Positions 1 through 64,000 of a DNA stretch of 64,000 bases are shown here, piece after piece. The notes beneath the pieces were generated by a model. It was not told the origin of the DNA. It saw nothing but the letters and a program-made list of their open reading frames with translations, and ran no database searches. Numbering within the stretch: the first letter of the stretch is position 1; every line of letters starts with the position of its first letter. The DNA lies in the NCBI GenBank assembly GCA_964386535.1, contig CAYLRY010000003.1, positions 39,210-103,209 on the forward strand. Reading direction: 5' to 3'. The position numbers and the translations under genes are program-made. The DNA is from an uncultured Dehalococcoidales bacterium (GTDB taxonomy: Bacteria; Chloroflexota; Dehalococcoidia; Dehalococcoidales; UBA3254).

Positions 1-1
1 T

Positions 2-775
2 TTCAATGAAGAAGCCCGGCGGGTCATTCTGGAAAATACTGCTTCAGCCGGAGAAACCGGGGGTTTTGACTGGATGCATATTAATTCCATTTCCTATCTG
101 GGACCCAATAAATGGTTTGATAAGGGTGATTTTCGTTTCCATCCGGAAAACATTATCTGGAGCGGCAGACAGACGAATATCATAGCCATAATTGATAAAA
201 AGACCGGAAATTTAGTCTGGCGGCTGGGACCTGACTACACGGGTACCCAGGAGATAGAGAAGCTGGGCTGGATCATCGGACAGCACCACCCCCACATGAT
301 ACCTCAAGGTCTGCCGGGTGAAGGCAATATTCTGGTCTTTGATAATGGGGGCAGCGGCGGCTATGGCCCGGCTAATCCAGGGGCTCCCAACGGTGTTAAT
401 AATGCCATCCGGGACTACTCCAGAGTAGTGGAGTTCAACCCTTTGACCCTGGAGATAGTCTGGCAATACCCACCTGGTGATAAGACAGGTTTTAATCCTA
501 TGCGCTTTTTAAACCTATACAGCCGGTTCATCAGCTCCGCACAGCGCCTGCCAAACGGCAATACACTAATTACCGAGGGTGGCTGCGGCAGGCTATTGGA
601 AGTAACACCGGCTCATGAAATCGTATGGGAGTATATAAGCCCCTACAAGGGCACCAGGAGGCCTGCCAACAACATCTACCGGGCTTACCGTGTGCCTTAT
701 TTCTGGGCGCCTCAGGTGAAAAGACCTGAAGAAAGGGCGGTACGGCCCCCTGATAATAGCGAGTTCAGGGTTTAA
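2..775 (+). CDS. Aryl-sulfate sulfotransferase (ASST)-family beta-propeller protein, 5'-truncated by window edge
   Basis: Frame is open from base 2 (FNEEARRVILENT...FDWMHINSI). Motifs HINS, GQHHPH, ILVFDNG, YSRVVE and ISSAQRLPNGNTLITEG are typical of ASST-like proteins. Confidence 0.75.
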   Translation, partial: FNEEARRVILENTASAGETGGFDWMHINSISYLGPNKWFDKGDFRFHPENIIWSGRQTNIIAIIDKKTGNLVWRLGPDYTGTQEIEKLGWIIGQHHPHMIPQGLPGEGNILVFDNGGSGGYGPANPGAPNGVNNAIRDYSRVVEFNPLTLEIVWQYPPGDKTGFNPMRFLNLYSRFISSAQRLPNGNTLITEGGCGRLLEVTPAHEIVWEYISPYKGTRRPANNIYRAYRVPYFWAPQVKRPEERAVRPPDNSEFRV

Positions 776-1008
776 ACACCTGCATTTTTCCATTACCGGA
801 TTGTAGCGGGCGGTTTTTAAAATAAAAAAATCAGCCCTTCTATCCCGATAATATTTCCGTGATAAAACCTGTCAAATCGGCTTCTGTTTTAGTTGCTATA
901 TGATCAGCAGAACACCCGCTAAATAGTACTATCAGGCCTGACCATAATAAGAGCTAAATTTCATAGCGGTCTTTCAGTCTTTTACTTGAACGGATAAGCG
1001 CGTAAGCC

Positions 1009-1103
1009 TGGCGGGAGTGCATAGGAGTCGAACCTACCAGAGACACTGAGTGCCCCCCAACGGATTTGAAGTCCGCGAAGTCCACCGGGACTTATCCACC
1101 CCC
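1009..1103 (-). tRNA. selC: tRNA-Sec (anticodon UCA)
   Basis: The 95-nt reverse complement folds with a 6-bp D stem and CGGU loop, anticodon loop CUUCAAA, long variable arm, T loop UUCGACU, G discriminator and encoded CCA. Confidence 0.95.
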
Positions 1104-1434
1104 ACACTTATTAAGCATATCTTATACCTTATAGTTAAGCAAGAAAAAATTTTAACCCGGTTCCGCCATCTGATCTGTCCGGCTCTAATGGATTATGCCT
1201 GGTTGCCTTTCCAGCCTTTTGTTGCGAAGACAAGCAACTGGCCATCCCTCCCCCCTGGCCTTAATTAAAAGCGTGTTTTGGGGATTATGCGTGGAAAAAC
1301 CAAAAAACCGTAAAGGTGTTATCAGTTTCTTTTTCCTTTATCCAGGTCTGGTATTGCGTATTCCTTCTTGATGTTTATGTATTATTAATCAAACCGGGGA
1401 CGAGAATGCCTGTCCCCGGTCAATTTAAGCATAA

Positions 1435-1731
1435 CTAGATTTGATGTATCTCTCCGGTGGACTTGTTCTTCCAGTAAGGCCTGGATTGGAGAGGCCAGTT
1501 GAAAGAGATAGCTCCAGGACGGGGACAATCATTAACACAGCAGCCGCAATACCAGCATTCATCCGGATGCAGGATCATGGGGGGCTTACCCTTCTGGGGA
1601 TTGGGGATATAAACATCGACCTGGCAGACTTCAACACAATGATTGCAGCCATTGCAGATATCTGGATAAAAAGTGACCGGCTTGTTGGGCGTAGTCACAT
1701 TAGGCATAGCGATGACTTTATTCTGAGCCAT
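1435..1731 (-). CDS. 2x[4Fe-4S] ferredoxin, AprB-like partner of the adjacent flavoprotein
   Basis: CNGCNHCVEVC and CWYCGCCVNDCP motifs; lies directly downstream of the flavoprotein gene. Confidence 0.85.
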   Translation of the reverse strand: MAQNKVIAMPNVTTPNKPVTFYPDICNGCNHCVEVCQVDVYIPNPQKGKPPMILHPDECWYCGCCVNDCPRPGAISFNWPLQSRPYWKNKSTGEIHQI

Positions 1732-1764
1732 ATATTCCTCCGCTAATATATTTAGTTTAGTATT

Positions 1765-3717
1765 TTATTTACCTTTATATACCCCTGTATAGTCTTTGTT
1801 TCGGGACTCATAGTTCTTTTTCATATCGCCCCAGAAGTTAATGGGCAGTTCGCCGGGTTTAACTTTGCCGTTCTCCAGTTTGATGGTTATGAACTTATGC
1901 CATTCCGGCGGGTCCATAGCCGGGAAATCTATTCTCATAAATCCCAGCGGCATACTGGAAGCCTTACGGGCCAGAGAAGCATGAATAATGATCTGGGCAT
2001 AGGTAAGCATGCTGATGTCTTCCATGGTGCGCATCAACTTATGGGGATCCAGCGCATATAGCAGGGGAACTGATTCGGCTTCGATTTTCTGGAGCGTACC
2101 CAGCCCCATCTTGAGCAAATTCTCGGTCTTGTATTCAGAACAATAATACTGCATGGCGCGGGCAAAGCCAGCATGCAGCTCTTTCCATTCCATACCTTCA
2201 GAACGTTTAATAGGGGCATAGACCCTGGCTTTTTCCTTATCGATCTGTTCCCTGGAGATTTTACCTTCCTGGACCTCTTTGGCATAAGCCACAGCTTTCC
2301 GCCCGGCGTAACGGCCGGTAGCTGCGCAAAAGGAATGGTCCTCGGCATTGAACATTTGGCTTCCAGCAGCATAAAGGCCGTCAACAGTGGTCTTGAGGTC
2401 CCAGTCAATTATCAGGCCTCCCCGGTTTTCTCTCCACTGTGGCGGGCTGTTGCCTTCAATGAATTTATAGCTCTGTTGAAGGTCCCTGGCAGGATCAAAA
2501 CCGGCTTTGTTGAAGGTATCGATGATTATTTTAGTCGTGGCTTCTTCGCCGAGCATAAGGTTCCAGGTCGCCCTTCTCTCTACATCGGACATGGACGGCC
2601 AGTCACCATATATCGGCAGGGCGTATTTTCCGTTGAGGATGCCTTCAAGTACAGCTTTTTCGGCAGTCATGTCACCCATCGTACCGGCATCTACCCAGCC
2701 CTGGATGGGCAGGGGCAGCCGCTTGCCGTTGGCATCCACCAGAGGCACGTTTTCATAGGAAGCATCGCCGGCTCCGGTATACCACTTGTGTTTGAATCCA
2801 CCGGCAATACGGGTGACAGAGCTGGCTTCAGCACCGGTGATAGTAGCCCCGGCAAACCAGGCCATCACATTACCATCCGCCGAACCGGTACGGGAATACA
2901 TGGTGGATATACCGGCCAGCTCAGTGTTCATATTCCAGATTGAACCATTACCGGCAGTGGCCAGAATGGTGGCTTTAGCTTTAAAAATCATAAATTCGCC
3001 GGTGCGGTTGTTGAAGCCCACAGCGCCGACTACGCGAGCGCCCGGAACGCCGTTCTCATTCAGAAGGCGGGTAACCATGATACGGTCAAAAATATTTACT
3101 CCCAGCCTTTTGCATTCCTTTTTAAGGACCGGCTTGAAGGTGGTACCCCAGATCCGGAGCACTACATTATTGCGGTGGTTTTCAGGATCAGGATTACTTT
3201 TCAGGGGTTTGCGCTGGCTTTTCTCCGGCGGAGGAGCATAGCTGTGAACAATGCCGTAGCGGGGGGAGAGCATTAATTTGGTCTTGGGATCTCGTCCCTG
3301 GGCGCCCACATATTCATCCCCGGTATCGCGGATTTTTCCCCCCATCTGCTCCATTTCCAGGAGGGTATCCCAGTCCTCACGGTTCTGGATCTGAAGCCCG
3401 ATGCCGTTACAATAAGGACGATCAGCCATATGCTGAGCCCATTCATCAGGATCGACATTAGATAGCGGATTTGCCGGCACATTGCACCAGTGGTCACAGC
3501 CGGGACCGCCGGCGCCGGAACGGATTACATCGCCTTTCTCAGCCAGAACTACCTTCAGGCCGGAGCGGGCGGCGCTGATGGCTGCCCAGCAGCCGGCAAT
3601 GCCGCCGCCGATGACCAGGATATCACTGGAAATCTCCTGTTCCTGATCATAGCGGATGGGATAAGGCCAATCCGGAGCGTGTCCCTGTTCTTTCAGGTAA
3701 TCATGCCAGTTAGTCAA
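1765..3717 (-). CDS. FAD-dependent oxidoreductase, AprA/SdhA/FrdA flavoprotein superfamily
   Basis: DILVIGGGIAG FAD-binding motif, RSGAGG, ILATAG, TTVDGLYAAG, C-terminal ARKAS..FMRIDFP. Confidence 0.85.
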   Translation of the reverse strand: MTNWHDYLKEQGHAPDWPYPIRYDQEQEISSDILVIGGGIAGCWAAISAARSGLKVVLAEKGDVIRSGAGGPGCDHWCNVPANPLSNVDPDEWAQHMADRPYCNGIGLQIQNREDWDTLLEMEQMGGKIRDTGDEYVGAQGRDPKTKLMLSPRYGIVHSYAPPPEKSQRKPLKSNPDPENHRNNVVLRIWGTTFKPVLKKECKRLGVNIFDRIMVTRLLNENGVPGARVVGAVGFNNRTGEFMIFKAKATILATAGNGSIWNMNTELAGISTMYSRTGSADGNVMAWFAGATITGAEASSVTRIAGGFKHKWYTGAGDASYENVPLVDANGKRLPLPIQGWVDAGTMGDMTAEKAVLEGILNGKYALPIYGDWPSMSDVERRATWNLMLGEEATTKIIIDTFNKAGFDPARDLQQSYKFIEGNSPPQWRENRGGLIIDWDLKTTVDGLYAAGSQMFNAEDHSFCAATGRYAGRKAVAYAKEVQEGKISREQIDKEKARVYAPIKRSEGMEWKELHAGFARAMQYYCSEYKTENLLKMGLGTLQKIEAESVPLLYALDPHKLMRTMEDISMLTYAQIIIHASLARKASSMPLGFMRIDFPAMDPPEWHKFITIKLENGKVKPGELPINFWGDMKKNYESRNKDYTGVYKGK

Positions 3718-4083
3718 TTTTTGTCCTCCTTAATAAATATTTCTTAAAAACCGATAATATCTATTTTTTAATATTCCAGATTTTAACAATGGTCACCGCT
3801 GTATTCTGAATTTTAACGTAAACGTTTTACCTTAGCAAACTATCGAATATGGATGAGGCTTACCCCGGAGTCCATCTCCATCCATTTGAAAGCATACCCC
3901 CTGGCAATATTGATAAATGAAACGTAAACGAAAGGCCAATTTATATTGAATATTATTTAGAAAAGGCTGGTTTATACATCAAACCAGGTGCAAACCGGTG
4001 CCTGTATTGCGTATTTTCTGAAGGGGGTGTAAAATCAGCATTATCAAAAAAGCTTCCAAATTTTTATATTGCGGAGGTTTACT

Positions 4084-4851
4084 ATGTGGAATCAATTTAA
4101 AACCGATGAGTATCAAGGTATGCTTGCGGAGACAGTGAACCTGGCTGGCTATAACGGTGATCTGATACACGCCTATTTTTCCCGGCCGCTTGGGAAAGGG
4201 CCTTTCCCCGGGGTAGTATTGATTCCGCATATGCCCGGGTGGGATGAGTTTTATCGTGAAACCACCCGCCGATTCTCACAACACGGATATGCTGCTATTT
4301 GCCCCGATATATATTGTCGGTTCGGACATGGGACACCTGATGAAATATCAGCCAAAGTCCGTGCCGCGGGAGGTGTTGCCGACGCAAGTGTTTTGGGAGA
4401 CTGTGAAGGAGCTCTGAAATTCCTTAAAGCTTTACCTTATTCCAATCAGAGGGTCGGCATAATCGGTACCTGCTCTGGAGGACGCCATTCTTTTCTGGCC
4501 GCCTGCCGTATTAGCGGAATCAATGCCGCAGTGGATTGCTGGGGTGGCCGCATATTCGCCACCAGAGAAGAGTTAACTCCTGCTAACCCCGTTGCCCCTA
4601 TTGACTATGCCGAAAAATTAGCCTGCCCTCTCCTAGGCTTGTTCGGCAATGAAGACAAATCACCCTCGCCGGAGCAGGTTGACCGGCAGGAAGAAGTACT
4701 TAAAAAATATGGGAAGAACTATAAATTCTACCGTTATGATGGCGCCGGCCACGGTTTCTGGTATTATCATTCACCCCTTTACCGGCCTGTGCAGGCGATG
4801 GATGCGTGGAACAAGGTCTTTGAGTTCTTCGGGGAACATCTGCGGAGCTAG
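4084..4851 (+). CDS. Dienelactone hydrolase family protein
   Basis: GTCSGG nucleophile motif, GLFGNED, YDGAGHGF; GGAGG Shine-Dalgarno before ATG 4084. Confidence 0.85.
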   Translation: MWNQFKTDEYQGMLAETVNLAGYNGDLIHAYFSRPLGKGPFPGVVLIPHMPGWDEFYRETTRRFSQHGYAAICPDIYCRFGHGTPDEISAKVRAAGGVADASVLGDCEGALKFLKALPYSNQRVGIIGTCSGGRHSFLAACRISGINAAVDCWGGRIFATREELTPANPVAPIDYAEKLACPLLGLFGNEDKSPSPEQVDRQEEVLKKYGKNYKFYRYDGAGHGFWYYHSPLYRPVQAMDAWNKVFEFFGEHLRS

Positions 4852-5132
4852 GCTGTGAAAAGGATACAAGTTGCCGTTTGATACTGTAAAACTTGAATCT
4901 GGTTTTCAGTAATTCACTTTAGATAGCACAGGAGTGCAAAGCATCAAGGACTATTTTTAACAACATGATATTGTTGAGTGGTCTATTCCACTAGAATCCT
5001 TAATCCTGGCTTGCAGCCAGCACCACAAAGAAAGAAAATGGTCACTTTTAAAGCTATGCCATTTGTAACGGCACGGCATAGCGTGCTCACGTCACCGAGG
5101 TATGACGCTATTTTCGAGGTAAGGATAACCAA

Positions 5133-6419
5133 GTGCCGGAAGATAATCCAGGAACATTAATCCAGGGGAGAGAACCTTTTGTTATTATGGCCAAACCGGT
5201 AGGTCCGGTATGTAACTTGAAATGTAATTACTGCTATTACCTGGAAACCGCTCAACTATATACTCTACCACATCAGTTTAGAATGCCGGATGATTTACTG
5301 GAGACTTTCATCCGGCAATACATAACAGCCAGCCCGGGACCCGAAGTATTATTTGTCTGGCACGGCGGTGAACCAACCCTGGCCGGGATCGATTTTTACC
5401 GGCGTGCTGTAGAGCTGCAAAAACAATACCTCCCTGAGGGATGGAGTTGCTGGAACAACCTCCAGACAAATGGCCTTCTTTTAGACGAGGAGTGGTGCGC
5501 ATTTCTGGCAGATTCTCACTTTGATGTAGGGCTTAGCATAGATGGTACGCAAAGGCTGCATGATGCTTTTCGTAAAGATCTAACTGGTAACGGTACTTAT
5601 GAACAGGTAGTTGCAGTTGTCCACCGTTTACAGTCTCGAGGTATCCAGCCTGATCTACTTTGCGTAGTGACGGCCGTTGCGGCTGAGGAACCTGTTGGAA
5701 TTTACCGAGCATTGAGAGACCTGAATACCGGATGGATCCAGTTTATACCCTTAGTACGGCGTTTGCCCGGCGGACATATATCAGAGGAAACTATAACAGG
5801 TGAGGCATATGGAAATTTCCTGAGCAGAGTTTTCGATGACTGGCTCTACCACGACTTCGGGAAGATAAACATACAGTTCTTTGCGGAGATGATGCTGGTA
5901 TGGTCAGGGGGTACTGCCAGTGTCTGCTGGATGGCACCCACTTGCGGACGCGTGTTAATTGTTGAACATGATGGCAGCGTCTATTCCTGTGATCACTTTG
6001 TTAATCCTGAGCACCGCATCGGAGAACTGGGAACATCTTCTTTAAGCGAACTGGTTAATTCACCTGCACAGCAGCGTTTTGGCAATGATAAAAGAGACAA
6101 GCTTCCGGCGGTTTGTCGCTCCTGTCGCTGGCTTGAGGTGTGCCGTGGAGGATGTCCCAAAGACCGCTTCGCCCTGGCTGTGGATGGCCAACCCGGCCTT
6201 AACTACCTCTGCGGCGGTCTGAGACAATTCTACGCCCATGCGGAAAAGCCGTTGAGAAAAGTCGTAGAACGCATGAAACAAGGGCTCACTTCAGAGGCGA
6301 TAAGGGCAGAATTGCGCAAGGAATCCTTATCCCGCTGGAAAGGCATCGGACGAAACGATCCATGCCCCTGCGGAAGCGGTCGTAAAGCCAAAAATTGTTG
6401 CTGGTTTCAACGGCCGTGA
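5133..6419 (+). CDS. Anaerobic sulfatase maturase (radical SAM, SPASM domain, C-terminal SEC-C motif)
   Basis: AKPVGPVCNLKCNYCYY, WHGGEPTL, VYSCDHF, CRSC...CRGGCPK, GRNDPCPCGSGRKAKNCC. Confidence 0.9.
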   Translation: MPEDNPGTLIQGREPFVIMAKPVGPVCNLKCNYCYYLETAQLYTLPHQFRMPDDLLETFIRQYITASPGPEVLFVWHGGEPTLAGIDFYRRAVELQKQYLPEGWSCWNNLQTNGLLLDEEWCAFLADSHFDVGLSIDGTQRLHDAFRKDLTGNGTYEQVVAVVHRLQSRGIQPDLLCVVTAVAAEEPVGIYRALRDLNTGWIQFIPLVRRLPGGHISEETITGEAYGNFLSRVFDDWLYHDFGKINIQFFAEMMLVWSGGTASVCWMAPTCGRVLIVEHDGSVYSCDHFVNPEHRIGELGTSSLSELVNSPAQQRFGNDKRDKLPAVCRSCRWLEVCRGGCPKDRFALAVDGQPGLNYLCGGLRQFYAHAEKPLRKVVERMKQGLTSEAIRAELRKESLSRWKGIGRNDPCPCGSGRKAKNCCWFQRP

Positions 6420-6511
6420 GAGACCCTTCAAATTACGATATTGCTGCGTGAAAATCGCAATTCCTCCGGAGCGGATTTACCTATGCTTTTCCTAATTTTT
6501 ATATTATTTAT

Positions 6512-7567
6512 TCAAATCTGAAATACCGCAGGACTACCAGAGGAAATTGCGTAATAGTTTCCCCATCTGGGATGTCTCTGTGCTGCCATGGATATCAGGC
6601 CGCTTAAAAAATTATCATAAGAATAACCTGCGTATTCCGCAGCAGCTATCGTGCTGGTATCCGGACAGATATCGGCATTCGGATTTACGTCCAGTATATA
6701 AAATAAACCATCTCTCATCCGGATATCTATCCGTGCATAATCCCGGCAGCCGGATATATAATAAGCGCTTTTACACACGTTTTCCAGGTCGCTCAGTTCG
6801 CTTTTATTAAGAGGCGCCGGTAAAACGGTTTTGATCTGTTTATATTGCTCTGATTCCGGAACAAACTTGGATTCATATGTACACAGCCGGTCCTGCCCTT
6901 TCTCAAATAATGAAAATTCCATCTCCGCGGGCGGCAGCATTTCAATCTTGCCATTGCCCCAGAGTGATACATGCAATTCACGTCCGTCAATAAAATCTTC
7001 TACCAGGGCGGGGTGCTGAAACCTTTTAATCACATAGCGGATCCTGGTTTTCAGCGTTTCTTCATATAAAACTACTGCGTTACGGTGGATCCCTTCACTG
7101 CTGTGTTCTCTGGAGGGCTTGACTATGGCCGGAAAACGCCTCCACATAATGGGATAACCTTTCTCATAGACGTCCCATTTGGGGGTCAGAATGCCGGCTT
7201 CATCCAGAAGTTGTTTGACCCGGCATTTGTCCTGGGTTAAGGCCAATGTGGCCGAACTGGCGCCTGTAAAGGTAAATCCGTGTTCTTCTAGATATTTTAC
7301 TAAAAGCCATTCACTGTGTGGTAACCCGGGTATATTGTCACACCAGTTGAAAATTACGTAATCAAGCGGATCGTAATCTGACATAATGCTGTCAATATCG
7401 TCATTGACTACAGGAACCAGCGTCGTTGGATTTCCTGCTTTCTCGAGTGCATACCTTGCTTGTGAGGTTACCTTAAGTACCTCGAGCTGTTCATCCTCCG
7501 ACCACTGTGGATCAAGGGTAAACAGGATTATGACGGGAATTTCGAATATGCGCATTTCTACTCCCAT
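6512..7567 (-). CDS. Ddl-like ATP-grasp ligase of unknown substrate
   Basis: IVKPSREHSSEGI, LVEDFIDGRE, CRDYARIDIR and LDVNPN ATP-grasp motifs. Lacks the GGxSxE and HGxxGEDG motifs of canonical D-Ala-D-Ala ligases. Confidence 0.8.
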   Translation of the reverse strand: MGVEMRIFEIPVIILFTLDPQWSEDEQLEVLKVTSQARYALEKAGNPTTLVPVVNDDIDSIMSDYDPLDYVIFNWCDNIPGLPHSEWLLVKYLEEHGFTFTGASSATLALTQDKCRVKQLLDEAGILTPKWDVYEKGYPIMWRRFPAIVKPSREHSSEGIHRNAVVLYEETLKTRIRYVIKRFQHPALVEDFIDGRELHVSLWGNGKIEMLPPAEMEFSLFEKGQDRLCTYESKFVPESEQYKQIKTVLPAPLNKSELSDLENVCKSAYYISGCRDYARIDIRMRDGLFYILDVNPNADICPDTSTIAAAEYAGYSYDNFLSGLISMAAQRHPRWGNYYAISSGSPAVFQI

Positions 7568-8009
7568 TTTGGATTTCCAAGTTCCATATTTCTCCTTATC
7601 AAAGTCAGGCGAAGTAAAAAAACCCGCCGGACCGAATATTCTTCCGTAGTGACAGCAGTAACAATAAATAACCTGGAATTGTGGTTAGCAGGCGATTTTC
7701 AGATAGGCTGGATACATTTTTATTATAACCTGCATGGCTTCGATTATTCAATTATTTTTGATTAAATTTTCAGTAAAAAACGACCGAATTTGAGATTGAT
7801 TTTTAGAGGCAGGCAGGCACACTTACTGGGATCCATTCCGAAATATGGTATAATTATTAAGTTGGATATTATGTTTAAAATCAAAATAGATCAATTACCT
7901 GTCTGGGAGATGCCGCGGCCGACCATTCCAAATGGTTAAAACAATCAAAGCCCCTATCGACTGCTGATATCCAGGGACAAATGGTAAACAAGGAGAAAAA
8001 TAGGATTTT

Positions 8010-8705
8010 ATGGAGTCCGATGATTCATCAGGTAGTGAAAAACTGCAAACGCTTTTATCCCGAAAAATCAATGAATTGCCTCTCAAAATCAAATCCACAC
8101 ACCTTGAAGAGCTGATTTCCCAGCTCTACAGAGAGTTGGATACGGCGGGAATTGACTTTAAGCCGCCAACCTACCTCTCTGATATCTGGGGTTGCCCAAA
8201 TGAAGTTCCCACCATTGGTATTCCATTTTACCTTGCTGACTCGTTTCTGAGGAAAATACATGCCCACCTTACCAGGGCGGAAGATGAAGATGATCTGACC
8301 ATTCTGAAGATTCTCAGGCACGAAGCCGGACATGCCTTTAATTATGCCTACCGCCTTTTTGATTATCCTGAATGGCAGAGCCTTTTCGGCTGCTTTTCAC
8401 TGCCTTACCGGGATGATTATACACCGGATCCTTTCAGTATACGGTTCGTCAGTCATATCCCGGGATGCTATGCCCAGAAACACCCGGATGATGATTTTGC
8501 GGAAACCTTCGCCGTTTGGCTGACCCCCTTTTCTAACTGGCAGATGATTTATGCACATACGCCGGCTTTAAACAAATTGCTCTATGTTAACCGGATGGTC
8601 TCCATCTTTGGCCATAAAGTACCGGTTATTACCGGAGGAAGGCTGGACGTGCCCTATGAAGAAATGCATATTACTCTGGGTGAATGGTATCAGACAGCCT
8701 CCTGA
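8010..8705 (+). CDS. Putative zinc-binding metallopeptidase (HEXXH)
   Basis: IGIPFYLA, ILRHEAGHAFNY, YAQKHPDDDFAETFAVWLTP. Confidence 0.8.
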   Translation: MESDDSSGSEKLQTLLSRKINELPLKIKSTHLEELISQLYRELDTAGIDFKPPTYLSDIWGCPNEVPTIGIPFYLADSFLRKIHAHLTRAEDEDDLTILKILRHEAGHAFNYAYRLFDYPEWQSLFGCFSLPYRDDYTPDPFSIRFVSHIPGCYAQKHPDDDFAETFAVWLTPFSNWQMIYAHTPALNKLLYVNRMVSIFGHKVPVITGGRLDVPYEEMHITLGEWYQTAS

Positions 8706-8942
8706 AACGGGGACTGAAGATCTAATTTTAGAAGAACAGAAGAGCTAAATTATTACTGCTCAAGAATAATACAAAAGCATTCCCTTTTAAGGGACTTGCT
8801 ATTATAAAAATATTCTAATATGGAGCCGTGTTAAACCAAATATCGCTTTATATGAGGTTAGTAGCGATTTTAGGACGCCTTTATCCATCAAATAGTTTTT
8901 CAACTATCTCTAAAAGCAGTCTGATTTACAAGTATATAATCT

Positions 8943-9269
8943 CTAACTAGTATTCAATTGGGCGATTCGCTTTAGGGCTGGCGCCATGATGGTAGCCAGC
9001 ATCTTACTGGCGATGCGTAACAATATTTGACCACTGTGGCTTACCACTTTGCCTGTCATGGTGAAGATGGCAAACTCAAGCTGTTTGGGATGAGCATTAG
9101 CATACTCTTCCGGCAAGGCGGCCTTCTTAAGCAACTCGTGCAGGTTATGGGTGATTACCTGCAGTCTTAGCCAGGCGTTGGTTCCATACTTGGCACGGGG
9201 GAATCTCCCTCCCGCCAGTTCATTAGTCAAAATATCATGTATCTGCTCGTTTGTCCTGCCGGAACATTT
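8943..9269 (-). mobile_element. IS1380-family transposase remnant (C-terminal fragment)
   Basis: EQIHDILTNELAGGRFP..KYGTNAWL..ITHNL matches the DDE C-terminus of IS1380-like transposases. An in-frame stop lies just upstream and there is no N-terminal part. Confidence 0.7.
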
Positions 9270-9280
9270 CTGTTAATATT

Positions 9281-9310
9281 TTATTGGATCATGAAATATT
9301 AATCCAATAA
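9281..9310 (+). promoter_or_regulatory. Inverted repeat, likely autoregulatory operator of the TA pair
   Basis: TTATTGGAT-N12-ATCCAATAA immediately before the GGAGG RBS of the antitoxin. Confidence 0.55.
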
Positions 9311-9323
9311 TGGAGGACAATTA

Positions 9324-9608
9324 ATGAGTACGCTGACGAAGCTGACCAGCGGCGGACAGGTAACTCTGCCTAAAGAAATCAGGATGAAAATTAATATGCA
9401 GCCTGGCGATTTCGTGGAGGTCAACCTTGACGAGGAAGGGCATATAATATTAACTCCTAAAAAGCTCATTGACGCCAGCCAGGCCTACTTCTGGACTGAA
9501 GAATGGCAGGAAGGGGAACGCAAGGCCGACGAGGACATTAAAGCTGGCCGGGTGAAAAAGTTCAGGTCAGCCGCTGATGCGGTAAAGTATCTTGAGGACA
9601 AAGAATAG
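9324..9608 (+). CDS. AbrB/MazE/SpoVT-family antitoxin
   Basis: TKLTSGGQVTLPKEIR..INMQPGDFVEV N-terminus; acidic C-terminal FWTEEWQEGE. Confidence 0.85.
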   Translation: MSTLTKLTSGGQVTLPKEIRMKINMQPGDFVEVNLDEEGHIILTPKKLIDASQAYFWTEEWQEGERKADEDIKAGRVKKFRSAADAVKYLEDKE

Positions 9609-9610
9609 CT

Positions 9611-9871
9611 GTGGAGATCATCTTCTCTGAGCAATTTGAACAGGCGTATGAGAAGCTTACCGCAGGCGGGAAACAAAGTGTCCGCAAAGGTCTCAATCTA
9701 TTGGGTAATAATCCGAGACACCCGGGTCTTCACATTAAGAAAATGAAAGGTAAAAAGGGTATTTGGGAAGCTCGTCCTTCAAAAAAACTGCGGATGACTT
9801 TTGAGATGACTGGAAACACCATCGTCATGCGTAATGTGGGGGAACATGACAGGGTATTGAAAAGACCTTGA
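9611..9871 (+). CDS. RelE/ParE-superfamily toxin
   Basis: 86-aa basic protein 2 nt downstream of the antitoxin; NPRHPGLHIKKMKG..IWEAR...RMTF...RNVGEHD. Confidence 0.75.
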   Translation: MEIIFSEQFEQAYEKLTAGGKQSVRKGLNLLGNNPRHPGLHIKKMKGKKGIWEARPSKKLRMTFEMTGNTIVMRNVGEHDRVLKRP

Positions 9872-10114
9872 TTTGAAAGTGTATCCAAAAGAGTAATACG
9901 GGGAGTGAGATTTCTCCGTTAAATACTACCCTGGTATTAAGACGCTGGCGATAATTCAACATATAGAGACTAGATGAAACAGGTAGGCCATTGAAATTTT
10001 CAATATTTTCCAGGAAGTTTTATACACAGCCGGATAGGGGATTTCAATTCCTATCAAACACAGTCCGCCAGCCAGCATAATTCCTTTGCACAAACTATAA
10101 TAAATATTTATAGA

Positions 10115-11161
10115 GTGTTTTTGGTAGCTGGTACGGAAGTGCAGGAAAGAAAATTTACTTGTAGCGGCGCCTCTATCAGCGTCTCATCAATAAGCAAGCG
10201 GTTCGGCAAAGTGCAGGCCCTGGACAACATGAGCCTGTCCGTGCAGCCGGGGATGATTTTTGCCCTGCTGGGGCCGAATGGCTCTGGCAAGACCACTCTG
10301 GTGCGCATTCTCACTACTTTGCTCAGGCCGGACTCCGGGAGCGCTCATATCGGCGACCTTGATGTGGTCAAAGAAGCCTCAAAGGTACGTCCTTTGATCG
10401 GCCTGGCCGGCCAGTACCCGGCGGTGGATGAGAACCTGACGGGCAGGGAAAACCTGGAGATGATCGGGCAGCTTTACCATATGGGCAGCCTTAAAGCCCG
10501 GGCACGCAGCCTGGAGCTGTTGCAAATCTTCGCCCTGTCTGAAGCGGGCGGCCGCCGGGTCAAAACCTACAGCGGCGGCATGCGGCGCCGCCTGGACCTG
10601 GCAGCCACCCTGGTGGCCAGTCCGCCCATCCTCTTCCTGGATGAACCCACTACCGGTTTGGATCCCCGCAGCCGCCTAGGACTGTGGGAGGTAATCAGCC
10701 GGCAGGCGAAAAACTGCAATACCGTTTTTCTCACCACGCAGTACCTGGAGGAAGCTGACCGGCTGGCCGATAAAATCGCCATCATGGAGAACGGCCGGGT
10801 TATCAGGCAGGGTACGCCCCAGGAGTTAAAGGAATGCTGCGGCGGCAGCACCCAGGTAAAAATCAAGCTGGCGGATCGAGTCAGTACCCGGGAGGCCGTG
10901 GCCGCCCTGAGTGAAATCAGCCTGGAAAGCGTTCACGTAAACCCCGAGACCAGTGAAATAAGCCTCCCTGCTTCAGATGGTGCCTCCGTGCTGACAAAAG
11001 TGGTCCGCCGCCTGGATGCAGCAGGTATTATAATTGAAGAAATCGGCCTCAAGCAGCCCACTCTTGATGACGTTTTCCTGGCCATTACCGGTCATGCCGC
11101 CCAAAAGACCGGCGAAGAAAAAGAAAAAACCGATCAGCCGCCAGGCGGGGATATTATTTGA
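10115..11161 (+). CDS. ABC exporter ATP-binding subunit (DrrA-like)
   Basis: Walker A GPNGSGKT, signature YSGGMRRR, Walker B FLDEPT. Exact start uncertain. Confidence 0.9.
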   Translation: MFLVAGTEVQERKFTCSGASISVSSISKRFGKVQALDNMSLSVQPGMIFALLGPNGSGKTTLVRILTTLLRPDSGSAHIGDLDVVKEASKVRPLIGLAGQYPAVDENLTGRENLEMIGQLYHMGSLKARARSLELLQIFALSEAGGRRVKTYSGGMRRRLDLAATLVASPPILFLDEPTTGLDPRSRLGLWEVISRQAKNCNTVFLTTQYLEEADRLADKIAIMENGRVIRQGTPQELKECCGGSTQVKIKLADRVSTREAVAALSEISLESVHVNPETSEISLPASDGASVLTKVVRRLDAAGIIIEEIGLKQPTLDDVFLAITGHAAQKTGEEKEKTDQPPGGDII

Positions 11162-11931
11162 GCGCAAAAATCAGAGAAACCATATCAGATATCATCGTCA
11201 TGACGCGGCGGGATGTCCTCAGATATCTCAGGCTGCCGCAATTACTGGTCTTCAACGCCCTGCTTAATGTGGTGCTACTGCTGCTTTTCAACTACGTATT
11301 CGGCGGCGCCATTAATACCGGGGGTTTAAAATATATACAATATTTCCTCCCTGGTTTTCTGGCGCAAACGGTCGTCTTCGGCTCCACCCAAACCAGTGTG
11401 GGCATAGCGGAAGACCTATCGAAAGGACTGATTGACCGTTTCCGTTCTCTGCCCATGGCACGAGCTGCCTTTATTTCCGGCCGGGTGCTGGCGGACGCTC
11501 TGCGCTATTTAATCCTCGTGATACTCATTATTGTGGTGGGACTGGCCATGGGCTTTCGCTTTGATAACGGGGCCGTTCCCGCTGTGACGGCAGTAGCCCT
11601 GATTCTCTTGTTCGGCATAGCCCTGACCTGGGTAGGGGTATTTATCGGAACATCGGTTAAAGATACCGAGACAGCCCAGGTGGCCGGGTTTGTCTGGGTG
11701 TTTCCTCTGGTTTTCGCCAGCTCTTTATATGTTCCCATAGAGACCATGCCCGGCTGGCTCCAGGCCTTTGCCAAAGTGAATCCGGTCAGCCCCATGGTAG
11801 ATACAGTCCGCGCCCTATCGCTGGGTGGCAACGTGTTTGATCCACTCTGGAAAATCCTGGCCTGGGACGCGGCGATCATGGCGATATTTATCCCCCTGGC
11901 CCTGCGGCGCTATAAGCAACTGGGCCAGTGA
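11158..11931 (+). CDS. ABC-2 type permease (DrrB-like)
   Basis: About 6 TM segments, GLIDRFRSLPM, FASSLYVPIETMPGWLQAFAKVNP; overlaps the ATPase stop. Confidence 0.9.
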   Translation: MSAKIRETISDIIVMTRRDVLRYLRLPQLLVFNALLNVVLLLLFNYVFGGAINTGGLKYIQYFLPGFLAQTVVFGSTQTSVGIAEDLSKGLIDRFRSLPMARAAFISGRVLADALRYLILVILIIVVGLAMGFRFDNGAVPAVTAVALILLFGIALTWVGVFIGTSVKDTETAQVAGFVWVFPLVFASSLYVPIETMPGWLQAFAKVNPVSPMVDTVRALSLGGNVFDPLWKILAWDAAIMAIFIPLALRRYKQLGQ

Positions 11932-12006
11932 AAAATTGAATATATGAAAAAGACTTCCGAAATCTTTTCCACGAATATGTCACCTGGAAAATTTGGGGGG
12001 AATTTT

Positions 12007-12475
12007 ATGAACATTATTAAAGAAACCCGCAGGCTTCGTTTTTACAATGTCTTTATGGGGATTTTGTACTTTATCCATATATGATATTATAGCCCTGATA
12101 GGACTGTTTAGCCTGACGACCTTAATGAACCTTTTTGGCCTGCTGATGGAGCAGCAAAAATGGGGTTCGGATAAACTGAATTGGATGGCCTTTTATATAG
12201 GATGTATAGTTGGTATAATTCCATGGATTTCTATTTCCATTTATTTTTTTGGTTCTGCCTCAACTGGTAAAATGCCTCTCTTCGTGTACTTTGTTTTGAT
12301 ATCTATCTTTATTCTCTTTTGTAGCTTTGCACTCAACATGTTTTTTCAATATAAAAGATGGGGACCCTGGCGGCACTATCTCTTCGGAGAAAAAGTCTAT
12401 ATTTCATTTCTTATAACTAAGAGTGCCCTGGCCTGGCAGGTGTTTTACGGCACTTTAAATCGTTCTATGTATTAG
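12007..12475 (+). pseudogene. Heliorhodopsin, internally deleted and frameshifted
   Basis: Frame 1 from ATG 12007 reads MNIIKETRRLRFYNVFMGILYFIH (HeR TM1-like). Frame 2 continues IYDIIALIGLF..MNLFGLLME..FYIGCIVGIIPW..FCSFALNMFFQYKRWGPW..YLFGEKVYI..TKSALAWQVFYGTL (HeR TM4-TM7 with the retinal Lys). The RWVEY region of TM3 is absent. Confidence 0.85.
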
Positions 12476-12511
12476 TTTGCGGCTTTTCTTTGAATAAATT
12501 AATAGATGTCC

Positions 12512-13453
12512 TTAAATCTTTCTATTCTGGTGTCGAGATCCCAGAAGATCACGTAAAGCTTGTTCCAGGTCAGGGAATTTGAAAACGAATCCGTTGTCCT
12601 CCAGTACCCTGGGTAAAACCCTCTGACCATTAACAAAAACCGAAGAGAATTGACCCAGCATTATTTGTAAAGCCAGCCCGGGTACAGGTGGCGCCCAGTT
12701 ACCCCTGCCCGTGGTTTTCGTCAATATCTTCAATATCTCTCTATTGCGCACGGGATTCGGGGAGGTGATATTGACTGGTCCACTTACCGCAGGCGTGTTA
12801 ATAAGAAAAAGAATTGCCCTCGCCAGATCCAGTTCGTGCACCCAGGAGATCCACTGCTCCCCGCTGCCCCAGTGGCTTCCAAGGTGAAATCTGACCAGAG
12901 TTGCCAGCTTTGGCAAAGCCCCCCCGTACATACCCAGTACATGCCCGAGACGGCATATTACCAGCCTGGCTCCTGAGTCCCCGGCCGGCTGTGCGGCAGC
13001 TTCCCATTTTGCCGCTACCTGCGCTATAAAATCCTGTCCTGCTGGATTATTCTCCATAAGTAAATCTTCTTGATGGAAACCGTAGTAACCCACCCCTGAT
13101 ACGCTGATAAAGTGCTTTACCTGGCCCCGTTGTTTCCTGATGGCTTCAACTATATTCCTGGTGGTCAGGATCCGGCTGTCTAGTATCTCCTTCTTTCCCC
13201 TTTTGTTCCAACGCCTGAAAATGGAAGCACCGGTCAGATTTATTACCACCTCATGACCGGAAATTCTGTCTTGCCATTCACCGGGTTTTAACACGTCAGC
13301 CTGAAAAACAGATATGTTGTCCTGGAGAAAAGGACCCGGAGTGGGATTACGAGATAAAATGGATATAGAGTGACCTGCAGCCAGCAGGGTTCTGGACAAA
13401 GTTTTGCCGATGAAACCGGTGCCGCCAATGATCAGTATTCTTAATTTATTCAT
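12512..13453 (-). CDS. TIGR01777-family (YfcH-like) NAD-dependent epimerase/oxidoreductase
   Basis: ILIIGGTGFIG, VINLTG, SGVGYYG, WEAAA, GSGEQWISWVH, QRVLP..L...GFVFKFP. Confidence 0.85.
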   Translation of the reverse strand: MNKLRILIIGGTGFIGKTLSRTLLAAGHSISILSRNPTPGPFLQDNISVFQADVLKPGEWQDRISGHEVVINLTGASIFRRWNKRGKKEILDSRILTTRNIVEAIRKQRGQVKHFISVSGVGYYGFHQEDLLMENNPAGQDFIAQVAAKWEAAAQPAGDSGARLVICRLGHVLGMYGGALPKLATLVRFHLGSHWGSGEQWISWVHELDLARAILFLINTPAVSGPVNITSPNPVRNREILKILTKTTGRGNWAPPVPGLALQIMLGQFSSVFVNGQRVLPRVLEDNGFVFKFPDLEQALRDLLGSRHQNRKI

Positions 13454-13498
13454 TCGGTTTAATTATACTCTGGCGGTTGGCAGCAGGATACTGGAAAT

Positions 13499-14260
13499 TT
13501 GAAAATGATTAAATCTCTTTCAACAAAACGGGGTGTCTGGTTCCGGTTATTTGTCGTCAGAATGACTTTGCGGAACATTATTTATATTTCGTACGCCTTG
13601 CCAGCAGAAACCTTGCAGCCGCTGGTTTCGGATGGCCTGCATCTGGCAACGATTGGTGATCAAAAGGCTTTTGTTTCACTGGTAGCTCTGCAAAGCACTT
13701 ATGTGAGATTGACCGCCTTTCCTGTTTTCAGGTTTCACTATTTCCAATTCAACATCAGGACTTATGTTATCGACCCGGTTTCTGGACAACCCGCAGTTTA
13801 CTTTCTTAGAAGTGGAGTGACTTCAAGATTCATATCTCTGGTTACCGGTACAATAGGGATCCCCTGGGAACATATTGAATTTAAAATCGATTTTAACGGC
13901 TCCGGTAAAGCCCGTTCCGCACTTATCTCCGGCAATTGGGAAGGCAACTTTTCTCTTAAAGTTAAGAGTGGGGCAAATGCTATCGCGGAACCGTCTTTAT
14001 TTCAGGATTGGAAATCAACTGTGGATTTTTTAATCAGGCCTTTGATAGGGATTTCCAGCGGTAGTCGCCAGCTCATGCGTTTTACCATCCGGCATCCCGA
14101 AGTTAACCCTCAAATTTGGTCACTGGAAAATATGTACAGCCCCCTGTTCAACAGGTTAGTCCCTGTGGATTTCTCAAAAAACCTGCACAGTGTTTTCTAC
14201 CTGCCTGAAACTGATTTTTCTATCTACCTGCCGCCGGAAAGAATAATTATGAAGGGGTGA
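13499..14260 (+). CDS. DUF2071 (YqjF-like) family protein
   Basis: ISYALPAETLQPLV, AFVSLV, FNIRTYV, G.PAVYFL pattern. Confidence 0.6.
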   Translation: MKMIKSLSTKRGVWFRLFVVRMTLRNIIYISYALPAETLQPLVSDGLHLATIGDQKAFVSLVALQSTYVRLTAFPVFRFHYFQFNIRTYVIDPVSGQPAVYFLRSGVTSRFISLVTGTIGIPWEHIEFKIDFNGSGKARSALISGNWEGNFSLKVKSGANAIAEPSLFQDWKSTVDFLIRPLIGISSGSRQLMRFTIRHPEVNPQIWSLENMYSPLFNRLVPVDFSKNLHSVFYLPETDFSIYLPPERIIMKG

Positions 14261-14269
14261 ATAAAAAAT

Positions 14270-14707
14270 ATGTGGATCATGGATGGCGTTCTGGCCGGAC
14301 TCATCGCCGGCGTAATTATGGGATTTGTATCGCAAATCAGTTACTGCTTCGGCATCCTGAAGTCGCATCTGATCATTATCGACGGGCGGTTCGCCTTACA
14401 AAAAATGAATCGGAATGATACCGGCCTGGCTGTTTATCTGACCGGTATTGTTCTCCATCTTATCACCAGTATGGTTTTTGGTATAATCTATGTCTTGATT
14501 GCCAGACTATTTGGCTTTGATGTCAGGAATATTACGATAATAATTATTTATTTTTTTATACTCTGGCTGGCTATGCTGTTTTTTGCTCTACCGGTAGCCG
14601 GCCAGGGATCCATGGGAAACAAAATCCACCGCTTCGTCTGGCTTGAACAGCTTGTGCTGCATATTATTTTTGGCCTCAGCTTCTGGGGCATTCTACAGAT
14701 CATCTGA
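14270..14707 (+). CDS. Small integral membrane protein (about 4 TM), function unknown
   Basis: Hydrophobic segments, GVLAGLIAG, HIIFG; follows the preceding gene by 9 nt. Confidence 0.7.
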   Translation: MWIMDGVLAGLIAGVIMGFVSQISYCFGILKSHLIIIDGRFALQKMNRNDTGLAVYLTGIVLHLITSMVFGIIYVLIARLFGFDVRNITIIIIYFFILWLAMLFFALPVAGQGSMGNKIHRFVWLEQLVLHIIFGLSFWGILQII

Positions 14708-14788
14708 TGCAAATTTTCTGGCGAACTTTATCTGCATCAAATCTGCCCTCCAAAGTCACAGCCTTCACCTTGCTCGCCTTTACGATTC

Positions 14789-14845
14789 AGACTGCTGAAA
14801 AAGAGGTCCCGGATGCCTCCGGGCGGGGGTTTGGGGGTGTCCCAC
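14789..14845 (-). repeat. Dispersed GC-rich hairpin repeat, copy 1
   Basis: Minus strand GGGACACCCCCAAACCCCCG-CCCGGA(GGCA)TCCGGG-ACCTCTTT; homologous to 44003-44050. Confidence 0.65.
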
Positions 14846-15035
14846 AAACCAAATTGAAAAAGTCCATTTTGAGAAGTGCAGGGATAATATAATAAAAAGA
14901 GAAGCTTAAATCACACGTGATTTCAATATACCTTTTGCGCCTGAGTCAGGGTAGAGGCTTAGGATATTTTCAAAGGTTATATTAAACACCCTGAATTTGT
15001 GAAATTATCTGAAGGAATAAGGTTTTGGCCCGGAT

Positions 15036-15473
15036 ATGATTGAAGGTGTATCAGGTTTTATCAAAAGACAGCTTGATTCACAACTTTTTGCTGTTCTGGC
15101 AACTCAGGCAGATGGATATCCTTATACCAATTTAATAGCCTTTGCCGCAGCGGACAATCTGAGGAGCATCATCTTTGTAACTAACAGAAATACACGAAAA
15201 TATACCAATACTATGGCCAAAAAACAGGTGGCGGTTCTGATTGACAACCGGACAAATCAGGCATCTGACCTTAATTCGGCAGTAGCTGTCACTGCTCTGG
15301 GTGCCGTTGAGGAAGCCGCCGGGAAGGATAAAGCCTGGCTTTCGGAAGTATTCCTTGCCAGGCACCCTGGACTCAAAACTTTTCTTCAAAATCCAGACAG
15401 CGCTCTTATGAGGATTGCCGTTTCTGATTATATTATCGCTACTTTCGAAGATACGCATCATTATTATGTTTAG
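15036..15473 (+). CDS. Pyridoxamine 5'-phosphate oxidase-like FMN-binding split-barrel protein
   Basis: FAVLATQADGYPYTNLIAF, TRKYTN, VAVLIDNR. Confidence 0.8.
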   Translation: MIEGVSGFIKRQLDSQLFAVLATQADGYPYTNLIAFAAADNLRSIIFVTNRNTRKYTNTMAKKQVAVLIDNRTNQASDLNSAVAVTALGAVEEAAGKDKAWLSEVFLARHPGLKTFLQNPDSALMRIAVSDYIIATFEDTHHYYV

Positions 15474-15537
15474 AAGTTAAATAGGTAAGGTGTACCCTCT
15501 TGATCTGTCCTTTTATTTTTTAAAGGAGTTGTGAAAC

Positions 15538-16023
15538 ATGATAAACAGGCAGCAGGCTAAAATGGCTCCGGATTTCACCGCGAAAGATAGTGCAGGGCGG
15601 ACAGTACGGCTTTCAGATTTCAGGGACAAAAAAATAATCATGCTGGTTTTTAATCGCGGTTTTATTTGACCTTACTGCCGTAAACACATGGCGCAGTTGC
15701 ACCAGGACTATCCAAAATTTGTTCAACGAAATACTGAGATCATTGCCGTAGGGCCTGAAGATTCAAAGTCTTTCGCCGGCTGGTGGCATGAGCACCAAAT
15801 GCCGTTCATTGGTATTGCGGATCCAAAGCATGAAATTGCGAATATATATGGTCAGCAGGTTAAACTCCTTAAATTTGGACGCCTGCCGGCCAGTTTCTTG
15901 ATCGATAGGAGCGGTTTGATACGATACTCGCATTTTGGTGAATCTGCCGCGGATATCCCTGAAAGCGAGGGAATTCTAAAGCTGATAGATGAATTGAACA
16001 GCGAATATAACCTCAAGGAATAA
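15538..16023 (+). CDS. Selenocysteine-containing peroxiredoxin-like (AhpC/TSA) protein, UxxC motif
   Basis: ATG 15538 follows AAGGAG. APDFTAKDSAGRTVRLSDFR..MLVFNRGFI-TGA(15667-15669)-PYCRKHMAQL is in frame with ORF 15688..16023 (EIIAVGPE..LPASFLIDRSG). tRNA-Sec is in the same window. Confidence 0.85.
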
Positions 16024-16517
16024 TATTCCTCAAATTGATATTTTTTTCCCTTATCGGTATTGAAATAGAATAGACCTCATCACTCGCCTGGTTAAAAAAC
16101 GCAGCCGGAGGAATTCTTCTCGGTGGGAAGTCTTTTCTAATTTAAGAATGAGTAAATACGAGGCTAGTTACGATCAAAACAAATGAGTCCCTAAGCCTGT
16201 TTGAAGAGATTGGAACGTGCTTTTAACATCCTTTATGCGAATTGGTTATAACTCATGTTGTCGGCATACAATTTGCAGTTATTATGGAGCATATGATACA
16301 ATCCGTTTTGCCTGGTACATGTATATTTTCCATGGTGAGAATTTTTCATTCTGGCTTGCCGCCGGCACCACAAAGTATCAAAACGGTCGCTTTTTAAGCT
16401 CGGCCATTTGTAGCGGCACGGTATTCCATTTTATACATGATCTCTGAATTACCCGCTTGGTATTTAAAAATCCATCTGATTCAAATAAATTGGGAAAGTA
16501 AGGGCAGGAGGATATTT

Positions 16518-17915
16518 ATGAGTAATACGGCAACGGAAACTCATCTCGATAAATTGATACATAACATACTGGATACAAAATACGAAGATATACCCTCCGG
16601 CAGCATCAGCCACGCCAAGAACCGCCTGCTCGATGCCGTCGGCTGCATGATCTGCGGGGCGAATGACATGGGGAACCCCGAACTTTTAGGTATAGTCCGG
16701 GACTGGGGCGGTAAGCCGGAAGCCAGGATCTTCGTCCACGGAGACAAAGTGCCTGCTCCGGCAGCAGCCATGGTCAACTGCATCATGGCTCGTTCTTTCG
16801 ATTTTGAACCGGTGAGCCCGGTAGCAGGAGACCAGCAGATACCGGGCCACCTCAGCGGCACTACCACCATAACAGCCCTCACCCTTGGAGATATGCAGGC
16901 TGTCAGCGGCAGGGAACTCCTAGCCGCTCTGCTGGTAGGCGATGATACCGCCACCCGCGTACTTCTCGCAGCGAAAGGCGGCACACGCCGCGGCTTTGAC
17001 CATGTGGGGCAGGCCAATTCCTTCGGGGCCACCGCCATAGCGGGAAGGCTGATGCGTTTGAGTCATGAACAGATGAAGCATGCCTTTGGCCTCATAGTAG
17101 ACCACCTTGGAGGCCTCCAGCGGATGATAACTGATACTGCCGCAGGATTCAAACTTTCGCAAGGGAATGCGGCTCGTGACGCCATTTTCTGCGTCCGGCT
17201 GGCTCAGGCTGGCTGGACCGGTATTGAGGATGCACTGCTGTCTGAAGGCGGATATTACACCATGTTCACTGATGGTATTAAAAATCCTGATCTCCTCACC
17301 AGAGACCTGGGTAAGGTTTATTACAGCGATGGGACTTTCAAACCCTATCCCTGCTGCCGTATGAACCACGCCGCAGTTGATTGTGCAGTGGATATCGTTA
17401 ATGAGCATCATGTATCCGGGGAAGATATAGAAAAAGTCATCCTGTACATGTCTCCCGGAGCCATGCGGGACGTTATCGGGCAGCCTTTCAGAATAAAAAA
17501 TTCTCCCCATGCCAGCGCCGGTTTCAGCGTCCAATACAATGTAGCCAATGTCCTGTTAAGAGGCAGCTCCAGGCCGGAACATTTTACAGAGGCGGCCATA
17601 CGGGATACAGCGATTAGTGACTTCATGAAGAAGGTTTTCATAGAAGGACTGAAGGAAGGTAACACGGAGAGCAGCGGGTTGAAGGTTATTATGAGAGATG
17701 GCAGGGAATTTAACAGGTTTACCCAAATTGCCAGAGGAGATCCCCGGAATCCTTTGTCCCATAAAGAACTGCTGGCCAAGTTCTGGATGAATATCAACTT
17801 CTCCCGGACAGTACCCCGGGAGAACGCTGAAAAAATTATTAAAATGGTGGAAGACCTGGAAAACCTGGACAGTGTGAAGAAGCTGGCGGATCTTCTTGTA
17901 GCCCGGGTTGTCTAA
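16518..17915 (+). CDS. MmgE/PrpD family protein
   Basis: RLLDAVGC, AAAMVN, FDFE..GHLS, FKPYPCCRMNH, ARGDPRNPLS; AGGAGG before ATG 16518. Confidence 0.9.
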   Translation: MSNTATETHLDKLIHNILDTKYEDIPSGSISHAKNRLLDAVGCMICGANDMGNPELLGIVRDWGGKPEARIFVHGDKVPAPAAAMVNCIMARSFDFEPVSPVAGDQQIPGHLSGTTTITALTLGDMQAVSGRELLAALLVGDDTATRVLLAAKGGTRRGFDHVGQANSFGATAIAGRLMRLSHEQMKHAFGLIVDHLGGLQRMITDTAAGFKLSQGNAARDAIFCVRLAQAGWTGIEDALLSEGGYYTMFTDGIKNPDLLTRDLGKVYYSDGTFKPYPCCRMNHAAVDCAVDIVNEHHVSGEDIEKVILYMSPGAMRDVIGQPFRIKNSPHASAGFSVQYNVANVLLRGSSRPEHFTEAAIRDTAISDFMKKVFIEGLKEGNTESSGLKVIMRDGREFNRFTQIARGDPRNPLSHKELLAKFWMNINFSRTVPRENAEKIIKMVEDLENLDSVKKLADLLVARVV

Positions 17916-18114
17916 AAACCGGAAAATAAGGCTGTACATGCCGCTCTGCTTTTTGCCGGTGCGTGCGTGTTTGCAGCCAAATTGAAATTCTTTGGGTATC
18001 CGTTAAAGATGGTGAGGGCCGGCTAATTTCTTTTTTTTGCTATATTAGCCTTCTTCCGGCTTTCCGAAACACGGAAATGCCTGTATTTCACCAGAGATCG
18101 GAGGTCTTCTTTTT

Positions 18115-19545
18115 ATGTCTGAAAATCCTGTTGACGAGGTTCTTCACCCCGGATCCATTGCTATTGTCGGCGCTACACCCGCAGGTAACTGGGGAGGCGG
18201 GGGTTTCCTGGCTGGCCTGGTAAATTTCGGCTTCAAAGGTAAAATCTACCCGGTCAATCCAAAATATAGCGAAGCCATGGGGCAGAAATTTTACCCATCC
18301 TTAATGGATGTACCGGATCAGGTAGATTACGTGATATTATGTGTTCCGGCAAAGATGGTTTTGGAAGTACTGGAACAGGTTGTTCGGAAAGGAGCCAGAA
18401 CTGCCCAGCTTTTTACCGCACGCCTGGCGGAGACCGGACGCGCAGAAGGTATTGAGATAGAAAGAAAAATCCTGGAACTGTCTAAAAAATCCGGCCTGAG
18501 GTTGATCGGACCCAATTGCATGGGTATCTATTATCCCGCCGGGGGTATGTCCTTTCATGGTGATTTCCCGGCGGAAAGCGGTCCGGTGGGCCTGGTTTCG
18601 CAGAGCGGCATGTTGGCCCGTGAGATAGTTAAAACCGCACCCCTTAGAGGCATCTATTTCAGCAAGGTTTTCAGCTATGGCAATGCCATTGACCTTAATG
18701 AAACGGATTTCCTCAGCTATTTGGCCGACGACCCGGAAACCAGAGTTATCATGTGCTATATCGAAGGCGCTAGAGACGGCCCTGGATTGTTTAAAACTCT
18801 TAAATATGCCGCTGGCCGAAAACCGGTAATTGTGTTAAAGGGAGGTAGAGGCAGGTCTGGAGCAAGAGCCACTCTCTCGCATACTGCTTCCCTGGCCGGC
18901 AGTTTCAGAATATGGGATGCCATGATCGACCAGACTGGCGCAGTCCTGGCGGATAATATTGAAGAGCTTCTCGATCTGGCGGTATCTTTCCGGTTCCTTC
19001 CCCCTATTAAGGGCATACGGGCGGGTGTGGCCGGTGGAGCCGGCGGATCAAGCGTGCTGGCTGCTGATGGATGTGAAAAAGCCGGACTTGAAGTAGTCCC
19101 GCTCTCAGATCGTTTCCGGCAGGAGTTGAAGGCCAGGGGTGTCTCTGTGTGGGACTGGTTGGGCAATCCAGCCGACCTTTCTATTCGAGAGGATGACGGT
19201 CTGTCTGCCGGCCTGGTGCTGGAATTGATGGCCGGAGACCCTGACTTTGATCTGTTGATCGCTATTATGGGCCTGCCGGGAGGGCCTCCAGGAAAGCCCG
19301 GTCTATCACCAGAAGAGATGATAAAGCAACAATACCGGCTTGAAGTCAGCCGCCGCAAGCCCTTCCTTTGCGTGGTGGCTGATAGAAGTATCGGTATAAA
19401 TGACACCGGTGATATGGAGTGGAATGGTTTATGCCGGTTGCGAACGTCCCTCATCGAGCTGGGTATCCCCTTTTATCCCACCATCAGCCGGGCTGCCGTG
19501 GCAGCCAGGAAGGTTTACGAATACTACCGGCGCTTAGATCAATAG
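18115..19545 (+). CDS. NDP-forming acyl-CoA synthetase alpha-type subunit (CoA-binding and ligase domains)
   Basis: SIAIVGA, IYPVNP, RLIGPNCMG, SQSG, SYGN, phospho-His motif SHTASLAG, GNPAD. No ATP-grasp domain. Confidence 0.88.
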   Translation: MSENPVDEVLHPGSIAIVGATPAGNWGGGGFLAGLVNFGFKGKIYPVNPKYSEAMGQKFYPSLMDVPDQVDYVILCVPAKMVLEVLEQVVRKGARTAQLFTARLAETGRAEGIEIERKILELSKKSGLRLIGPNCMGIYYPAGGMSFHGDFPAESGPVGLVSQSGMLAREIVKTAPLRGIYFSKVFSYGNAIDLNETDFLSYLADDPETRVIMCYIEGARDGPGLFKTLKYAAGRKPVIVLKGGRGRSGARATLSHTASLAGSFRIWDAMIDQTGAVLADNIEELLDLAVSFRFLPPIKGIRAGVAGGAGGSSVLAADGCEKAGLEVVPLSDRFRQELKARGVSVWDWLGNPADLSIREDDGLSAGLVLELMAGDPDFDLLIAIMGLPGGPPGKPGLSPEEMIKQQYRLEVSRRKPFLCVVADRSIGINDTGDMEWNGLCRLRTSLIELGIPFYPTISRAAVAARKVYEYYRRLDQ

Positions 19546-19593
19546 CCGTTAAAACGGCCGGTATTGACGCTTTCTCCCGGACAGACGGCACAT

Positions 19594-20847
19594 TCACTTT
19601 AATTTTTTGTTTGACTTGATACAGGCTGTCAAAACCACGCCTGCCGCTCCCACGGCGCCACCGACCAGAAATGCCAGAGAATAGCTGCTGGTTAAATCAA
19701 ATATATAGCCGGTAATCACCGGGCCGATTGATCCCCCGATGGTAAATCCGAAGCTCATTACCCCTAAAATTACCCCATGAGATCTCATGCCGAACAGCTC
19801 TGCCGTAATTGTCGATTCCATGGCTGTTGACCCGCCGATGCCCAGGCTGTAGATAATAGCAAACAAATAGAATAGTAATATTGAGGAGATAGGTATAAGC
19901 CAGAATAAAGCCGCGGATACCAGAACCAGGCTGATGATGATTACGCTGCGGTTGCCTATTTTATCAGCCGCCAGACCTAACAGGATTCCACCCAGGCTTT
20001 GCATTCCTCCTGTAACTGCCAGAACACTGGCTGCTACCGCTGACGAAATCCCCAGGTCAGTGATGTGCGGCACCAGATGTACGTTTACCGTAAAGGTACA
20101 ATAGCCGACACATACAAAGATCAGCGTGGCCATCCAGAATTGCCAGGTGCCGGCTGCTTCTTTTAGAGTCAGTCCTGCGTAAACAGGTGTGTTCCCTTTA
20201 ATTGGGTTTTCAGATTGACCATAGGGCAGCAGTCCCATCTGGCTGGGATCACGCCTGAGGAATTGAGCAACAGAAATGCCGATGACCAGAACAACCCCGC
20301 CGATGATAATATTGGACATCCGCCAGTCGTAAAGGGATATCAGCCAGTTGGATACAGGCGCAAAGGTGATGGTCCCCACCCCTATACCGGCCATCACTAT
20401 GCCGGTCATCAGTCCCCGTTTTTTCACAAACCACCGGGTTATGGTGGACAAGGTGGCCACATAAACCCCGCCCATCCCCAGTCCCACAATCAGCCCGTAA
20501 AACAGGTATAGCTGCCATGAGTAATGGGTCAGAGACATCAATAAGAGTCCCAATCCCAGAAAGAAGCTGCACAGCGTTATCACCCATCTTGAACCAAACT
20601 GGTCATTCAGCCTTCCCATGTAAATCCCCCAGACGCCCTGGACGATTACGGAGAAGGTGACCGCTCCTGATATCAGAGCCCGGCTCCAGCCCAGATCAGC
20701 CTCTATGGGTTTGAAGAATACCCCGAAGCTGGTCCTGACTCCATAGGTCAGAATCATGACGATAACGGCTATAATAACAATGTAATAGCCGTAAAACCAC
20801 CCGGATTCATGCCTGGAGGACGGCCTCAACTCATTACGATTCATCAT
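19594..20847 (-). CDS. MFS transporter (OFA/MCT-like)
   Basis: About 12 TM, GRLNDQFGSR and GLAADKIGNR MFS loop motifs. Confidence 0.9.
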   Translation of the reverse strand: MMNRNELRPSSRHESGWFYGYYIVIIAVIVMILTYGVRTSFGVFFKPIEADLGWSRALISGAVTFSVIVQGVWGIYMGRLNDQFGSRWVITLCSFFLGLGLLLMSLTHYSWQLYLFYGLIVGLGMGGVYVATLSTITRWFVKKRGLMTGIVMAGIGVGTITFAPVSNWLISLYDWRMSNIIIGGVVLVIGISVAQFLRRDPSQMGLLPYGQSENPIKGNTPVYAGLTLKEAAGTWQFWMATLIFVCVGYCTFTVNVHLVPHITDLGISSAVAASVLAVTGGMQSLGGILLGLAADKIGNRSVIIISLVLVSAALFWLIPISSILLFYLFAIIYSLGIGGSTAMESTITAELFGMRSHGVILGVMSFGFTIGGSIGPVITGYIFDLTSSYSLAFLVGGAVGAAGVVLTACIKSNKKLK

Positions 20848-20966
20848 AACACCGGCTCAATCCCTGATTATACTAAATAAACCGCATTGTACCGCATCTC
20901 TGGTACAATTTTTTGTCCTGGCTGCCAAAAAAAATCCCGTAATTGTCATGCCTTATAGTTGTCCAC

Positions 20967-21962
20967 TTATGGTTCAGACTGCCGTCCAAGCTTCATCACA
21001 CCCTCGCGCATCACGAACCGTGGGTGCTGCTGGATTTTATATAACGGCTCACCCTTGCCCTCTTCCCCCTCGGGCACCAGCGGACGGAAGCCGCGCAGGT
21101 CTTTATACTTTTTCAGCCCCTCTGCCAGCCGGCTGTAGAATTCCCTGGTGTGCTCTGCCGTTTTGTCCACAATGGACCAATCCACCTCTATGGCTCCGGT
21201 GGGACAGAGCTGCTCGCAGTGCATGAGCGCGCAGGGACCGCAGGTCTGATGATTGATCTGCGGAGAACCGGACAAATTAATGCTCTGCGTGGGACAGTTA
21301 TCCATACAGATGGTACACCTGGGATATCTGCATTTTACAGCATTCAGCCGCGGCTTCAGCCTGAGTCTGTCCTCCTGGGACCTTTCTGTATCCCTGGTTG
21401 GGCTTTGCATCAGCCGGCCAGGCGGAGTTCCATACAGTTTATCATACTTTTCTTTTCCCGGCAGCCGTGGAATCAGCCGTTTCTCCCCAGCAGCTATCCT
21501 TTGAGTGCGTTCCACCAGCTCTTTCCCGAAATCCTCCGCCTCCTTGATGTCAATCTCATCCGGGTGGCCGTCCGTGAAATACGGCTTGGGCAGAGTAGGT
21601 ATATAAGCACTGCCGTACCAGTCATTCCACCCTGCCACAGTCAGTCCCTTTTTCCTTAGCTCAGTCACTGTCCTGGCTATGTAGGCGCCCGCTATAGTGC
21701 CGTGAGTACAGAAGCTGAAACCGTATTTACCTTTTAAAGAAGGCCAGGATTTTATAAAATCCGTTATAAGGGGCGGCTCCTGGAATCCGAATACCGGAGA
21801 ACCAAGACCGATTAAATCATATTGAGGGAGTCCCCGGACATCAACTTCCTTCAAAGGGGCAATACGGCTGTCATCATCTACCTGTTGAATCCCCCGGTAT
21901 ATGGCCTCGGCTATGGTCTTGGTATTCCCTGTCTGTGAGTAATAAATAACAATGCTTCTCAT
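20967..21962 (-). CDS. Flavodoxin-[4Fe-4S] fusion (EFR1-like)
   Basis: IYYSQTGNT flavodoxin loop; C-terminal CRYPRCTICMDNCP and CGPCALMHCEQLCP. Likely start ATG 21962. Confidence 0.8.
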   Translation of the reverse strand: MRSIVIYYSQTGNTKTIAEAIYRGIQQVDDDSRIAPLKEVDVRGLPQYDLIGLGSPVFGFQEPPLITDFIKSWPSLKGKYGFSFCTHGTIAGAYIARTVTELRKKGLTVAGWNDWYGSAYIPTLPKPYFTDGHPDEIDIKEAEDFGKELVERTQRIAAGEKRLIPRLPGKEKYDKLYGTPPGRLMQSPTRDTERSQEDRLRLKPRLNAVKCRYPRCTICMDNCPTQSINLSGSPQINHQTCGPCALMHCEQLCPTGAIEVDWSIVDKTAEHTREFYSRLAEGLKKYKDLRGFRPLVPEGEEGKGEPLYKIQQHPRFVMREGVMKLGRQSEP

Positions 21963-22125
21963 AAAATCAACACCCTTCTTTTTTTTCTTTGTGTTTAATA
22001 TTACTACTTTCCTGGCCAAATTACCTAACCCTGAAAAACCGGAGACTTAAATCCTCTTGTGTGAGCTATCACAACACCGCAGCCCTGATGTAAAATAGAC
22101 CTGAATAGCTTTCAGGATAATAATC

Positions 22126-25100
22126 ATGATAGTTGTACATGCCTTTTGGGAAATCAACAGGGGGCTTCATCTCTGGGCTGAGTCTTCAGAAGAGGTTCAA
22201 GCCGCCGCACGTAAAAAGAAAGCCGGTCCGCAGGACCATCCTTTTATATTGCCTTATAATTCACTGGCCAAACTTGCCTTAGGTCTGGCTGATAACGTTA
22301 TTCTCAGTTCTGCCTCTGCCGGTAATCTGAGCGTACTTTTGCCCTCTGTAGATGAACGGCCTTTACCCTCTGAAGAATGCCTTATTAATACTGATAATGA
22401 CATTACCCTGTCCGGTCAAAAAGTGAAGCTGGCGCCCTGGAAAATCAACACTCTTTTTCTGGTTCCCGGTACTGCCATGGATTTTCTCTCCGCTCTGAAA
22501 AGCCGCCCTTCCGGAGGGACCGTCCTGGGTAGTTCTTTGCGTTTTTGGCGGGAGATGTCAAAGCTGTCTCTCGAGCTGGTTGCCCGGCAGAGCTTCTTAC
22601 CCTCAATCAGTGAAGAAATGCAGAACAATACCCGCAATTTCTTTGCTGTCTGGAAAACCCTGATTGGGGAAAAAGACCATGAAAGGATCAGAGTGTTAAA
22701 CGATTCCATGCCTCCCTGCTGCCGCTCGGTTCAATATAAAGATAAACAAAGTCCTTCTCCTGCGGCTTTGATACAGGATTTTCTAAACCGGACCGTTGAT
22801 TATTTTATTCGAAAAAACCTGGCTGCTGAATTTGCCAGGCAGCGGGTTGCCGGCCGCAGGGGCAGGCTTTCCCTGGCCGGGGCCTGGTTAAAAGCCCTTT
22901 CCTCCCTGGAAAACCAGATCCAGGCGCCTGAGGCCAAATTGGCTGCTTTTACCGGTGAATTGGAAGCCTGGCTTAACCAGGTGACAGCAGTCGCTGCCGG
23001 TTCCCCTTTACGCACGTCGTTTCGCCTGGAGCCGCCGGAAGACAGTAACCGTGACTGGCACCTTACCTTTAATTTGCAGGCCTCCGAAGACCGCAGTTTG
23101 CTGATCCCGGCTGAGAAAGTCTGGCGTACCCGGTCCGGCGTGATTACTTTTTTAAAACAGCGTTTTGAAAACCCACAGGAACGATTGCTGGCTGACCTGG
23201 GCCGGGCCTCCAGGATATACCCACCTATTGAAGAAAGCCTTACCACCGCCTGCCCAGTAGGTCTGAGACTTAATACCGAAAAAGCTTATCAATTTTTACG
23301 GCAGTATGCTTCCCTTCTGGAAGAGAGCGGGTTTGGTGTACTTCTACCGGTTTGGTGGCAAAAACCGGCGCTGCGTCTGGGCGCCAGGTTGAAATTGAAA
23401 CCAAAGAGCGGGACTAAAGGGCCAGGTACCGGGCTCATGGGTTTGAATGCCATTGTAGAATATGAATGGGAAATCGCTTTAGGCGATACCACCCTTTCGG
23501 CGGAAGAGTTTGAAAAACTGGCCGGTTTGAAGGTGCCGCTGGTCAGGGTCCGCGGACAGTGGGTGGAGCTTAAGCCTGAGGAAATTGAGAAAGCTGCCGC
23601 CTTCTTTAAGAATGGTGAAGTTGGCGAAATGAATCTGGGGGAGGCCGTTCGCGCCGGTTTGGGACAGGATGTCTCGGATGCCGGTTTGCCCGTGGCCGGG
23701 GTGGAAGCAGAAGGCTGGATCAGAGATTTTCTGGAGACCTTTTCCCGAAATGCTGCCCGTATGCCGGCTGTTGAACCGCCGTCCGGCTTTAATGGACAGC
23801 TACGCCCCTACCAGCTTACCGGGGTTTCCTGGATGGCTTTTTTGCAACAGTTCGGCCTGGGGGCTTGCCTGGCGGATGACATGGGGCTGGGTAAAACCAT
23901 TGAGTTTATCTCACTCCTGCTCCATCTTAAGGCTGAAGGACTGCTTACAGGACCCAGTCTTCTCATCTGTCCCATGTCTGTTGTCAACAACTGGCAGAGA
24001 GAGATAGAACGCTTCGCGCCTTCACTTAAAGTGCTGGTCCATCACGGTCCGGCAAGGGATACCGGAGATACCCTGGTACGTCAGGCTAAGAAACAGGATA
24101 TTGTGGTCACTACTTATGCCCTGGTCCACCGGGATGCAGCGTCCCTTACAAAAATCAACTGGGAATGCCTGGTTCTGGATGAAGCGCAGAACATTAAAAA
24201 TCCATCTGCTAGGCAGTCACAGGCCGTCCGGAAATTAAAGAGCCGTTACCGCATCGCCTTAACCGGTACGCCTGTGGAGAACCGTCTTTCTGAATTATGG
24301 TCGATCATGGAGTTCCTCAATCCGGGTTATCTGAAATCAGCAAAGGACTTCCAGACCAGTTTCGTCACCCCGATTGAAAAATACCACAGTCCGACGCATA
24401 CCGAGAGGCTGAAGCGGTTGATCCAGCCCTTTGTTCTGCGCCGTGTCAAGACTGATCCTACCATCATCAGCGACCTGCCGGAGAAGATAGAGACTAAGGT
24501 CTTCTGCAACCTGACCCGGGAGCAGGCCACCCTTTATGAGGCTGTTGTTAAAGAAATGCTGGAGAAGATTGAAAATTCTAAGGGAATGGTACGCAAGGGT
24601 CTGGTTTTATCCACCCTGTTAAAACTTAAACAGGTCTGCAACCACCCTGCTCAGTTCCTCCAGGACCGCAGTATGTTGCCTGGCCGCTCAGGGAAACTCC
24701 TGAGACTGGAGGAAATGCTGGAGGAGATACTGGCGGAAGGTGACAAAACGCTCATCTTTACCCAGTTTGCCGAAATGGGAAAAATGCTAAAACAGCATCT
24801 TCAGGAAACCTTTACCTGTGAAGCCCTTTTCCTACACGGTGGCACCCCCCGCAAAGAGCGTGATGCCCTGATCCAGCGTTTTCAAAATGACCGCCGGGGA
24901 CCTTCTTTATTCATTCTTTCTTTAAAAGCCGGAGGGGTGGGATTGAATTTAACTGCCGCCAATCATGTCTTTCATTTTGATCGATGGTGGAACCCGGCAG
25001 TGGAAAACCAGGCTACTGATAGAGCTTTTCGCATCGGGCAAAAGAAAAAAGTCCAGGTGCATAAATTTGTGTGTCTGGGCACTTTGGAAGAGCGTATCGA

Positions 25101-25230
25101 TGAAATGATCGAGCATAAAAAAGAGCTGGCGCAGAATATCGTAGGCACTGGCGAAGCCTGGCTCACAGAGATGTCAACTGACCAGTTGAAACAGGTGCTC
25201 TCTCTGAGCCGCGAAACGGTGGAGGTTTAA
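22126..25230 (+). CDS. SNF2-family helicase/ATPase
   Basis: LADDMGLGKT, DEAQ, ALTGTPVEN, LIFTQF, GGVGLNLT, DRWWNPAVENQATDRAFRIGQ. Confidence 0.93.
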   Translation: MIVVHAFWEINRGLHLWAESSEEVQAAARKKKAGPQDHPFILPYNSLAKLALGLADNVILSSASAGNLSVLLPSVDERPLPSEECLINTDNDITLSGQKVKLAPWKINTLFLVPGTAMDFLSALKSRPSGGTVLGSSLRFWREMSKLSLELVARQSFLPSISEEMQNNTRNFFAVWKTLIGEKDHERIRVLNDSMPPCCRSVQYKDKQSPSPAALIQDFLNRTVDYFIRKNLAAEFARQRVAGRRGRLSLAGAWLKALSSLENQIQAPEAKLAAFTGELEAWLNQVTAVAAGSPLRTSFRLEPPEDSNRDWHLTFNLQASEDRSLLIPAEKVWRTRSGVITFLKQRFENPQERLLADLGRASRIYPPIEESLTTACPVGLRLNTEKAYQFLRQYASLLEESGFGVLLPVWWQKPALRLGARLKLKPKSGTKGPGTGLMGLNAIVEYEWEIALGDTTLSAEEFEKLAGLKVPLVRVRGQWVELKPEEIEKAAAFFKNGEVGEMNLGEAVRAGLGQDVSDAGLPVAGVEAEGWIRDFLETFSRNAARMPAVEPPSGFNGQLRPYQLTGVSWMAFLQQFGLGACLADDMGLGKTIEFISLLLHLKAEGLLTGPSLLICPMSVVNNWQREIERFAPSLKVLVHHGPARDTGDTLVRQAKKQDIVVTTYALVHRDAASLTKINWECLVLDEAQNIKNPSARQSQAVRKLKSRYRIALTGTPVENRLSELWSIMEFLNPGYLKSAKDFQTSFVTPIEKYHSPTHTERLKRLIQPFVLRRVKTDPTIISDLPEKIETKVFCNLTREQATLYEAVVKEMLEKIENSKGMVRKGLVLSTLLKLKQVCNHPAQFLQDRSMLPGRSGKLLRLEEMLEEILAEGDKTLIFTQFAEMGKMLKQHLQETFTCEALFLHGGTPRKERDALIQRFQNDRRGPSLFILSLKAGGVGLNLTAANHVFHFDRWWNPAVENQATDRAFRIGQKKKVQVHKFVCLGTLEERIDEMIEHKKELAQNIVGTGEAWLTEMSTDQLKQVLSLSRETVEV

Positions 25231-25231
25231 C

Positions 25232-26101
25232 ATGAGCTGGGGTCACTGGCATTATCATCCTGCGCGGCCGAAGGCCGTCAAAAACGGGATTAAAGCTAAA
25301 AGCCAGCGCGGCGCCATCGGTGAGACCTGGTGGTCCGGACGCTGGGTTTCTGTTCTGGAATCCCTGGGTATGGGCGCTAGACTGGGCCGCGGACGTTCTT
25401 ACGCCCGCCGGGGACAGGTAGTTTCCATCAATGTTCAGAAGGGACAGGTCATTGCTGAAGTCCAGGGCACACGGCCAGAGCCTTACTCTATCAGTATACG
25501 CCTGACCCCTCTTTCCGATCAGGACTGGGAGAAAGTCACGGATGCCATGGCCTCCCAGGCCGTCTTTGCCGCCAGACTACTTGCCGGTGAGATGCCGCAA
25601 AACATCGAGGAGGCTTTCACCGGAGCTAAAGTCAGCCTATTCCCGAAGTCCGGTAAGTCCCTGAACACCGAGTGCTCTTGCCCGGATTATGCCAACCCGT
25701 GTAAACATATCGCAGCGGTGTACTACATTCTGGCTGAAATGTTCGATACGGATCCATTTTTAATTTTTAAACTGCGGGGCAGGACCAAAGAGGAAATTAT
25801 TCAGACACTCCGTCAAAAACGGGGTCAGACATTGGATCAGGAAAATGCGGCGCCTTGCGAAATTGAATTGCCTCCGGAAAGTACCGTCAGGCCCCTGGAA
25901 GACTGCCTGGCGGATTTCTGGCAGGCCGGCGAAGCCCTGGATTCTTTTGTGATTAACCTGGCTCCTCCGGAAATAGAAGGCGCTGTCCTTAAAAGGCTCG
26001 GCAAGCCGCCGGAAGCCTTAGCCGGAACAGGTCTGGAAACTGAGCTGGCCAGATTCTACTCTGTGGCTGGTAAAGCGGCCCTGCAATCCGGCTTAAAATA
26101 A
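25232..26101 (+). CDS. SWIM zinc-finger protein, partner of SNF2
   Basis: CSCPD..NPCKH SWIM motif, RLGRGRSYAR, DPFLIFKLRG; starts 1 nt after the SNF2 stop. Confidence 0.9.
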   Translation: MSWGHWHYHPARPKAVKNGIKAKSQRGAIGETWWSGRWVSVLESLGMGARLGRGRSYARRGQVVSINVQKGQVIAEVQGTRPEPYSISIRLTPLSDQDWEKVTDAMASQAVFAARLLAGEMPQNIEEAFTGAKVSLFPKSGKSLNTECSCPDYANPCKHIAAVYYILAEMFDTDPFLIFKLRGRTKEEIIQTLRQKRGQTLDQENAAPCEIELPPESTVRPLEDCLADFWQAGEALDSFVINLAPPEIEGAVLKRLGKPPEALAGTGLETELARFYSVAGKAALQSGLK

Positions 26102-26179
26102 AGCAGGTACGCACTTACAACAGGGCCTTTAAAAAGATGATAATGGTGAACGTTAAACTTTAACCGCTTATAGGCACAA

Positions 26180-26201
26180 GGGAGGGTTTCTAAACCCTCC
26201 C
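26180..26201. repeat. Perfect 10-bp inverted repeat (terminator or REP-like palindrome)
   Basis: GGGAGGGTTT-CT-AAACCCTCCC downstream of the SWIM gene. Confidence 0.5.
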
Positions 26202-26302
26202 GTTTCACATTATGAATATATTGCCAGTATGTTTTATTATTGATTTTTTTACCCGCCATTTCAGGTATGTTTCAGGTTGAGCTTAATAAAGGAGACTGAG
26301 TT

Positions 26303-27829
26303 ATGATTTCTGGCTCATCTAAAAAAATACCCGGTTTCCTCCAGATCGGAGTCAGCCGTCCCTCCCTTCCGCTGGGTGATTTGCCTCAGCCTGAAGAAGT
26401 TTTCAAAGTCCGCCGGATCAAATGGACCACTCTCTTTACAGCGGTTCTGGGGCCCAGTGCCATCGGTCTGGGCGCTGCCATAGGAGGCGGCGAATGGCTG
26501 CTGGGGCCGCTGGGATTCGGTAAATACGGTTTTATCGGGCTGGGGTTCCTGGTTATGATTTCCGCCGTTCTCCAGACCTTTTATAACGTGGAAAATGCCC
26601 GCTATACCCTGGCTACCGGGGAAGTGCCTATCATAGGTTTTACCCGCACCCCGCCCGGCCTCAAGCTGTGGGTGCCCCTGACTCTATTGATTATCTATTT
26701 GGCCTGGATATGGGGAGGCTGGGCTGCCACCGCCGGACAGAGCTTCTTCGCCCTGGTCACCGGGCGTACCTTTGATGCTGGGCATCCCATGGAACTGGAA
26801 ATAGTGCGGATCATTGCCATCCTGCTCCTGATCCTTTCGCTGGGCATCTACTTTTTTGGCAAAAAGATCTGCCGTACCCTGGAAGTTGTCCAGGGCCTGG
26901 CTGTCTTTTTTATTCTAGCCGGATTGTTAGCCTTAGCCATTGCCTTTGTCCCGGCAGACCTGTGGACTGCCATGTTGTCCGGCATTGTTACCCCGGCAGC
27001 GCCCCCCAGTGGTATTGATGCCACTACCCTGGGCTCCATCATCGGCTATACGGGCTTTGGCGCCGGAACCAATTTTCTACTTATTAATTACTACCGTGAC
27101 CACGGTTACGGCATGGGGGATAAAGTAGGCTATTTTTCCGGCCTGCTGCATGGGGAGAAGAAGGAAATCCTGCCTTCCGGCCTCACCTTCCGCGAAAGCC
27201 CGGCCAATTCAAAAACCTGGAAACGCTGGTTCCGCTTTGTATTGATCGATCAGTGGGGTGTGTTCTTAGTGGGCGCCATGCTGGGCATGTTTTTGTGCGG
27301 CACCCTGGTGGTGGCTCTGACCGTTATACCGGGCGCCGATCAGCCCACCACTGCCAACATGCCGGTTTTCCTGGCCGTAGAGCTTGGTAAAAAAGCGCCC
27401 TGGCTCTTTACAGCCACCCTGATCCTGGGCGGATTGATATTGTGGACCACCCAGTCCACCGTTCTGGAAATGCTGATCCGTAACACCTCTGAGACTGCCA
27501 TGGCCGTCAGTCCACGGTTGCGCGCCTGGATCAAGGGAGACCCCCGCAAATTTTACTACCTGGTAGCAGCGGTATTGATCCTCTTTATCAGCATCATCAT
27601 CCATATGGCCCTGCCCACTAAACTGGTGCAGTACTCCGCCAACATGGCCAACCTGGCCTCCATTATCTTCCCCTTTGTCCTGATTTATCTCAATAGCAAG
27701 CTACCCAGGCCCGCCCGCGCCGGATGGTGGACCTACCCTGTACTGATCGCCAATGTCTTCTTTTTCGGCTTTTTCTTTGCCAACTTTATCTTTATGCAGT
27801 TTACAGGGCAGCCCCTGGTTAAGTTCTAA
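26303..27829 (+). CDS. Nramp-like (APC superfamily) transporter
   Basis: GP.AIGLGAAIGGGEWLLGP, YTLATGE, about 11-12 TM. Substrate unknown. Confidence 0.75.
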   Translation: MISGSSKKIPGFLQIGVSRPSLPLGDLPQPEEVFKVRRIKWTTLFTAVLGPSAIGLGAAIGGGEWLLGPLGFGKYGFIGLGFLVMISAVLQTFYNVENARYTLATGEVPIIGFTRTPPGLKLWVPLTLLIIYLAWIWGGWAATAGQSFFALVTGRTFDAGHPMELEIVRIIAILLLILSLGIYFFGKKICRTLEVVQGLAVFFILAGLLALAIAFVPADLWTAMLSGIVTPAAPPSGIDATTLGSIIGYTGFGAGTNFLLINYYRDHGYGMGDKVGYFSGLLHGEKKEILPSGLTFRESPANSKTWKRWFRFVLIDQWGVFLVGAMLGMFLCGTLVVALTVIPGADQPTTANMPVFLAVELGKKAPWLFTATLILGGLILWTTQSTVLEMLIRNTSETAMAVSPRLRAWIKGDPRKFYYLVAAVLILFISIIIHMALPTKLVQYSANMANLASIIFPFVLIYLNSKLPRPARAGWWTYPVLIANVFFFGFFFANFIFMQFTGQPLVKF

Positions 27830-27901
27830 ATTGTATTGATTTAAGTTTCCCCTTCGTTCGAAGCCCTCTGTGCGAGTAATTAGCGCAAAAATGGTTGCAT
27901 T

Positions 27902-28110
27902 TTAACATTCAGTTTTTAACCCCAACCGGAATCTGGCTGAGTCACCGGTATATTTTACCAGCCGCAGTGCAGTATTTGAGGTAATGCCCCCTTTCCCCGG
28001 GACCATTTCATTGATACGTTGAGATAACGCCCCTGTTTCTAAAGCCGGGTGATTCTGGCTAATCCCCACAAGAAGGGCAAAAAGAAAAATTGTACCTGCT
28101 GTTGAGCCGG
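27902..28110 (-). pseudogene. Degenerate HigA-family antitoxin (HTH) remnant
   Basis: GISQNHPALETGALSQRINEMVPGKGGITSNTALRLVKY resembles HigA GISQxxLA...RINEIVxGKRxITxDTALRL. The N-terminus is frameshifted. Confidence 0.55.
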
Positions 28111-28329
28111 GTGAAAGCCGAAGAAGGCCCTGATTAAGAAAATAAGGCTGAACGTGTTTTCCTTTTGTCAATTCCGATATGTGACTGTTAAAATGAATCA
28201 TGCCGCAGGCTTATGATCGCGCAGGCTGTCTTCGAGGGTGGTTATAGACACTCTGGTATACATGAAGTTGATATCATCTCAAACCGAGCCTGAAGCTCTC
28301 CAGGTTATAAGGGAAAGGGGGAATAATAA

Positions 28330-28647
28330 ATGACGGTTCCGGTTACCGCTATCAATTTAGGTTTGACGACTGTAATTTTTATCTTGGGCATCTGGGCATT
28401 TTTTAAGAGAAGGGCTGACGTAATTCGGTTTAAACGCCAAATCAGACAAGACACAGCATCTTTCAAAGCAACTGCCATACCCAGCGTATCTCTTTTTATC
28501 GGCATCGCCTTCGGTTTATTTGCAATTTCCCATGCCTTAACCCTGGCGGGATTAGCCGAGACCCTGGAAACCTTCATCATGATTATCCGGATTTTGGGCT
28601 ATCTGCTGGTTATAGTTGCACCTGCGCGAATATTGATGAAAAGATAA
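28330..28647 (+). CDS. Small membrane protein (about 3 TM)
   Basis: Purine-rich RBS and hydrophobic helices. Confidence 0.55.
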   Translation: MTVPVTAINLGLTTVIFILGIWAFFKRRADVIRFKRQIRQDTASFKATAIPSVSLFIGIAFGLFAISHALTLAGLAETLETFIMIIRILGYLLVIVAPARILMKR

Positions 28648-28908
28648 ATCGAAATATCCGGAACAACCCTTGATTCACCATCAAACAAAGCTAAACGAGC
28701 GTGGATTTTTTCACCAAATCAGTGCAGAAACCTTGTGCCTGTTTGAAGCTATTTGATGGCGGATTTTGGCAACTTGGACGCTGAACAATAAATTGAGCAC
28801 CATTGCTTCCTGTTCAGCCCGGCGTCGAGGGCAATCTTCAGGCATGAGAATACCTCAGGGGTCTGATTAGTTGATTCGATCTGTCAGGCTGTTATTTTTT
28901 GCGGCTTT

Positions 28909-29994
28909 TTAAGCTAATTGATATTCAAAGTATTCATTCTCGCAAGGACTGCCCAGCGCAATATAGACCTTCCGCGCCTTAGGGCAGTTGATGAGGCTGA
29001 CTAACGTTTTCGTCATTCTTCCCATGGGCAACGGAGCTTTCTGGTTAGGATGCCGGCAGATTGAATTTGGGAAATTATTATGGTCCTGTAATAACTGTTT
29101 CATTATCTCCACTGACAGGCGCCCGTGATGTTTGCTCATAAGCTGAAACAGTCTTTGACTGCGGATATAGGAATCAGGCATATGTGCTGGCGCCAGGTCA
29201 GCACTTTTAAAGCGGTCTGCTTTAAAACAATTGGCATGGCAAAGGATCCCATTCTCGGCAAAAAGGACTTCAACATCATCCGAGGTAACCTCAATATCCA
29301 TAATATCTCCCTGTTCGCTTGCCAGCAGATAGTTTTTTGCAGATCTTCTTCTGGCGGAGGCGATATTGCCAATTGCCTCTCCTATGGTTTCAGATGTCAG
29401 CACTTTCCTGAGGATCATGTGTGAAGGTACCTCACCTTGCGGTTTTAAAGAATCCCGGTTCCTGAGCAGGTTTAGATTTAAAGTGATACCGGCCGAATTC
29501 AAACCAATCAATCCCAGGCCCCCGGCGGGAGCCACTGCCAGAATATCGGGGCCCCGGGTTGGTTTCATCTTTAAAAGAACCATAATTTCTTCCCACATGT
29601 TTAGGTAATCAAGATTCTGCCCGGCTATGACCTCGCCGTTACCGGTGGCATCGCCTGAGGCGGCAAATGAGGTACACCCCATGAGAAACAACCCTGAGAT
29701 TTCATAAGTAATATTCAGGAGAAAAACATCTTGAAACTCCAATTTCGCTCCAGCCGCCATCCCTTTCATTTCATCCACAATCTCCGGTGCATACTCACGG
29801 GCTGGCGGCAGGTACATGGGGATATACTTTTCAGCCATCTCTTTAAACTTATTCTGGCCACCGAAAATCTGATGGTTGATTTCGAGAGCTTTGTGTATTT
29901 CGGGACAGGCTGTACCATATTGAAACCCCATATCATAAGAACTGCCGCATATCTCAACCACCTTGATTTTTCTATGGCCTTTAATATCAGACAT
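28909..29994 (-). CDS. C45-family Ntn-hydrolase (acyl-CoA:6-APA acyltransferase-like)
   Basis: G|CTSF autoprocessing Cys, GQNLD, GLNSAG, CHAN; GGAGG before ATG 29994. Confidence 0.85.
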   Translation of the reverse strand: MSDIKGHRKIKVVEICGSSYDMGFQYGTACPEIHKALEINHQIFGGQNKFKEMAEKYIPMYLPPAREYAPEIVDEMKGMAAGAKLEFQDVFLLNITYEISGLFLMGCTSFAASGDATGNGEVIAGQNLDYLNMWEEIMVLLKMKPTRGPDILAVAPAGGLGLIGLNSAGITLNLNLLRNRDSLKPQGEVPSHMILRKVLTSETIGEAIGNIASARRRSAKNYLLASEQGDIMDIEVTSDDVEVLFAENGILCHANCFKADRFKSADLAPAHMPDSYIRSQRLFQLMSKHHGRLSVEIMKQLLQDHNNFPNSICRHPNQKAPLPMGRMTKTLVSLINCPKARKVYIALGSPCENEYFEYQLA

Positions 29995-30240
29995 AATTCC
30001 CTCCCCAAATTCTATTTTAGATATTACCGTCTTCATTGTGAGAATCATCCATCCTGGATGGCAGCCGGCATCATTAAGGATGAATATACTTGCTGAAGAA
30101 GTGTTGGATACCCCACACTGGCTCAGGGGATTTGAACATAAAAACAATATTACCAGGTTTGACTATAAAAGGCAGCAACTCTTAAAATATATTACTAAGG
30201 AGAATCTCTAAATTGACGTTGCAGAAGAGGTCTAAAAGCA

Positions 30241-30319
<79 letters not shown>

Positions 30320-30404
30320 GCGCCACTATATTATAAGCGGAAACTGCTTTTAGAGCAACTTGCAACTTGACATTGATTATCCACGGTATAATAAGGAAGT
30401 GCTG

Positions 30405-31589
30405 ATGAAATATTGTATTCTGATTATTGATGGCGCAGCCGGGCACCCCCTGCCCCAGCGGGGAGGCAAGACCTGTCTGGAGCTGGCGCAGACCCCTGAG
30501 CTGGATGCTCTGGCTCGGGAGGGCTGCCTGGGTATGACCTGTAATGTACCGGAAGGCATGGAACCCAGCAGCGCCATCGCTTGTATGTCCATCCTGGGTT
30601 ATGACCCCCGCATCTATTACCGGGGACGCAGCGCTATTGAGGCGGTCAGCATGGGCATCCCCATCGGCAAAGGAGAAACCGTCTTTCGCTGCAATATGGT
30701 GGCAGTCCGTGACGGCGCAATGTTTGACTACAGCGCCGGGCATATCAGCACAGAAGAAGCCAGGCAGCTAATAGAGGCAGTGGACAAAAAGCTGGGCAAT
30801 ACAGATATTAAGTTTTATCCCGGTGTAAGTTACCGCCATATTTTAAAAATTAAGGGCCATGAAGAAGCTGTGGAAGCAATCTGCACGCCCCCACATGATA
30901 TTCCGGGCCAGCCGGTGGCAAAACATTTACCTAAGGGGAAAGGCAGCCGGCTTTTAATTGACCTCATGCAGCGCTCAGAGGCTGTCTTAAAGAACCACCC
31001 GGTTAACCTGGCCAGGATCTCCCGGGACGAACCCCCCGCCACCACCATTTGGCTTTTCTGGCCCAGCGGCCAGGTCCCTAAGTTACCTTCTTTCCAGCAA
31101 AACTACGGTCTCCGTGCTGCCATGATCAGCGGTGTTGACTTGCTGCGTGGATTGGCCCAAATGGCTGAAATGGAGATAATAAAAATACCTGGGGTTACGG
31201 ACGGACTGGATAACGATTACGTTGCCCAGGGTGAAGGCGCATTAAGAGCCCTGGAGAGCCGGGACCTGCTGGTGGTCCATGTAGAAGCCCCGGATGAAGC
31301 CGGTCATTCCGGTTCTATTGATCATAAGGTGGAAGCCATTGAACGAACGGATAAAGAGATTATCAGACGTTTACGGAATTATAAAACCCACCAGTTGCGC
31401 TTATTGGTACTCCCTGACCATCCCACCCCCATCGATATACAGACCCATACTGGCGAGGAGGTGCCTTTTTTGCTCTGGGGACCGGGATTTCCCCCTAATG
31501 GCGCCCGGCGTCTAACTGAGGCTGAAGCCAGGGCCGCCAACTTTTCTATTCCGGCAGGGTATGATATCATAAATAGGTTGATTAAATAA
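30405..31589 (+). CDS. apgM: Cofactor-independent phosphoglycerate mutase family (ApgM-like)
   Basis: LIIDGAA, PSSAIA, VSYRH, HVEAPDEAGH, LPDHPTP..THT. Confidence 0.85.
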   Translation: MKYCILIIDGAAGHPLPQRGGKTCLELAQTPELDALAREGCLGMTCNVPEGMEPSSAIACMSILGYDPRIYYRGRSAIEAVSMGIPIGKGETVFRCNMVAVRDGAMFDYSAGHISTEEARQLIEAVDKKLGNTDIKFYPGVSYRHILKIKGHEEAVEAICTPPHDIPGQPVAKHLPKGKGSRLLIDLMQRSEAVLKNHPVNLARISRDEPPATTIWLFWPSGQVPKLPSFQQNYGLRAAMISGVDLLRGLAQMAEMEIIKIPGVTDGLDNDYVAQGEGALRALESRDLLVVHVEAPDEAGHSGSIDHKVEAIERTDKEIIRRLRNYKTHQLRLLVLPDHPTPIDIQTHTGEEVPFLLWGPGFPPNGARRLTEAEARAANFSIPAGYDIINRLIK

Positions 31590-31593
31590 TTAT

Positions 31594-31754
31594 AAACGGA
31601 TAGGAGTTCCCTCCAGGATCCCGGTTGGGATTTAGCCTTCCACCCAGTAATTTTCACCTTAATGATACTGGCGCCCTGAGGATAATCGCCTGTCTGTTTA
31701 CTGAAGTTAAAAACATAACAATCAGGTGTGGGTATGGAAACGCGCCCACTTTTT
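31594..31754 (+). promoter_or_regulatory. Structured leader plus intrinsic terminator upstream of aspartate kinase (candidate attenuator or ncRNA)
   Basis: 11-bp stem 31594-31604/31689-31699 with internal hairpins, followed by GTGGGTATG-GAAA-CGCGCCCAC-TTTTT. Confidence 0.5.
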
Positions 31755-31817
31755 ACAGTTGGGTTTAAACCCGTGGCGCCGTCTTTATGACAGGTTAAAA
31801 TCAATAAGAGGACTGAA

Positions 31818-33038
31818 ATGCCAATAGTTGTCCAAAAATACGGGGGCAGTTCGGTGGCGGATCCCGATAAAATCCGCAATGTAGCCCTTAGAGTCGGTAA
31901 ATCTCATGATTCAGGTAATCAGGTGGTAGTGGTCATATCTGCTATGGGAGATACTACGGACGACCTGACAGCCCTGGCTCATAAAATAACGGATAAGCCG
32001 GACAGCCGTGAGATGGATATGCTGCTTTCTACCGGTGAGATTGTCTCAGCCGCCCTTCTAACTATGGCGCTGCATAAATTGGGATATAAAGCCATCAGCC
32101 TAAGTGGCCGGCAGGCCGGCATTCAAACAGATGACTCTTACAGTAAGGCCAAGATCCTTAAGGTAGAATCGGACAGAATAGTCAAAGAACTGAATGAGGA
32201 TAATATTGTGGTAGTAGCCGGTTTTCAGGGTATTACAGATGATTCTGATATAACCACTCTGGGCCGTGGAGGTTCGGATACCACAGCCGTAGCACTGGCC
32301 ATCAGCCTTAAAGCTAAAGTGTGCGAACGTTATACTGACGTTGACGGCATTTATACCACTGATCCGCGTTATTGTTCTGAAGCGCGTAAGCTCAAGGAAC
32401 TGGCTTACGAAGAAATGCTGGAGCTAACATCCACCAGCAGTTCTAAAGCCATGCATATCCGCGCCATCGAGCTGGCCGGAGTTTATAATATGCCTATTCT
32501 AGTAGCTTCAAGCTTTAATGATAGCCCTGGGACATTGATACACGGAGGAGAATCCATGGAACTACGAAATAAGGTCAGGGGAATTGCACATGACCTGGAT
32601 GTAGCCAAAATTACTATTACCGGGATCCCCAATCAGCCGGGTATTGCAGCCGCCATTTTTGAACCTCTGGCCAAATCCGGTATCAGCGTGGATACCATTG
32701 TACAAAACGCCTTTTTGGAACAATTTGCAGACCTGACTTTCACTGTCACCAGGGGTGATCTTAAGAAAGCCAGCGATATTATCCAGTCTGTAGCCAAATC
32801 CATCAAGGCTAAAGATGTGGTCACTGATGACAAGCTCGGCAAAGTGAGCATTGTGGGAACGGGCATGCAAAATACCCCCGGTTATGCCTCTAAGATGTTT
32901 AGCGCTCTCAGCCAGGAAAAGATCAATATCCAGTTGATTACTACCTCCGAGATTCGTATCACCTGTATAATCGAAGAATCCAGGATGAAGGACGCTGTGC
33001 GCGCTTTGCACAAAGCCTTTGAGCTGGAAAAAGACTAG
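31818..33038 (+). CDS. lysC: Aspartate kinase (alpha subunit; two ACT domains)
   Basis: VQKYGGSSV, SAMGDTTD, VAGFQG, TLGRGGSDTTA, YTDVDG.YTTDP, SIVGTGM, TTSEIRI. Confidence 0.95.
   Translation: MPIVVQKYGGSSVADPDKIRNVALRVGKSHDSGNQVVVVISAMGDTTDDLTALAHKITDKPDSREMDMLLSTGEIVSAALLTMALHKLGYKAISLSGRQAGIQTDDSYSKAKILKVESDRIVKELNEDNIVVVAGFQGITDDSDITTLGRGGSDTTAVALAISLKAKVCERYTDVDGIYTTDPRYCSEARKLKELAYEEMLELTSTSSSKAMHIRAIELAGVYNMPILVASSFNDSPGTLIHGGESMELRNKVRGIAHDLDVAKITITGIPNQPGIAAAIFEPLAKSGISVDTIVQNAFLEQFADLTFTVTRGDLKKASDIIQSVAKSIKAKDVVTDDKLGKVSIVGTGMQNTPGYASKMFSALSQEKINIQLITTSEIRITCIIEESRMKDAVRALHKAFELEKD
32556..33038 (+). CDS. Aspartate kinase beta subunit (nested, same frame)
   Basis: GGAGG at 32544-32548 precedes in-frame ATG 32556 (MELRNKVRGIA) exactly at the kinase/ACT boundary. 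Confidence 0.65.
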   Translation: MELRNKVRGIAHDLDVAKITITGIPNQPGIAAAIFEPLAKSGISVDTIVQNAFLEQFADLTFTVTRGDLKKASDIIQSVAKSIKAKDVVTDDKLGKVSIVGTGMQNTPGYASKMFSALSQEKINIQLITTSEIRITCIIEESRMKDAVRALHKAFELEKD

Positions 33039-33076
33039 ATAGCGGTCTCATCAGACCTTTCGTTATCAATAACAGT

Positions 33077-33107
33077 AAGGGGATATCAACACTATATCCC
33101 CTTTTTT
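33077..33107 (+). terminator. Intrinsic terminator after aspartate kinase
   Basis: AAGGGGATAT-N7-ATATCCCCTT followed by a T run. Confidence 0.85.
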
Positions 33108-33349
33108 ATTACAACAGTACTTGACGGGCCAGGTCCGGTCCGCAACGGGCCGGGTAAACCGGTTTTCCGGGCAGGCAGTTTCCGGATATTATTATTTAAG
33201 GTTTAGAAATTCGAGTTTAGAGTAAGCGCTATATCCGGGATAGGACTTTAGGGCCACAAATTAACATAATTACTTGTCTCAAACCTCCGGCACGAGGTAC
33301 AATGTAACTAATAAAGGTTTAATTTTAGGGATTTTTACGGAGTATTAAG

Positions 33350-34162
33350 ATGGCATATCAGGAAGACCAGAGAGGCAAACTAAGACGGCAATCCAGTAAA
33401 CAGGCCATTGCACTGGCCATGGAAGGTCGCTGGCAGGAATCCATTGCTGTCAATCAGGGCATTCTCCAGAATTTTCCCCATGATGTGGATGCCTTTAACC
33501 GCCTGGGGAAAGCTTATATGGAACTGGGTGATTATAGCCGGGCAAAAGAAGCTTATACACAGGCCTTGCAATTGGACCAGTATAATACCATCGCTAAAAA
33601 GAACCTTCAGCGCCTGGAGCATCTGGGCGACGCTCCCATCGTAGCGCCTGATAACAATGCCGAAAAAGCTGAGCCGCATCTCTTTATTGAAGAGATAGGT
33701 AAAGCCGGAGTACTCAATCTTAATCAGATAGCGCCTGCGGAAAGACTGATGACCATGATGGCAGGTGACAAAGTGGTATTAAAACCCCAGGGCGCCAGCC
33801 TGGTGGTTGAAAATGTCCGGGGAGAATATCTGGGGTTGGTACCCTCCAAGCAGGGACAGAGATTGATAAAATTGATGGCCGGAGGTAACAAATATACGGC
33901 AGCTATTGTTACCGCCAGCGAAAATTCAATCTCAGTCATCATCAGAGAGACTTACCAGGACCCCAGTCAGATTGACCAGGTTTCCTTCCCGGGTAAACGT
34001 ATCGAAGAAATACAGCCCTATGTCAGCGATAGGGTGTTCAAATCTGAGTATGAAGAAGGGGAAGATCTGATAGAAGGGACTCCTTTCGAGGAAGGTGTTG
34101 AGACTCCGGAGGAAGTCATAGAGGATGTGGAAGAAGAGAAAGAATGGGAACAGGAAATTTAA
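33350..34162 (+). CDS. Tetratricopeptide-repeat protein with acidic C-terminus
   Basis: DAFNRLGKAYMELGDYSRAKEAYTQALQLDQYNTIA TPR; Glu-rich tail. Confidence 0.8.
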   Translation: MAYQEDQRGKLRRQSSKQAIALAMEGRWQESIAVNQGILQNFPHDVDAFNRLGKAYMELGDYSRAKEAYTQALQLDQYNTIAKKNLQRLEHLGDAPIVAPDNNAEKAEPHLFIEEIGKAGVLNLNQIAPAERLMTMMAGDKVVLKPQGASLVVENVRGEYLGLVPSKQGQRLIKLMAGGNKYTAAIVTASENSISVIIRETYQDPSQIDQVSFPGKRIEEIQPYVSDRVFKSEYEEGEDLIEGTPFEEGVETPEEVIEDVEEEKEWEQEI

Positions 34163-34209
34163 CCGGTCAAAATGGTGTTTTAGAACAATAACAGGAGGTT
34201 TAACCTTAA

Positions 34210-36642
34210 ATGATAGCAGGGGCCACCCGGGATGTAAATATTGAGGAAGAATTAAAGAGTTCTTACCTGGACTATGCTATGAGCGTCATCGTCTCCCGGG
34301 CTTTGCCGGACGTACGGGATGGGTTGAAACCGGTACAGCGCCGGATTCTTTATGCCATGCAGGACATGGGATTAACCCGTAGCAGCGCACATAAAAAGAG
34401 CGCCCGCATTGTGGGTGAAGTGCTGGGCAAGTATCATCCCCATGGTGATGCCTCAGTGTATGATACCATGGTCCGCCTTGCGCAGGACTTTTCCATGCGC
34501 TATCCGCTGATAGACGGACAGGGCAACTTTGGAAGCGTTGATAATGATCCTCCTGCAGCCATGCGCTATACTGAAGCCCGTCTTTCAGCCATTGCTGAAC
34601 AGATGCTGGTGGATATTGAAAAAGACACTGTTGATTTCGTACCCAATTTTGATGATAGCCTGAGAGAACCTGCCGTATTGCCCGCCCTCCTACCGAACTT
34701 GCTGGTCAACGGAAGTTCCGGGATTGCAGTGGGCATGGCAACCAATATTCCGCCCCACAATTTGATTGAGGTCTGTGACGCAGTTTCTTTCCTGGTAGAT
34801 AACCCTGAAGCTACCGTCGATGACCTGATGCAGTTTATTAAAGGACCTGATTTTCCTACCGCAGGCATTATTTTGGGCAAAGACGGTATACGCAGTGCCT
34901 ACGCTACCGGACATGGGCGGGTGGTAGTACGGGCTAAGGTACATGTGGCAGACATCCCTGGAGGACTGGGACGGCGTGAAATAATCGTTACCGAATTGCC
35001 TTATCAGACCAACAAGGCCGCCCTGGTGGAACGCATTGCAGGGCTGGTGAAGGACAAAAAAGTAACCGGAATCAGTGAAGTCCGTGATGAGTCTGACCGT
35101 CAGGGTATGCGGGTGGTGATTGAACTGAAAAGAGAGGCTCAACCCCCCCAGGTCCTGAACGCCCTGTATAAATATACAGCCATGCAATCCGCTTTCTTCG
35201 TGAACATGCTGGCCCTGGTAGATGGTCAACCCCGTGTTATCAGCCTGAAAGAAGCTCTGGACTATTATATACAGTTCCGACAGGAAGTTATCACTCGCCG
35301 GACCAAATTTGATCTAGCAGGGGCTAAAGCCCGGGCCCATATTCTGGAAGGACTCAAGATTGCCCTGGACCACATAGATGAGGTTATCAGGACCATCAGG
35401 GAATCCGAGACCGCCGATACGGCCCGCAAGAATCTGATGTCCAAATTCGGTCTTTCGCAGATTCAGTCTCAGGCTATACTGGATATGCAGTTACGCAGAC
35501 TGGCTAACCTTGAACGCAACAAGATTCTGGAGGAATACGAACAGGTATTGAAAACCATTGCTTATCTGGAAGACCTTCTGGCTAACAAGAAAAAAATCCT
35601 CTTTCTGGTTAAGGAAGAGATCAGCCAGCTAAAATCTAAACACGGTGACGCCCGCCGGACAGAGATCAGCGAACAGGCTGTTATGGACTTTGTGATAGAA
35701 GAGGTCCCTCATGAGAGGGTGGTGGTAACTCTTAGCGGACGCGGTTTCATTAAAAGGATACCAGCCGCGGTCTACCGCTCCCAGCACAGGCGCGGCAAAG
35801 GCGTTAAAGGCATGGGAATCCGGGAAGCGGATGCCGTGAAATTCCTGAGTGTAGCGGATACCCACGATAATCTGTTCTTTTTCACCAATCTGGGGAAAGT
35901 CTATCATCTGAAATGTCACGAAATACCGGCAGATGCCTCCCGAACAGCTAAAGGTCTGGCAATAGTCAATCTTTTCCCCATTGTAGAAGGAGAAAGGGTC
36001 ACGGCCATAGTGTCAGTGACTGATTTCAAACCGGACAGCTATCTGTTGATGGCTACGGAAAAAGGCGAGATCAAGAAAACCGCCCTTGAATATTTCGAGT
36101 CCGTGCGTAACAGTGGTATCATTGCCATGGATCTGGAGGAAGGCGATGAACTGGTAGCCGCCGGTCTGGCTTCAGACCAGGATGATGTGGTGTTAATTAC
36201 TGAACAGGGTCAGTCGATCCGCTTTCTGGTTGAAAGCCTGCGCAGCAGTTCACGTACCTCTGGTGGAGTCCGCGGGATCCGCCTGGAAGAGGGGGATAAA
36301 CTAGTCAGCATGTCCGTTGTCATCCCGGAGGCTTACCTGCTGGTTGTAACTGATAACGGCTATGGAAAGCTGACGCCTATTGCTTATTATAAACAGCAGG
36401 CCAGGGGTGGCGTAGGTATCAAGACCTTAAAGGTTACGGACAAAACGGGTAAAGTGGCGGCTGCCAGGCTGGTTACCCAGTCCCAGCAGTTGATGATCAT
36501 ATCCAAAGACGGCATGGTCATGTCAACCCCGGTCAAGGATGCTGAAGGTGGAATTCCGGTTCTGGGCAGAGATACCCAGGGTGTTATAATAATGCGAACT
36601 GAAGAAGGAGACTGCGTAGCGGCAATTGCCGCCTGGGATTAA
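34210..36642 (+). CDS. gyrA: DNA gyrase subunit A
   Basis: [31 protein letters not shown] catalytic Tyr, GyrA-box QHRRGKG, beta-pinwheel C-terminal domain. Confidence 0.97.
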
Positions 36643-36810
36643 TAGCAGTTACGAGCCTGGCTTTGGGATTTGAAGTTTAGCGGAGCAGATAAACCTGAAG
36701 CAGAACGGTAGTTATACCTGCTTTATTATCACGCGGATACAGGCCCAGGTGATTTTGCGCTCTATCTAGTACCGGTTCCGGGATCCAGGAAGGGGAATTC
36801 AACTTTAGCT

Positions 36811-37482
36811 TTAAATTATATAACGGCTCCTGATCTTTTCGATCAGCCTTTCAGGATTAACAACAAGAATGTCATGTAACAGCGGTTCGTCAAGACCAGC
36901 GCCCAGGGCTACAGCGCTGGCAAAGGCGTCAGTCAGTATCTCCGTGTCTTTATGGGCATCCGAATCGACCAGCATTTTAGCTCCGGCAGCCAGAGCCGTT
37001 TTAACTACATGTCCATTGGTCAGAGAGTGCCCTTTGCGGGCGCTGATTTCGAGGAAGATGCCGTTCTGGGCTGCTAGTTGAGCTTCTTCCAGGGTGATCA
37101 TACCAGGGTGGGCCAGGATATCAACATCCGGACAGGTTACAGCCGCCAGATCGGTCCCTTTCTCTACCGGCTCCACGATGGTTTCACCATGAACTACCAC
37201 TATCCAGGCGCCCATTTCTCGGGCTTTCTTAGCGGTTTGCGCAATCATTACCGCCGGTTCGTGTGTCAGTTCTACCCCGGGAATAGCCAAAATGTTCCAG
37301 TGATCTCGCGCCAGGGCGCATATTCTGACTATCTCCGGTATTATACGCTGCATATCGGCTGAAGTAGCATGGTCCGTAAGGGCATAAGCCGGGCAGCCGT
37401 TAGCCACCGCCTGGCGTATCATCTCGACAGGTGCATATTCACCGTCACTGAGTGTAGAATGAGTATGTAGATCGTAGACCAT
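36811..37482 (-). CDS. PHP-domain protein (histidinol-phosphate phosphatase-like)
   Basis: DLHTHS, LTDH, GVELTH, VVHGE, ILAHPG, DSDAH. Confidence 0.85.
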   Translation of the reverse strand: MVYDLHTHSTLSDGEYAPVEMIRQAVANGCPAYALTDHATSADMQRIIPEIVRICALARDHWNILAIPGVELTHEPAVMIAQTAKKAREMGAWIVVVHGETIVEPVEKGTDLAAVTCPDVDILAHPGMITLEEAQLAAQNGIFLEISARKGHSLTNGHVVKTALAAGAKMLVDSDAHKDTEILTDAFASAVALGAGLDEPLLHDILVVNPERLIEKIRSRYII

Positions 37483-37851
37483 CTGCTAACCTTTTATCAA
37501 ACTGTAATTTGAGGATAACATAAAGAGACTTTCAGAGCAACCGGAACCTATCAAAAAACTGAACCGGATTTCTAAAAAAACCCCCCATTCCAGCCAGCCA
37601 CCGGCGCCCTCAAGGCTGGAAGTCAACTTCCGCTGGAATGTCTGCCAGTTAAATATTAAAACTGAAAAATAACTGGAATTTTTTGTTCTTTGATTTGTTC
37701 CTTTCGTTTTTTATTCTTAATTTCTTAGTTTCTTTTTTATACGGGTGTGTTTGAAGCGTCTTAACAAATATCCTGATATCCTTGTATAACCATTCATTCA
37801 TTTAATATACTGTAATCGTAGCCTGACTGTTTGAGACTGAAATAGGAGGAA

Positions 37852-38550
37852 ATGATGGATCCCAGGGCATTATTTAAGATAGGTTATGGTGTTTATATAG
37901 TTGGTTCACGCTCGGGCGAAAAAATAAATGCCCAGATTGCCAATACCGTATTTCAAATAACTTCAGAACCCCCCACCCTGGCTGTCAGCATCAACAAGAA
38001 AAATTTAACGCATGAATATATCCAGGATAGCAGGGTTTTTGCCGCCACTGTACTTCTTGAAGACACTCCCCTGTCCTTTATAGGCAGCTTCGGCTTCAAA
38101 TCCGGCAAGGATATCAACAAATTCGAAGGCATAAACTATAAGACTGGGACGAACGGAGCTCCCATCGTCCTAGACCATGCCGCAGCCTATATTGAGGCCA
38201 AAGTGATCCAGTCCATGGACGTGGGAACCCATACCATCTTCATAGGTCAGGTGACGGATGCCGCGGTACTGACTGATAAGACCCCAATGTCCTATTCTTA
38301 TTATCATGAAGTAAAGCGCGGTACTACACCCAAAACTGCGCCCAGTTATGTTGAGATTAAGAAAGAGGCGCCTGCGCCGCCTGAACCAGCGCCGGTAAAA
38401 TATAAATGTGGTGTTTGCGGCTATATTTATGACCCTGTTCAGGGCGATCCTGATAGCGGGATAAAACCGGGCACACCCTTTGAGTCTATACCGGATGACT
38501 GGGTATGCCCTGTTTGCGGAGCAGACAAAAGCCAGTTCCAAAAAATATGA
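37852..38550 (+). CDS. Flavin reductase-rubredoxin fusion (high-molecular-weight rubredoxin-like)
   Basis: Flavin-reductase domain (GTHTIFIG) plus rubredoxin [10 protein letters not shown]...[10 protein letters not shown]. Confidence 0.9.
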
Positions 38551-38601
38551 AAATTAACCTCGAGCCAGGGATTTCTTGAATGGCCGCGGGTTTGAAAATG
38601 G

Positions 38602-38640
38602 GAGAGCCGGGCAGATTTTTCTATCTGCCGGCTCTCTTTC
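38602..38640 (+). terminator. Hairpin terminator after rubredoxin fusion
   Basis: GAGAGCCGG(G)CAGAT...ATCTGCCGGCTCTC-TTT. Confidence 0.7.
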
Positions 38641-38771
38641 CTTTACATTAGACTCCTTTTTCAGTTACAATTTTCAGCGGGTAAGAATTTGCAACCTTTA
38701 ATTATCGGTTTCAACTTTTACCGTTTGATTCTAATTATATGCCGTCTAAGCCGGGTTAAGGAGGCCTTTTT

Positions 38772-40130
38772 GTGTCCGGAGAGATAACCAGTAAAGTCAC
38801 CATGGATAAAATCGTCTCATTGTGCCGCCGCCGAGGTTTTGTTTTTCAAAGTAGCGATATTTATGGCGGTCTGGCCAGTTGCTGGGACTTTGGCCCGCTG
38901 GGCGTTGAGCTCAAACGTAATGTCAAAGACGCCTGGTGGAAAGATATGGTCCAGAGCCGGGACGATATGGTAGGTATTGATACCAGCATCCTGATGCATA
39001 GTCAGGTCTGGACAGCCAGCGGTCATTTGAAAAATTTCACGGACCCTTTGATAGAATGCAAAGTCTGCCAGAAGCGGTTCAAGGGGGATGAGCTGGATAC
39101 GAAAAATTGTCCGGCCTGCGGTGGTGAGCTCACCGAACCCCGGCAGTTTAATACCATGTTTAAAACCCACATGGGTCCGGTGGAAGACTCCAGCGCAGAA
39201 GTCTTCTTAAGGCCGGAAACTGCCCAGGGAATGTTCGTCAATTTCCAGAACGTGGTAACCACCACCCGTAAAAAACTGCCCTTCGGCATCGCCCAGATAG
39301 GTAAATCTTTCCGCAATGAGATTACCACCGGTAACTTTATTTTTCGTGACCGGGAGTTTGAGCAAATGGAGATTGAATATTTTATTAAACCCGGGACTCA
39401 GGATAAATGGTTCGAATATTGGGTTAACGAGCGCTATACCTGGTTCCAGAAGCTCGGCATTAAAAAAGAACACCTCAAGTTACACTATAAGAAAAAGGAA
39501 GAACTGGCCCATTATGCTCTGGCCTGCTGTGATATTGAGTTCTTTTTCCCCATGGGTTGGGGTGAGCTGGAGGGCGTAGCCAGCCGGGGTGACTATGATT
39601 TGACCCAGCATGCTGCAAGCAGCGGCAAGAATTTAAGGTATATAGACGAAGAAGCTAAAGAGCAGTACCTGCCCTACGTAGTGGAGCCTTCAGCCGGCGT
39701 CGACCGGGCGGTTCTAGCTTTTATTTGCGATGCATATGACGAAGATATTGCGGACGGCGAGGAGCGGGTTATCCTGCGTTTCCATCCCCGTATAGCGCCT
39801 GTTAAGGCTGCTGTCCTACCGTTAAGTAAGAAGGAACCGCTGGGTGTTCTCGCCCGGGAGATCTTTAATAGTCTCCGTTCTGAATGGGTGGTACAGTATG
39901 ATGATACTCAGAGCATCGGTCGGCGCTACCGGCGCCAGGACGAGATCGGAACGCCCTTCTGCATTACCATTGATTTCCAGTCATTGGAAGATAAACAGGT
40001 TACCGTACGTGAACGTGACAGCATGACCCAGATCCGCATACCCATTACTGATCTTAAAGGTACCCTGGCTGCCAAACTGGCTGGAGAGCCCATCGCTGAA
40101 GGCAGCAGGGTATGGAAAAAGGGAGATTGA
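38772..40130 (+). CDS. glyQS: Glycine--tRNA ligase, alpha2 (homodimeric) type
   Basis: RRGF, WDFGPLG, LRPETAQG, GKSFRNEI, REFEQME, VVEPSAG, IGRRYRRQDEIGTP. Confidence 0.95.
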   Translation: MSGEITSKVTMDKIVSLCRRRGFVFQSSDIYGGLASCWDFGPLGVELKRNVKDAWWKDMVQSRDDMVGIDTSILMHSQVWTASGHLKNFTDPLIECKVCQKRFKGDELDTKNCPACGGELTEPRQFNTMFKTHMGPVEDSSAEVFLRPETAQGMFVNFQNVVTTTRKKLPFGIAQIGKSFRNEITTGNFIFRDREFEQMEIEYFIKPGTQDKWFEYWVNERYTWFQKLGIKKEHLKLHYKKKEELAHYALACCDIEFFFPMGWGELEGVASRGDYDLTQHAASSGKNLRYIDEEAKEQYLPYVVEPSAGVDRAVLAFICDAYDEDIADGEERVILRFHPRIAPVKAAVLPLSKKEPLGVLAREIFNSLRSEWVVQYDDTQSIGRRYRRQDEIGTPFCITIDFQSLEDKQVTVRERDSMTQIRIPITDLKGTLAAKLAGEPIAEGSRVWKKGD

Positions 40131-41458
40131 AACTACTCCATTTTGCCGACCTTCACCTGGGGGTTGAGACCTACGGGCATATTAATCCGGCAAGCGGCCT
40201 GTCTTCACGCCTGGAAGATTTTTTATATGCCTTTGACCAGGTAATAGAGTACGCCCTGGCTAATAATATTGACCTGGTACTGTTCTGCGGGGATGCTTAT
40301 AAAACCCGCGAGCCCAGCCAGACGCAACAAAGAGAACTCGCCAAACGTATCAAGCGTCTCTCTGAAAGGGATATCCCTCTTTTTATGGTCACCGGCAACC
40401 ACGATTTACCCAATGCCCTTGGCCGGGCTACAGCAATCGAAATCTTCAATACCCTCTCAGTACCCAATGTCACTGTAGCCGATAAGCCGGGCGTTCACCG
40501 GATCAGGACCCGCAGTGGTGATATTCAAATTGCCGCTTTACCCTGGGTCAGACGCAGTTCTTTACTTACCCGGGAGGATACCCGTAACCTGGATTTTAAC
40601 CAGATTAATGAAAGGCTTCAGCAAGCGCTGACACGCATTATCTATGATCAGGCCTCCAGGTTGGATCCCTCCATACCGGCTGTTTTAGCTGCCCATGTCT
40701 GGGTTATGAATGCCAGGGTGGGTACTGAGAAATCCATGTCCATCGGACAGGAACATATGCTCCTGCTGAGCAGTGTAGCTCAGCCAGCCTTTGATTATGT
40801 AGCGCTGGGTCACATACATAAGGGACAGGTGTTGAATGAAAATCCACCGGTAGTCTATTCCGGCAGCCTGGAAAGGCTGGATTTCGGGGACGAGGAGGAT
40901 GAAAAAGGCTTCTATCTGGTAGAAATAAGAAATATTAAAGAAGTGCCTGCTCAGTTCCCCTCCTTAAGCAATGGCACCTCCGGTAGTTCCATCTATGATA
41001 AACCGGAGTCAGGGAATAATATACCAATCCACAAAGCTGAATTTCCTCGCCAGATATCTTACCAGTTCCATTCTATTAACGCCCGCCGCTTTTTTTCTCT
41101 GGATATTGCTATTAAACCTGATGACCAGGATCCTACCGCCACTGTCCTCCAATCTATTGAAGCCAACCGGAAAAAGATTAAAGACGCTGTGCTGCGAATC
41201 GATATCAATCTTCCTGCCATTCTCTCCAATAAACTGAGGGACTTGGAAATCCAAAGCCGGGTTAAGGACGCATATTATTTGATCATTAACAAAAATGTCC
41301 AGCGGGAAACCCGTCTGCGTATGGGCCAAAGCGCACTGGAAGGCATTACCCCGGAAAATGCGCTTAGAGCCTATCTGAAAACCAGGTATCCGCCGGAAAG
41401 GGCGCAGCTTCTCTTTGAAGAAGGCGAAAAGCTTATCCGAGATTATCTGAGAGAGTAA
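40112..41458 (+). CDS. sbcD: SbcD/Mre11-family nuclease
   Basis: HFADLHLG, GD, GNHD, AAH, LGHIH, YSGSLERLDFG. Start may instead be TTG 40127. Confidence 0.88.
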   Translation: MEKGRLKLLHFADLHLGVETYGHINPASGLSSRLEDFLYAFDQVIEYALANNIDLVLFCGDAYKTREPSQTQQRELAKRIKRLSERDIPLFMVTGNHDLPNALGRATAIEIFNTLSVPNVTVADKPGVHRIRTRSGDIQIAALPWVRRSSLLTREDTRNLDFNQINERLQQALTRIIYDQASRLDPSIPAVLAAHVWVMNARVGTEKSMSIGQEHMLLLSSVAQPAFDYVALGHIHKGQVLNENPPVVYSGSLERLDFGDEEDEKGFYLVEIRNIKEVPAQFPSLSNGTSGSSIYDKPESGNNIPIHKAEFPRQISYQFHSINARRFFSLDIAIKPDDQDPTATVLQSIEANRKKIKDAVLRIDINLPAILSNKLRDLEIQSRVKDAYYLIINKNVQRETRLRMGQSALEGITPENALRAYLKTRYPPERAQLLFEEGEKLIRDYLRE

Positions 41459-41517
41459 AATCACTTGAATTGATGAATTATTCTTGTCCAAGTGATAATG
41501 TATTTCGAGGAGGCAAT

Positions 41518-42018
41518 ATGTTAGCAGCACCAGAAATAATTCAACTTCTTCAGCTTAAAGCTCACGCCAGGGAAGGCGGCTTTTACCGTGAGACCTATCT
41601 CTCTTCTGAAAAAATCCCCTCAGGCTGTCTGCCATCCCGCTATTCTTCAGAAAGGGCTTTCGGTACAGCTATATACTATTTATTAACTCCGGAAACTTGC
41701 TCACGCCTGCATCGTTTGAAAACGGATGAAATCTACCATTTTTACCTTGGCGATCCTGTCATCATGCTACTGCTGTTTCAGGATGGTTCTTCAGAGAAAA
41801 TCACGCTGGGGCAAGATATTGCCGGCGGACAACAATTGCAGGTCGTGATACCCCGCCATACCTGGCAGGGCAGTTTTTTAAAACCAGGAGGTCAAGTGGC
41901 TCTTTTAGGCACTACCATGGCCCCTGCTTTCGATTATGCAGACTTCGAAGCCGGTGAAAGAGAAACCCTGATGTTAGAGTACCCGTCCAGGAAAGACCTG
42001 ATCCAGCATTTGACTTAA
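41518..42018 (+). CDS. Cupin (DUF985 / cupin_5) protein
   Basis: H..EGGFYRET, TAIYYLL, LHRL..DEIYHFY.GDP, APAFDYADF; AGGAGG RBS. Confidence 0.88.
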   Translation: MLAAPEIIQLLQLKAHAREGGFYRETYLSSEKIPSGCLPSRYSSERAFGTAIYYLLTPETCSRLHRLKTDEIYHFYLGDPVIMLLLFQDGSSEKITLGQDIAGGQQLQVVIPRHTWQGSFLKPGGQVALLGTTMAPAFDYADFEAGERETLMLEYPSRKDLIQHLT

Positions 42019-42027
42019 CCATCAATC

Positions 42028-42095
42028 AACCAACCACAATCGATAACAATAATCTTAAAAAGCAGCTTGACAGCATTTTCTATGGGTGATATGAT
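42028..42095 (+). promoter_or_regulatory. Sigma70-type promoter with upstream 16-bp motif (SBP gene)
   Basis: TTGACA(42067-72)-17 nt-TATGAT(42090-95) with extended TG; AACCAACCACAATCGA at 42028-42043. Confidence 0.65.
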
Positions 42096-42298
42096 ATTAC
42101 GACCAACATATATGATCAACGAATAGACCTGTATTTTAACAATTTTATTTGTAAAACTTAAAAATTTCTGATCGTCCGTCAAGTTGGGTTTGGGTGCTTA
42201 TCGTTCTCTGGCATGGTCCAGTCAAGATACGAAATACCTACCCGCAGGCCGCTTCTGACTATAGTTTCAGGCAAAAGCGGGTAGATTGGAGGTCAGAT

Positions 42299-43948
42299 AT
42301 GAAAAAAAAGGTCTACATTGTTTTGGCATTCCTGGTAATAATTGGGTTACTTCTGGTGGCCTGTAGCAGCGGGCCGTCAACCACTACAACTCAGGCAATT
42401 TCCAAAGCGCCAGCCACATCCGCGCCCCCTGTTCCAACCACAACCGCTGCAATCCCCGTTACCACCACATCAGCATCATCGATAGTTTCACTTCTTCAAC
42501 CCGGAGAAAAACCGCAAACCGGTGGTGTATTCAGATTTGGAACCCCGGCCCAGCCGACGAAACTAGTGACCTGGAACCAGGGTTATGACGGCAGGTTCTT
42601 AAAAGCTTCTTATGACACTCTTTTCAGAATCGATGAAAACGGCAATTTACAACCCTGGCTGGCTACCGGCTATAAGGTCGCTGATGATCTGAAGTCTATG
42701 ACTTTAACCCTGAGGCAGGGCGTCAAGTTCCATGATGGCACTGATTTTAACGCCAAGGCAGCCAAATGGAACATTGAGCTGCGCCGGGACTCCAAGATGG
42801 GCAACTATTTAAATATTACTTCTATCGACGTCCTGGATGATTACACCCTCCGCCTCAACTTTTCCGAATTCTCCAACACACTATATCCCAGTTTCTGGCA
42901 TATAGCCGGTATGATGCATTCGCCTACTGCCTATGAAAAAGATGGCAAAGACGCCGCCCTGTGGAATCCGGTCGGCACCGGTCCTTTTAAATTTGTTAGT
43001 TACCAGAAGGACGTGAAGGTAACCTACACCCGTAATGATAACTACTGGCGGGGCAAGCCTTACCTGGATGGCTACGAATGTGTCTTTGTAAGCGACCCCA
43101 CAGCCCTAGAGATGGGCATGAGGACCGGTCAGTTCGATATTGCTGAACAGGTCACCAACCAGCAGTTTGTAGGTCTGGAAAAAGACGGGTTTAAAGTCAT
43201 CAAAGCGGATAATATGCCCGGTGAAGATGCCGCCATGCCGGATACGGCCAATCCCAGTTCTCCCTTCGCCAAACTGAAAGTCAGGCAGGCTATATTGTAC
43301 GCCGTCGATCTCCCCACTATATGTAAAAATCTAATGTATGGCTACAGTGATCCTCTCTACTCAATAGCTGCTAAAGGAACCTATGCCTATGTCCCGGGAA
43401 TTGAATACAAGTATGATCCTGCCAAAGCCAAACAGCTTCTGGCAGAGGCTGGCTATCCCAATGGCTTTGAGGCGACCTTCGTTTTGACTACTAAAGATTA
43501 CAATACCACCAGGCAGGCCTGGAATGGCTATTTGGCTGACATCGGTATTAATGTCAAGGTTAACGTGGTGGATATGGCCGGCATGTACGCCGCTAATCAG
43601 AACGGCTGGTTCAACGGCTTTACCGATAAGAACATGGCTGGCTCCGACTGGCTGACACAGCTCAACTACCAGCTTGGAAAAGATGCTATCTACCGCAAGA
43701 GCTGGGCACAGCCGGCGGGTTTGCAGGACCTTTTAGATAAGGCCATGGCAACACCGGACTTATCTGTCCGTAATAAATATTGCCAGGATATTGTCAAACT
43801 GATTGATGCCGAAGCCGCTCTTATCCCCACCTGGACCAACCCCTCTAAATATCCGCTGACCACCAGCCGTAAGGTCCACAATGCCGAATATGTACTCTGG
43901 GGCCCCAATAAATTGTGGACTCCTGCGGATGTCTGGATTGAGAAATAG
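42299..43948 (+). CDS. ABC transporter family-5 (Dpp/Opp/Nik) substrate-binding lipoprotein
   Basis: Lipobox LLVAC, Thr/Pro/Ala linker, PWLA, LRQGVKFHDGT.FNA, PVGTGPF. Confidence 0.9.
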   Translation: MKKKVYIVLAFLVIIGLLLVACSSGPSTTTTQAISKAPATSAPPVPTTTAAIPVTTTSASSIVSLLQPGEKPQTGGVFRFGTPAQPTKLVTWNQGYDGRFLKASYDTLFRIDENGNLQPWLATGYKVADDLKSMTLTLRQGVKFHDGTDFNAKAAKWNIELRRDSKMGNYLNITSIDVLDDYTLRLNFSEFSNTLYPSFWHIAGMMHSPTAYEKDGKDAALWNPVGTGPFKFVSYQKDVKVTYTRNDNYWRGKPYLDGYECVFVSDPTALEMGMRTGQFDIAEQVTNQQFVGLEKDGFKVIKADNMPGEDAAMPDTANPSSPFAKLKVRQAILYAVDLPTICKNLMYGYSDPLYSIAAKGTYAYVPGIEYKYDPAKAKQLLAEAGYPNGFEATFVLTTKDYNTTRQAWNGYLADIGINVKVNVVDMAGMYAANQNGWFNGFTDKNMAGSDWLTQLNYQLGKDAIYRKSWAQPAGLQDLLDKAMATPDLSVRNKYCQDIVKLIDAEAALIPTWTNPSKYPLTTSRKVHNAEYVLWGPNKLWTPADVWIEK

Positions 43949-43959
43949 GAAGTATTAAC

Positions 43960-43994
43960 AAAAGCTGCCGGCTCTGGGGCCGGCAGCTTTTTTA
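43960..43994. terminator. Bidirectional intrinsic terminator between SBP and permease genes
   Basis: AAAAGCTGCCGG-N8-CCGGCAGCTTTT, with A and T runs on both sides. Confidence 0.85.
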
Positions 43995-44002
43995 TTTGAG
44001 AA

Positions 44003-44050
44003 TGGGGGAGACCCCCAAACCCCGGCAGGAAATATCCTGCACTATTTCGT
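44003..44050 (+). repeat. Dispersed GC-rich hairpin repeat, copy 2
   Basis: GGGGGAGACCCCCAAACCCCG-GCAGGA(AATA)TCCTGC-ACTATTT. Confidence 0.65.
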
Positions 44051-44052
44051 GA

Positions 44053-44955
44053 CTAAAAAGTTCCCCTGAGCCGCGGGTCCAGAGCATCTCTGAGGCCATC
44101 ACCCATCATATTAAAGCCAAATACTACCAGCATGATAGCCAGCCCAGGGGCAATTGAAATTATTGGGGCTGTCAATAGGTATGACCGGCCTCCATTTACC
44201 ATACTGCCCCATGCAGGTGTCGGTGGAGTAATGCCAACTCCTAGAAAACTTAAGGAGGCCTCAGCCAGAATGGCTGTGCCCAGTTCCATGGTAATAATTA
44301 CCAGCAAAGGCGGGAAAGCATTCGGGAAAATATGCCTCAGCATGATACGGAGGCTGCTGGCGCCGGTAGCCCGGCCGGCCAGAACATAGTCATTTTGTTT
44401 GATGGATAGGGCCTGCCCGCACATCAGCCGGCAGTGCACAGGTATCATCCCGATAGCCAAGGCAAGAATGACATTGCCCATGCCGCCGCCAAGGGAACCC
44501 GCAATAATAATGAACAACAGCAAAGGAGGAATAGACATTAATGAGTCAATAGCCCGCATGATAACCATAAACACAGCGCCGCCGAAATAAGCAGCGATCA
44601 ATCCCAGAGACTGACCAACTATGGTAGCAGAACCCACAGCTCCAATGCCTATAATTAAGGATACTCGTGAGCCATATATGATCCGGGTTAGTAAATCCCT
44701 GCCCAGCTCATCGGTACCCAGGAGATGATTTCTGGAAGGTGAAGCCATATGATTGGCAATATCCATTTTAAAAGGATCATAGGGGGTAAGAAAAGGGGCA
44801 AAGATAGCTGTCATAATCAGTAAAAGAATGAGAGCCAAACCAATAACCGCCAGCTTGCGCCCAAAGAAGACCCTGATTACTCTGTGTAATTCAGAAACAT
44901 GGGGGGTTCCTGTAATTTGTGACTGGCTTATGGAATTGTTTCGAAATGTGGCCAT
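44053..44955 (-). CDS. ABC peptide/nickel-type permease (DppC-like)
   Basis: HLLGTDELGRDLLTRIIYGSR, DYVLAGRATGAS, LGVGITPPTPAWG, GDGLRDALDPR. Confidence 0.92.
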   Translation of the reverse strand: MATFRNNSISQSQITGTPHVSELHRVIRVFFGRKLAVIGLALILLLIMTAIFAPFLTPYDPFKMDIANHMASPSRNHLLGTDELGRDLLTRIIYGSRVSLIIGIGAVGSATIVGQSLGLIAAYFGGAVFMVIMRAIDSLMSIPPLLLFIIIAGSLGGGMGNVILALAIGMIPVHCRLMCGQALSIKQNDYVLAGRATGASSLRIMLRHIFPNAFPPLLVIITMELGTAILAEASLSFLGVGITPPTPAWGSMVNGGRSYLLTAPIISIAPGLAIMLVVFGFNMMGDGLRDALDPRLRGTF

Positions 44956-44967
44956 AGAATATACTCC

Positions 44968-45918
44968 TTAAGAATATCGGATCCTGGGATCGACCACACC
45001 ATAGGCTATGTCAACTAAAAGGTTCGATAATATCACTATGGCAGAAATGATCAAGACTATATCCTGTACTACGATAAAGTCGCGGCTGAAAAGAGCATCA
45101 ACCGAGAGCCTGCCCATTCCTGGAATATTAAATACCGTTTCAATGACTACCGCGCCGCTGAAGACTCCGCGGAGCTGCATCCCCAGCAAAGTGATAATTG
45201 GTATCAGCGCATTTTTAAGCATGTGCCTGATAACAATGATACGTTCCCTCAGACCTTTGGACCAGGCGGTCCGGATATAATCCTGCCGGATGACCTCCAG
45301 CATGCTGGAACGCGTCTGGCGGGTCAGAGCGCCGATGGGGAAAATAGCCAGGCAAATAACCGGCATAATCGCCTGTTTGAGATAACCTCCGAAGCTTTCC
45401 AGCGGTGATGTATAACCGTAAGGTGGCAGCCATTGCAGTTTTAAAGCGAAGAAATACATCATTAAAATGGCTATCCAAAAACCCGGGGCAGTTATCCCCA
45501 GGTTGGCCAGCATGGTGGCTACAGTATCTATCCATTTCCCTCGTCTCAGGGCTGACAGTGTTCCGAGCAATATACCGAAAATAGCGCTGATAATCAGAGA
45601 TAATACGCTCAGGCTCACAGTAATGGGCAGGGCTTCCTTGATAAGGCCGGATACCTCCATGCGAAATAAGATAGATTTACCGAAGTCTCCCTGTAAAATG
45701 TCATTCAGCCAGTTGGCATACTGAACTGGCAAAGGTTTATCCAGTCCATATTGAACTCGAAGCGCTTGAAGTTCTTCAAGCGATGTAACTTGTTTTTCTG
45801 CAACATAAAGATAGATAGGATCTCCAGGGAGCTCCCGCAGGATAATAAAAATCAGCATTGTTACTAAAATCAGGACTATCAGACCCGTTATCAACCTGCG
45901 AACAATATATCCTGTCAT
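44968..45918 (-). CDS. ABC peptide/nickel-type permease (DppB-like)
   Basis: YIVRRL, LPGDP, YGLDKPL..QY, TRSSMLEV..QDYIRTA.SKG, ETVFNIPGMG, VDPRIR. Confidence 0.92.
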   Translation of the reverse strand: MTGYIVRRLITGLIVLILVTMLIFIILRELPGDPIYLYVAEKQVTSLEELQALRVQYGLDKPLPVQYANWLNDILQGDFGKSILFRMEVSGLIKEALPITVSLSVLSLIISAIFGILLGTLSALRRGKWIDTVATMLANLGITAPGFWIAILMMYFFALKLQWLPPYGYTSPLESFGGYLKQAIMPVICLAIFPIGALTRQTRSSMLEVIRQDYIRTAWSKGLRERIIVIRHMLKNALIPIITLLGMQLRGVFSGAVVIETVFNIPGMGRLSVDALFSRDFIVVQDIVLIISAIVILSNLLVDIAYGVVDPRIRYS

Positions 45919-46589
45919 TTATTATCCCCTCAACCCTGTAAATTGCTTACCGGAAAATAAATAGGAATAGGCGGAAGTCAAATTATTAATATTGTACGCT
46001 ATTAATTGATATTATTATGCTGTCCTTAAAAACATAGATACAATGCAGATATATACCTCAGGGTTTTAAATTTCGCCAACCTGCTACCGGATCTATCCAT
46101 AAACGCCCTGGAGAAGTTTGACTCTTCTGGTGTCTTTGAAGCTACAATGGTTTATTCATATTATTATAATCCATTATGATGGTCTCAATAGCATATCATC
46201 CCTCAAACCCACTGTCAACACCCTGGAAAATACCCAAATACCTTATCAGACAGCCTTGAAAGAACTGAAATCAGTACACTATATCGATGAAAGTATGCAG
46301 GCTCATTTAGCCTCAATAGATGCTGAATTCAGGGAATCCAGATAAAAGGAAATCAGCCGGTTTCTCATGGTTGATTACAAAGTATGAAATGGCCAGGCAA
46401 AGGATATGCATTCTCGTTAATTAACTATTTTCCATCATAAACCACGACAGAGTTTAGATATTTTAAATGTTAGTTTTTATTATTAATGAAAAGTTCATTA
46501 ATGCAGAAGGCATAAACCAGCTTGTTTATTAAATCCAATTCAGTCACCCGGAAATTAAATAATATCCTATTCCCTGGCTTTAATATGCT

Positions 46590-46658
46590 AACCAACCACA
46601 ATCGAGTATATACAATAAGAATTACGCTATTGACAGTCGATAACGCCGATTGTATATT
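46590..46658 (+). promoter_or_regulatory. Sigma70-type promoter with upstream 16-bp motif (bzdNOPQ-like operon)
   Basis: TTGACA(46630-35)-17 nt-TATATT(46653-58); AACCAACCACAATCGA at 46590-46605. Confidence 0.65.
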
Positions 46659-46837
46659 ATGAGATATTACAGGTTGAAATTTCAAATCATTTTCCCTTTC
46701 AACGATATTCTATTCAACTTACGCTTACTACTCCACTCCTTTTTAAGTTTCAAACCTGTAGTACCGGTATTTGCGCCAATTAGGAACCAGGCAGCTAAGA
46801 TACTTCAAAATAAAGGCCACAAAAGGAGAGCCAAGCC

Positions 46838-47953
46838 ATGGAAAGATTTCGAAAAGTGCTGGAAAACCATCATCAATATGCCAGGAATTGGAAAGCCAGG
46901 ACCGGAGGTAAAGTTATTGGCTACCTTTGTCCCTACACAGCGGAGGAGGTGGCCTATGCAGCAGGAGTACTGCCGGTCCGCCTGCTGAGCGAAAATGAAC
47001 CTGATGAAATCACCGACCGCTACTTTTACGGCAACTGCAATTGCACCCGTGACATCCTCAACCAGATTCTAAAAGGCAGATACGACTACCTTGACGGAGC
47101 GGTACATTTCAACGGCTGCGAATGGCAGGAAAGGACTTTTGAAAGCTGGAAATATCATCAGCCTCTTCCATATATGCATTATGTGTATACCACTAATTAT
47201 GTTGAAGGCATCCGGGCAAAGAACTTGATGCGGTCGGAACTGGAAGCTTTCAAAAAGTCGCTGGAGGAATGGACCGGGAAAATTATCACTAACCAGGCGC
47301 TTGACAGAGCTATTGATATTTACAACACCAATCGACGGCTTATGCGGCAAATATATGAGTTGCGACGGTTGGATAATCCCCCGGTCTCCGGTGCAGAAGC
47401 CATGGAAATGGTGCTGGCCAGCCAGATAATGGATAAAGAAGAACACAACCAACTGCTTACCGGGGTACTCAGGGAACTTCCGGAGCGCAAGGGTATTAAA
47501 AATGTTGGTGTACGGCTGATGCTGCGGGGCAGCCCTACTCATAATACCAGGATGGAAAGACTGATAGAGTCGCTAGGTGCGACTATAGTGATCGATGAAC
47601 TGTGTACGGGCTCTGCCTACTTCTGGAATGAGGTTATCCCCCAGGAAGACCGCCTCATGGCTATAGCCCTGCGTTACCTGGATAAGCCCCCTTGTCCTGA
47701 AAAAGAAATCAGGTACGCCTCCCGTCCTGCCCATGTCCTCCAATTGATCGAGCGTTACAATGTGCAGGGAGTGGTAATTGACAAGCAGGTCTATTGCGAC
47801 CCTCATGGCAGCGATAACCACCGCATCTGGGCCACTCTCCGTGAACGGTATATTCCTTTCCATTATATCGAACGCGATACCACTCTGCCGGCTGGAGAAA
47901 TGGAAGCACGGATAGAGGCTTTCATAGACATGTTAAAACCCGAATTGGTGTAG
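46838..47953 (+). CDS. bzdN: Class I benzoyl-CoA reductase subunit (BzdN/BcrC-like)
   Basis: YARNWKARTGGKVIGYLC, EEVAYAAGVLPVR, DELCTG, YCDPH; 2-hydroxyacyl-CoA dehydratase fold. Confidence 0.75.
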   Translation: MERFRKVLENHHQYARNWKARTGGKVIGYLCPYTAEEVAYAAGVLPVRLLSENEPDEITDRYFYGNCNCTRDILNQILKGRYDYLDGAVHFNGCEWQERTFESWKYHQPLPYMHYVYTTNYVEGIRAKNLMRSELEAFKKSLEEWTGKIITNQALDRAIDIYNTNRRLMRQIYELRRLDNPPVSGAEAMEMVLASQIMDKEEHNQLLTGVLRELPERKGIKNVGVRLMLRGSPTHNTRMERLIESLGATIVIDELCTGSAYFWNEVIPQEDRLMAIALRYLDKPPCPEKEIRYASRPAHVLQLIERYNVQGVVIDKQVYCDPHGSDNHRIWATLRERYIPFHYIERDTTLPAGEMEARIEAFIDMLKPELV

Positions 47954-48003
47954 ATTTTTAAAAACAGAACTTGTTATGTTATTGTCCCAACAGGAGTAAT
48001 AAG

Positions 48004-49317
48004 ATGAGCGGTAATCAAAGAACTACCAAGTATGAAACCAGGCCCCTGGAATGCTGGGCTAAAGCCAAAGAGCTCAGGCGGAATTTTGAGAAAGACATAG
48101 GTGATACTGTAAACAAAAAAGAGGAGATTTTTGTATATGGCGGACACCTAGGCTTTGTACCCGGTTTTGACAACATGCGCACTGCCGTTCCATCCCCGCA
48201 GGGGATGATGTGCGAATGGGCTACGCCCAGATACGCTCTAGAGTGCCGGGCTAAAGCTGAAATGATGGGACACGGCCGTGAAATCTGCGGCTATCATCTG
48301 AACGTTTTCGGCGAGATTTATTTTAACCGCCATTATCTGGGAGGGCCGACCCCCAAGCCATTATTGATTTCGCCTGCGCCGGCAGTATGCGACCACCACC
48401 AGTATCCGTACAAGACTATTGCTAACTATTTCAAATGCGCCTACGTGCAGGCCTCTTGCCCGAGATATGTGGGTCCTATTGACCCTGCCAGAGAAAAAGC
48501 CATGCGCGAAACCGTTATCCAGGAAAGGCTGGATATCCTGGAACAGGTAAAACATGTTCTAGGAAGAAAATTCAATGAAGAGAACTATGTTGAAAGCGTC
48601 AAGCGCGGCTATCGCGTTCAGGCCTTAAGGGATCAGGCAGGCATGCAGCAGATGAACATTCCCGCGCCTTTAAGCTGTAAGGACATGTACTCCTTTATGA
48701 CGCTTGGCGGGATGCAGGCCACTGACCCGGAAGAAACTCTGGCTTTCTGGAGAATGCTTAACGATGAACTTGAGTGGAGGGTAAAAAATAAAATTGCGGC
48801 CGTGGGCAACGAAAGGTACCGCTGGGTGGAGGAGCATCCACCGCCATGGCGTTTCTTAAGATATTACCGCTATATGGAAAAATATGGCGCTGTGTGCGTC
48901 GGCACGGTTTACGCGGGTCTGCCCAAGCTGAAACAGCAACCTGATGGCACCTGGGTCCGCAAAAAGAATCCCCTGGAACTGGGGGTACCGATGAATACGG
49001 TGGAAGAATGCATCCGGGCTGATGTAGAGTCGCAGGAATTCGGAAATTTTGATGATAGACAAATGGGCCTGGGAGGCACGCTGGATATTGCCAAAGCCTA
49101 TAAAGCAGACGGGGCATTCCTATCGCTCTGGCGCAGTGCAGTAGGCTGTGCTCAGGCCAGGCGTGAAAACGGGCTGCTGTTGGAAAAAGAAGGAATAAAG
49201 GTACTGTACTATGAAGGCTCACAACCGGGCAATCAAATTGACCTGGATGAAATGCATATGCTTGACCAACTGGATGTCTTTATGGAGACCCAGGGATTAA
49301 GAAAGCTGGAAGATTAA
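48004..49317 (+). CDS. bzdO: Class I benzoyl-CoA reductase subunit (BzdO/BcrB-like)
   Basis: YET.PLECWAKAKELR, GREICGY, IPAPLS.KDMYS, NERYRW....PPPW, GSQPG. Confidence 0.75.
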   Translation: MSGNQRTTKYETRPLECWAKAKELRRNFEKDIGDTVNKKEEIFVYGGHLGFVPGFDNMRTAVPSPQGMMCEWATPRYALECRAKAEMMGHGREICGYHLNVFGEIYFNRHYLGGPTPKPLLISPAPAVCDHHQYPYKTIANYFKCAYVQASCPRYVGPIDPAREKAMRETVIQERLDILEQVKHVLGRKFNEENYVESVKRGYRVQALRDQAGMQQMNIPAPLSCKDMYSFMTLGGMQATDPEETLAFWRMLNDELEWRVKNKIAAVGNERYRWVEEHPPPWRFLRYYRYMEKYGAVCVGTVYAGLPKLKQQPDGTWVRKKNPLELGVPMNTVEECIRADVESQEFGNFDDRQMGLGGTLDIAKAYKADGAFLSLWRSAVGCAQARRENGLLLEKEGIKVLYYEGSQPGNQIDLDEMHMLDQLDVFMETQGLRKLED

Positions 49318-49327
49318 GGAGAATAAT

Positions 49328-50098
49328 ATGATCACAGCCGGCATTGATGTAGGCATTGAAAATACCAGGGTAGTGATCCTTAAGGACAGCCAGGTTCTGG
49401 CCCGCAAACAGGCGCCCTCAGGCGGTGCGGGACGGGCTGCAACAGTCGAACAGGTCTGGCAAGAGGCGCTGAAAGAAGCCGGAATTCAGGCCTCTGATGT
49501 CAGCCAGGTCATCGCCACCGGGCAGGGAAAGTACGATGTTAAGTTTGCCAGCTACTCTATTGTAGAGCCTCTGGCTGATGCCAGGGCAGCCGCCTGGTTA
49601 TACCCTTCGGCCAGGTCGGTTGTTGATATCGGATGCGACCAGGCACGAGCCATGAATTTTGAGTCCGGTGGTAAAATCACCGGTACCGTCTTAAATCAGA
49701 AATGCGCCGCCGGCATCGGTATGTATCTTACCTCACTGGCCCGTATGCTGGGAATGACGCTGGAGGAGATGAGCCTGATATCAGGTAAACCACCGGATAA
49801 ATTGACTATCAACGAACGCTGCTGCTGCTTTGCCGAAATAGATACCCATTCCCTGCTCCTGAATGACACTCCCAGGAAAGACGTTATTCAGGCCACGTTT
49901 GAGGCTGCTGCCTCCAGGATCAACTCTATGCTGAACGAGAAAATTACACTCGAGAAAGACGTAGTGCTGGTCGGCGGCGTAGCCAGGAACAACGGGGTGG
50001 TAGAAGCTTTGAAAAGACATTCCGGTATCAATTTTTTAATTCCGGAACAACCGGAGTTTACCGGCGCCCTGGGTGCAGCCATCATTGCTGCTGGTTAA
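49328..50098 (+). CDS. bzdP: Benzoyl-CoA reductase activator subunit (BzdP/BcrD-like ASKHA ATPase)
   Basis: AGIDVG, ATGQGK, DIG.DQ.R, NQKCAAG, VGGVARN, ALGAA. Confidence 0.72.
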   Translation: MITAGIDVGIENTRVVILKDSQVLARKQAPSGGAGRAATVEQVWQEALKEAGIQASDVSQVIATGQGKYDVKFASYSIVEPLADARAAAWLYPSARSVVDIGCDQARAMNFESGGKITGTVLNQKCAAGIGMYLTSLARMLGMTLEEMSLISGKPPDKLTINERCCCFAEIDTHSLLLNDTPRKDVIQATFEAAASRINSMLNEKITLEKDVVLVGGVARNNGVVEALKRHSGINFLIPEQPEFTGALGAAIIAAG

Positions 50099-50169
50099 AA
50101 CCCGGAAATCATATTATGTTAAAAAGAACCCCTCTATAACTGAATCTGCAAATGAATGAGGTGGATGAA

Positions 50170-51036
50170 ATGACTGGACAATATGGAAAATGGCCTGAGA
50201 CCAGATGGACATCGGCGCATATCGACCCTGAAAAAGCTAAAACCATCGTAGCCGGAGTGGATGTAGGCGTCGTCAGCACTCAGGCAGTTGTTATGTGCGA
50301 CGATCAGCTTTATTCATATGCCAACTTGAGAACCTGGCCGGACGGCTTTGGCGATAGCGCTGTGAAAGCTATGGAGCAGGCTCTACAGAATACCGGTTTG
50401 AAATCAAAAGATGTCCGCTATACCGTGGCAACCGGTTACGGGAAGAAAAAGGCTAAATTCGCTCAAAAGACTGTAAACGAAGTCGCTTGCCACGGCCTGG
50501 GCGCCCGCTATATGTATGGGAACACCGTCAGGACTGTTCTGGATATGGGCGGCGAGACCTGCAAGGCGATCAGGCTTAATGAGTGGGGTAAAGTTTTTGA
50601 TTTCGCAGTTAATGACAAATGCTCCACCGGCTTTGGAGAAGCCATAGAAAATTTTGCAGAGCTCGCCCAGGTACCCATACAGGAAATGGGTGAAAGGTCA
50701 CTTACCGTTAAAGAGGAACCAGAGCTGCCAGTAAGCACCACCTGTCGCATCTTTGCTAACACAGAAGCCATTGGATTGCTGCGCGGCGGTATACAGGAAA
50801 ACGAGATGTTAGCTACCTACTTATTTACTATTGCCTGGCGGCTTTTTACTCTGGCCGGGCAGATAAACCCGAAAGAAGGCCTGGCTCTGACCGGCGGGCT
50901 GGCCAAGAATCAGGGAGTGGTCAAACGACTGGAGACAGCGCTGAAGATGAAGGCGCTGTCTACCACCTATGACCCTCAACTGGCCGGGGCTATCGGTGCC
51001 GCTGTCTTTGCCGGAATGCTGGCGAAAAAAGAATAG
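50170..51036 (+). CDS. bzdQ: Benzoyl-CoA reductase activator subunit (BzdQ/BcrA-like ASKHA ATPase)
   Basis: WPETRW N-terminus, AGVDVG, ATGYG, NEVACH, DMGGETCK, NDKCSTG, TGGLAKN. Confidence 0.75.
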   Translation: MTGQYGKWPETRWTSAHIDPEKAKTIVAGVDVGVVSTQAVVMCDDQLYSYANLRTWPDGFGDSAVKAMEQALQNTGLKSKDVRYTVATGYGKKKAKFAQKTVNEVACHGLGARYMYGNTVRTVLDMGGETCKAIRLNEWGKVFDFAVNDKCSTGFGEAIENFAELAQVPIQEMGERSLTVKEEPELPVSTTCRIFANTEAIGLLRGGIQENEMLATYLFTIAWRLFTLAGQINPKEGLALTGGLAKNQGVVKRLETALKMKALSTTYDPQLAGAIGAAVFAGMLAKKE

Positions 51037-51038
51037 TA

Positions 51039-52355
51039 TTACCGGTCTTCCAGTAGCTCAAAAAAGCGTACTATATTTTCACGCATCTCATCGGCAGAGA
51101 CCACGGTGGGGTCGGTAATATCACACGGTAGGTCGAGCACGGGAATTCCAGCCTCCATTAAAGCATCCCGCACCAGGCGACTGGCTCCCCCAAATGAACC
51201 ACATCCAATATGGGCAAAATTAATTGCTCCATCCACCTTATATTCGTTGACATACAGCTTGAGATTATCCAGCATGGCTTGATCAATAGGTCCGCAAATG
51301 CCCATCAAAGGGTTCATAAAGCTCTTTTTTGCCAAACTGAACAACGCCTCTGAAGCCTCCAGAATGCCTGGTTGCCAGTCCAGAAAAAAGGGATTGACCA
51401 CCTCTATTGCTGCATATTCCTGGAATATATCCTTCAGAGTACCAATATAATACAGGGGTGGGAGGTTCAAGTTAATCAGGCGGAACCTCTCAAATGGCTC
51501 TTTTCCCGTAGCCCGGTGTATTTTAGTAACCAGTTCATTACGAAGATTTTTAAGATAAATGGTGGCGTCAGCCTGACCACCTAATAGAAGATTGATCATA
51601 AACACCCGGATAAAGGTAAACGAAGTGAAAGGTGAGGGGACATTTTTCCTTAGCTTGGATATTTCCCGGCACAGTTCAATTTGCTCGTTGGACCGGGTTA
51701 TTGCTTGCGACAAACGGTGATAGTCCATCTTGTGCCCGGACTGTTCTTCTAAAAAGGATATCAATTTCTTATATTCTTCTACCAGATATTCTTTTTCTCC
51801 GGGATCACCATTATAGGGATGGTCCAAGAAGAAAGCAGGACAATCATTTATCTTGGCTAAAAGAGCGCCGCTTTTAGCGCCATTCTCACAGGGTATATTG
51901 GTCCACAGCACAGCATCAGGCCGCGGGAGTAATCCTCTGGTAAAAGCTCCAGTCATCAGCCGGTGAACAGAACAAATTTCCGTGGCCAGCCCGGCTTCAC
52001 TGGCTGCTGTGAGTAATTGAGAAGTATCTCCTGTGAGCATGGCTAATAGCCATCCGGTAGCCTCAAGCTGGAAGGGCACGATATCCATTGCATAAAATAT
52101 TTCCACCGGACAGCCCAGAGAATAGGCAGCAACAAAACGATTTTTCTTACTGGCTCTCAACACTTTGGCATAATAGTCCACCGCCAGGCTCAGATAAAGT
52201 CTATCACTTCTTGGGACTTTAGGATTAAGTAAATTTATCTTCGCCGCCAGGCGGTAAGCTCGAAAAAGCGCTTCTACTTTACCTAAACCACTGGTTTCGG
52301 TTGCGGAGTTCTTAATTATCGCTTCAGATACTATTTTAGAAAGATCAATCTTCAA
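51039..52355 (-). CDS. 2-hydroxyacyl-CoA dehydratase/Bcr family subunit (orphan)
   Basis: PVEIFYAMD, EICS.H, PCENG, VDGAINF...GC, LDLPCD..DP. Confidence 0.8.
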   Translation of the reverse strand: MKIDLSKIVSEAIIKNSATETSGLGKVEALFRAYRLAAKINLLNPKVPRSDRLYLSLAVDYYAKVLRASKKNRFVAAYSLGCPVEIFYAMDIVPFQLEATGWLLAMLTGDTSQLLTAASEAGLATEICSVHRLMTGAFTRGLLPRPDAVLWTNIPCENGAKSGALLAKINDCPAFFLDHPYNGDPGEKEYLVEEYKKLISFLEEQSGHKMDYHRLSQAITRSNEQIELCREISKLRKNVPSPFTSFTFIRVFMINLLLGGQADATIYLKNLRNELVTKIHRATGKEPFERFRLINLNLPPLYYIGTLKDIFQEYAAIEVVNPFFLDWQPGILEASEALFSLAKKSFMNPLMGICGPIDQAMLDNLKLYVNEYKVDGAINFAHIGCGSFGGASRLVRDALMEAGIPVLDLPCDITDPTVVSADEMRENIVRFFELLEDR

Positions 52356-52432
52356 AGAATGTGCTTAATCTTCATCTGTTAATTGTTGTGAAACAGGCCA
52401 GACGCGTTTGTCCGGCTAGTTGATTAACCTGA

Positions 52433-53518
52433 TTATTTTACCAGACCGCATTTGCACATTACGCCCACCTGGGCAGCTTCGGGCACCGGGCTGCGGACAT
52501 ATTCCACAGGCCTTACCAGTTCATAATACATGGCTCTCTGCTTACACCCTACTATGCAAACACCGCAGCCCATGCATTTTTCGGCAATGATGGAGGCCTT
52601 CAGTTTCTTTGAACCAGCCACCTTCTTCATCTCAATGGCCTCAAACGGACATCTCTCCAGGCAGTCCTGGCAGCCGATACATTCTTCTTCTCTGACGGCA
52701 GCCTGGTAGCGGCTGCGTCCCAGCAGGTCAAAACGGTTAGCTTTTTTCAGCGAAAAGAGGATTTCACAGCTACAGGTACAGCAGAAGCAAGCCCCGGTGT
52801 TAACCAGGCCGGCCTCTTCATTCCTGCGCACTACATCCAGGGCTTCATTCAGTGAGATTTCCCGGATGCCGGTCCTGCCGGGCTGGCCAAGCAGATTGAC
52901 TGCGCCGTGTCCCTGCAAAGGAGCAAAACAGGCTTCTACCGGATGATCGCACCTGGCCCAGTTTTTACGGCAACCGCAGCGGCCGACGATTATTCGCTTT
53001 GTTTTCTGGAGCTTCAATCTGAAGTTTTCCTCGGGTAAAATATCCTCTGGTTTGATATTGGGGCTGAGGTCGAGGGCGATCAAAGACGGCCAGACCCGGA
53101 ATACCGGCCTGCCGGTAACCTGTTGCCTTTTAATATATCCCTGAACGATAAGATCGCTCCATTCATTGAAAAAGAAGTCGCCCCACGCCTTCTTGATCTT
53201 CTCCGGAGTCGGCTCCAGCCCAACCCCTCCTACAGTATGGTGATGAAAGGCAGTGATGTTTGAGTGAAAGCAGTACTGGGTCTGACCTTTTTTAATGACA
53301 TCCCGGGCGGTAAGGTTCTCCAGTATGGAAAAAACCTGCTTCTCATCTGCGCCCATCCGGATGGCTACCTCCTGGCAGGTAATGGGGTCGAACAGCTCTT
53401 TAACCACCTCCCCTTCCTCCGGGGAAAAATAGGCTTCCAGTATGTTGATCACCCGCCTGGTTGGCGGAACACCCAGTTTTTGCGCTATTTCGGAATAAAC
53501 CTCATTTCCTGCTGCCAT
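52433..53518 (-). CDS. Fe-S protein with helical N-terminal domain and C-terminal 2x[4Fe-4S] domain
   Basis: CGCR...CDHP..AC, CFCCTCSC, CIGCQDCLERCP, CMGCGVCIVGC; AGGAG before ATG 53518. Confidence 0.8.
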   Translation of the reverse strand: MAAGNEVYSEIAQKLGVPPTRRVINILEAYFSPEEGEVVKELFDPITCQEVAIRMGADEKQVFSILENLTARDVIKKGQTQYCFHSNITAFHHHTVGGVGLEPTPEKIKKAWGDFFFNEWSDLIVQGYIKRQQVTGRPVFRVWPSLIALDLSPNIKPEDILPEENFRLKLQKTKRIIVGRCGCRKNWARCDHPVEACFAPLQGHGAVNLLGQPGRTGIREISLNEALDVVRRNEEAGLVNTGACFCCTCSCEILFSLKKANRFDLLGRSRYQAAVREEECIGCQDCLERCPFEAIEMKKVAGSKKLKASIIAEKCMGCGVCIVGCKQRAMYYELVRPVEYVRSPVPEAAQVGVMCKCGLVK

Positions 53519-53633
53519 CCTTTTTCTCCTTATATTCATTTCTCATCAAAATTTAATTGGCAATCTGACAATCAATCCCTATCATATATGGGGCGTTTAT
53601 TTATGTCAATGAACTCTGGCTGACCTCTAAGGC

Positions 53634-56321
53634 TTATTTTCCCCAGGAAAAAAGCCTGGGGAAAAATTGTTTACGCATTTCTTCCAGCATGAATAGAATC
53701 AGCCCAGCCCCAATTACAATTCCCCATTCCCTCATTCCTATGGGCGCTGTGTGGAAAGCTGTCTGGAGAAAAGGCACATAGACCAGGGCTACCTGCAATA
53801 GGGCTACCAAAGTTATCGAAGATACCAGGATCTTGTTTTTAAAGAACCCTATACGAAATACGGAATATTCATCGGAACGGGCACTAAAAGCCATGATCCA
53901 GATGAAGGTATTTAATGCACAAAAAGTCATCGTCTCCGCTGCCTCAATACTCATGCGCGGCTCCGCCCAGCGAAAGATTAATAATGAACCCACGCCGATA
54001 AAAAGAGCTATCACCAGAATTCTCAACAGTAAACCTGGATAAATCAGACCCGAACCGGGACGGCGGGGAGGCCTGGTTAATTCATCCCCCGCTTTGGGCT
54101 CAAATCCCAAAGGAATATCGCCGGCTGTATCGGTAGCCAGATTAACCCATAAGATCTGGACCGCTACCAGGGGAGATTGGCCCATGAACAGAACACTTAA
54201 TATCAGAACCATTAACTCTCCAATATTGGTGCTCAACATGTAAAAAAGTACATTTCTGAGCCTGTTAAAAATAGCTCGGCCTTCATCCACAGCCGCCACC
54301 ACTGAAGCAAAGTTATCATCCGCCAGTACCATATTGCTGGCTTCTTTAGCCACATCTGTGCCCGTAACACCCATAGCAATCCCGATATCGGCAGCCTTTA
54401 GTGCCGGGGCGTCATTAACCCCATCTCCCGTCATGGCTACCACATGTCCCAGGCTTTTAAAGGCCTTGACTATTCTTAATTTATGTAAAGGCTCGATGCG
54501 TGCAAAAACCGATATTCCTTCTATAGACGCGGTCAATTCCATATCACTCATTTGACCCAGCTCTGCTCCGGTAACTGATTTCCCGGGAGGCAAATCTAAC
54601 TGGCGCGCAATCGATTCAGCGGTTACTTTATTATCACCGGTTATCATAACCACTTTAATGCCGGCCTGCTTACATTGCCTGACAGCGGTCCTGGCTTCTT
54701 CACGGGGAGGATCTTCCATGCCCGCTAATCCGGCAAAAACCAGTCCCTTACTGAACAGCTTTTCATCCAGTTTTAATGTTCCAGAAGGCAATTCCAGGTA
54801 AGCTAAAGCGATCACCCGTAAAGCATCACGGGCCATTTCATTTGAGGCTGATATTATTTTGGGGGTATCAGAGGGCTGCAAAGCGACCCATTGACCGCCG
54901 GCTGACCGGTACTTGCTGAATCCCAGAATTTTCTCCACAGATCCTTTGATATAAGCCATGGATTTCCCATTTTCAGCATGTAGAGTGGCCATGTACTGTT
55001 TTTCGCTTTCAAAAGGTATCTCATCTAACCTGGGAAAAGTTTTTTCCAGATTTTCTTTATCCAAATTGGCCTTGGCGGCTGCAACTACAAGTGCGCCATC
55101 TGTGGGATCACCTATCACACTATGTTGCCCTTTAGAGGAAATTAACCGGGAATCGTTGCAGAGAGCCCCAATCTTTAAGAGCAGGTGCGTCCGCTCAATT
55201 TCCTCAGGTATTAGTTGGGCGTCATCTTTTCTGAACTGACCCCTGGGTTCATATCCCTCCCCGGTAACCTGAATAAAGTGGTCTCCGTCAAAAAGCCGGC
55301 GCACGGTCATCTGGTTCATCGTCAAGGTACCAGTTTTATCGGAACAGATAACGGTGGCCGAACCCAGTGTCTCTACTGCCAGCAGTTTTCTTACAATAGC
55401 GTTACGGCGTGCCATAGCCCGCATGCCGATAGATAGCACCACAGTTAAAACCGCAGGCAGACCTTCCGGTATGGCAGATACAGCCGCAGCTATGGTCACT
55501 AAGAAAATGTCCATCCAGGCCATACCCTTTATAAGACCCATGAGCAACAGTAACGCCACAGCACCCAGGAAAATAAATACCAGGTAGCGGCTTATCTGGT
55601 TAACATTTTTTTGCAGCGGAGTAGATTCCGGTTTAACTTCCTTAAGACCAGTGGCTATCTTACCCATCTCAGTAGCCATACCGGTTTTTACCACCACGGC
55701 GGTGGCCCTGCCGTTGGTTACCACAGTTCCCATGAAAGCCATATTCAGGCGGTCCGCCACCAGAGCGTCAGCGGTTACCTCTGAGATCTGTTTTTCCACC
55801 GGCATGGACTCTCCGGTAAGTGTAGACTCATTTATTTTCAAGTTGGAAACCTCAAAAAGCCTGGCATCAGCGGGAATCCTGTCTCCGGCTTCCAGTTGAA
55901 TAATATCTCCCGGTACCAGTTCCCTGGCAGCTTTCATTACCAGGTTATTATCTCGCTTAACCTTGGCTTTAGGTGAAGCCAGTTCCAGCAAAGCACGCAT
56001 GGACTTTTCAGCCTGGGTTTCCTGAAAATAACCTATTACGGCATTAAGGATGAGAATACCTAACACTACGAAACCATCTGTGATATGTCCAACTATAAAA
56101 GAGACCGCTGCGGCGATAACCAGCACATAAATCAAGGGGCTCCTGAACTGGTTCAAAAAAACTATGACAGATGAGGCTTTCTTTTTTGTCTCCAGTTCAT
56201 TTTGACCGTACTTGAGAAGCCTTTTCCCAGCTTCATCTTCACTTAACCCGGAAGGGCTGGAATCCAGCCCCTTTAAAACTGCGTCTACAGGCAGACCATG
56301 CCAATTTTCCATATCAGTCAT
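53634..56321 (-). CDS. P-type cation-transporting ATPase (type II, Ca2+-like)
   Basis: TGES, IPEGLP, DKTGT phosphorylation site, KGSVE, MITGD, TGDGVND. Confidence 0.95.
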   Translation of the reverse strand: MTDMENWHGLPVDAVLKGLDSSPSGLSEDEAGKRLLKYGQNELETKKKASSVIVFLNQFRSPLIYVLVIAAAVSFIVGHITDGFVVLGILILNAVIGYFQETQAEKSMRALLELASPKAKVKRDNNLVMKAARELVPGDIIQLEAGDRIPADARLFEVSNLKINESTLTGESMPVEKQISEVTADALVADRLNMAFMGTVVTNGRATAVVVKTGMATEMGKIATGLKEVKPESTPLQKNVNQISRYLVFIFLGAVALLLLMGLIKGMAWMDIFLVTIAAAVSAIPEGLPAVLTVVLSIGMRAMARRNAIVRKLLAVETLGSATVICSDKTGTLTMNQMTVRRLFDGDHFIQVTGEGYEPRGQFRKDDAQLIPEEIERTHLLLKIGALCNDSRLISSKGQHSVIGDPTDGALVVAAAKANLDKENLEKTFPRLDEIPFESEKQYMATLHAENGKSMAYIKGSVEKILGFSKYRSAGGQWVALQPSDTPKIISASNEMARDALRVIALAYLELPSGTLKLDEKLFSKGLVFAGLAGMEDPPREEARTAVRQCKQAGIKVVMITGDNKVTAESIARQLDLPPGKSVTGAELGQMSDMELTASIEGISVFARIEPLHKLRIVKAFKSLGHVVAMTGDGVNDAPALKAADIGIAMGVTGTDVAKEASNMVLADDNFASVVAAVDEGRAIFNRLRNVLFYMLSTNIGELMVLILSVLFMGQSPLVAVQILWVNLATDTAGDIPLGFEPKAGDELTRPPRRPGSGLIYPGLLLRILVIALFIGVGSLLIFRWAEPRMSIEAAETMTFCALNTFIWIMAFSARSDEYSVFRIGFFKNKILVSSITLVALLQVALVYVPFLQTAFHTAPIGMREWGIVIGAGLILFMLEEMRKQFFPRLFSWGK

Positions 56322-56763
56322 TCCTTTAAACTTCAGGCCGGTAACCAGTAGCTGGATATCCGAACCTGTTCTTCAAGTAACATATTACCATGGAATCATT
56401 CCCTCTGATCAGTAAGCTGGCGGTTCATTTGTCTGGGTACTGAACCCGATGTGGTATTTTACACGGCACTCTATTAGCCAGAATCACCTTTCCCGGATGT
56501 GAGGGGCAGGTTCACCTGCCCGTTTTTATACACCGAAGTGAACGGTAAAAGAAATGAAGTTGAGGAAAAAGCCAGAGTAGAGGAACGGCTCATGTTCCGC
56601 CAAAAATACCATAAATAAGCATGCTTTTTCTGTACAACTTTATCGAAAACACTCAGGCTCGCTTAGCCTTACCAGATGGTGATTTGGGGAATGACTCAGA
56701 ATGCCAGCCGAATTGGGCAAATTCCACTTCAATCAAAAGACCCTGGATAATTTTTAATATATG

Positions 56764-57654
56764 TTATGGCAGGCCTTTCCTTACCGTAACCTCTTTCCCG
56801 ATGTTAATTACCATCAGGTCCTCGCCCACCTCCAGCGGGCCCGAATAAGTCTTACGAGCAGGTGAGATCACATCACTGGCTGTGGCGTTTACCGGGATAA
56901 TATGGGTAAAGACCCCCAGCCTGGGGCTGATCCGTGAAAATAATTCTCCCGCCTGTTCGGCGGTGGTATGATGGGCAACCACCCTATCCATGGCTTCCGG
57001 GTTTATTGAAGATCGGGACTTTACCAGGCCTGCCACCAGGACTTCATGTATAACCACGTCCGCGCCGCGAGCCCGCGAAATGAGCGGCTCTGAATAACGT
57101 GTATCACCGGAGAGTACCACAGAGCGCCCTTGATAATCGATACGGTATCCGAAGGAAGGCTGAATGGGGAAATGGTCCACCAGAAAAGCGGTGACTCTTA
57201 CCCCATTATGCTCGTAAACTATACCCTCTTCTATATCCTCCGCTAAAACAACGACCCCCTGAGGAGGAAGACGGTCATCATAAAGACGGATGCGGATATC
57301 ATAATCAAAAGCCCTGTCCAGATACGACATCATTTCACGAGTCCCCCGGGGTCCCCGGACGTGCAGAGGCGAATCAGGCCGCCCGTTCAACCACCCGGTC
57401 AACCACAGATCTGGCAGCCCTACTGTATGATCTGAATGTAGATGTGTCAGGAAAATTTGACGTACATGTTTTACAGGAGGCTGGAGTTGATTAAGCCGTT
57501 GCAGTGCTCCGCGGCCGGCATCAAATAATAAGGTTTCTCCGCCTGCCTCAACCAGAGTACTGGGACCGAACCGGTTCATTACCGGTGTGGGAGCCCCTGT
57601 CCCCAGTAGCGTTACCCTGATTTCAGCCTCGTTGCTGATAACATTGTTTTCCAC
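56764..57654 (-). CDS. Metallo-beta-lactamase-fold hydrolase (RNase Z/arylsulfatase-like)
   Basis: LLGTG.P, THLHSDHTVG, VDH, SGDT, HEV, HHT, FTH. Confidence 0.85.
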   Translation of the reverse strand: MENNVISNEAEIRVTLLGTGAPTPVMNRFGPSTLVEAGGETLLFDAGRGALQRLNQLQPPVKHVRQIFLTHLHSDHTVGLPDLWLTGWLNGRPDSPLHVRGPRGTREMMSYLDRAFDYDIRIRLYDDRLPPQGVVVLAEDIEEGIVYEHNGVRVTAFLVDHFPIQPSFGYRIDYQGRSVVLSGDTRYSEPLISRARGADVVIHEVLVAGLVKSRSSINPEAMDRVVAHHTTAEQAGELFSRISPRLGVFTHIIPVNATASDVISPARKTYSGPLEVGEDLMVINIGKEVTVRKGLP

Positions 57655-57793
57655 CTTACCGCTCCTTTTTTGTTTTCATTCAGGTCCGAAAACCGGAATT
57701 TGTGTATATACTGCTCAGGATATAAATTTATCAGACACCCTGATATTATTAAGATTATATTTATATTATTATTCTGGGAAAAGCTAAGATTAA

Positions 57794-58555
57794 TTACCAG
57801 ATACCCGGGATGAGGACTTTACGCTCAACCGGATAGTCCGGGAAATGCTCTAAATACCATTTCTGATGAGAACGGGCTCGTGGTATCAGGTTAGCTGCTG
57901 TCCAGACGGCAAAAGCTGCGCCAGCCGGAGACCAGGTCATGATAGCCCATCCTGCCCAAATTACTATTTCGCCAAAATAATTGGGGCATGAAACCCAGCG
58001 AAAAAAACCACCATAAGGTATTTTATAGGCAGTTTCACCAACCTGACGCAGGCTGCGCAGTATCAAATCCGAGTAACGGTTGATCACAAAACCTGTGGCA
58101 AAAAGAATCAGTCCGGTGATAAACCTGGGATCTTTTATCCAAGAGTTTTCATAACCCCCAGAAAAATTGAAAAGATACCGGCTGTTAATGTAAGCATTGG
58201 CGCCGTTGAACACCAGCCCCATAATTATGACCGTTAATGTCATCCTGGGAGCGCTGCTGCGAATGGTAAACGGGAAGATAAAAGCCCGATGTATGTAATG
58301 GAGTTCCCATAAAATCAGGAAAACCAGTGAAATCCCGCTTTTGTTATATGGCCCGGTTACGTAAAAGGCCAGGAATACAAGCGGTGCTGCGGATTCCATA
58401 ATGATCCAGCTCAACCTGTCGTTTATCGCCGGACCCCAACCCCGGCGAACATGGCGGCCGTAAGGCGCCGAGTAAAAGAATAAAGCGACAAAGACTACGG
58501 CTGCCAGTGAGAACCAGATAATTATCAGGAGGTTATAGATTCTGATTTCATTCAT
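57794..58555 (-). CDS. Steroid 5-alpha-reductase-like (SRD5A/DUF1295) membrane enoyl reductase
   Basis: APYGRH, WIIMES, HYIHR, YKIPYGGFFRWVSCPNYFGE..W.G, NLIPRARSHQKWY. Confidence 0.88.
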   Translation of the reverse strand: MNEIRIYNLLIIIWFSLAAVVFVALFFYSAPYGRHVRRGWGPAINDRLSWIIMESAAPLVFLAFYVTGPYNKSGISLVFLILWELHYIHRAFIFPFTIRSSAPRMTLTVIIMGLVFNGANAYINSRYLFNFSGGYENSWIKDPRFITGLILFATGFVINRYSDLILRSLRQVGETAYKIPYGGFFRWVSCPNYFGEIVIWAGWAIMTWSPAGAAFAVWTAANLIPRARSHQKWYLEHFPDYPVERKVLIPGIW

Positions 58556-58603
58556 AGAAGAACATAATTTCCGGCAGCCCCCCAGTGCTGCCGGAAATTC
58601 AGG

Positions 58604-59488
58604 TTATTTAGCAACTTTCCTATCATCCAGGTTAGTCCCTGAGTAACTGGATGTGAGAAAGGCTTCCAGACAGTATATCGGTTTGTTTATTTTCTTAAAG
58701 TTGAGAGGGCAATGATAAACCCCTGGCGGGATGGCTACTATGGTGGGACCGGTAATAACATGTTTTTCGCGCTCTTCCCCAAAAGAAAGTTCCACCTCCG
58801 CGTCAAACTCCTTCATATCCATAGGATTGGATCCGAAGAAATAAAAGAATTCTGTGAACTCATGTTTATGGGTTACATCATGGAACATATAGGGTTTTCT
58901 CACTAGGGTTATCCCCAGGCTCAATTTGGCCGCCGCCGGTACCAGATTGTCCGGTACTTTACTTAATGAGATCCCTTCACCACCCCATTTATTGGCTGAT
59001 ACAACGTCCTTGATTACGTACCTTTTATAGTTAGTTTCCGGTATTCTAATCTCCACAGATTCCTTTTCTTCTTCCAGTTTTATTTCAGTACGTTTGGTGG
59101 CCATAAAAGCCTCCAGGCAGTATATCGGCTGCTGGATTTTAGCGAAATTCAGGGGACAATGGTAGACCATGGGAGCCATAATGGCGATCGCAGGGCTGTT
59201 AATCAATTGCTTTTCACGCTCTTCTCCGAAGGAATATTCTACCTCTGCCTCAAAATCATTCATGCAGGGGCCTGAGCCAAAGAAAAAGAAGTATTCGGTG
59301 AAGGTGTGCCTGTGGACGGGTTCATGGAACATATAGGCGTTTCGCACGGCAGTGATCCCCAGTGTCATCTTGGCTTCCGCCGGAACGATGCCGTCTGGTA
59401 TTTTACTCAGGGAAATGCCCTGGCCGCCCCATTTATTATCTGCCACCACGTCAGTGATAAAATAACGGGCATACTTCATATCAGTCAT
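58604..59488 (-). CDS. Tandem bicupin-like protein, function unknown
   Basis: Two homologous halves of about 140 aa, each with HxHxxxE...YHCPL cupin metal motifs. Confidence 0.75.
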   Translation of the reverse strand: MTDMKYARYFITDVVADNKWGGQGISLSKIPDGIVPAEAKMTLGITAVRNAYMFHEPVHRHTFTEYFFFFGSGPCMNDFEAEVEYSFGEEREKQLINSPAIAIMAPMVYHCPLNFAKIQQPIYCLEAFMATKRTEIKLEEEKESVEIRIPETNYKRYVIKDVVSANKWGGEGISLSKVPDNLVPAAAKLSLGITLVRKPYMFHDVTHKHEFTEFFYFFGSNPMDMKEFDAEVELSFGEEREKHVITGPTIVAIPPGVYHCPLNFKKINKPIYCLEAFLTSSYSGTNLDDRKVAK

Positions 59489-60913
59489 TACCTGTCAACC
59501 TCCTTTTTCTAAATTATTATGAAAATTATTGAATACAAACCAGCCAGGGAAATAGCCGGGTCTGTGGATATCACAATAAGGGATTTCAGGAAGGGTGTCA
59601 ATAGCATTATTCCGGGTGGTTTTGAGGAGTACCGCTTTAAGTGCCGTAAACCGCCAACCCCCCGAAGATGATAATACAGATGGCCTGATAAAGAAAATTA
59701 TTCTACCCGAATAACACCTGCCGGAAAAAAACGGGCGCGGCTTAAGACAAAAATAACCACCAATACCAGGCAGATGCTGGAGAGCAGTTCAGTACACATA
59801 TCAAACATGGACATCAATTTACCTTTACGCTTCCTCAGTGGTCATAAGGTAGTAAAGATAGGCAAAGACGGTGCTCAGGATCCACAGCGGATGCCAGCCA
59901 GTCTGAAGCCAGTCCTAAAAATCATCATACTTTTGCCCGGGGTCGTTTTTATCTATTCTCATAAGCTTCCCTTGATATTATGTATAACGATATTTTTTTA
60001 CATGTCCAATCCAAAAAACCAAGTCCGGATGTCTTCCAACTCTACAAGAGGAAAAAGTGACCAGGTCTACTCGTATGAGCCTCTTCCATACTGGCCAAAT
60101 AAGCAACAAATACGAAGGCACCGGTTCTAAGAGGGAAATCCCCCTTGATCTCTCCCTGGTTAAGAAAAGGTCCATGGGCACGCTCTTTGCCAAAGCTAAG
60201 CATACCCCATAACTTCGCTGGACACAAGAAATATGATTTGAAAACATGCTGTAAATTTGCATAGCTTTAGAATTGTAATCAGGTAAAATCTTACATTAAT
60301 TATCTCATACCATGCCAAATTATTATTTAAAGATTTCGTTAAGTGATTTCAATTTATAATACTCATTTTTTCCTCCACTAAAGACAATGTGGATATTTCA
60401 ATGATACACAGGCAGGAATCTACCCCTTTCCTGTTCTCGACTATTTACCAGCTCGAAGCGTGCGAAATACCCCAGTTTTCTCCGGGACTACAGTATCCCT
60501 GAGCCTGTTTTCAATATGTATTTGGCTCCAGTGCAAAAAGGTCTTAATACTGAATTTTTAGCAAATTTTCGAAGCTAACTTTCCAAATAAAACGTTCAAA
60601 TACTACCTTTTTGCAGCATAATCATATTTGTAAATAGTGGAACAAAAGTGTAGAGTTGAAAGACTGGTTCAATTGCGATTTTTCATAGTTTTTGCCGTTA
60701 ATACCTTTTTACACCCTTATGCCTTCTAGCAAATAGACCAGATGCAATATAGTCAATTATAAACCGTTTAAAGTAATTCCTCCCGGGAAGTAATAGCACA
60801 ATTTCCCGGAATTCCGTCTGATGCATCAGGATATACCAGTTATACGCCGATCCACTAAGATAAACCGGTTCATCTCCATAAATTATAATGGAAGAATTGA
60901 GAAGGAGGTACAT

Positions 60914-61105
60914 ATGGGATATAGTTCGATGAAGATTTCCGAAAACAGGGAGTACATTGAATCTGATCGCTGGAGGTGTAATAAAAGTCCGAGCGGAGCC
61001 CACCACTGGATCATCCACAGTCAGGAAATGACTTGCAAATATTGTGACTTAAGCAAACAGATTAATTCAGCCAGCTCTGCATGGCCTAAAACTGAGACCA
61101 GGTGA
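60914..61105 (+). CDS. 63-aa Cys/His-rich small protein (putative zinc-binding)
   Basis: AAGGAGGT RBS; C-x2-SPSGAHHW-x7-CKYC. Confidence 0.7.
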   Translation: MGYSSMKISENREYIESDRWRCNKSPSGAHHWIIHSQEMTCKYCDLSKQINSASSAWPKTETR

Positions 61106-61311
61106 AACGTTCAATAATATCCAGAACAGGCAAATACCCGCCTTGTCTAATATGAAGCAATATCACCTCTAAAAATATTGAAAATAGCGAATTATTACCC
61201 TTAATATCCATTTCTGTACTTTAAAATGGAAGACGAAAAAGTTTGTTTTCAAATCCTTAATTGCCGTTTAATTGCCTTAAATTGGATAAAAAATCATATA
61301 AGATAGTAATT

Positions 61312-61638
61312 ATGTCACTGGAGTATATGATGAAGAAAAAGGAAGAGGACTCAGCCGAAGAGAATACACGGAAAGAGAAGTTTAAAGCTGAGGAAGCCAA
61401 GTTACTGGTCAAAGAACAGGCAAGGACCCAGGCCTATTTAGCTAAAGAGCATGAAATTGAAAAGGCGCAAAAAATCAAGGAAACCCAGAGGGCAAAAAAC
61501 CTTGCAGATGAAGAGATACGTGAGCTGGCCAAGGAAAAAGCCCGGAAGGAAGCTTACCTGGCCAGGGAGAAAATAATAGCTGCTGAACAGGAAGCCAGAA
61601 GGTTAAAAAATACAAAAATCAACCAGATTAAGCTGTAA
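61312..61638 (+). CDS. Charged alpha-helical/coiled-coil protein with internal repeat
   Basis: E/K/A-rich; repeated ARxxAYLAxE. Start uncertain (61312 or 61327). Confidence 0.6.
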   Translation: MSLEYMMKKKEEDSAEENTRKEKFKAEEAKLLVKEQARTQAYLAKEHEIEKAQKIKETQRAKNLADEEIRELAKEKARKEAYLAREKIIAAEQEARRLKNTKINQIKL

Positions 61639-61828
61639 AAAAGGATTGGCTTCTGCTCAAAATATCAGGGACCTATTTCACTGGTATTCAAGGCCTGATT
61701 TTACAACTATCAGATAAGGATAAACCGATATCATTACATTGACCGGGTAAGCTGTTTGTGGCGGAGAGCTGTAAAATGTTATAATTAAACAGTTGTGTTG
61801 GCGGGTGGAGGAATAGGAATTGCTCGTT

Positions 61829-61863
61829 AAAGCCCTCGCTGTATCAGGCGAGGGCTTTTTTTG
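61829..61863. terminator. Intrinsic terminator hairpin upstream of the alpha/beta hydrolase
   Basis: AAAGCCCTCGC-N8-GCGAGGGCTTT followed by a T run. Confidence 0.75.
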
Positions 61864-61884
61864 GGTGAAAAAGGATGAGATTAT

Positions 61885-62673
61885 TTGAAAAATACTTTGC
61901 ATAGCGCCAGGATCAGAGTCGACGATCTGGATGTTCATTACCTGACCGGCGGCCAAGGCGATCCCCTATTGGTAGTCCACGGTGGTACCGGAGGAGCACG
62001 GGACTGGCTTTTAAATATGGAGCAATTGACTGATAAATATACTGTTTATGTGCCGGACATGCCCGGCTTCGGTCTGACTGAACCGCTTGCAGGTGATTAT
62101 CATGTCCCGCAGGCAACTGACTTTCTTGAAGGATTTACTGGAAAACTGGGGCTAAGCCGTTTTCATCTTTTGGGTCATTCTTTCGGCGGCAGCATTGCAC
62201 TTAATTATGCCCTAACATTTCCGTACCAGATTACCAAACTAGTTTTGGTCAGTAGTCTGGGACTGGGCAAAGAAATTGCTTTCTGGATTCGCTGGACCGC
62301 CAATAAGCCGGTGTGCCGCTATTTTGGCAGATCGGCGCTCGGATTGTTGAAGGCCATAAAATGGCTGATCAAGCACCTTTTTTTACCCCTGGATTTTAAT
62401 TTACCCTTTTCTGAAACCAGTCTGTCTCTGGGAAGCAGTGTGACCGGCTTCCGTGTTCAAAACAACAACACTGCAGGCAGGCTTTCCGAGCTGGCGATGC
62501 CGACGCTGGTAGTATGGGGCGCACGTGATCCCGTCGTGCCTTTCCGGCAGGCTTATGCCGCCGGACAGATCATCCCCAATTGCCAGGTCAGGGTCTTCGA
62601 AGGCAGCGGGCACAGCGTGTATCGAGAAAGATTGGATGAATTCAGCGAGATCTTGCGCAGTTTTTTAGGTTAG
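61885..62673 (+). CDS. Alpha/beta-fold hydrolase
   Basis: VVHG, PDMPGFG, GHSFGG nucleophile elbow, WGARD, GH. Confidence 0.9.
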   Translation: MKNTLHSARIRVDDLDVHYLTGGQGDPLLVVHGGTGGARDWLLNMEQLTDKYTVYVPDMPGFGLTEPLAGDYHVPQATDFLEGFTGKLGLSRFHLLGHSFGGSIALNYALTFPYQITKLVLVSSLGLGKEIAFWIRWTANKPVCRYFGRSALGLLKAIKWLIKHLFLPLDFNLPFSETSLSLGSSVTGFRVQNNNTAGRLSELAMPTLVVWGARDPVVPFRQAYAAGQIIPNCQVRVFEGSGHSVYRERLDEFSEILRSFLG

Positions 62674-62879
62674 TCTTTTAATCTTAAGCCCGGCAGGCTA
62701 ATACATTTACTCAAAGTATTTAGGTGAAGATATTTTCCTTATTCATCAGAAGAGGAATTGTGAAAACCGGCTGTTATGCAGGTGTCCCGCAGATTGCTTC
62801 TTTGAACAACTATTAAGCTTTACAAAACAAATCTCCCGCTGTATTCTAAAATCGTAAATAAGCAGAACAGGAGAAACAA

Positions 62880-64000
62880 GTGTACCAGGCGCCCCGCGGA
62901 ACCAGTGATATTTTACCGGAAGACCAGCCTTACTGGCGGTATATTGAGCAAAAAGCGGCTGAAGTAGCCAGCCTTTTCGGTTATAAACGCATCGATACAC
63001 CGGTTTTTGAAGAGACCAGCCTTTTCATCCGGGGAGTAGGCGAAGGCACAGATATCGTACAAAAGGAGATGTATACCTTCGAGGACCGGGGAGGCAACCA
63101 GATCACGCTACGGCCGGAAGGAACAGCCCCCATCTGCCGGGCTTACCTGGAGCACGGCATGCAAAACCTGCCGCAGCCGGTCAAGCTGTACAATCTGGCC
63201 GCCTGTTATCGCTATGAGCGTCCTCAGGCAGGACGCCTGCGGGAGTTTCACCAGTTCGGCTATGAGGCCATAGGAGAGGCCGATCCGTTGGTGGATGCGG
63301 AAGTCATCAATATGGCCTGGCAGTTTTTCAACTCGCTGGGCATGGCTAAATTGCATCTTAAGATCAACAGCATTGGCTGTAAAAACTGCCGTCCGGTCTA
63401 CCTGGCTAAGCTGAAAGAATATTACTATGGGAAAAGCGGGGAATTGTGTGCGGACTGCAAGTCCAGGCTGGAAAGGAACCCCTTAAGGCTACTGGACTGC
63501 AAGAATCCTTTTTGCCAGCAATTGGCTTCCGGAGCGCCCAAAAACCATGAACAGCTCTGCCCGGAATGCGCCTCCCATTTTGAGCAGCTTAAAAAGTATC
63601 TCAGCCTGCTGGGACTACCCCTGGAGATCGATCATTGCCTGGTCAGGGGATTGGACTATTACACCCGCACGGTCTTTGAAATTCAGCCCGAAATCGAAGG
63701 CGGCCAGAGCACCATCGGTGGAGGAGGGCGCTATGACAGCCTTATCGAAGAATTAGGGGGTAAATCCACTCCAGCCATCGGTTTTGCCGCCGGCATTGAG
63801 CGCATCATCGTTAATCTCAAAAAACAGAATACTGCCATCCCCCCCTTACCGGGTCCGGAGGTCTTTATCGCAGCCATGGGGGACCCGGCCAGAGAAGCCG
63901 CTTTCAAGCTGGCAGACGCTCTGCGCAGGAAAGGCCTCCGCCTTGTACTGGCTACCGGCGCCAGGAGCCTTAAAGCTCAGTTGAGGCAGGCTAACGCCAC
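62880..64000 (+). CDS. hisS: Histidine--tRNA ligase, 3'-truncated by window edge (absent from ORF track)
   Basis: AGGAG then GTG 62880; YQAPRGT.DILPE, TDIVQKEMYTF, LRPEGTA, RYERPQAGRLREFHQ, LVRGLDYY, GGGRYD. Confidence 0.95.
   Translation, partial: MYQAPRGTSDILPEDQPYWRYIEQKAAEVASLFGYKRIDTPVFEETSLFIRGVGEGTDIVQKEMYTFEDRGGNQITLRPEGTAPICRAYLEHGMQNLPQPVKLYNLAACYRYERPQAGRLREFHQFGYEAIGEADPLVDAEVINMAWQFFNSLGMAKLHLKINSIGCKNCRPVYLAKLKEYYYGKSGELCADCKSRLERNPLRLLDCKNPFCQQLASGAPKNHEQLCPECASHFEQLKKYLSLLGLPLEIDHCLVRGLDYYTRTVFEIQPEIEGGQSTIGGGGRYDSLIEELGGKSTPAIGFAAGIERIIVNLKKQNTAIPPLPGPEVFIAAMGDPAREAAFKLADALRRKGLRLVLATGARSLKAQLRQANA

Follow-up and report, generated by a model that had tools for sequence, protein, structure and literature searches.

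A heliorhodopsin pseudogene probably formed by a 302-nt deletion in an anaerobic Dehalococcoidales bacterium that has also lost a linked photolyase

The DNA analysed here, a stretch of 64 kb referred to as the window, carries a remnant of a heliorhodopsin (HeR) gene that is very probably a pseudogene, created by a 302-nt deletion in a dark-living, anaerobic member of the Dehalococcoidales; the remnant is decaying, and a photolyase gene linked to it has been lost as well. The linked photolyase loss is newly found here: both photon-dependent genes of the locus are remnants, and the genes between and around them are intact. The case is a new, well-documented pseudogene of a known family, and is otherwise an ordinary and unsurprising instance of gene decay.

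The retained pieces of the heliorhodopsin gene

The remnant consists of two pieces that lie in different reading frames of the + strand. The 5′ piece (12007–12078) holds the native start codon, the N terminus, and the first third of transmembrane helix 1 (TM1; MNIIKETRRLRFYNVFMGILYFIH). From the ATG at 12007, frame 1 encodes MNIIKETRRLRFYNVFMGILYFIHI before a stop codon at 12082–12084, past the junction, so that the native start gives only 25 residues. The 5′ piece, which is too short for detection by Pfam, gave no match in the Pfam search. All six-frame peptides of the window were searched for the HeR N-terminal/TM1 motif with a 16-column HMM based on 148 homologues; the top match of this HMM is 12031–12066 (E = 0.0036, runner-up 0.66), and this match ends about ten bases 5′ of the start of the C-terminal homology.

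The 3′ piece (12077–12475, + strand) is in the +1 frame and encodes TM4–TM7, the Schiff-base Lys, and the stop codon. It is enclosed by a frame 2 open reading frame (ORF) of 142 aa (12047–12475), which matches the Pfam heliorhodopsin family PF18761 with 152.7 bits (E = 1.4e-44, gathering cut-off 26.7 bits) over profile positions 113–242 of 242 only. The same ORF matches the C-terminal halves of HeRs in the PDB (6is6 residues 130–257, E = 3.3e-35; 48C12, 6su3, E = 1.4e-29), and it is listed in protein databases as “heliorhodopsin.” The 133 HeR-derived codons, 72–75% identical in translation to HeRs of three relatives (L002, L083, and L003), contain no stop codon. The Schiff-base Lys is present (codon 12419–12421, in ...ITKSALAWQ), and one residue is absent just N-terminal of it, where the window has YISF-LITK against the canonical YILLSLVAK. 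The initial annotation, made from the letters alone, had described a HeR TM1 start in frame 1 joined to TM4–TM7 in frame 2, with the Lys (TKSALAWQ) kept and one nearby residue missing, and had proposed a HeR profile search; the translation, the N-terminal HMM, and the PF18761 and PDB matches all agree with that description.

Of the features that define the family, the remnant retains the PF18761 profile match and the retinal-binding Lys of TM7. Seven TM helices in a single frame are not found, as only the first third of TM1 (frame 1) and TM4–TM7 (frame 2) remain; the TM3 Arg and counterion Glu (R-W-x-E-Y) are gone with the whole of TM3, which falls inside the deletion; and of the conserved His residues in TM1 and TM2, the former is replaced by Tyr and the position of the latter is deleted. 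The presence of both Arg and Lys is the criterion used by Chazan et al. to exclude HeR pseudogenes (bioRxiv 10.1101/2021.02.16.431466). The remnant is a heliorhodopsin by descent that fails the functional criteria of the family, and it is predicted to form no retinal pigment and to have no photocycle because TM2–TM3 and the counterion are missing. A caution for annotation follows from the 142-aa ORF, which passes the Pfam threshold: surveys based on profile hits would score this genome as HeR-positive.

The deletion junction

The two pieces meet at 12076–12078 (+ strand), where the sequence reads TAC TTT ATC CA|T ATA TAT GAT. Homology on the left runs through 12077 (the CA of a Gln codon), and homology on the right begins at 12077; had the ancestral Gly codon been GGC, as it is in L002, it would begin one base earlier, at 12076. 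This leaves a possible microhomology of 1–2 nt, (C)A. In all five full-length relatives compared (L083, L003, L001, L084, and L085), exactly 100 residues lie between the Gln of the TM1 H-L-x-Q motif and the I/V-Y-D that opens TM4, and at the codon level the comparison with these five gives a deletion of 100 codons plus 2 nt, or 302 nt. A tblastn alignment with the L083 protein starts at its residue 125 (the Ile of IYD), which corresponds to window position 12077. The missing 100-residue segment was found nowhere else in the window. Since 302 nt equals 100 codons plus 2 nt, the coding frame shifts from frame 1 to frame 2, and comparison with the relatives points to a single 302-nt deletion as the source of both the missing segment and the frame shift.

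In an AlphaFold2 model of a relative (P0004, mean pLDDT 73.5), the deleted residues form the end of TM1, the β-hairpin, TM2, and TM3, and the helix map from this model has all of TM4–TM7 retained in the window. Among the lost residues are those of the R-W-x-E-Y stretch, which holds both the conserved Arg and the counterion Glu. The earlier claim of a HeR gene disabled by one large internal deletion, with roughly 100 codons including RWVEY gone, can now be made more exact: the alignment to intact homologues that it recommended places the ends at 12076–12078, the deletion shifts the frame, and the TM3 segment lies inside the gap.

That the junction exists in the organism was examined with Logan contigs, which are assembled run by run. 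Contigs from two wastewater runs (X1 and X2, study P1) span the junction with 0 and 1 difference over 1,501 bases. A 314-nt contig from a biogas fermenter (X3, study P2, 2025; 11882–12195) crosses it with 0 differences, and a 151-nt contig from sludge (X16, study P14, 2023; 11955–12105) crosses it with 1 difference. Searches of runs X13, X14, X18, and X20–X23 found nothing of the region. Because the junction is present in independent contigs from three studies and the deletion ends hold no collapsible repeat, the deletion is taken as real DNA and not as an assembly artefact; the stretch that had been singled out for a misassembly check, 12070–12090, thus recurs in per-run contigs of four runs. 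A minority intact allele may coexist in the same populations.

Decay of the remnant

The retained region has changed at positions where the family does not. Changes were counted at the alignment columns where at least 95% of sequences agree. The window has 5 substitutions there and has lost a Ser that is invariant in 160 of 160 sequences; the 160 other HeRs, gathered from genome and metagenome contigs, average 0.29 changes, and none of them exceeds 4. In the 5′ piece, the TM1 His found in 160 of 161 homologues is Tyr, and at the junction a Gln invariant in 162 of 162 is His.

A 192-nt contig from an anaerobic digester (X17) represents a sister strain about 95% identical to the window and covers 12332–12520, so that the comparison below concerns 63 codons in one low-depth contig. 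Relative to the window, this contig has AAG inserted behind 12408, the changes C12405T, A12416G, and C12374G, and three synonymous changes. It translates to the canonical ...WRDYLFGEKVYILLSLIAKSALAWQ..., where the window has ...WRHYLFGEKVYISF-LITKSALAWQ.... The secondary lesions of the window in TM7 (12404–12418, + strand), immediately before the Lys, are a 3-nt deletion between 12408 and 12409 that fuses a Leu and a Ser codon into Phe, and the substitutions Leu to Ser (12405) and Ala to Thr (12416); a further substitution, Asp to His, lies upstream (12374). The deleted Ser is the invariant residue four positions before the Lys, and the new Thr replaces the Ala that adjoins it. The window holds the derived state at all three non-synonymous differences and at the indel, all of which fall at family-invariant sites; these lesions are also recent, because the sister strain has the canonical motif.

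For the neighbouring ABC-2 permease gene, the window differs from the X17 strain by 7 synonymous and 3 non-synonymous changes, and from a second strain, X4, by 11 and 5. The X4 strain is about 93–94% identical and shares variants with X17; its sequence diverges right after the ABC-2 stop codon (loose end GAAGCATATATTAAAAAATAGACGCCTTTA), at a point that maps to 11932–12006, and no contig recovered from this strain covers 11933–12331.

In relative-rate counts, the window branch has 12–19 unique amino-acid changes against 3–9 in intact members of the clade, in 15 of 15 comparisons; individual p values are 0.004–0.4, and the intact relatives are balanced among themselves. Pairwise synonymous divergence to the relatives is saturated (pS 0.65–0.87), and pairwise dN/dS is thus uninformative. 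The substitution pattern, in small numbers, is what relaxed selection predicts, and selection no longer maintains the remnant as a rhodopsin. That its frame is still open would be expected soon after a recent event, and is also compatible with retention.

The survey of relatives that had been suggested at the outset shows 160 of 162 other HeR loci to be unbroken or cut by contig ends only. In an ENA metagenome contig whose HeR is 75% identical to the remnant (L002:1040–1110), 10 nt are missing in TM1: GLRYYN|EIQH* is read in one frame and ...TLIQGIII in the next, the conserved M-G and His are lost, and the HeR is called only from an internal TTG. Either the contig is in error here, or the clade holds a second HeR lesion of independent origin. 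In a JGI contig (L001:5240–5410, HeR P0007), the HeR frame breaks off after ...LFQYN, so that TM7 and the Lys are missing; the rest of the contig is unrelated sequence whose translation is a fasciclin-like domain (27 protein letters not shown), and the contig end is either chimeric or rearranged. Recurrent “half heliorhodopsins” of 137–144 aa, which start at a conserved internal Met, were considered as a truncated gene family and rejected, as both of the two checked are artefacts: the L165 copy stops where its contig does, and an N-gap in the scaffold interrupts that of L164.

The photolyase stub and the flanking genes

Directly upstream of the remnant and on the same strand lies an intact ABC transporter pair (10115–11931): a DrrA-type ATPase (10115–11161, +; Pfam ABC_tran and DrrA1-3_C) and an ABC-2 permease (11158–11931, +; Pfam ABC2_membrane), whose stop codon is 75 nt before the HeR start. 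Downstream are three further intact genes, a TIGR01777/DUF1731 SDR epimerase (12512–13453, −) and a DUF2071 gene (13499–14260, +), both assigned by Pfam, and a gene for a 145-aa membrane protein (14270–14707, +). These three form a conserved cluster, with 70%, 63%, and 64% identity, respectively, over the full length to their counterparts in L163.

In the contigs of the three closest epimerase homologues that we looked up (69–71% identity; P0260, P0261, and P0263), the order is photolyase, 145-aa gene, DUF2071 gene, epimerase. The photolyase of these relatives (426–455 aa) is convergent with the 145-aa gene, the two overlapping slightly, by a few bases; beyond the photolyase, the P0261 contig continues with an ArsC-like gene and then a PNPOx gene. 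In the window, the corresponding position (14699–14768, −) holds a remnant of about 70 nt that encodes the last ~23 codons of a photolyase (...LEGRFDADK/FARKFASDD*) with one frameshift. Its frameshift-aware local alignment to the last 23 residues of the L163 photolyase scores 55, against 24.5 ± 3.8 in shuffles, none of 200 of which reach 55, and the X1 contig matches this stretch without differences. The remaining ~1.3 kb of the gene is gone. The scar is closed by a PNPOx-family gene (15036–15473, +; Pfam PNPOx_N), and the gap between the 145-aa gene and this gene is 328 nt in the window and about 1.9 kb in the P0261 contig, a difference of ~1.5 kb. Elsewhere in the window, tblastn with two photolyases (E ≤ 1) found no photolyase, and the PF00875 and FAD-binding domains are absent. 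By this comparison, a photolyase that relatives carry at this locus, 2 kb from the HeR, has been lost here down to a stub. The epimerases of the photolyase-bearing relatives share only about 70% identity with that of the window, so that this loss may have come before or after the HeR deletion.

A longer photolyase remnant, reaching to ~14853 and suggested by a tblastn match (FGxxDxP...), was rejected, as the stretch coincides with a dispersed short repeat. This repeat is a G-rich element of ~45–60 nt (14788–14847; ...GGTCCCGGATGCCTCCGGGCGGGGGTTTGGGGGTGTCCC...) that abuts the stub. It occurs in at least 7 other X1 contigs and in several contigs of X3 and X4, its local depth is up to 52 against 9.7, and it is present once in the window, with no Rfam match and a fold no better than that of shuffles. 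It may be a dispersed intergenic repeat or a miniature mobile element, perhaps linked to the deletion. An Rfam scan of 11800–15200 found nothing.

No syntenic intact HeR was recovered: none of the HeR loci on 160 contigs from genomes and metagenomes has a flanking gene in common with the window, and no HeR lies on the corresponding side of the closest epimerase homologues. In L165 (780–2524), a HeR cut by the contig end (P0038) is convergent to an ABC-2 permease and a DrrA-type ATPase, the same type of transporter as in the window. A 92-aa DUF3243 gene, absent from the window, lies just upstream of the HeR in L001 (4141–4419) and L002 (179–457), and in L001 the genes upstream of the HeR are SOUL, PNPOx, DDE transposase, photolyase, and DUF3243.

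Host, habitat, and origin of the gene

The host can be assigned to the Dehalococcoidales (Chloroflexota) by its GyrA (34210–36642), which is 87% identical to proteins named for Dehalococcoidales bacterium MAGs at NCBI. The window encodes an anaerobic sulfatase maturase, 2-hydroxyglutaryl-CoA-dehydratase/BcrAD-type enzymes, a flavin reductase-rubredoxin, and ferredoxins. Enzymes of the HGD-D/BcrAD type are oxygen-sensitive and typical of strict anaerobes. Their genes (46838–52355) comprise three HGD-D family subunits and two BcrAD/BadFG-type activator ATPases beside a ferredoxin-domain protein, a cluster that is either a 2-hydroxyacyl-CoA dehydratase or benzoyl-CoA-reductase-like. Elsewhere in the window (22126–26101), a 1,034-aa SNF2-type helicase (NCBIfam SCO1167/SCO6262 family, also resembling ZorD/DrmD) is followed by a SWIM zinc-finger protein; this pair could be defence-like or chromatin-remodelling and is unrelated to the HeR finding. 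The runs that hold the sequence are labelled wastewater, sludge, biogas-fermenter, anaerobic-digester, or industrial-waste metagenome, with two exceptions labelled only “bioreactor metagenome” and “metagenome.” We infer an anaerobic host living in dark wastewater, sludge, and digester systems, with the habitat read from run metadata only.

The closest full-length proteins to the remnant are P0002 and P0004. The nearest HeRs in species-representative genomes belong to Dehalococcoidales: the HeR of L003 shares 72% identity with the remnant and 74% with the query P0004, and other Dehalococcoidales HeRs form a block at 57–64% identity to P0004. Anaerobic Dehalococcoidia are a described HeR-bearing cluster (bioRxiv 10.1101/2021.02.01.429150). 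Because the nearest genomic HeRs are in the same order and such a cluster is known, the gene is at home in the Dehalococcoidales. The GC content drops to 35–39% exactly over 11900–12600, which comprises the remnant and two intergenic spacers, between flanks of 50–59%; the HeR genes of L083, L003, and L001 are only 2–4 points below the rest of their loci, and the drop in the window is much larger. Lateral transfer of the HeR within the order is possible and is hinted at by this trough and by the unshared flanking genes. The initial annotation had an anaerobic lineage acquire a light sensor and then lose it, perhaps on moving to a dark habitat. The loss stands, by the deletion, the derived lesions, and the photolyase stub; the acquisition is only hinted at, by the GC trough and the unshared flanking genes, in an order where HeR is at home. 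The tie to a dark habitat fits the invariant-site lesions, the photolyase stub, and the labels of the source runs.

Coding capacity of the 3′ frame

The native start at 12007 retains a G-rich, Shine-Dalgarno-like stretch, and no such sequence precedes the ATG at 12047 that opens the 142-aa ORF. Scans for promoters and terminators found matches in numbers at or close to those expected by chance, with nothing placed to drive or end the ORF. A single metatranscriptome run holds any of the region, in the form of one read-length contig of 151 nt (12336–12486) at depth 2, a signal no greater than the sparse, DNA-like background elsewhere in 20 kb. The earlier idea of a truncated membrane protein made from this ORF finds no support, given the missing Shine-Dalgarno sequence at 12047, the decay of the residues beside the Lys, and an RNA signal that is uninformative.

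Proposed history and alternatives

In the favoured history, a single 302-nt deletion, which probably arose by slippage or end-joining at the 1–2 nt microhomology, would have removed the end of TM1, the β-hairpin, TM2, and TM3 with its Arg and counterion Glu, and pushed TM4–TM7 into the +1 frame. Translation from the native start would then have ended after 25 residues, as it does now. The remnant would next have gained its changes at invariant sites, including the 3-nt deletion and the two substitutions beside the retinal-binding Lys, and the photolyase 2 kb away would have been lost as well. Absence of light is the likely cause of the relaxed selection, and the order of events given here is likewise a reconstruction.

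That order is the point on which the most credible alternative differs. Function may have been lost before the deletion, through an earlier point mutation such as the TM1 His to Tyr change or through lost retinal supply, so that the 302-nt deletion was a later step of decay. The Tyr at a near-invariant His position (160 of 161) fits this sequence of events, and removal of the photolyase by a separate event suggests general relaxation and not one accident. However, the order of events is not readable from one sequence, the X17 contig covering 12332–12520 only, and a Dehalococcoidia HeR with both conserved His residues replaced has been reported to still form pigment (bioRxiv 10.1101/2021.02.16.431466); we regard an earlier loss as possible and rather unlikely. 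An assembly artefact, in which the genome holds an intact HeR and the 302-nt gap comes from collapsed or mis-joined reads, is suggested by the metagenomic origin of the contig from which the window derives and by the assembly faults that break other HeR entries in the databases, such as the N-gap in L164. Yet the junction recurs with 0–1 mismatches in four runs from three studies and different years, deletion ends that share only 1–2 nt offer no repeat to collapse, and the additional lesions of the remnant are not of a kind that an assembler creates, which makes this explanation exceedingly improbable.

Two further readings concern the function of the locus. The ABC transporter, HeR, SDR, DUF2071 protein, membrane protein, and photolyase might form a linked light-response module, both photon-dependent parts of which were lost together in a dark-digester lineage. 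We consider this unlikely; if true, it would be natural genetic evidence that the HeR and photolyase of anaerobic Dehalococcoidales function as a unit, and that no light-independent role of HeR is worth retaining. Less likely still than such a module is a retained TM4–TM7 ORF whose product would partner the upstream ABC transporter without retinal. The more general form of that idea, a four-helix membrane protein made from the 142-aa ORF or from a shorter internal start and given a new light-independent role, for example docking to the transporter, draws on an ORF open for 142 codons that keeps most of the conserved C-terminal motifs, on the transporter operon 75 nt upstream on the same strand, which makes read-through transcription plausible, on the 151-nt metatranscriptome contig over 12336–12486, and on the report that HeRs can regulate ABC transporters by direct binding (PMC11109279). 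Against it, the ATG at 12047 has no Shine-Dalgarno sequence and the native start, which keeps one, leads to a 25-aa dead end; the window branch has changed precisely at family-invariant positions where the sister strain has not; the RNA signal is a single read-length contig at depth 2, at background level; and the truncated form is seen only in near-identical strains. The known orientation of HeR is N-in, and we infer from this that a fragment beginning with TM4 would need the opposite N-terminal topology. A retained truncated protein is accordingly given very little weight, and a decaying pseudogene is the reading that we carry forward.

The function of HeR is debated, and the roles proposed for it are regulatory, such as aiding photolyase, glutamine synthetase, or ABC transporters. 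A clean natural HeR knockout in an anaerobe confined to dark engineered systems, accompanied by photolyase loss and by a sister strain that has the canonical motif, is of some comparative value in this context. It suggests that HeR is dispensable without light in this lineage and that HeR and photolyase share a selective fate.

Comparison with known systems

Dark-adapted lineages lose light-dependent genes; subterranean or deep-living organisms, for example, have lost photolyase and opsin genes. The present locus shares with them the decay of photon-dependent genes beside intact neighbours in an organism from dark habitats; it differs in being bacterial, in concerning a heliorhodopsin, and in the physical linkage of the two lost genes, with the habitat known from run metadata only.

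Among the HeRs of anaerobic Chloroflexota (PF18761; structures TaHeR, 6is6, and 48C12, 6su3), TM4–TM7 of the remnant are closest to L002, L083, and L003 (72–75% identity), with about 50% identity to TaHeR. The remnant shares with this group the TM7 Lys, the ...KSALAWQ motif, and the N-terminal L-R-x-(F/Y)-N-x-x-M-G, and its host is of the same order as the nearest genomic copies. It differs in having 100 residues fewer, in its frame shift, in the TM1 His to Tyr change, and in the one missing and two changed residues beside the Lys; its GC content is 37%, against 41–44% in the genes of the closest relatives (L083, L003, L001, and L002).

The classes of genes described in the literature as neighbours of HeR are photolyase, ABC transporters, SDR oxidoreductases, and PNPOx (bioRxiv 10.1101/2021.02.16.431466; PMC11109279), and a HeR has been reported to bind and assist photolyase (TfHeR, PMC9769723). 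Compared with the HeR-photolyase neighbourhood of TfHeR (PMC9769723) and the HeR-ABC neighbourhood of OcHeR-OmrDE (PMC11109279), the locus described here combines, by gene content, an ABC transporter, an SDR oxidoreductase, a photolyase, and PNPOx. The transporter in the window is of the DrrA/ABC-2 type, whereas that of OcHeR is of the heterodimeric OmrDE type, and here both light-dependent members of the neighbourhood, HeR and photolyase, are remnants.

Follow-up and report, generated by a model that had tools for sequence, protein, structure and literature searches.

A split reading frame with an in-frame UGA codon

The 64-kb stretch of DNA analysed here, referred to below as the window, carries on its forward strand a reading frame at 15538-16023 whose neighbours are a PNPOx-like gene at 15036-15473 and a PrpD/MmgE-like gene at 16437-17915. 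From the ATG at 15538, with a Shine-Dalgarno motif AAGGAG read from the sequence on the same strand at 15523-15528, i.e., 9 nt upstream, the frame runs through 43 sense codons to a TGA as codon 44 (15667-15669), continues with CCT TAC TGC CGT AAA CAC, passes in frame through the ATG at 15688-15690 and ends with the stop codon at 16021-16023, giving 161 codons before the stop. Gene callers split the locus into ORFs of 43 and 111 codons, and the listed ORF is the second one (15688-16023); its ATG, which encodes Met51, is a false start, and no motif comparable to the Shine-Dalgarno sequence was seen when the sequence before it was read. When Cys is put in the place of the TGA, the Pfam domain AhpC-TSA covers residues 8-130 (1.4e-27) and thus spans the UGA. 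The first-pass annotation had placed the start of the gene at ATG 15538 with its Shine-Dalgarno motif, upstream of the start in the ORF list, and this reading holds; the split frame with an in-frame UGA is confirmed as a real observation. Independent contigs from two other samples, one of them from a different study, are identical to the window over 15555-15800, including the TGA and the CAC codon of His55, and therefore neither codon is an assembly error. The DNA comes from wastewater or anaerobic-digester metagenomes, and a Chloroflexota-like affiliation is hinted at by its relatives and by partial synteny with one of the related loci, L096.

The window also contains selC, the gene for tRNA-Sec with the anticodon UCA, on the reverse strand at 1009-1103; ARAGORN and Rfam RF01852 (73.5 bits, with a gathering score of 47) both call it there and bear out the first-pass mention of selC. 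Genes for selA, selB and selD were absent from the 30 largest ORFs of the window, and two metatranscriptome runs yielded no contigs over the gene. A scan of the window for other in-frame TGA candidates returned none with a redox-like context or a supporting ORF structure. TGA is the ordinary stop codon of 6 of the 25 family-supported genes in the window, thus the genetic code is the standard one, and an alternative code was rejected on this stop usage together with the Cys homologues described below.

Conservation of the UGA codon and of the hairpin behind it

A protein search with the read-through sequence found 207 relatives, the best 120 of which were sorted by their start and by the residue in the TGA column. 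About 100 of these best 120, counted as clusters at 90% identity, are roughly 111 aa long and all start at the equivalent of Met51, NCBI records included, just as the expectation of a 161-aa selenoenzyme truncated by standard annotation had it. The 17 full-length relatives among the best 120 have Cys (9) or Trp (8) in the TGA column. The sole Trp form checked in DNA, L095, has TGA there, so its gene was evidently called with a code in which TGA means Trp.

At the DNA level, loci from 10 species-representative genomes and 80 metagenome contigs and 4 further loci were read. TGA stands in the identical column in all 94 similarity-fetched loci (L001-L090 and L095-L098), that is, in 10/10 genome loci, all of them Chloroflexota MAGs, in 80/80 metagenome loci and in the 4/4 others. 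The amino-acid identity of these loci to the window protein is 47 to 69%, and the N-terminal half is conserved: the 43 codons upstream of the TGA in related loci encode conserved N-terminal strands of the fold, and these 43 residues are kept in all relatives while their synonymous sites are free. Such synonymous freedom holds upstream and downstream of the UGA, save for the hairpin codons discussed below and in part for Cys47. This Cys, encoded by TGC at 15676-15678, is present in 82 of the 83 Sec-form sequences and missing in a few relatives, L050 and P0137, which read U-P-Y-A. The search for homologues with Cys aligned to the UGA, proposed as a check at first pass, gave TGA or TGT/TGC in that column, with true Cys codons in five distinct Cys-form loci; more distant CxxC relatives are common among the 50%-identity representatives. 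The Sec:Cys ratio in these counts is biased upward because the metagenome sample was seeded with Sec-form sequences, and the taxonomic range is under-sampled since the scan of the genome collection, whose patterns included the Cys-coded peptide, returned only 10 loci, all from Chloroflexota.

At the level of sequence, a conserved UGA with Cys homologues is the classical Sec/Cys signature. Bacterial selenoprotein genes are recognised by Sec/Cys pairs, by a UGA that orthologues keep and that has conserved coding sequence on either side, and by a tRNA-Sec gene in the genome, and all three are found here. The first-pass interpretation of the locus as a selenoprotein gene is supported.

A hairpin, UGGCGC-AGUU-GCACCA in the window, lies on the forward strand at 15689-15704 with its loop at 15695-15698. 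When 79 distinct sequences were aligned without gaps from the UGA to position +66, the stretch AUGGCGCAGUUGCGCCA proved almost invariant. Because both the fold of the window segment and RNAalifold missed the hairpin, we relied on pair counts, slid controls and synonymous entropy: the minimum free energy of 15660-15730 was no better than that of shuffles (z = 0.52) and the fold did not recover the hairpin, while RNAalifold on the 79 sequences gave a weak alternative at -1.0 kcal/mol without covariation. The Rfam search likewise showed no SECIS match at the locus. When the family hairpin UGGCGC-AGUU-GCGCCA was tested with columns 23-28 paired with columns 33-38, 95.1% of the hairpin cells in the 79 sequences held standard pairs, as against 17-66% when the 3' arm was slid by 1-3 columns. 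Three of the six pairs show compensatory changes (GAUGC/GCAUC in L009, GGCUC/GAGCC in L050, UGUCGC/GCGGCA in L006), and the observed pairing and compensation values were reached by no shuffle.

The hairpin region also encodes the conserved M-A-Q-L-R, and the U and G of ATG 15688 form the first two pairs of the stem; for this overlap with coding sequence, synonymous freedom was measured codon by codon, as normalised entropy over 59 conserved codons in 83 sequences. The hairpin codons +8 to +11 have entropies of 0.34, 0.00, 0.14 and 0.34, the four lowest values in the gene (mean 0.20), against a mean of 0.89 and a minimum of 0.42 for the 55 other conserved codons. For Gln only CAG occurs, Leu is restricted to UUG and UUA to the exclusion of CUN, and Arg is CGC or CGU. 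The four codons are synonymously frozen, therefore selection acts here on the RNA and not on the protein. In 3 of the 5 Cys forms these codons have drifted (ACG...UUA; GAG CUG; GAG CAU UUA) and the hairpin is lost. Judged from this sequence evidence, the hairpin is the SECIS of the family.

The bacterial SECIS model requires a loop of 3-9 nt, a stem of 4-16 bp, 16-37 nt between UGA and loop, a G at loop position 1 or 2 with a G or U after it, and an MFE of at most -7.5 (PMC13188914). The family consensus agrees with it throughout (AGUU loop, 6 bp, 25 nt spacing, -10.0 kcal/mol), the median energy in the family is -9.2 kcal/mol, and comparison with such a model, also suggested at first pass, thus gives a fit at the family level and at the very site of the hairpin. 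As in the bSECISearch model and the E. coli fdhF type, the hairpin lies inside the coding region with 25 nt after the UGA, has a 4-nt loop with G and then U at positions 2-3 and, in the family, a G+C-rich stem of 6 bp. In contrast to the fdhF-type SECIS it is very short and shows no recognisable lower stem. An extended lower stem was considered and rejected, as constrained folds gave only inconsistent weak pairings.

The window copy of this element is less regular. The first-pass annotation had the hairpin in the right place, 25 nt after the UGA, but passed over a C·A mismatch at 15692/15701, where a one-base difference turns the Arg55 codon CGC of the family into the His55 codon CAC. Loop, G and spacing agree with the bSECIS model, and the AGUU loop and its two closing pairs are retained, whereas the stem is broken by the mismatch, and the hairpin alone misses the -7.5 kcal/mol of the model at -4.6 kcal/mol, 72nd of 78. 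Set in 45-66 nt of context it comes last of 79 (-8.0 with 66 nt), and the free fold of the window segment slightly prefers a competing hairpin. Stems just as weak (GGCAC, -4.6) occur in nine further members of the family, and one member has a still weaker stem (-1.9), which places the window copy inside the range of the family, at its edge. The significance of the hairpin comes from the family and not from the window copy, whose decoding efficiency is uncertain because of the mismatch, the weak energy and the competing hairpin.

Fold, active site and relation to known families

The AlphaFold (AF2) model of P0002, a Cys homologue 65% identical to the window protein, has a pLDDT of 89.1 and a peroxiredoxin-type thioredoxin fold. 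Its top PDB matches in Foldseek are 3hjp, 5ovq and 3drn (TM 0.84-0.86), and its structural matches are Bcp4, Bcp1, AhpC2 and Prx1, with TM about 0.85. By sequence, the best PDB match is ResA (4nmu, 4.7e-12). Sec44 opens the redox motif U-P-Y-C. It occupies the column of the first Cys in the CxxC of ResA, consistent with the earlier placement of the TGA at the first catalytic position of such a motif, and that of the Thr in the peroxiredoxin TxxC. In the alignments to 4nmu and 5enu, Cys47, presumably the resolving cysteine, stands opposite the second Cys of ResA and, in peroxiredoxins, the peroxidatic Cys. Asn40 stands at the Pro position of peroxiredoxins in the alignments to 5enu and 5c04, and Pro117 (LPASFLID) aligns with the cis-Pro of ResA (LPTSFLID), where peroxiredoxins have their catalytic Arg. 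The helix of the model begins at residue 45, which puts Sec44 at the N-cap, where CxxC proteins have their attacking residue. At its N-terminus, MINRQQAKMAPDFTAKD, the protein is hydrophilic and has no hydrophobic segment, which indicates that it is cytoplasmic, unlike ResA and TlpA. The first-pass label "peroxiredoxin-like" is therefore apt for the fold and not for the catalytic signature: of the canonical PxxxTxxC with its Arg only Cys47 aligns, N40, U44 and P117 being substituted, and the protein has the make-up of a CxxC-type thiol:disulfide oxidoreductase and not of a canonical peroxiredoxin.

Selenoproteins described as Prx-like thiol:disulfide oxidoreductases combine PF00578 with UxxC or UxxU; the family was predicted in 2004 (Kryukov & Gladyshev) and reported from Geobacter, Syntrophus and Desulfotalea, and "Prx-like 1" (pfam00578, UxxC) ranks with the most abundant selenoproteins in marine data (PMC13188914, PMC1794560, PMC2398784). 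The window protein shares with this class PF00578 (AhpC-TSA, 96.5 bits against a cutoff of 26), a UxxC with Sec in the first position and Cys homologues, and, like the class, the clade comes from anaerobes and is known from computational prediction only. In these features the gene matches the class, whose reference member is WP_010940744.1 (Geobacter), and it is thus a probable member. The clade found here differs in its signature U-P-[YHF]-C-R-x-H-M-A-Q-L-R, in being almost exclusively Sec-using, in a sample seeded with Sec forms, and in its origin, since all species-genome matches are Chloroflexota MAGs whereas the family of 2004-2006 was found in Deltaproteobacteria.

The best curated NCBIfam model is the SelL-related redox protein NF040769, which matches residues 9-105 only (E = 3e-21) and at 75.7 bits stays below its cutoff of 120. 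SelL is a Prx-like protein with its selenium redox motif at the same place as in the window protein (PMC2398784), but SelL proper has UxxU (PMC2398784) and the window protein UxxC. With ResA, TlpA and CcmG (DsbE) the protein has in common the CxxC (C-K-P-C), aligned with U-P-Y-C, and the strand and loop of the cis-Pro. These proteins, however, are membrane-anchored or extracytoplasmic and use Cys, in contrast to a Sec protein lacking an N-terminal hydrophobic segment, and the scores for their models are low (NF002854, 54.7 against 170; TIGR00385, 24 against 123); the overall structure is also nearer to Bcp-type peroxiredoxins than to ResA. The peroxiredoxins BCP/PrxQ, AhpE and AhpC share the fold (TM about 0.85 to Bcp1, Bcp4 and AhpC2), while their PxxxTxxC...R signature is absent from the window protein. 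In PrxU it is the peroxidatic Cys that has become Sec (TxxU); in the window protein it is the Thr, which gives a UxxC motif, and NF040737 scores 23.9 bits against a cutoff of 270. New in our data are a clade that is almost entirely Sec-using, its compact and near-invariant SECIS, the scale of its mis-annotation and its recurrent genomic partners.

Gene neighbourhoods and the likely role of the protein

Of the 92 loci whose neighbourhoods were compared, 14 have the gene for a class-I pyridine-nucleotide disulfide oxidoreductase (Pyr_redox_2 with a dimerisation domain) immediately upstream and in the same orientation, 22-117 nt away, and in 5 loci an AhpE-like peroxiredoxin overlaps the selenoprotein gene or ends 9 nt upstream of it. 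One representative protein, P0127, has a CPYC domain fused to a BCP-type peroxiredoxin domain. In 18 loci the gene immediately upstream, 19-58 nt away, encodes a heliorhodopsin, and DegV usually follows downstream. Heliorhodopsin neighbourhoods have been linked to genes for thioredoxin, peroxidase, catalase and peroxiredoxin (PMC8612252). KatG and Fur are found a few kb from the gene in L096, a locus that shows partial synteny with the window. Each of these syntenies is limited to a clade and may thus reflect relatedness and not function. In the window, none of the disulfide oxidoreductase, the AhpE-like peroxiredoxin and the heliorhodopsin adjoins the gene. A heliorhodopsin 3 kb upstream in the window is reduced to its C-terminal half. 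The redox partners of the window protein can be proposed from the gene neighbourhoods of its relatives.

We consider it highly probable that the locus encodes one cytoplasmic selenoprotein of 161 residues with a peroxiredoxin-like thioredoxin fold, in which the UGA is read as Sec and which would use UxxC chemistry in a redox relay for peroxide defence. The UGA at 15667 would be decoded by the tRNA-Sec encoded at 1009-1103, with the in-CDS SECIS, built by the M-A-Q-L-R/H codons at the start of helix alpha-1, as the putative recoding signal. SelB, whose gene was not seen in the window, presumably binds this hairpin. In the protein, Sec44 at the helix N-cap is predicted to attack an oxidised substrate; Cys47, one turn later, would resolve the adduct and leave a selenenylsulfide for a partner reductase to reduce again. 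Electrons may pass from an NAD(P)H-dependent pyridine-nucleotide disulfide oxidoreductase to the selenoprotein and on to peroxiredoxins or other oxidised targets.

That the TGA is a true stop between two unrelated small ORFs, a sequencing or assembly artefact, or a Trp or Gly codon is scarcely credible. Standard callers do give ORFs of 43 and 111 aa, and some public predictions have W or G at the column, but the TGA recurs in all 94 similarity-fetched loci at 47-69% identity with the protein conserved on both sides, homologues carry Cys and not Trp or Gly, the single W form checked is itself a TGA, and TGA ends 6 of 25 well-supported genes of the window; independent assemblies agree, and a tRNA-Sec gene is present. 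It is very unlikely, too, that the family is real while the window copy decays, i.e., that the change of Arg55 to His cripples the SECIS so that the UGA mostly ends translation, leaving a 43-residue peptide from what is effectively a pseudogene. The low rank of its hairpin, alone and with context, and the slightly more stable competing fold are what this explanation predicts, and the half-length heliorhodopsin upstream hints at local gene decay. Against it, both halves of the ORF are intact with all conserved family residues and the Shine-Dalgarno motif kept, the AGUU loop and two closing pairs are retained, stems just as weak occur in nine family members and a weaker one in a tenth, and the identical sequence occurs in samples from at least two studies.

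A different question is whether the protein could itself be a peroxidase of the Prx or glutathione peroxidase-like kind, in which Sec44 would attack H2O2 or organic hydroperoxides, Cys47 would resolve the resulting selenenic acid, and recycling would fall to a thioredoxin or disulfide reductase. This is possible, though not probable. Selenols react fast with peroxides, every one of the best structural matches is a peroxiredoxin, and Pfam places the protein in AhpC-TSA; the oxidative-stress neighbourhood (KatG, Fur, heliorhodopsin, peroxiredoxin) is compatible with such an activity, and the few relatives without the second Cys (L050, P0137) resemble 1-Cys peroxidases. All three signature residues of peroxiredoxins are replaced, however (Pro by Asn40, Thr by Sec44, Arg by Pro117), the Sec does not occupy the peroxidatic position of PrxU (TxxU), for which the NF040737 score is far below its cutoff, and where the protein is tightly coupled or fused to a complete peroxiredoxin, a reductant would be more economical than a second peroxidase. 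We therefore prefer the reading as a selenol/thiol relay in defence against peroxide and oxidative stress and regard a classical peroxidase role as less likely.

The relay could be drawn more widely. The near-all-Sec clade may be a distinct subfamily, set apart by U-P-x-C-R-x-H-M-A-Q-L-R, by a near-invariant mini-SECIS in the first helix and by scores under every curated trusted cutoff. As a dedicated selenol relay it might draw on an NAD(P)H-dependent disulfide oxidoreductase of its own and hand the electrons to AhpE- or BCP-type peroxiredoxins, and in many lineages it might be co-transcribed with heliorhodopsin in a light- or oxidant-triggered defence of anaerobic monoderm bacteria such as Chloroflexota. 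We put this forward as a speculation that is unlikely to be right.

Although the general picture of bacterial selenoproteins is unchanged by the finding, virtually all public records of the family lack the catalytic half of the protein together with its selenium atom, and the Trp and Gly read-throughs in such records are probably the work of a gene caller with the wrong genetic code. Owing to this mis-annotation, selenoproteome and metabolic surveys of anaerobic digesters, peat and sediments undercount selenium use. The family is also a very clean example of dual coding, with A-Q-L-R codons frozen by the SECIS and relaxed in 3 of the 5 Cys forms. The recurring partners, i.e., the disulfide oxidoreductase, the peroxiredoxins and heliorhodopsin, point to a possible chain of electron transfer and give the heliorhodopsins, which are still unexplained, a concrete candidate for their output.

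Motif variants and their record in the databases

The selenoprotein gene (window 15538-16023, +) encodes a U-P-Y-C motif, and within its family the second cysteine can be absent, the motif then reading U-P-Y-A (locus L050 and protein P0137) or C-P-H-T (protein P0010). In L050 (933-998) the SECIS hairpin is compensated, its arms reading GGCUC/GAGCC. At another locus, L021 (1106-1171), the Tyr codon is replaced by TAA (U-P-stop-C), which is probably the mark of a pseudogene, or else an error of sequencing. Very long proteins of 843-1717 aa (P0132, P0141, P0165, P0188, P0205, P0228, P0253), with 3-6 separate matches to the family domain, also occur among the 50%-identity representatives; they may be fusions of tandem repeats or artefacts of gene calling.

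Public predicted family proteins, mostly derived from short contigs, also show Trp or Gly at the Sec column (P0003, P0005, P0006, P0009, P0014-P0016, P0019, P0122, P0126, P0149, P0151). The single such form that was checked, P0003, has TGA at this column in its DNA (locus L095). The W and G forms are apparently spurious database "variants", arising where gene callers adopted genetic code 4 or 25.

In sequencing run X1, the SECIS stretch was recovered as a separate 36-nt Logan contig over window 15676-15708, with 3 differences and a depth 2.7 times that of the main contig. Such a separate contig would be expected if the near-invariant SECIS sequence were common to several co-occurring organisms.

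Other genes and regions of the window

At 1435-3717 (-), the tRNA-Sec gene selC is directly adjoined by a gene for a 650-aa flavoprotein resembling AprA or fumarate reductase, which scored under all equivalog cutoffs, and by a small ORF that resembles a 2x[4Fe-4S] ferredoxin in sequence. The segment 5133-6419 encodes an anaerobic sulfatase maturase. The ORFs at 46838-49317 (+) and 51039-52355 (-) are like subunits N and O of bzd-type benzoyl-CoA reductase, or like 2-hydroxyacyl-CoA dehydratase or double-cubane reductase, with every score under the equivalog cutoffs, and are consistent with an anaerobic lifestyle. The stretch of about 1.7 kb at 59500-61250 holds only short overlapping ORFs, none of at least 130 aa on either strand, and neither a tandem repeat nor an Rfam match was found there.

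Possible redox partners and heliorhodopsin beside the selenoprotein gene

At 14 loci of relatives (L033, L051, L052, L054, L056-L060, L064, L065, L068-L070), the next gene upstream of the selenoprotein gene, co-oriented with it and separated by 22-117 nt, encodes a class-I pyridine-nucleotide disulfide oxidoreductase (Pyr_redox_2 + Pyr_redox_dim), which is a candidate for a dedicated reductase of the selenoprotein. At L041, L043, L045, L055 and L075, the gene for an AhpE-like peroxiredoxin ("AWTAVC") overlaps the selenoprotein start by 1 nt or stops 9 nt short of it, and the 309-aa representative P0127 has the family domain, in its CPYC form, fused to a BCP-type peroxiredoxin domain.

At 18 loci (including L013, L014, L017, L024, L026-L029, L032, L035, L038-L040, L042, L048, L050 and L096), the gene immediately 5' of the selenoprotein gene, co-oriented with it and 19-58 nt away, encodes heliorhodopsin, and DegV usually lies downstream (12 loci). 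The window itself has the C-terminal half only: the ORF at 12047-12475 (+) matches positions 113-242 of 242 of Pfam PF18761 and aligns by tblastn to residues 139-265 of a 267-aa relative, and the window contains no N-terminal half. This ORF is preceded by an ABC_tran/ABC2 pair (10115-11931), an order shared with L096, where an intact heliorhodopsin adjoins the selenoprotein gene on its upstream side; the fragment is probably a remnant of an L096-type arrangement. The heliorhodopsin-selenoprotein synteny may be clade-specific, and it could supply a concrete redox output gene for heliorhodopsin.
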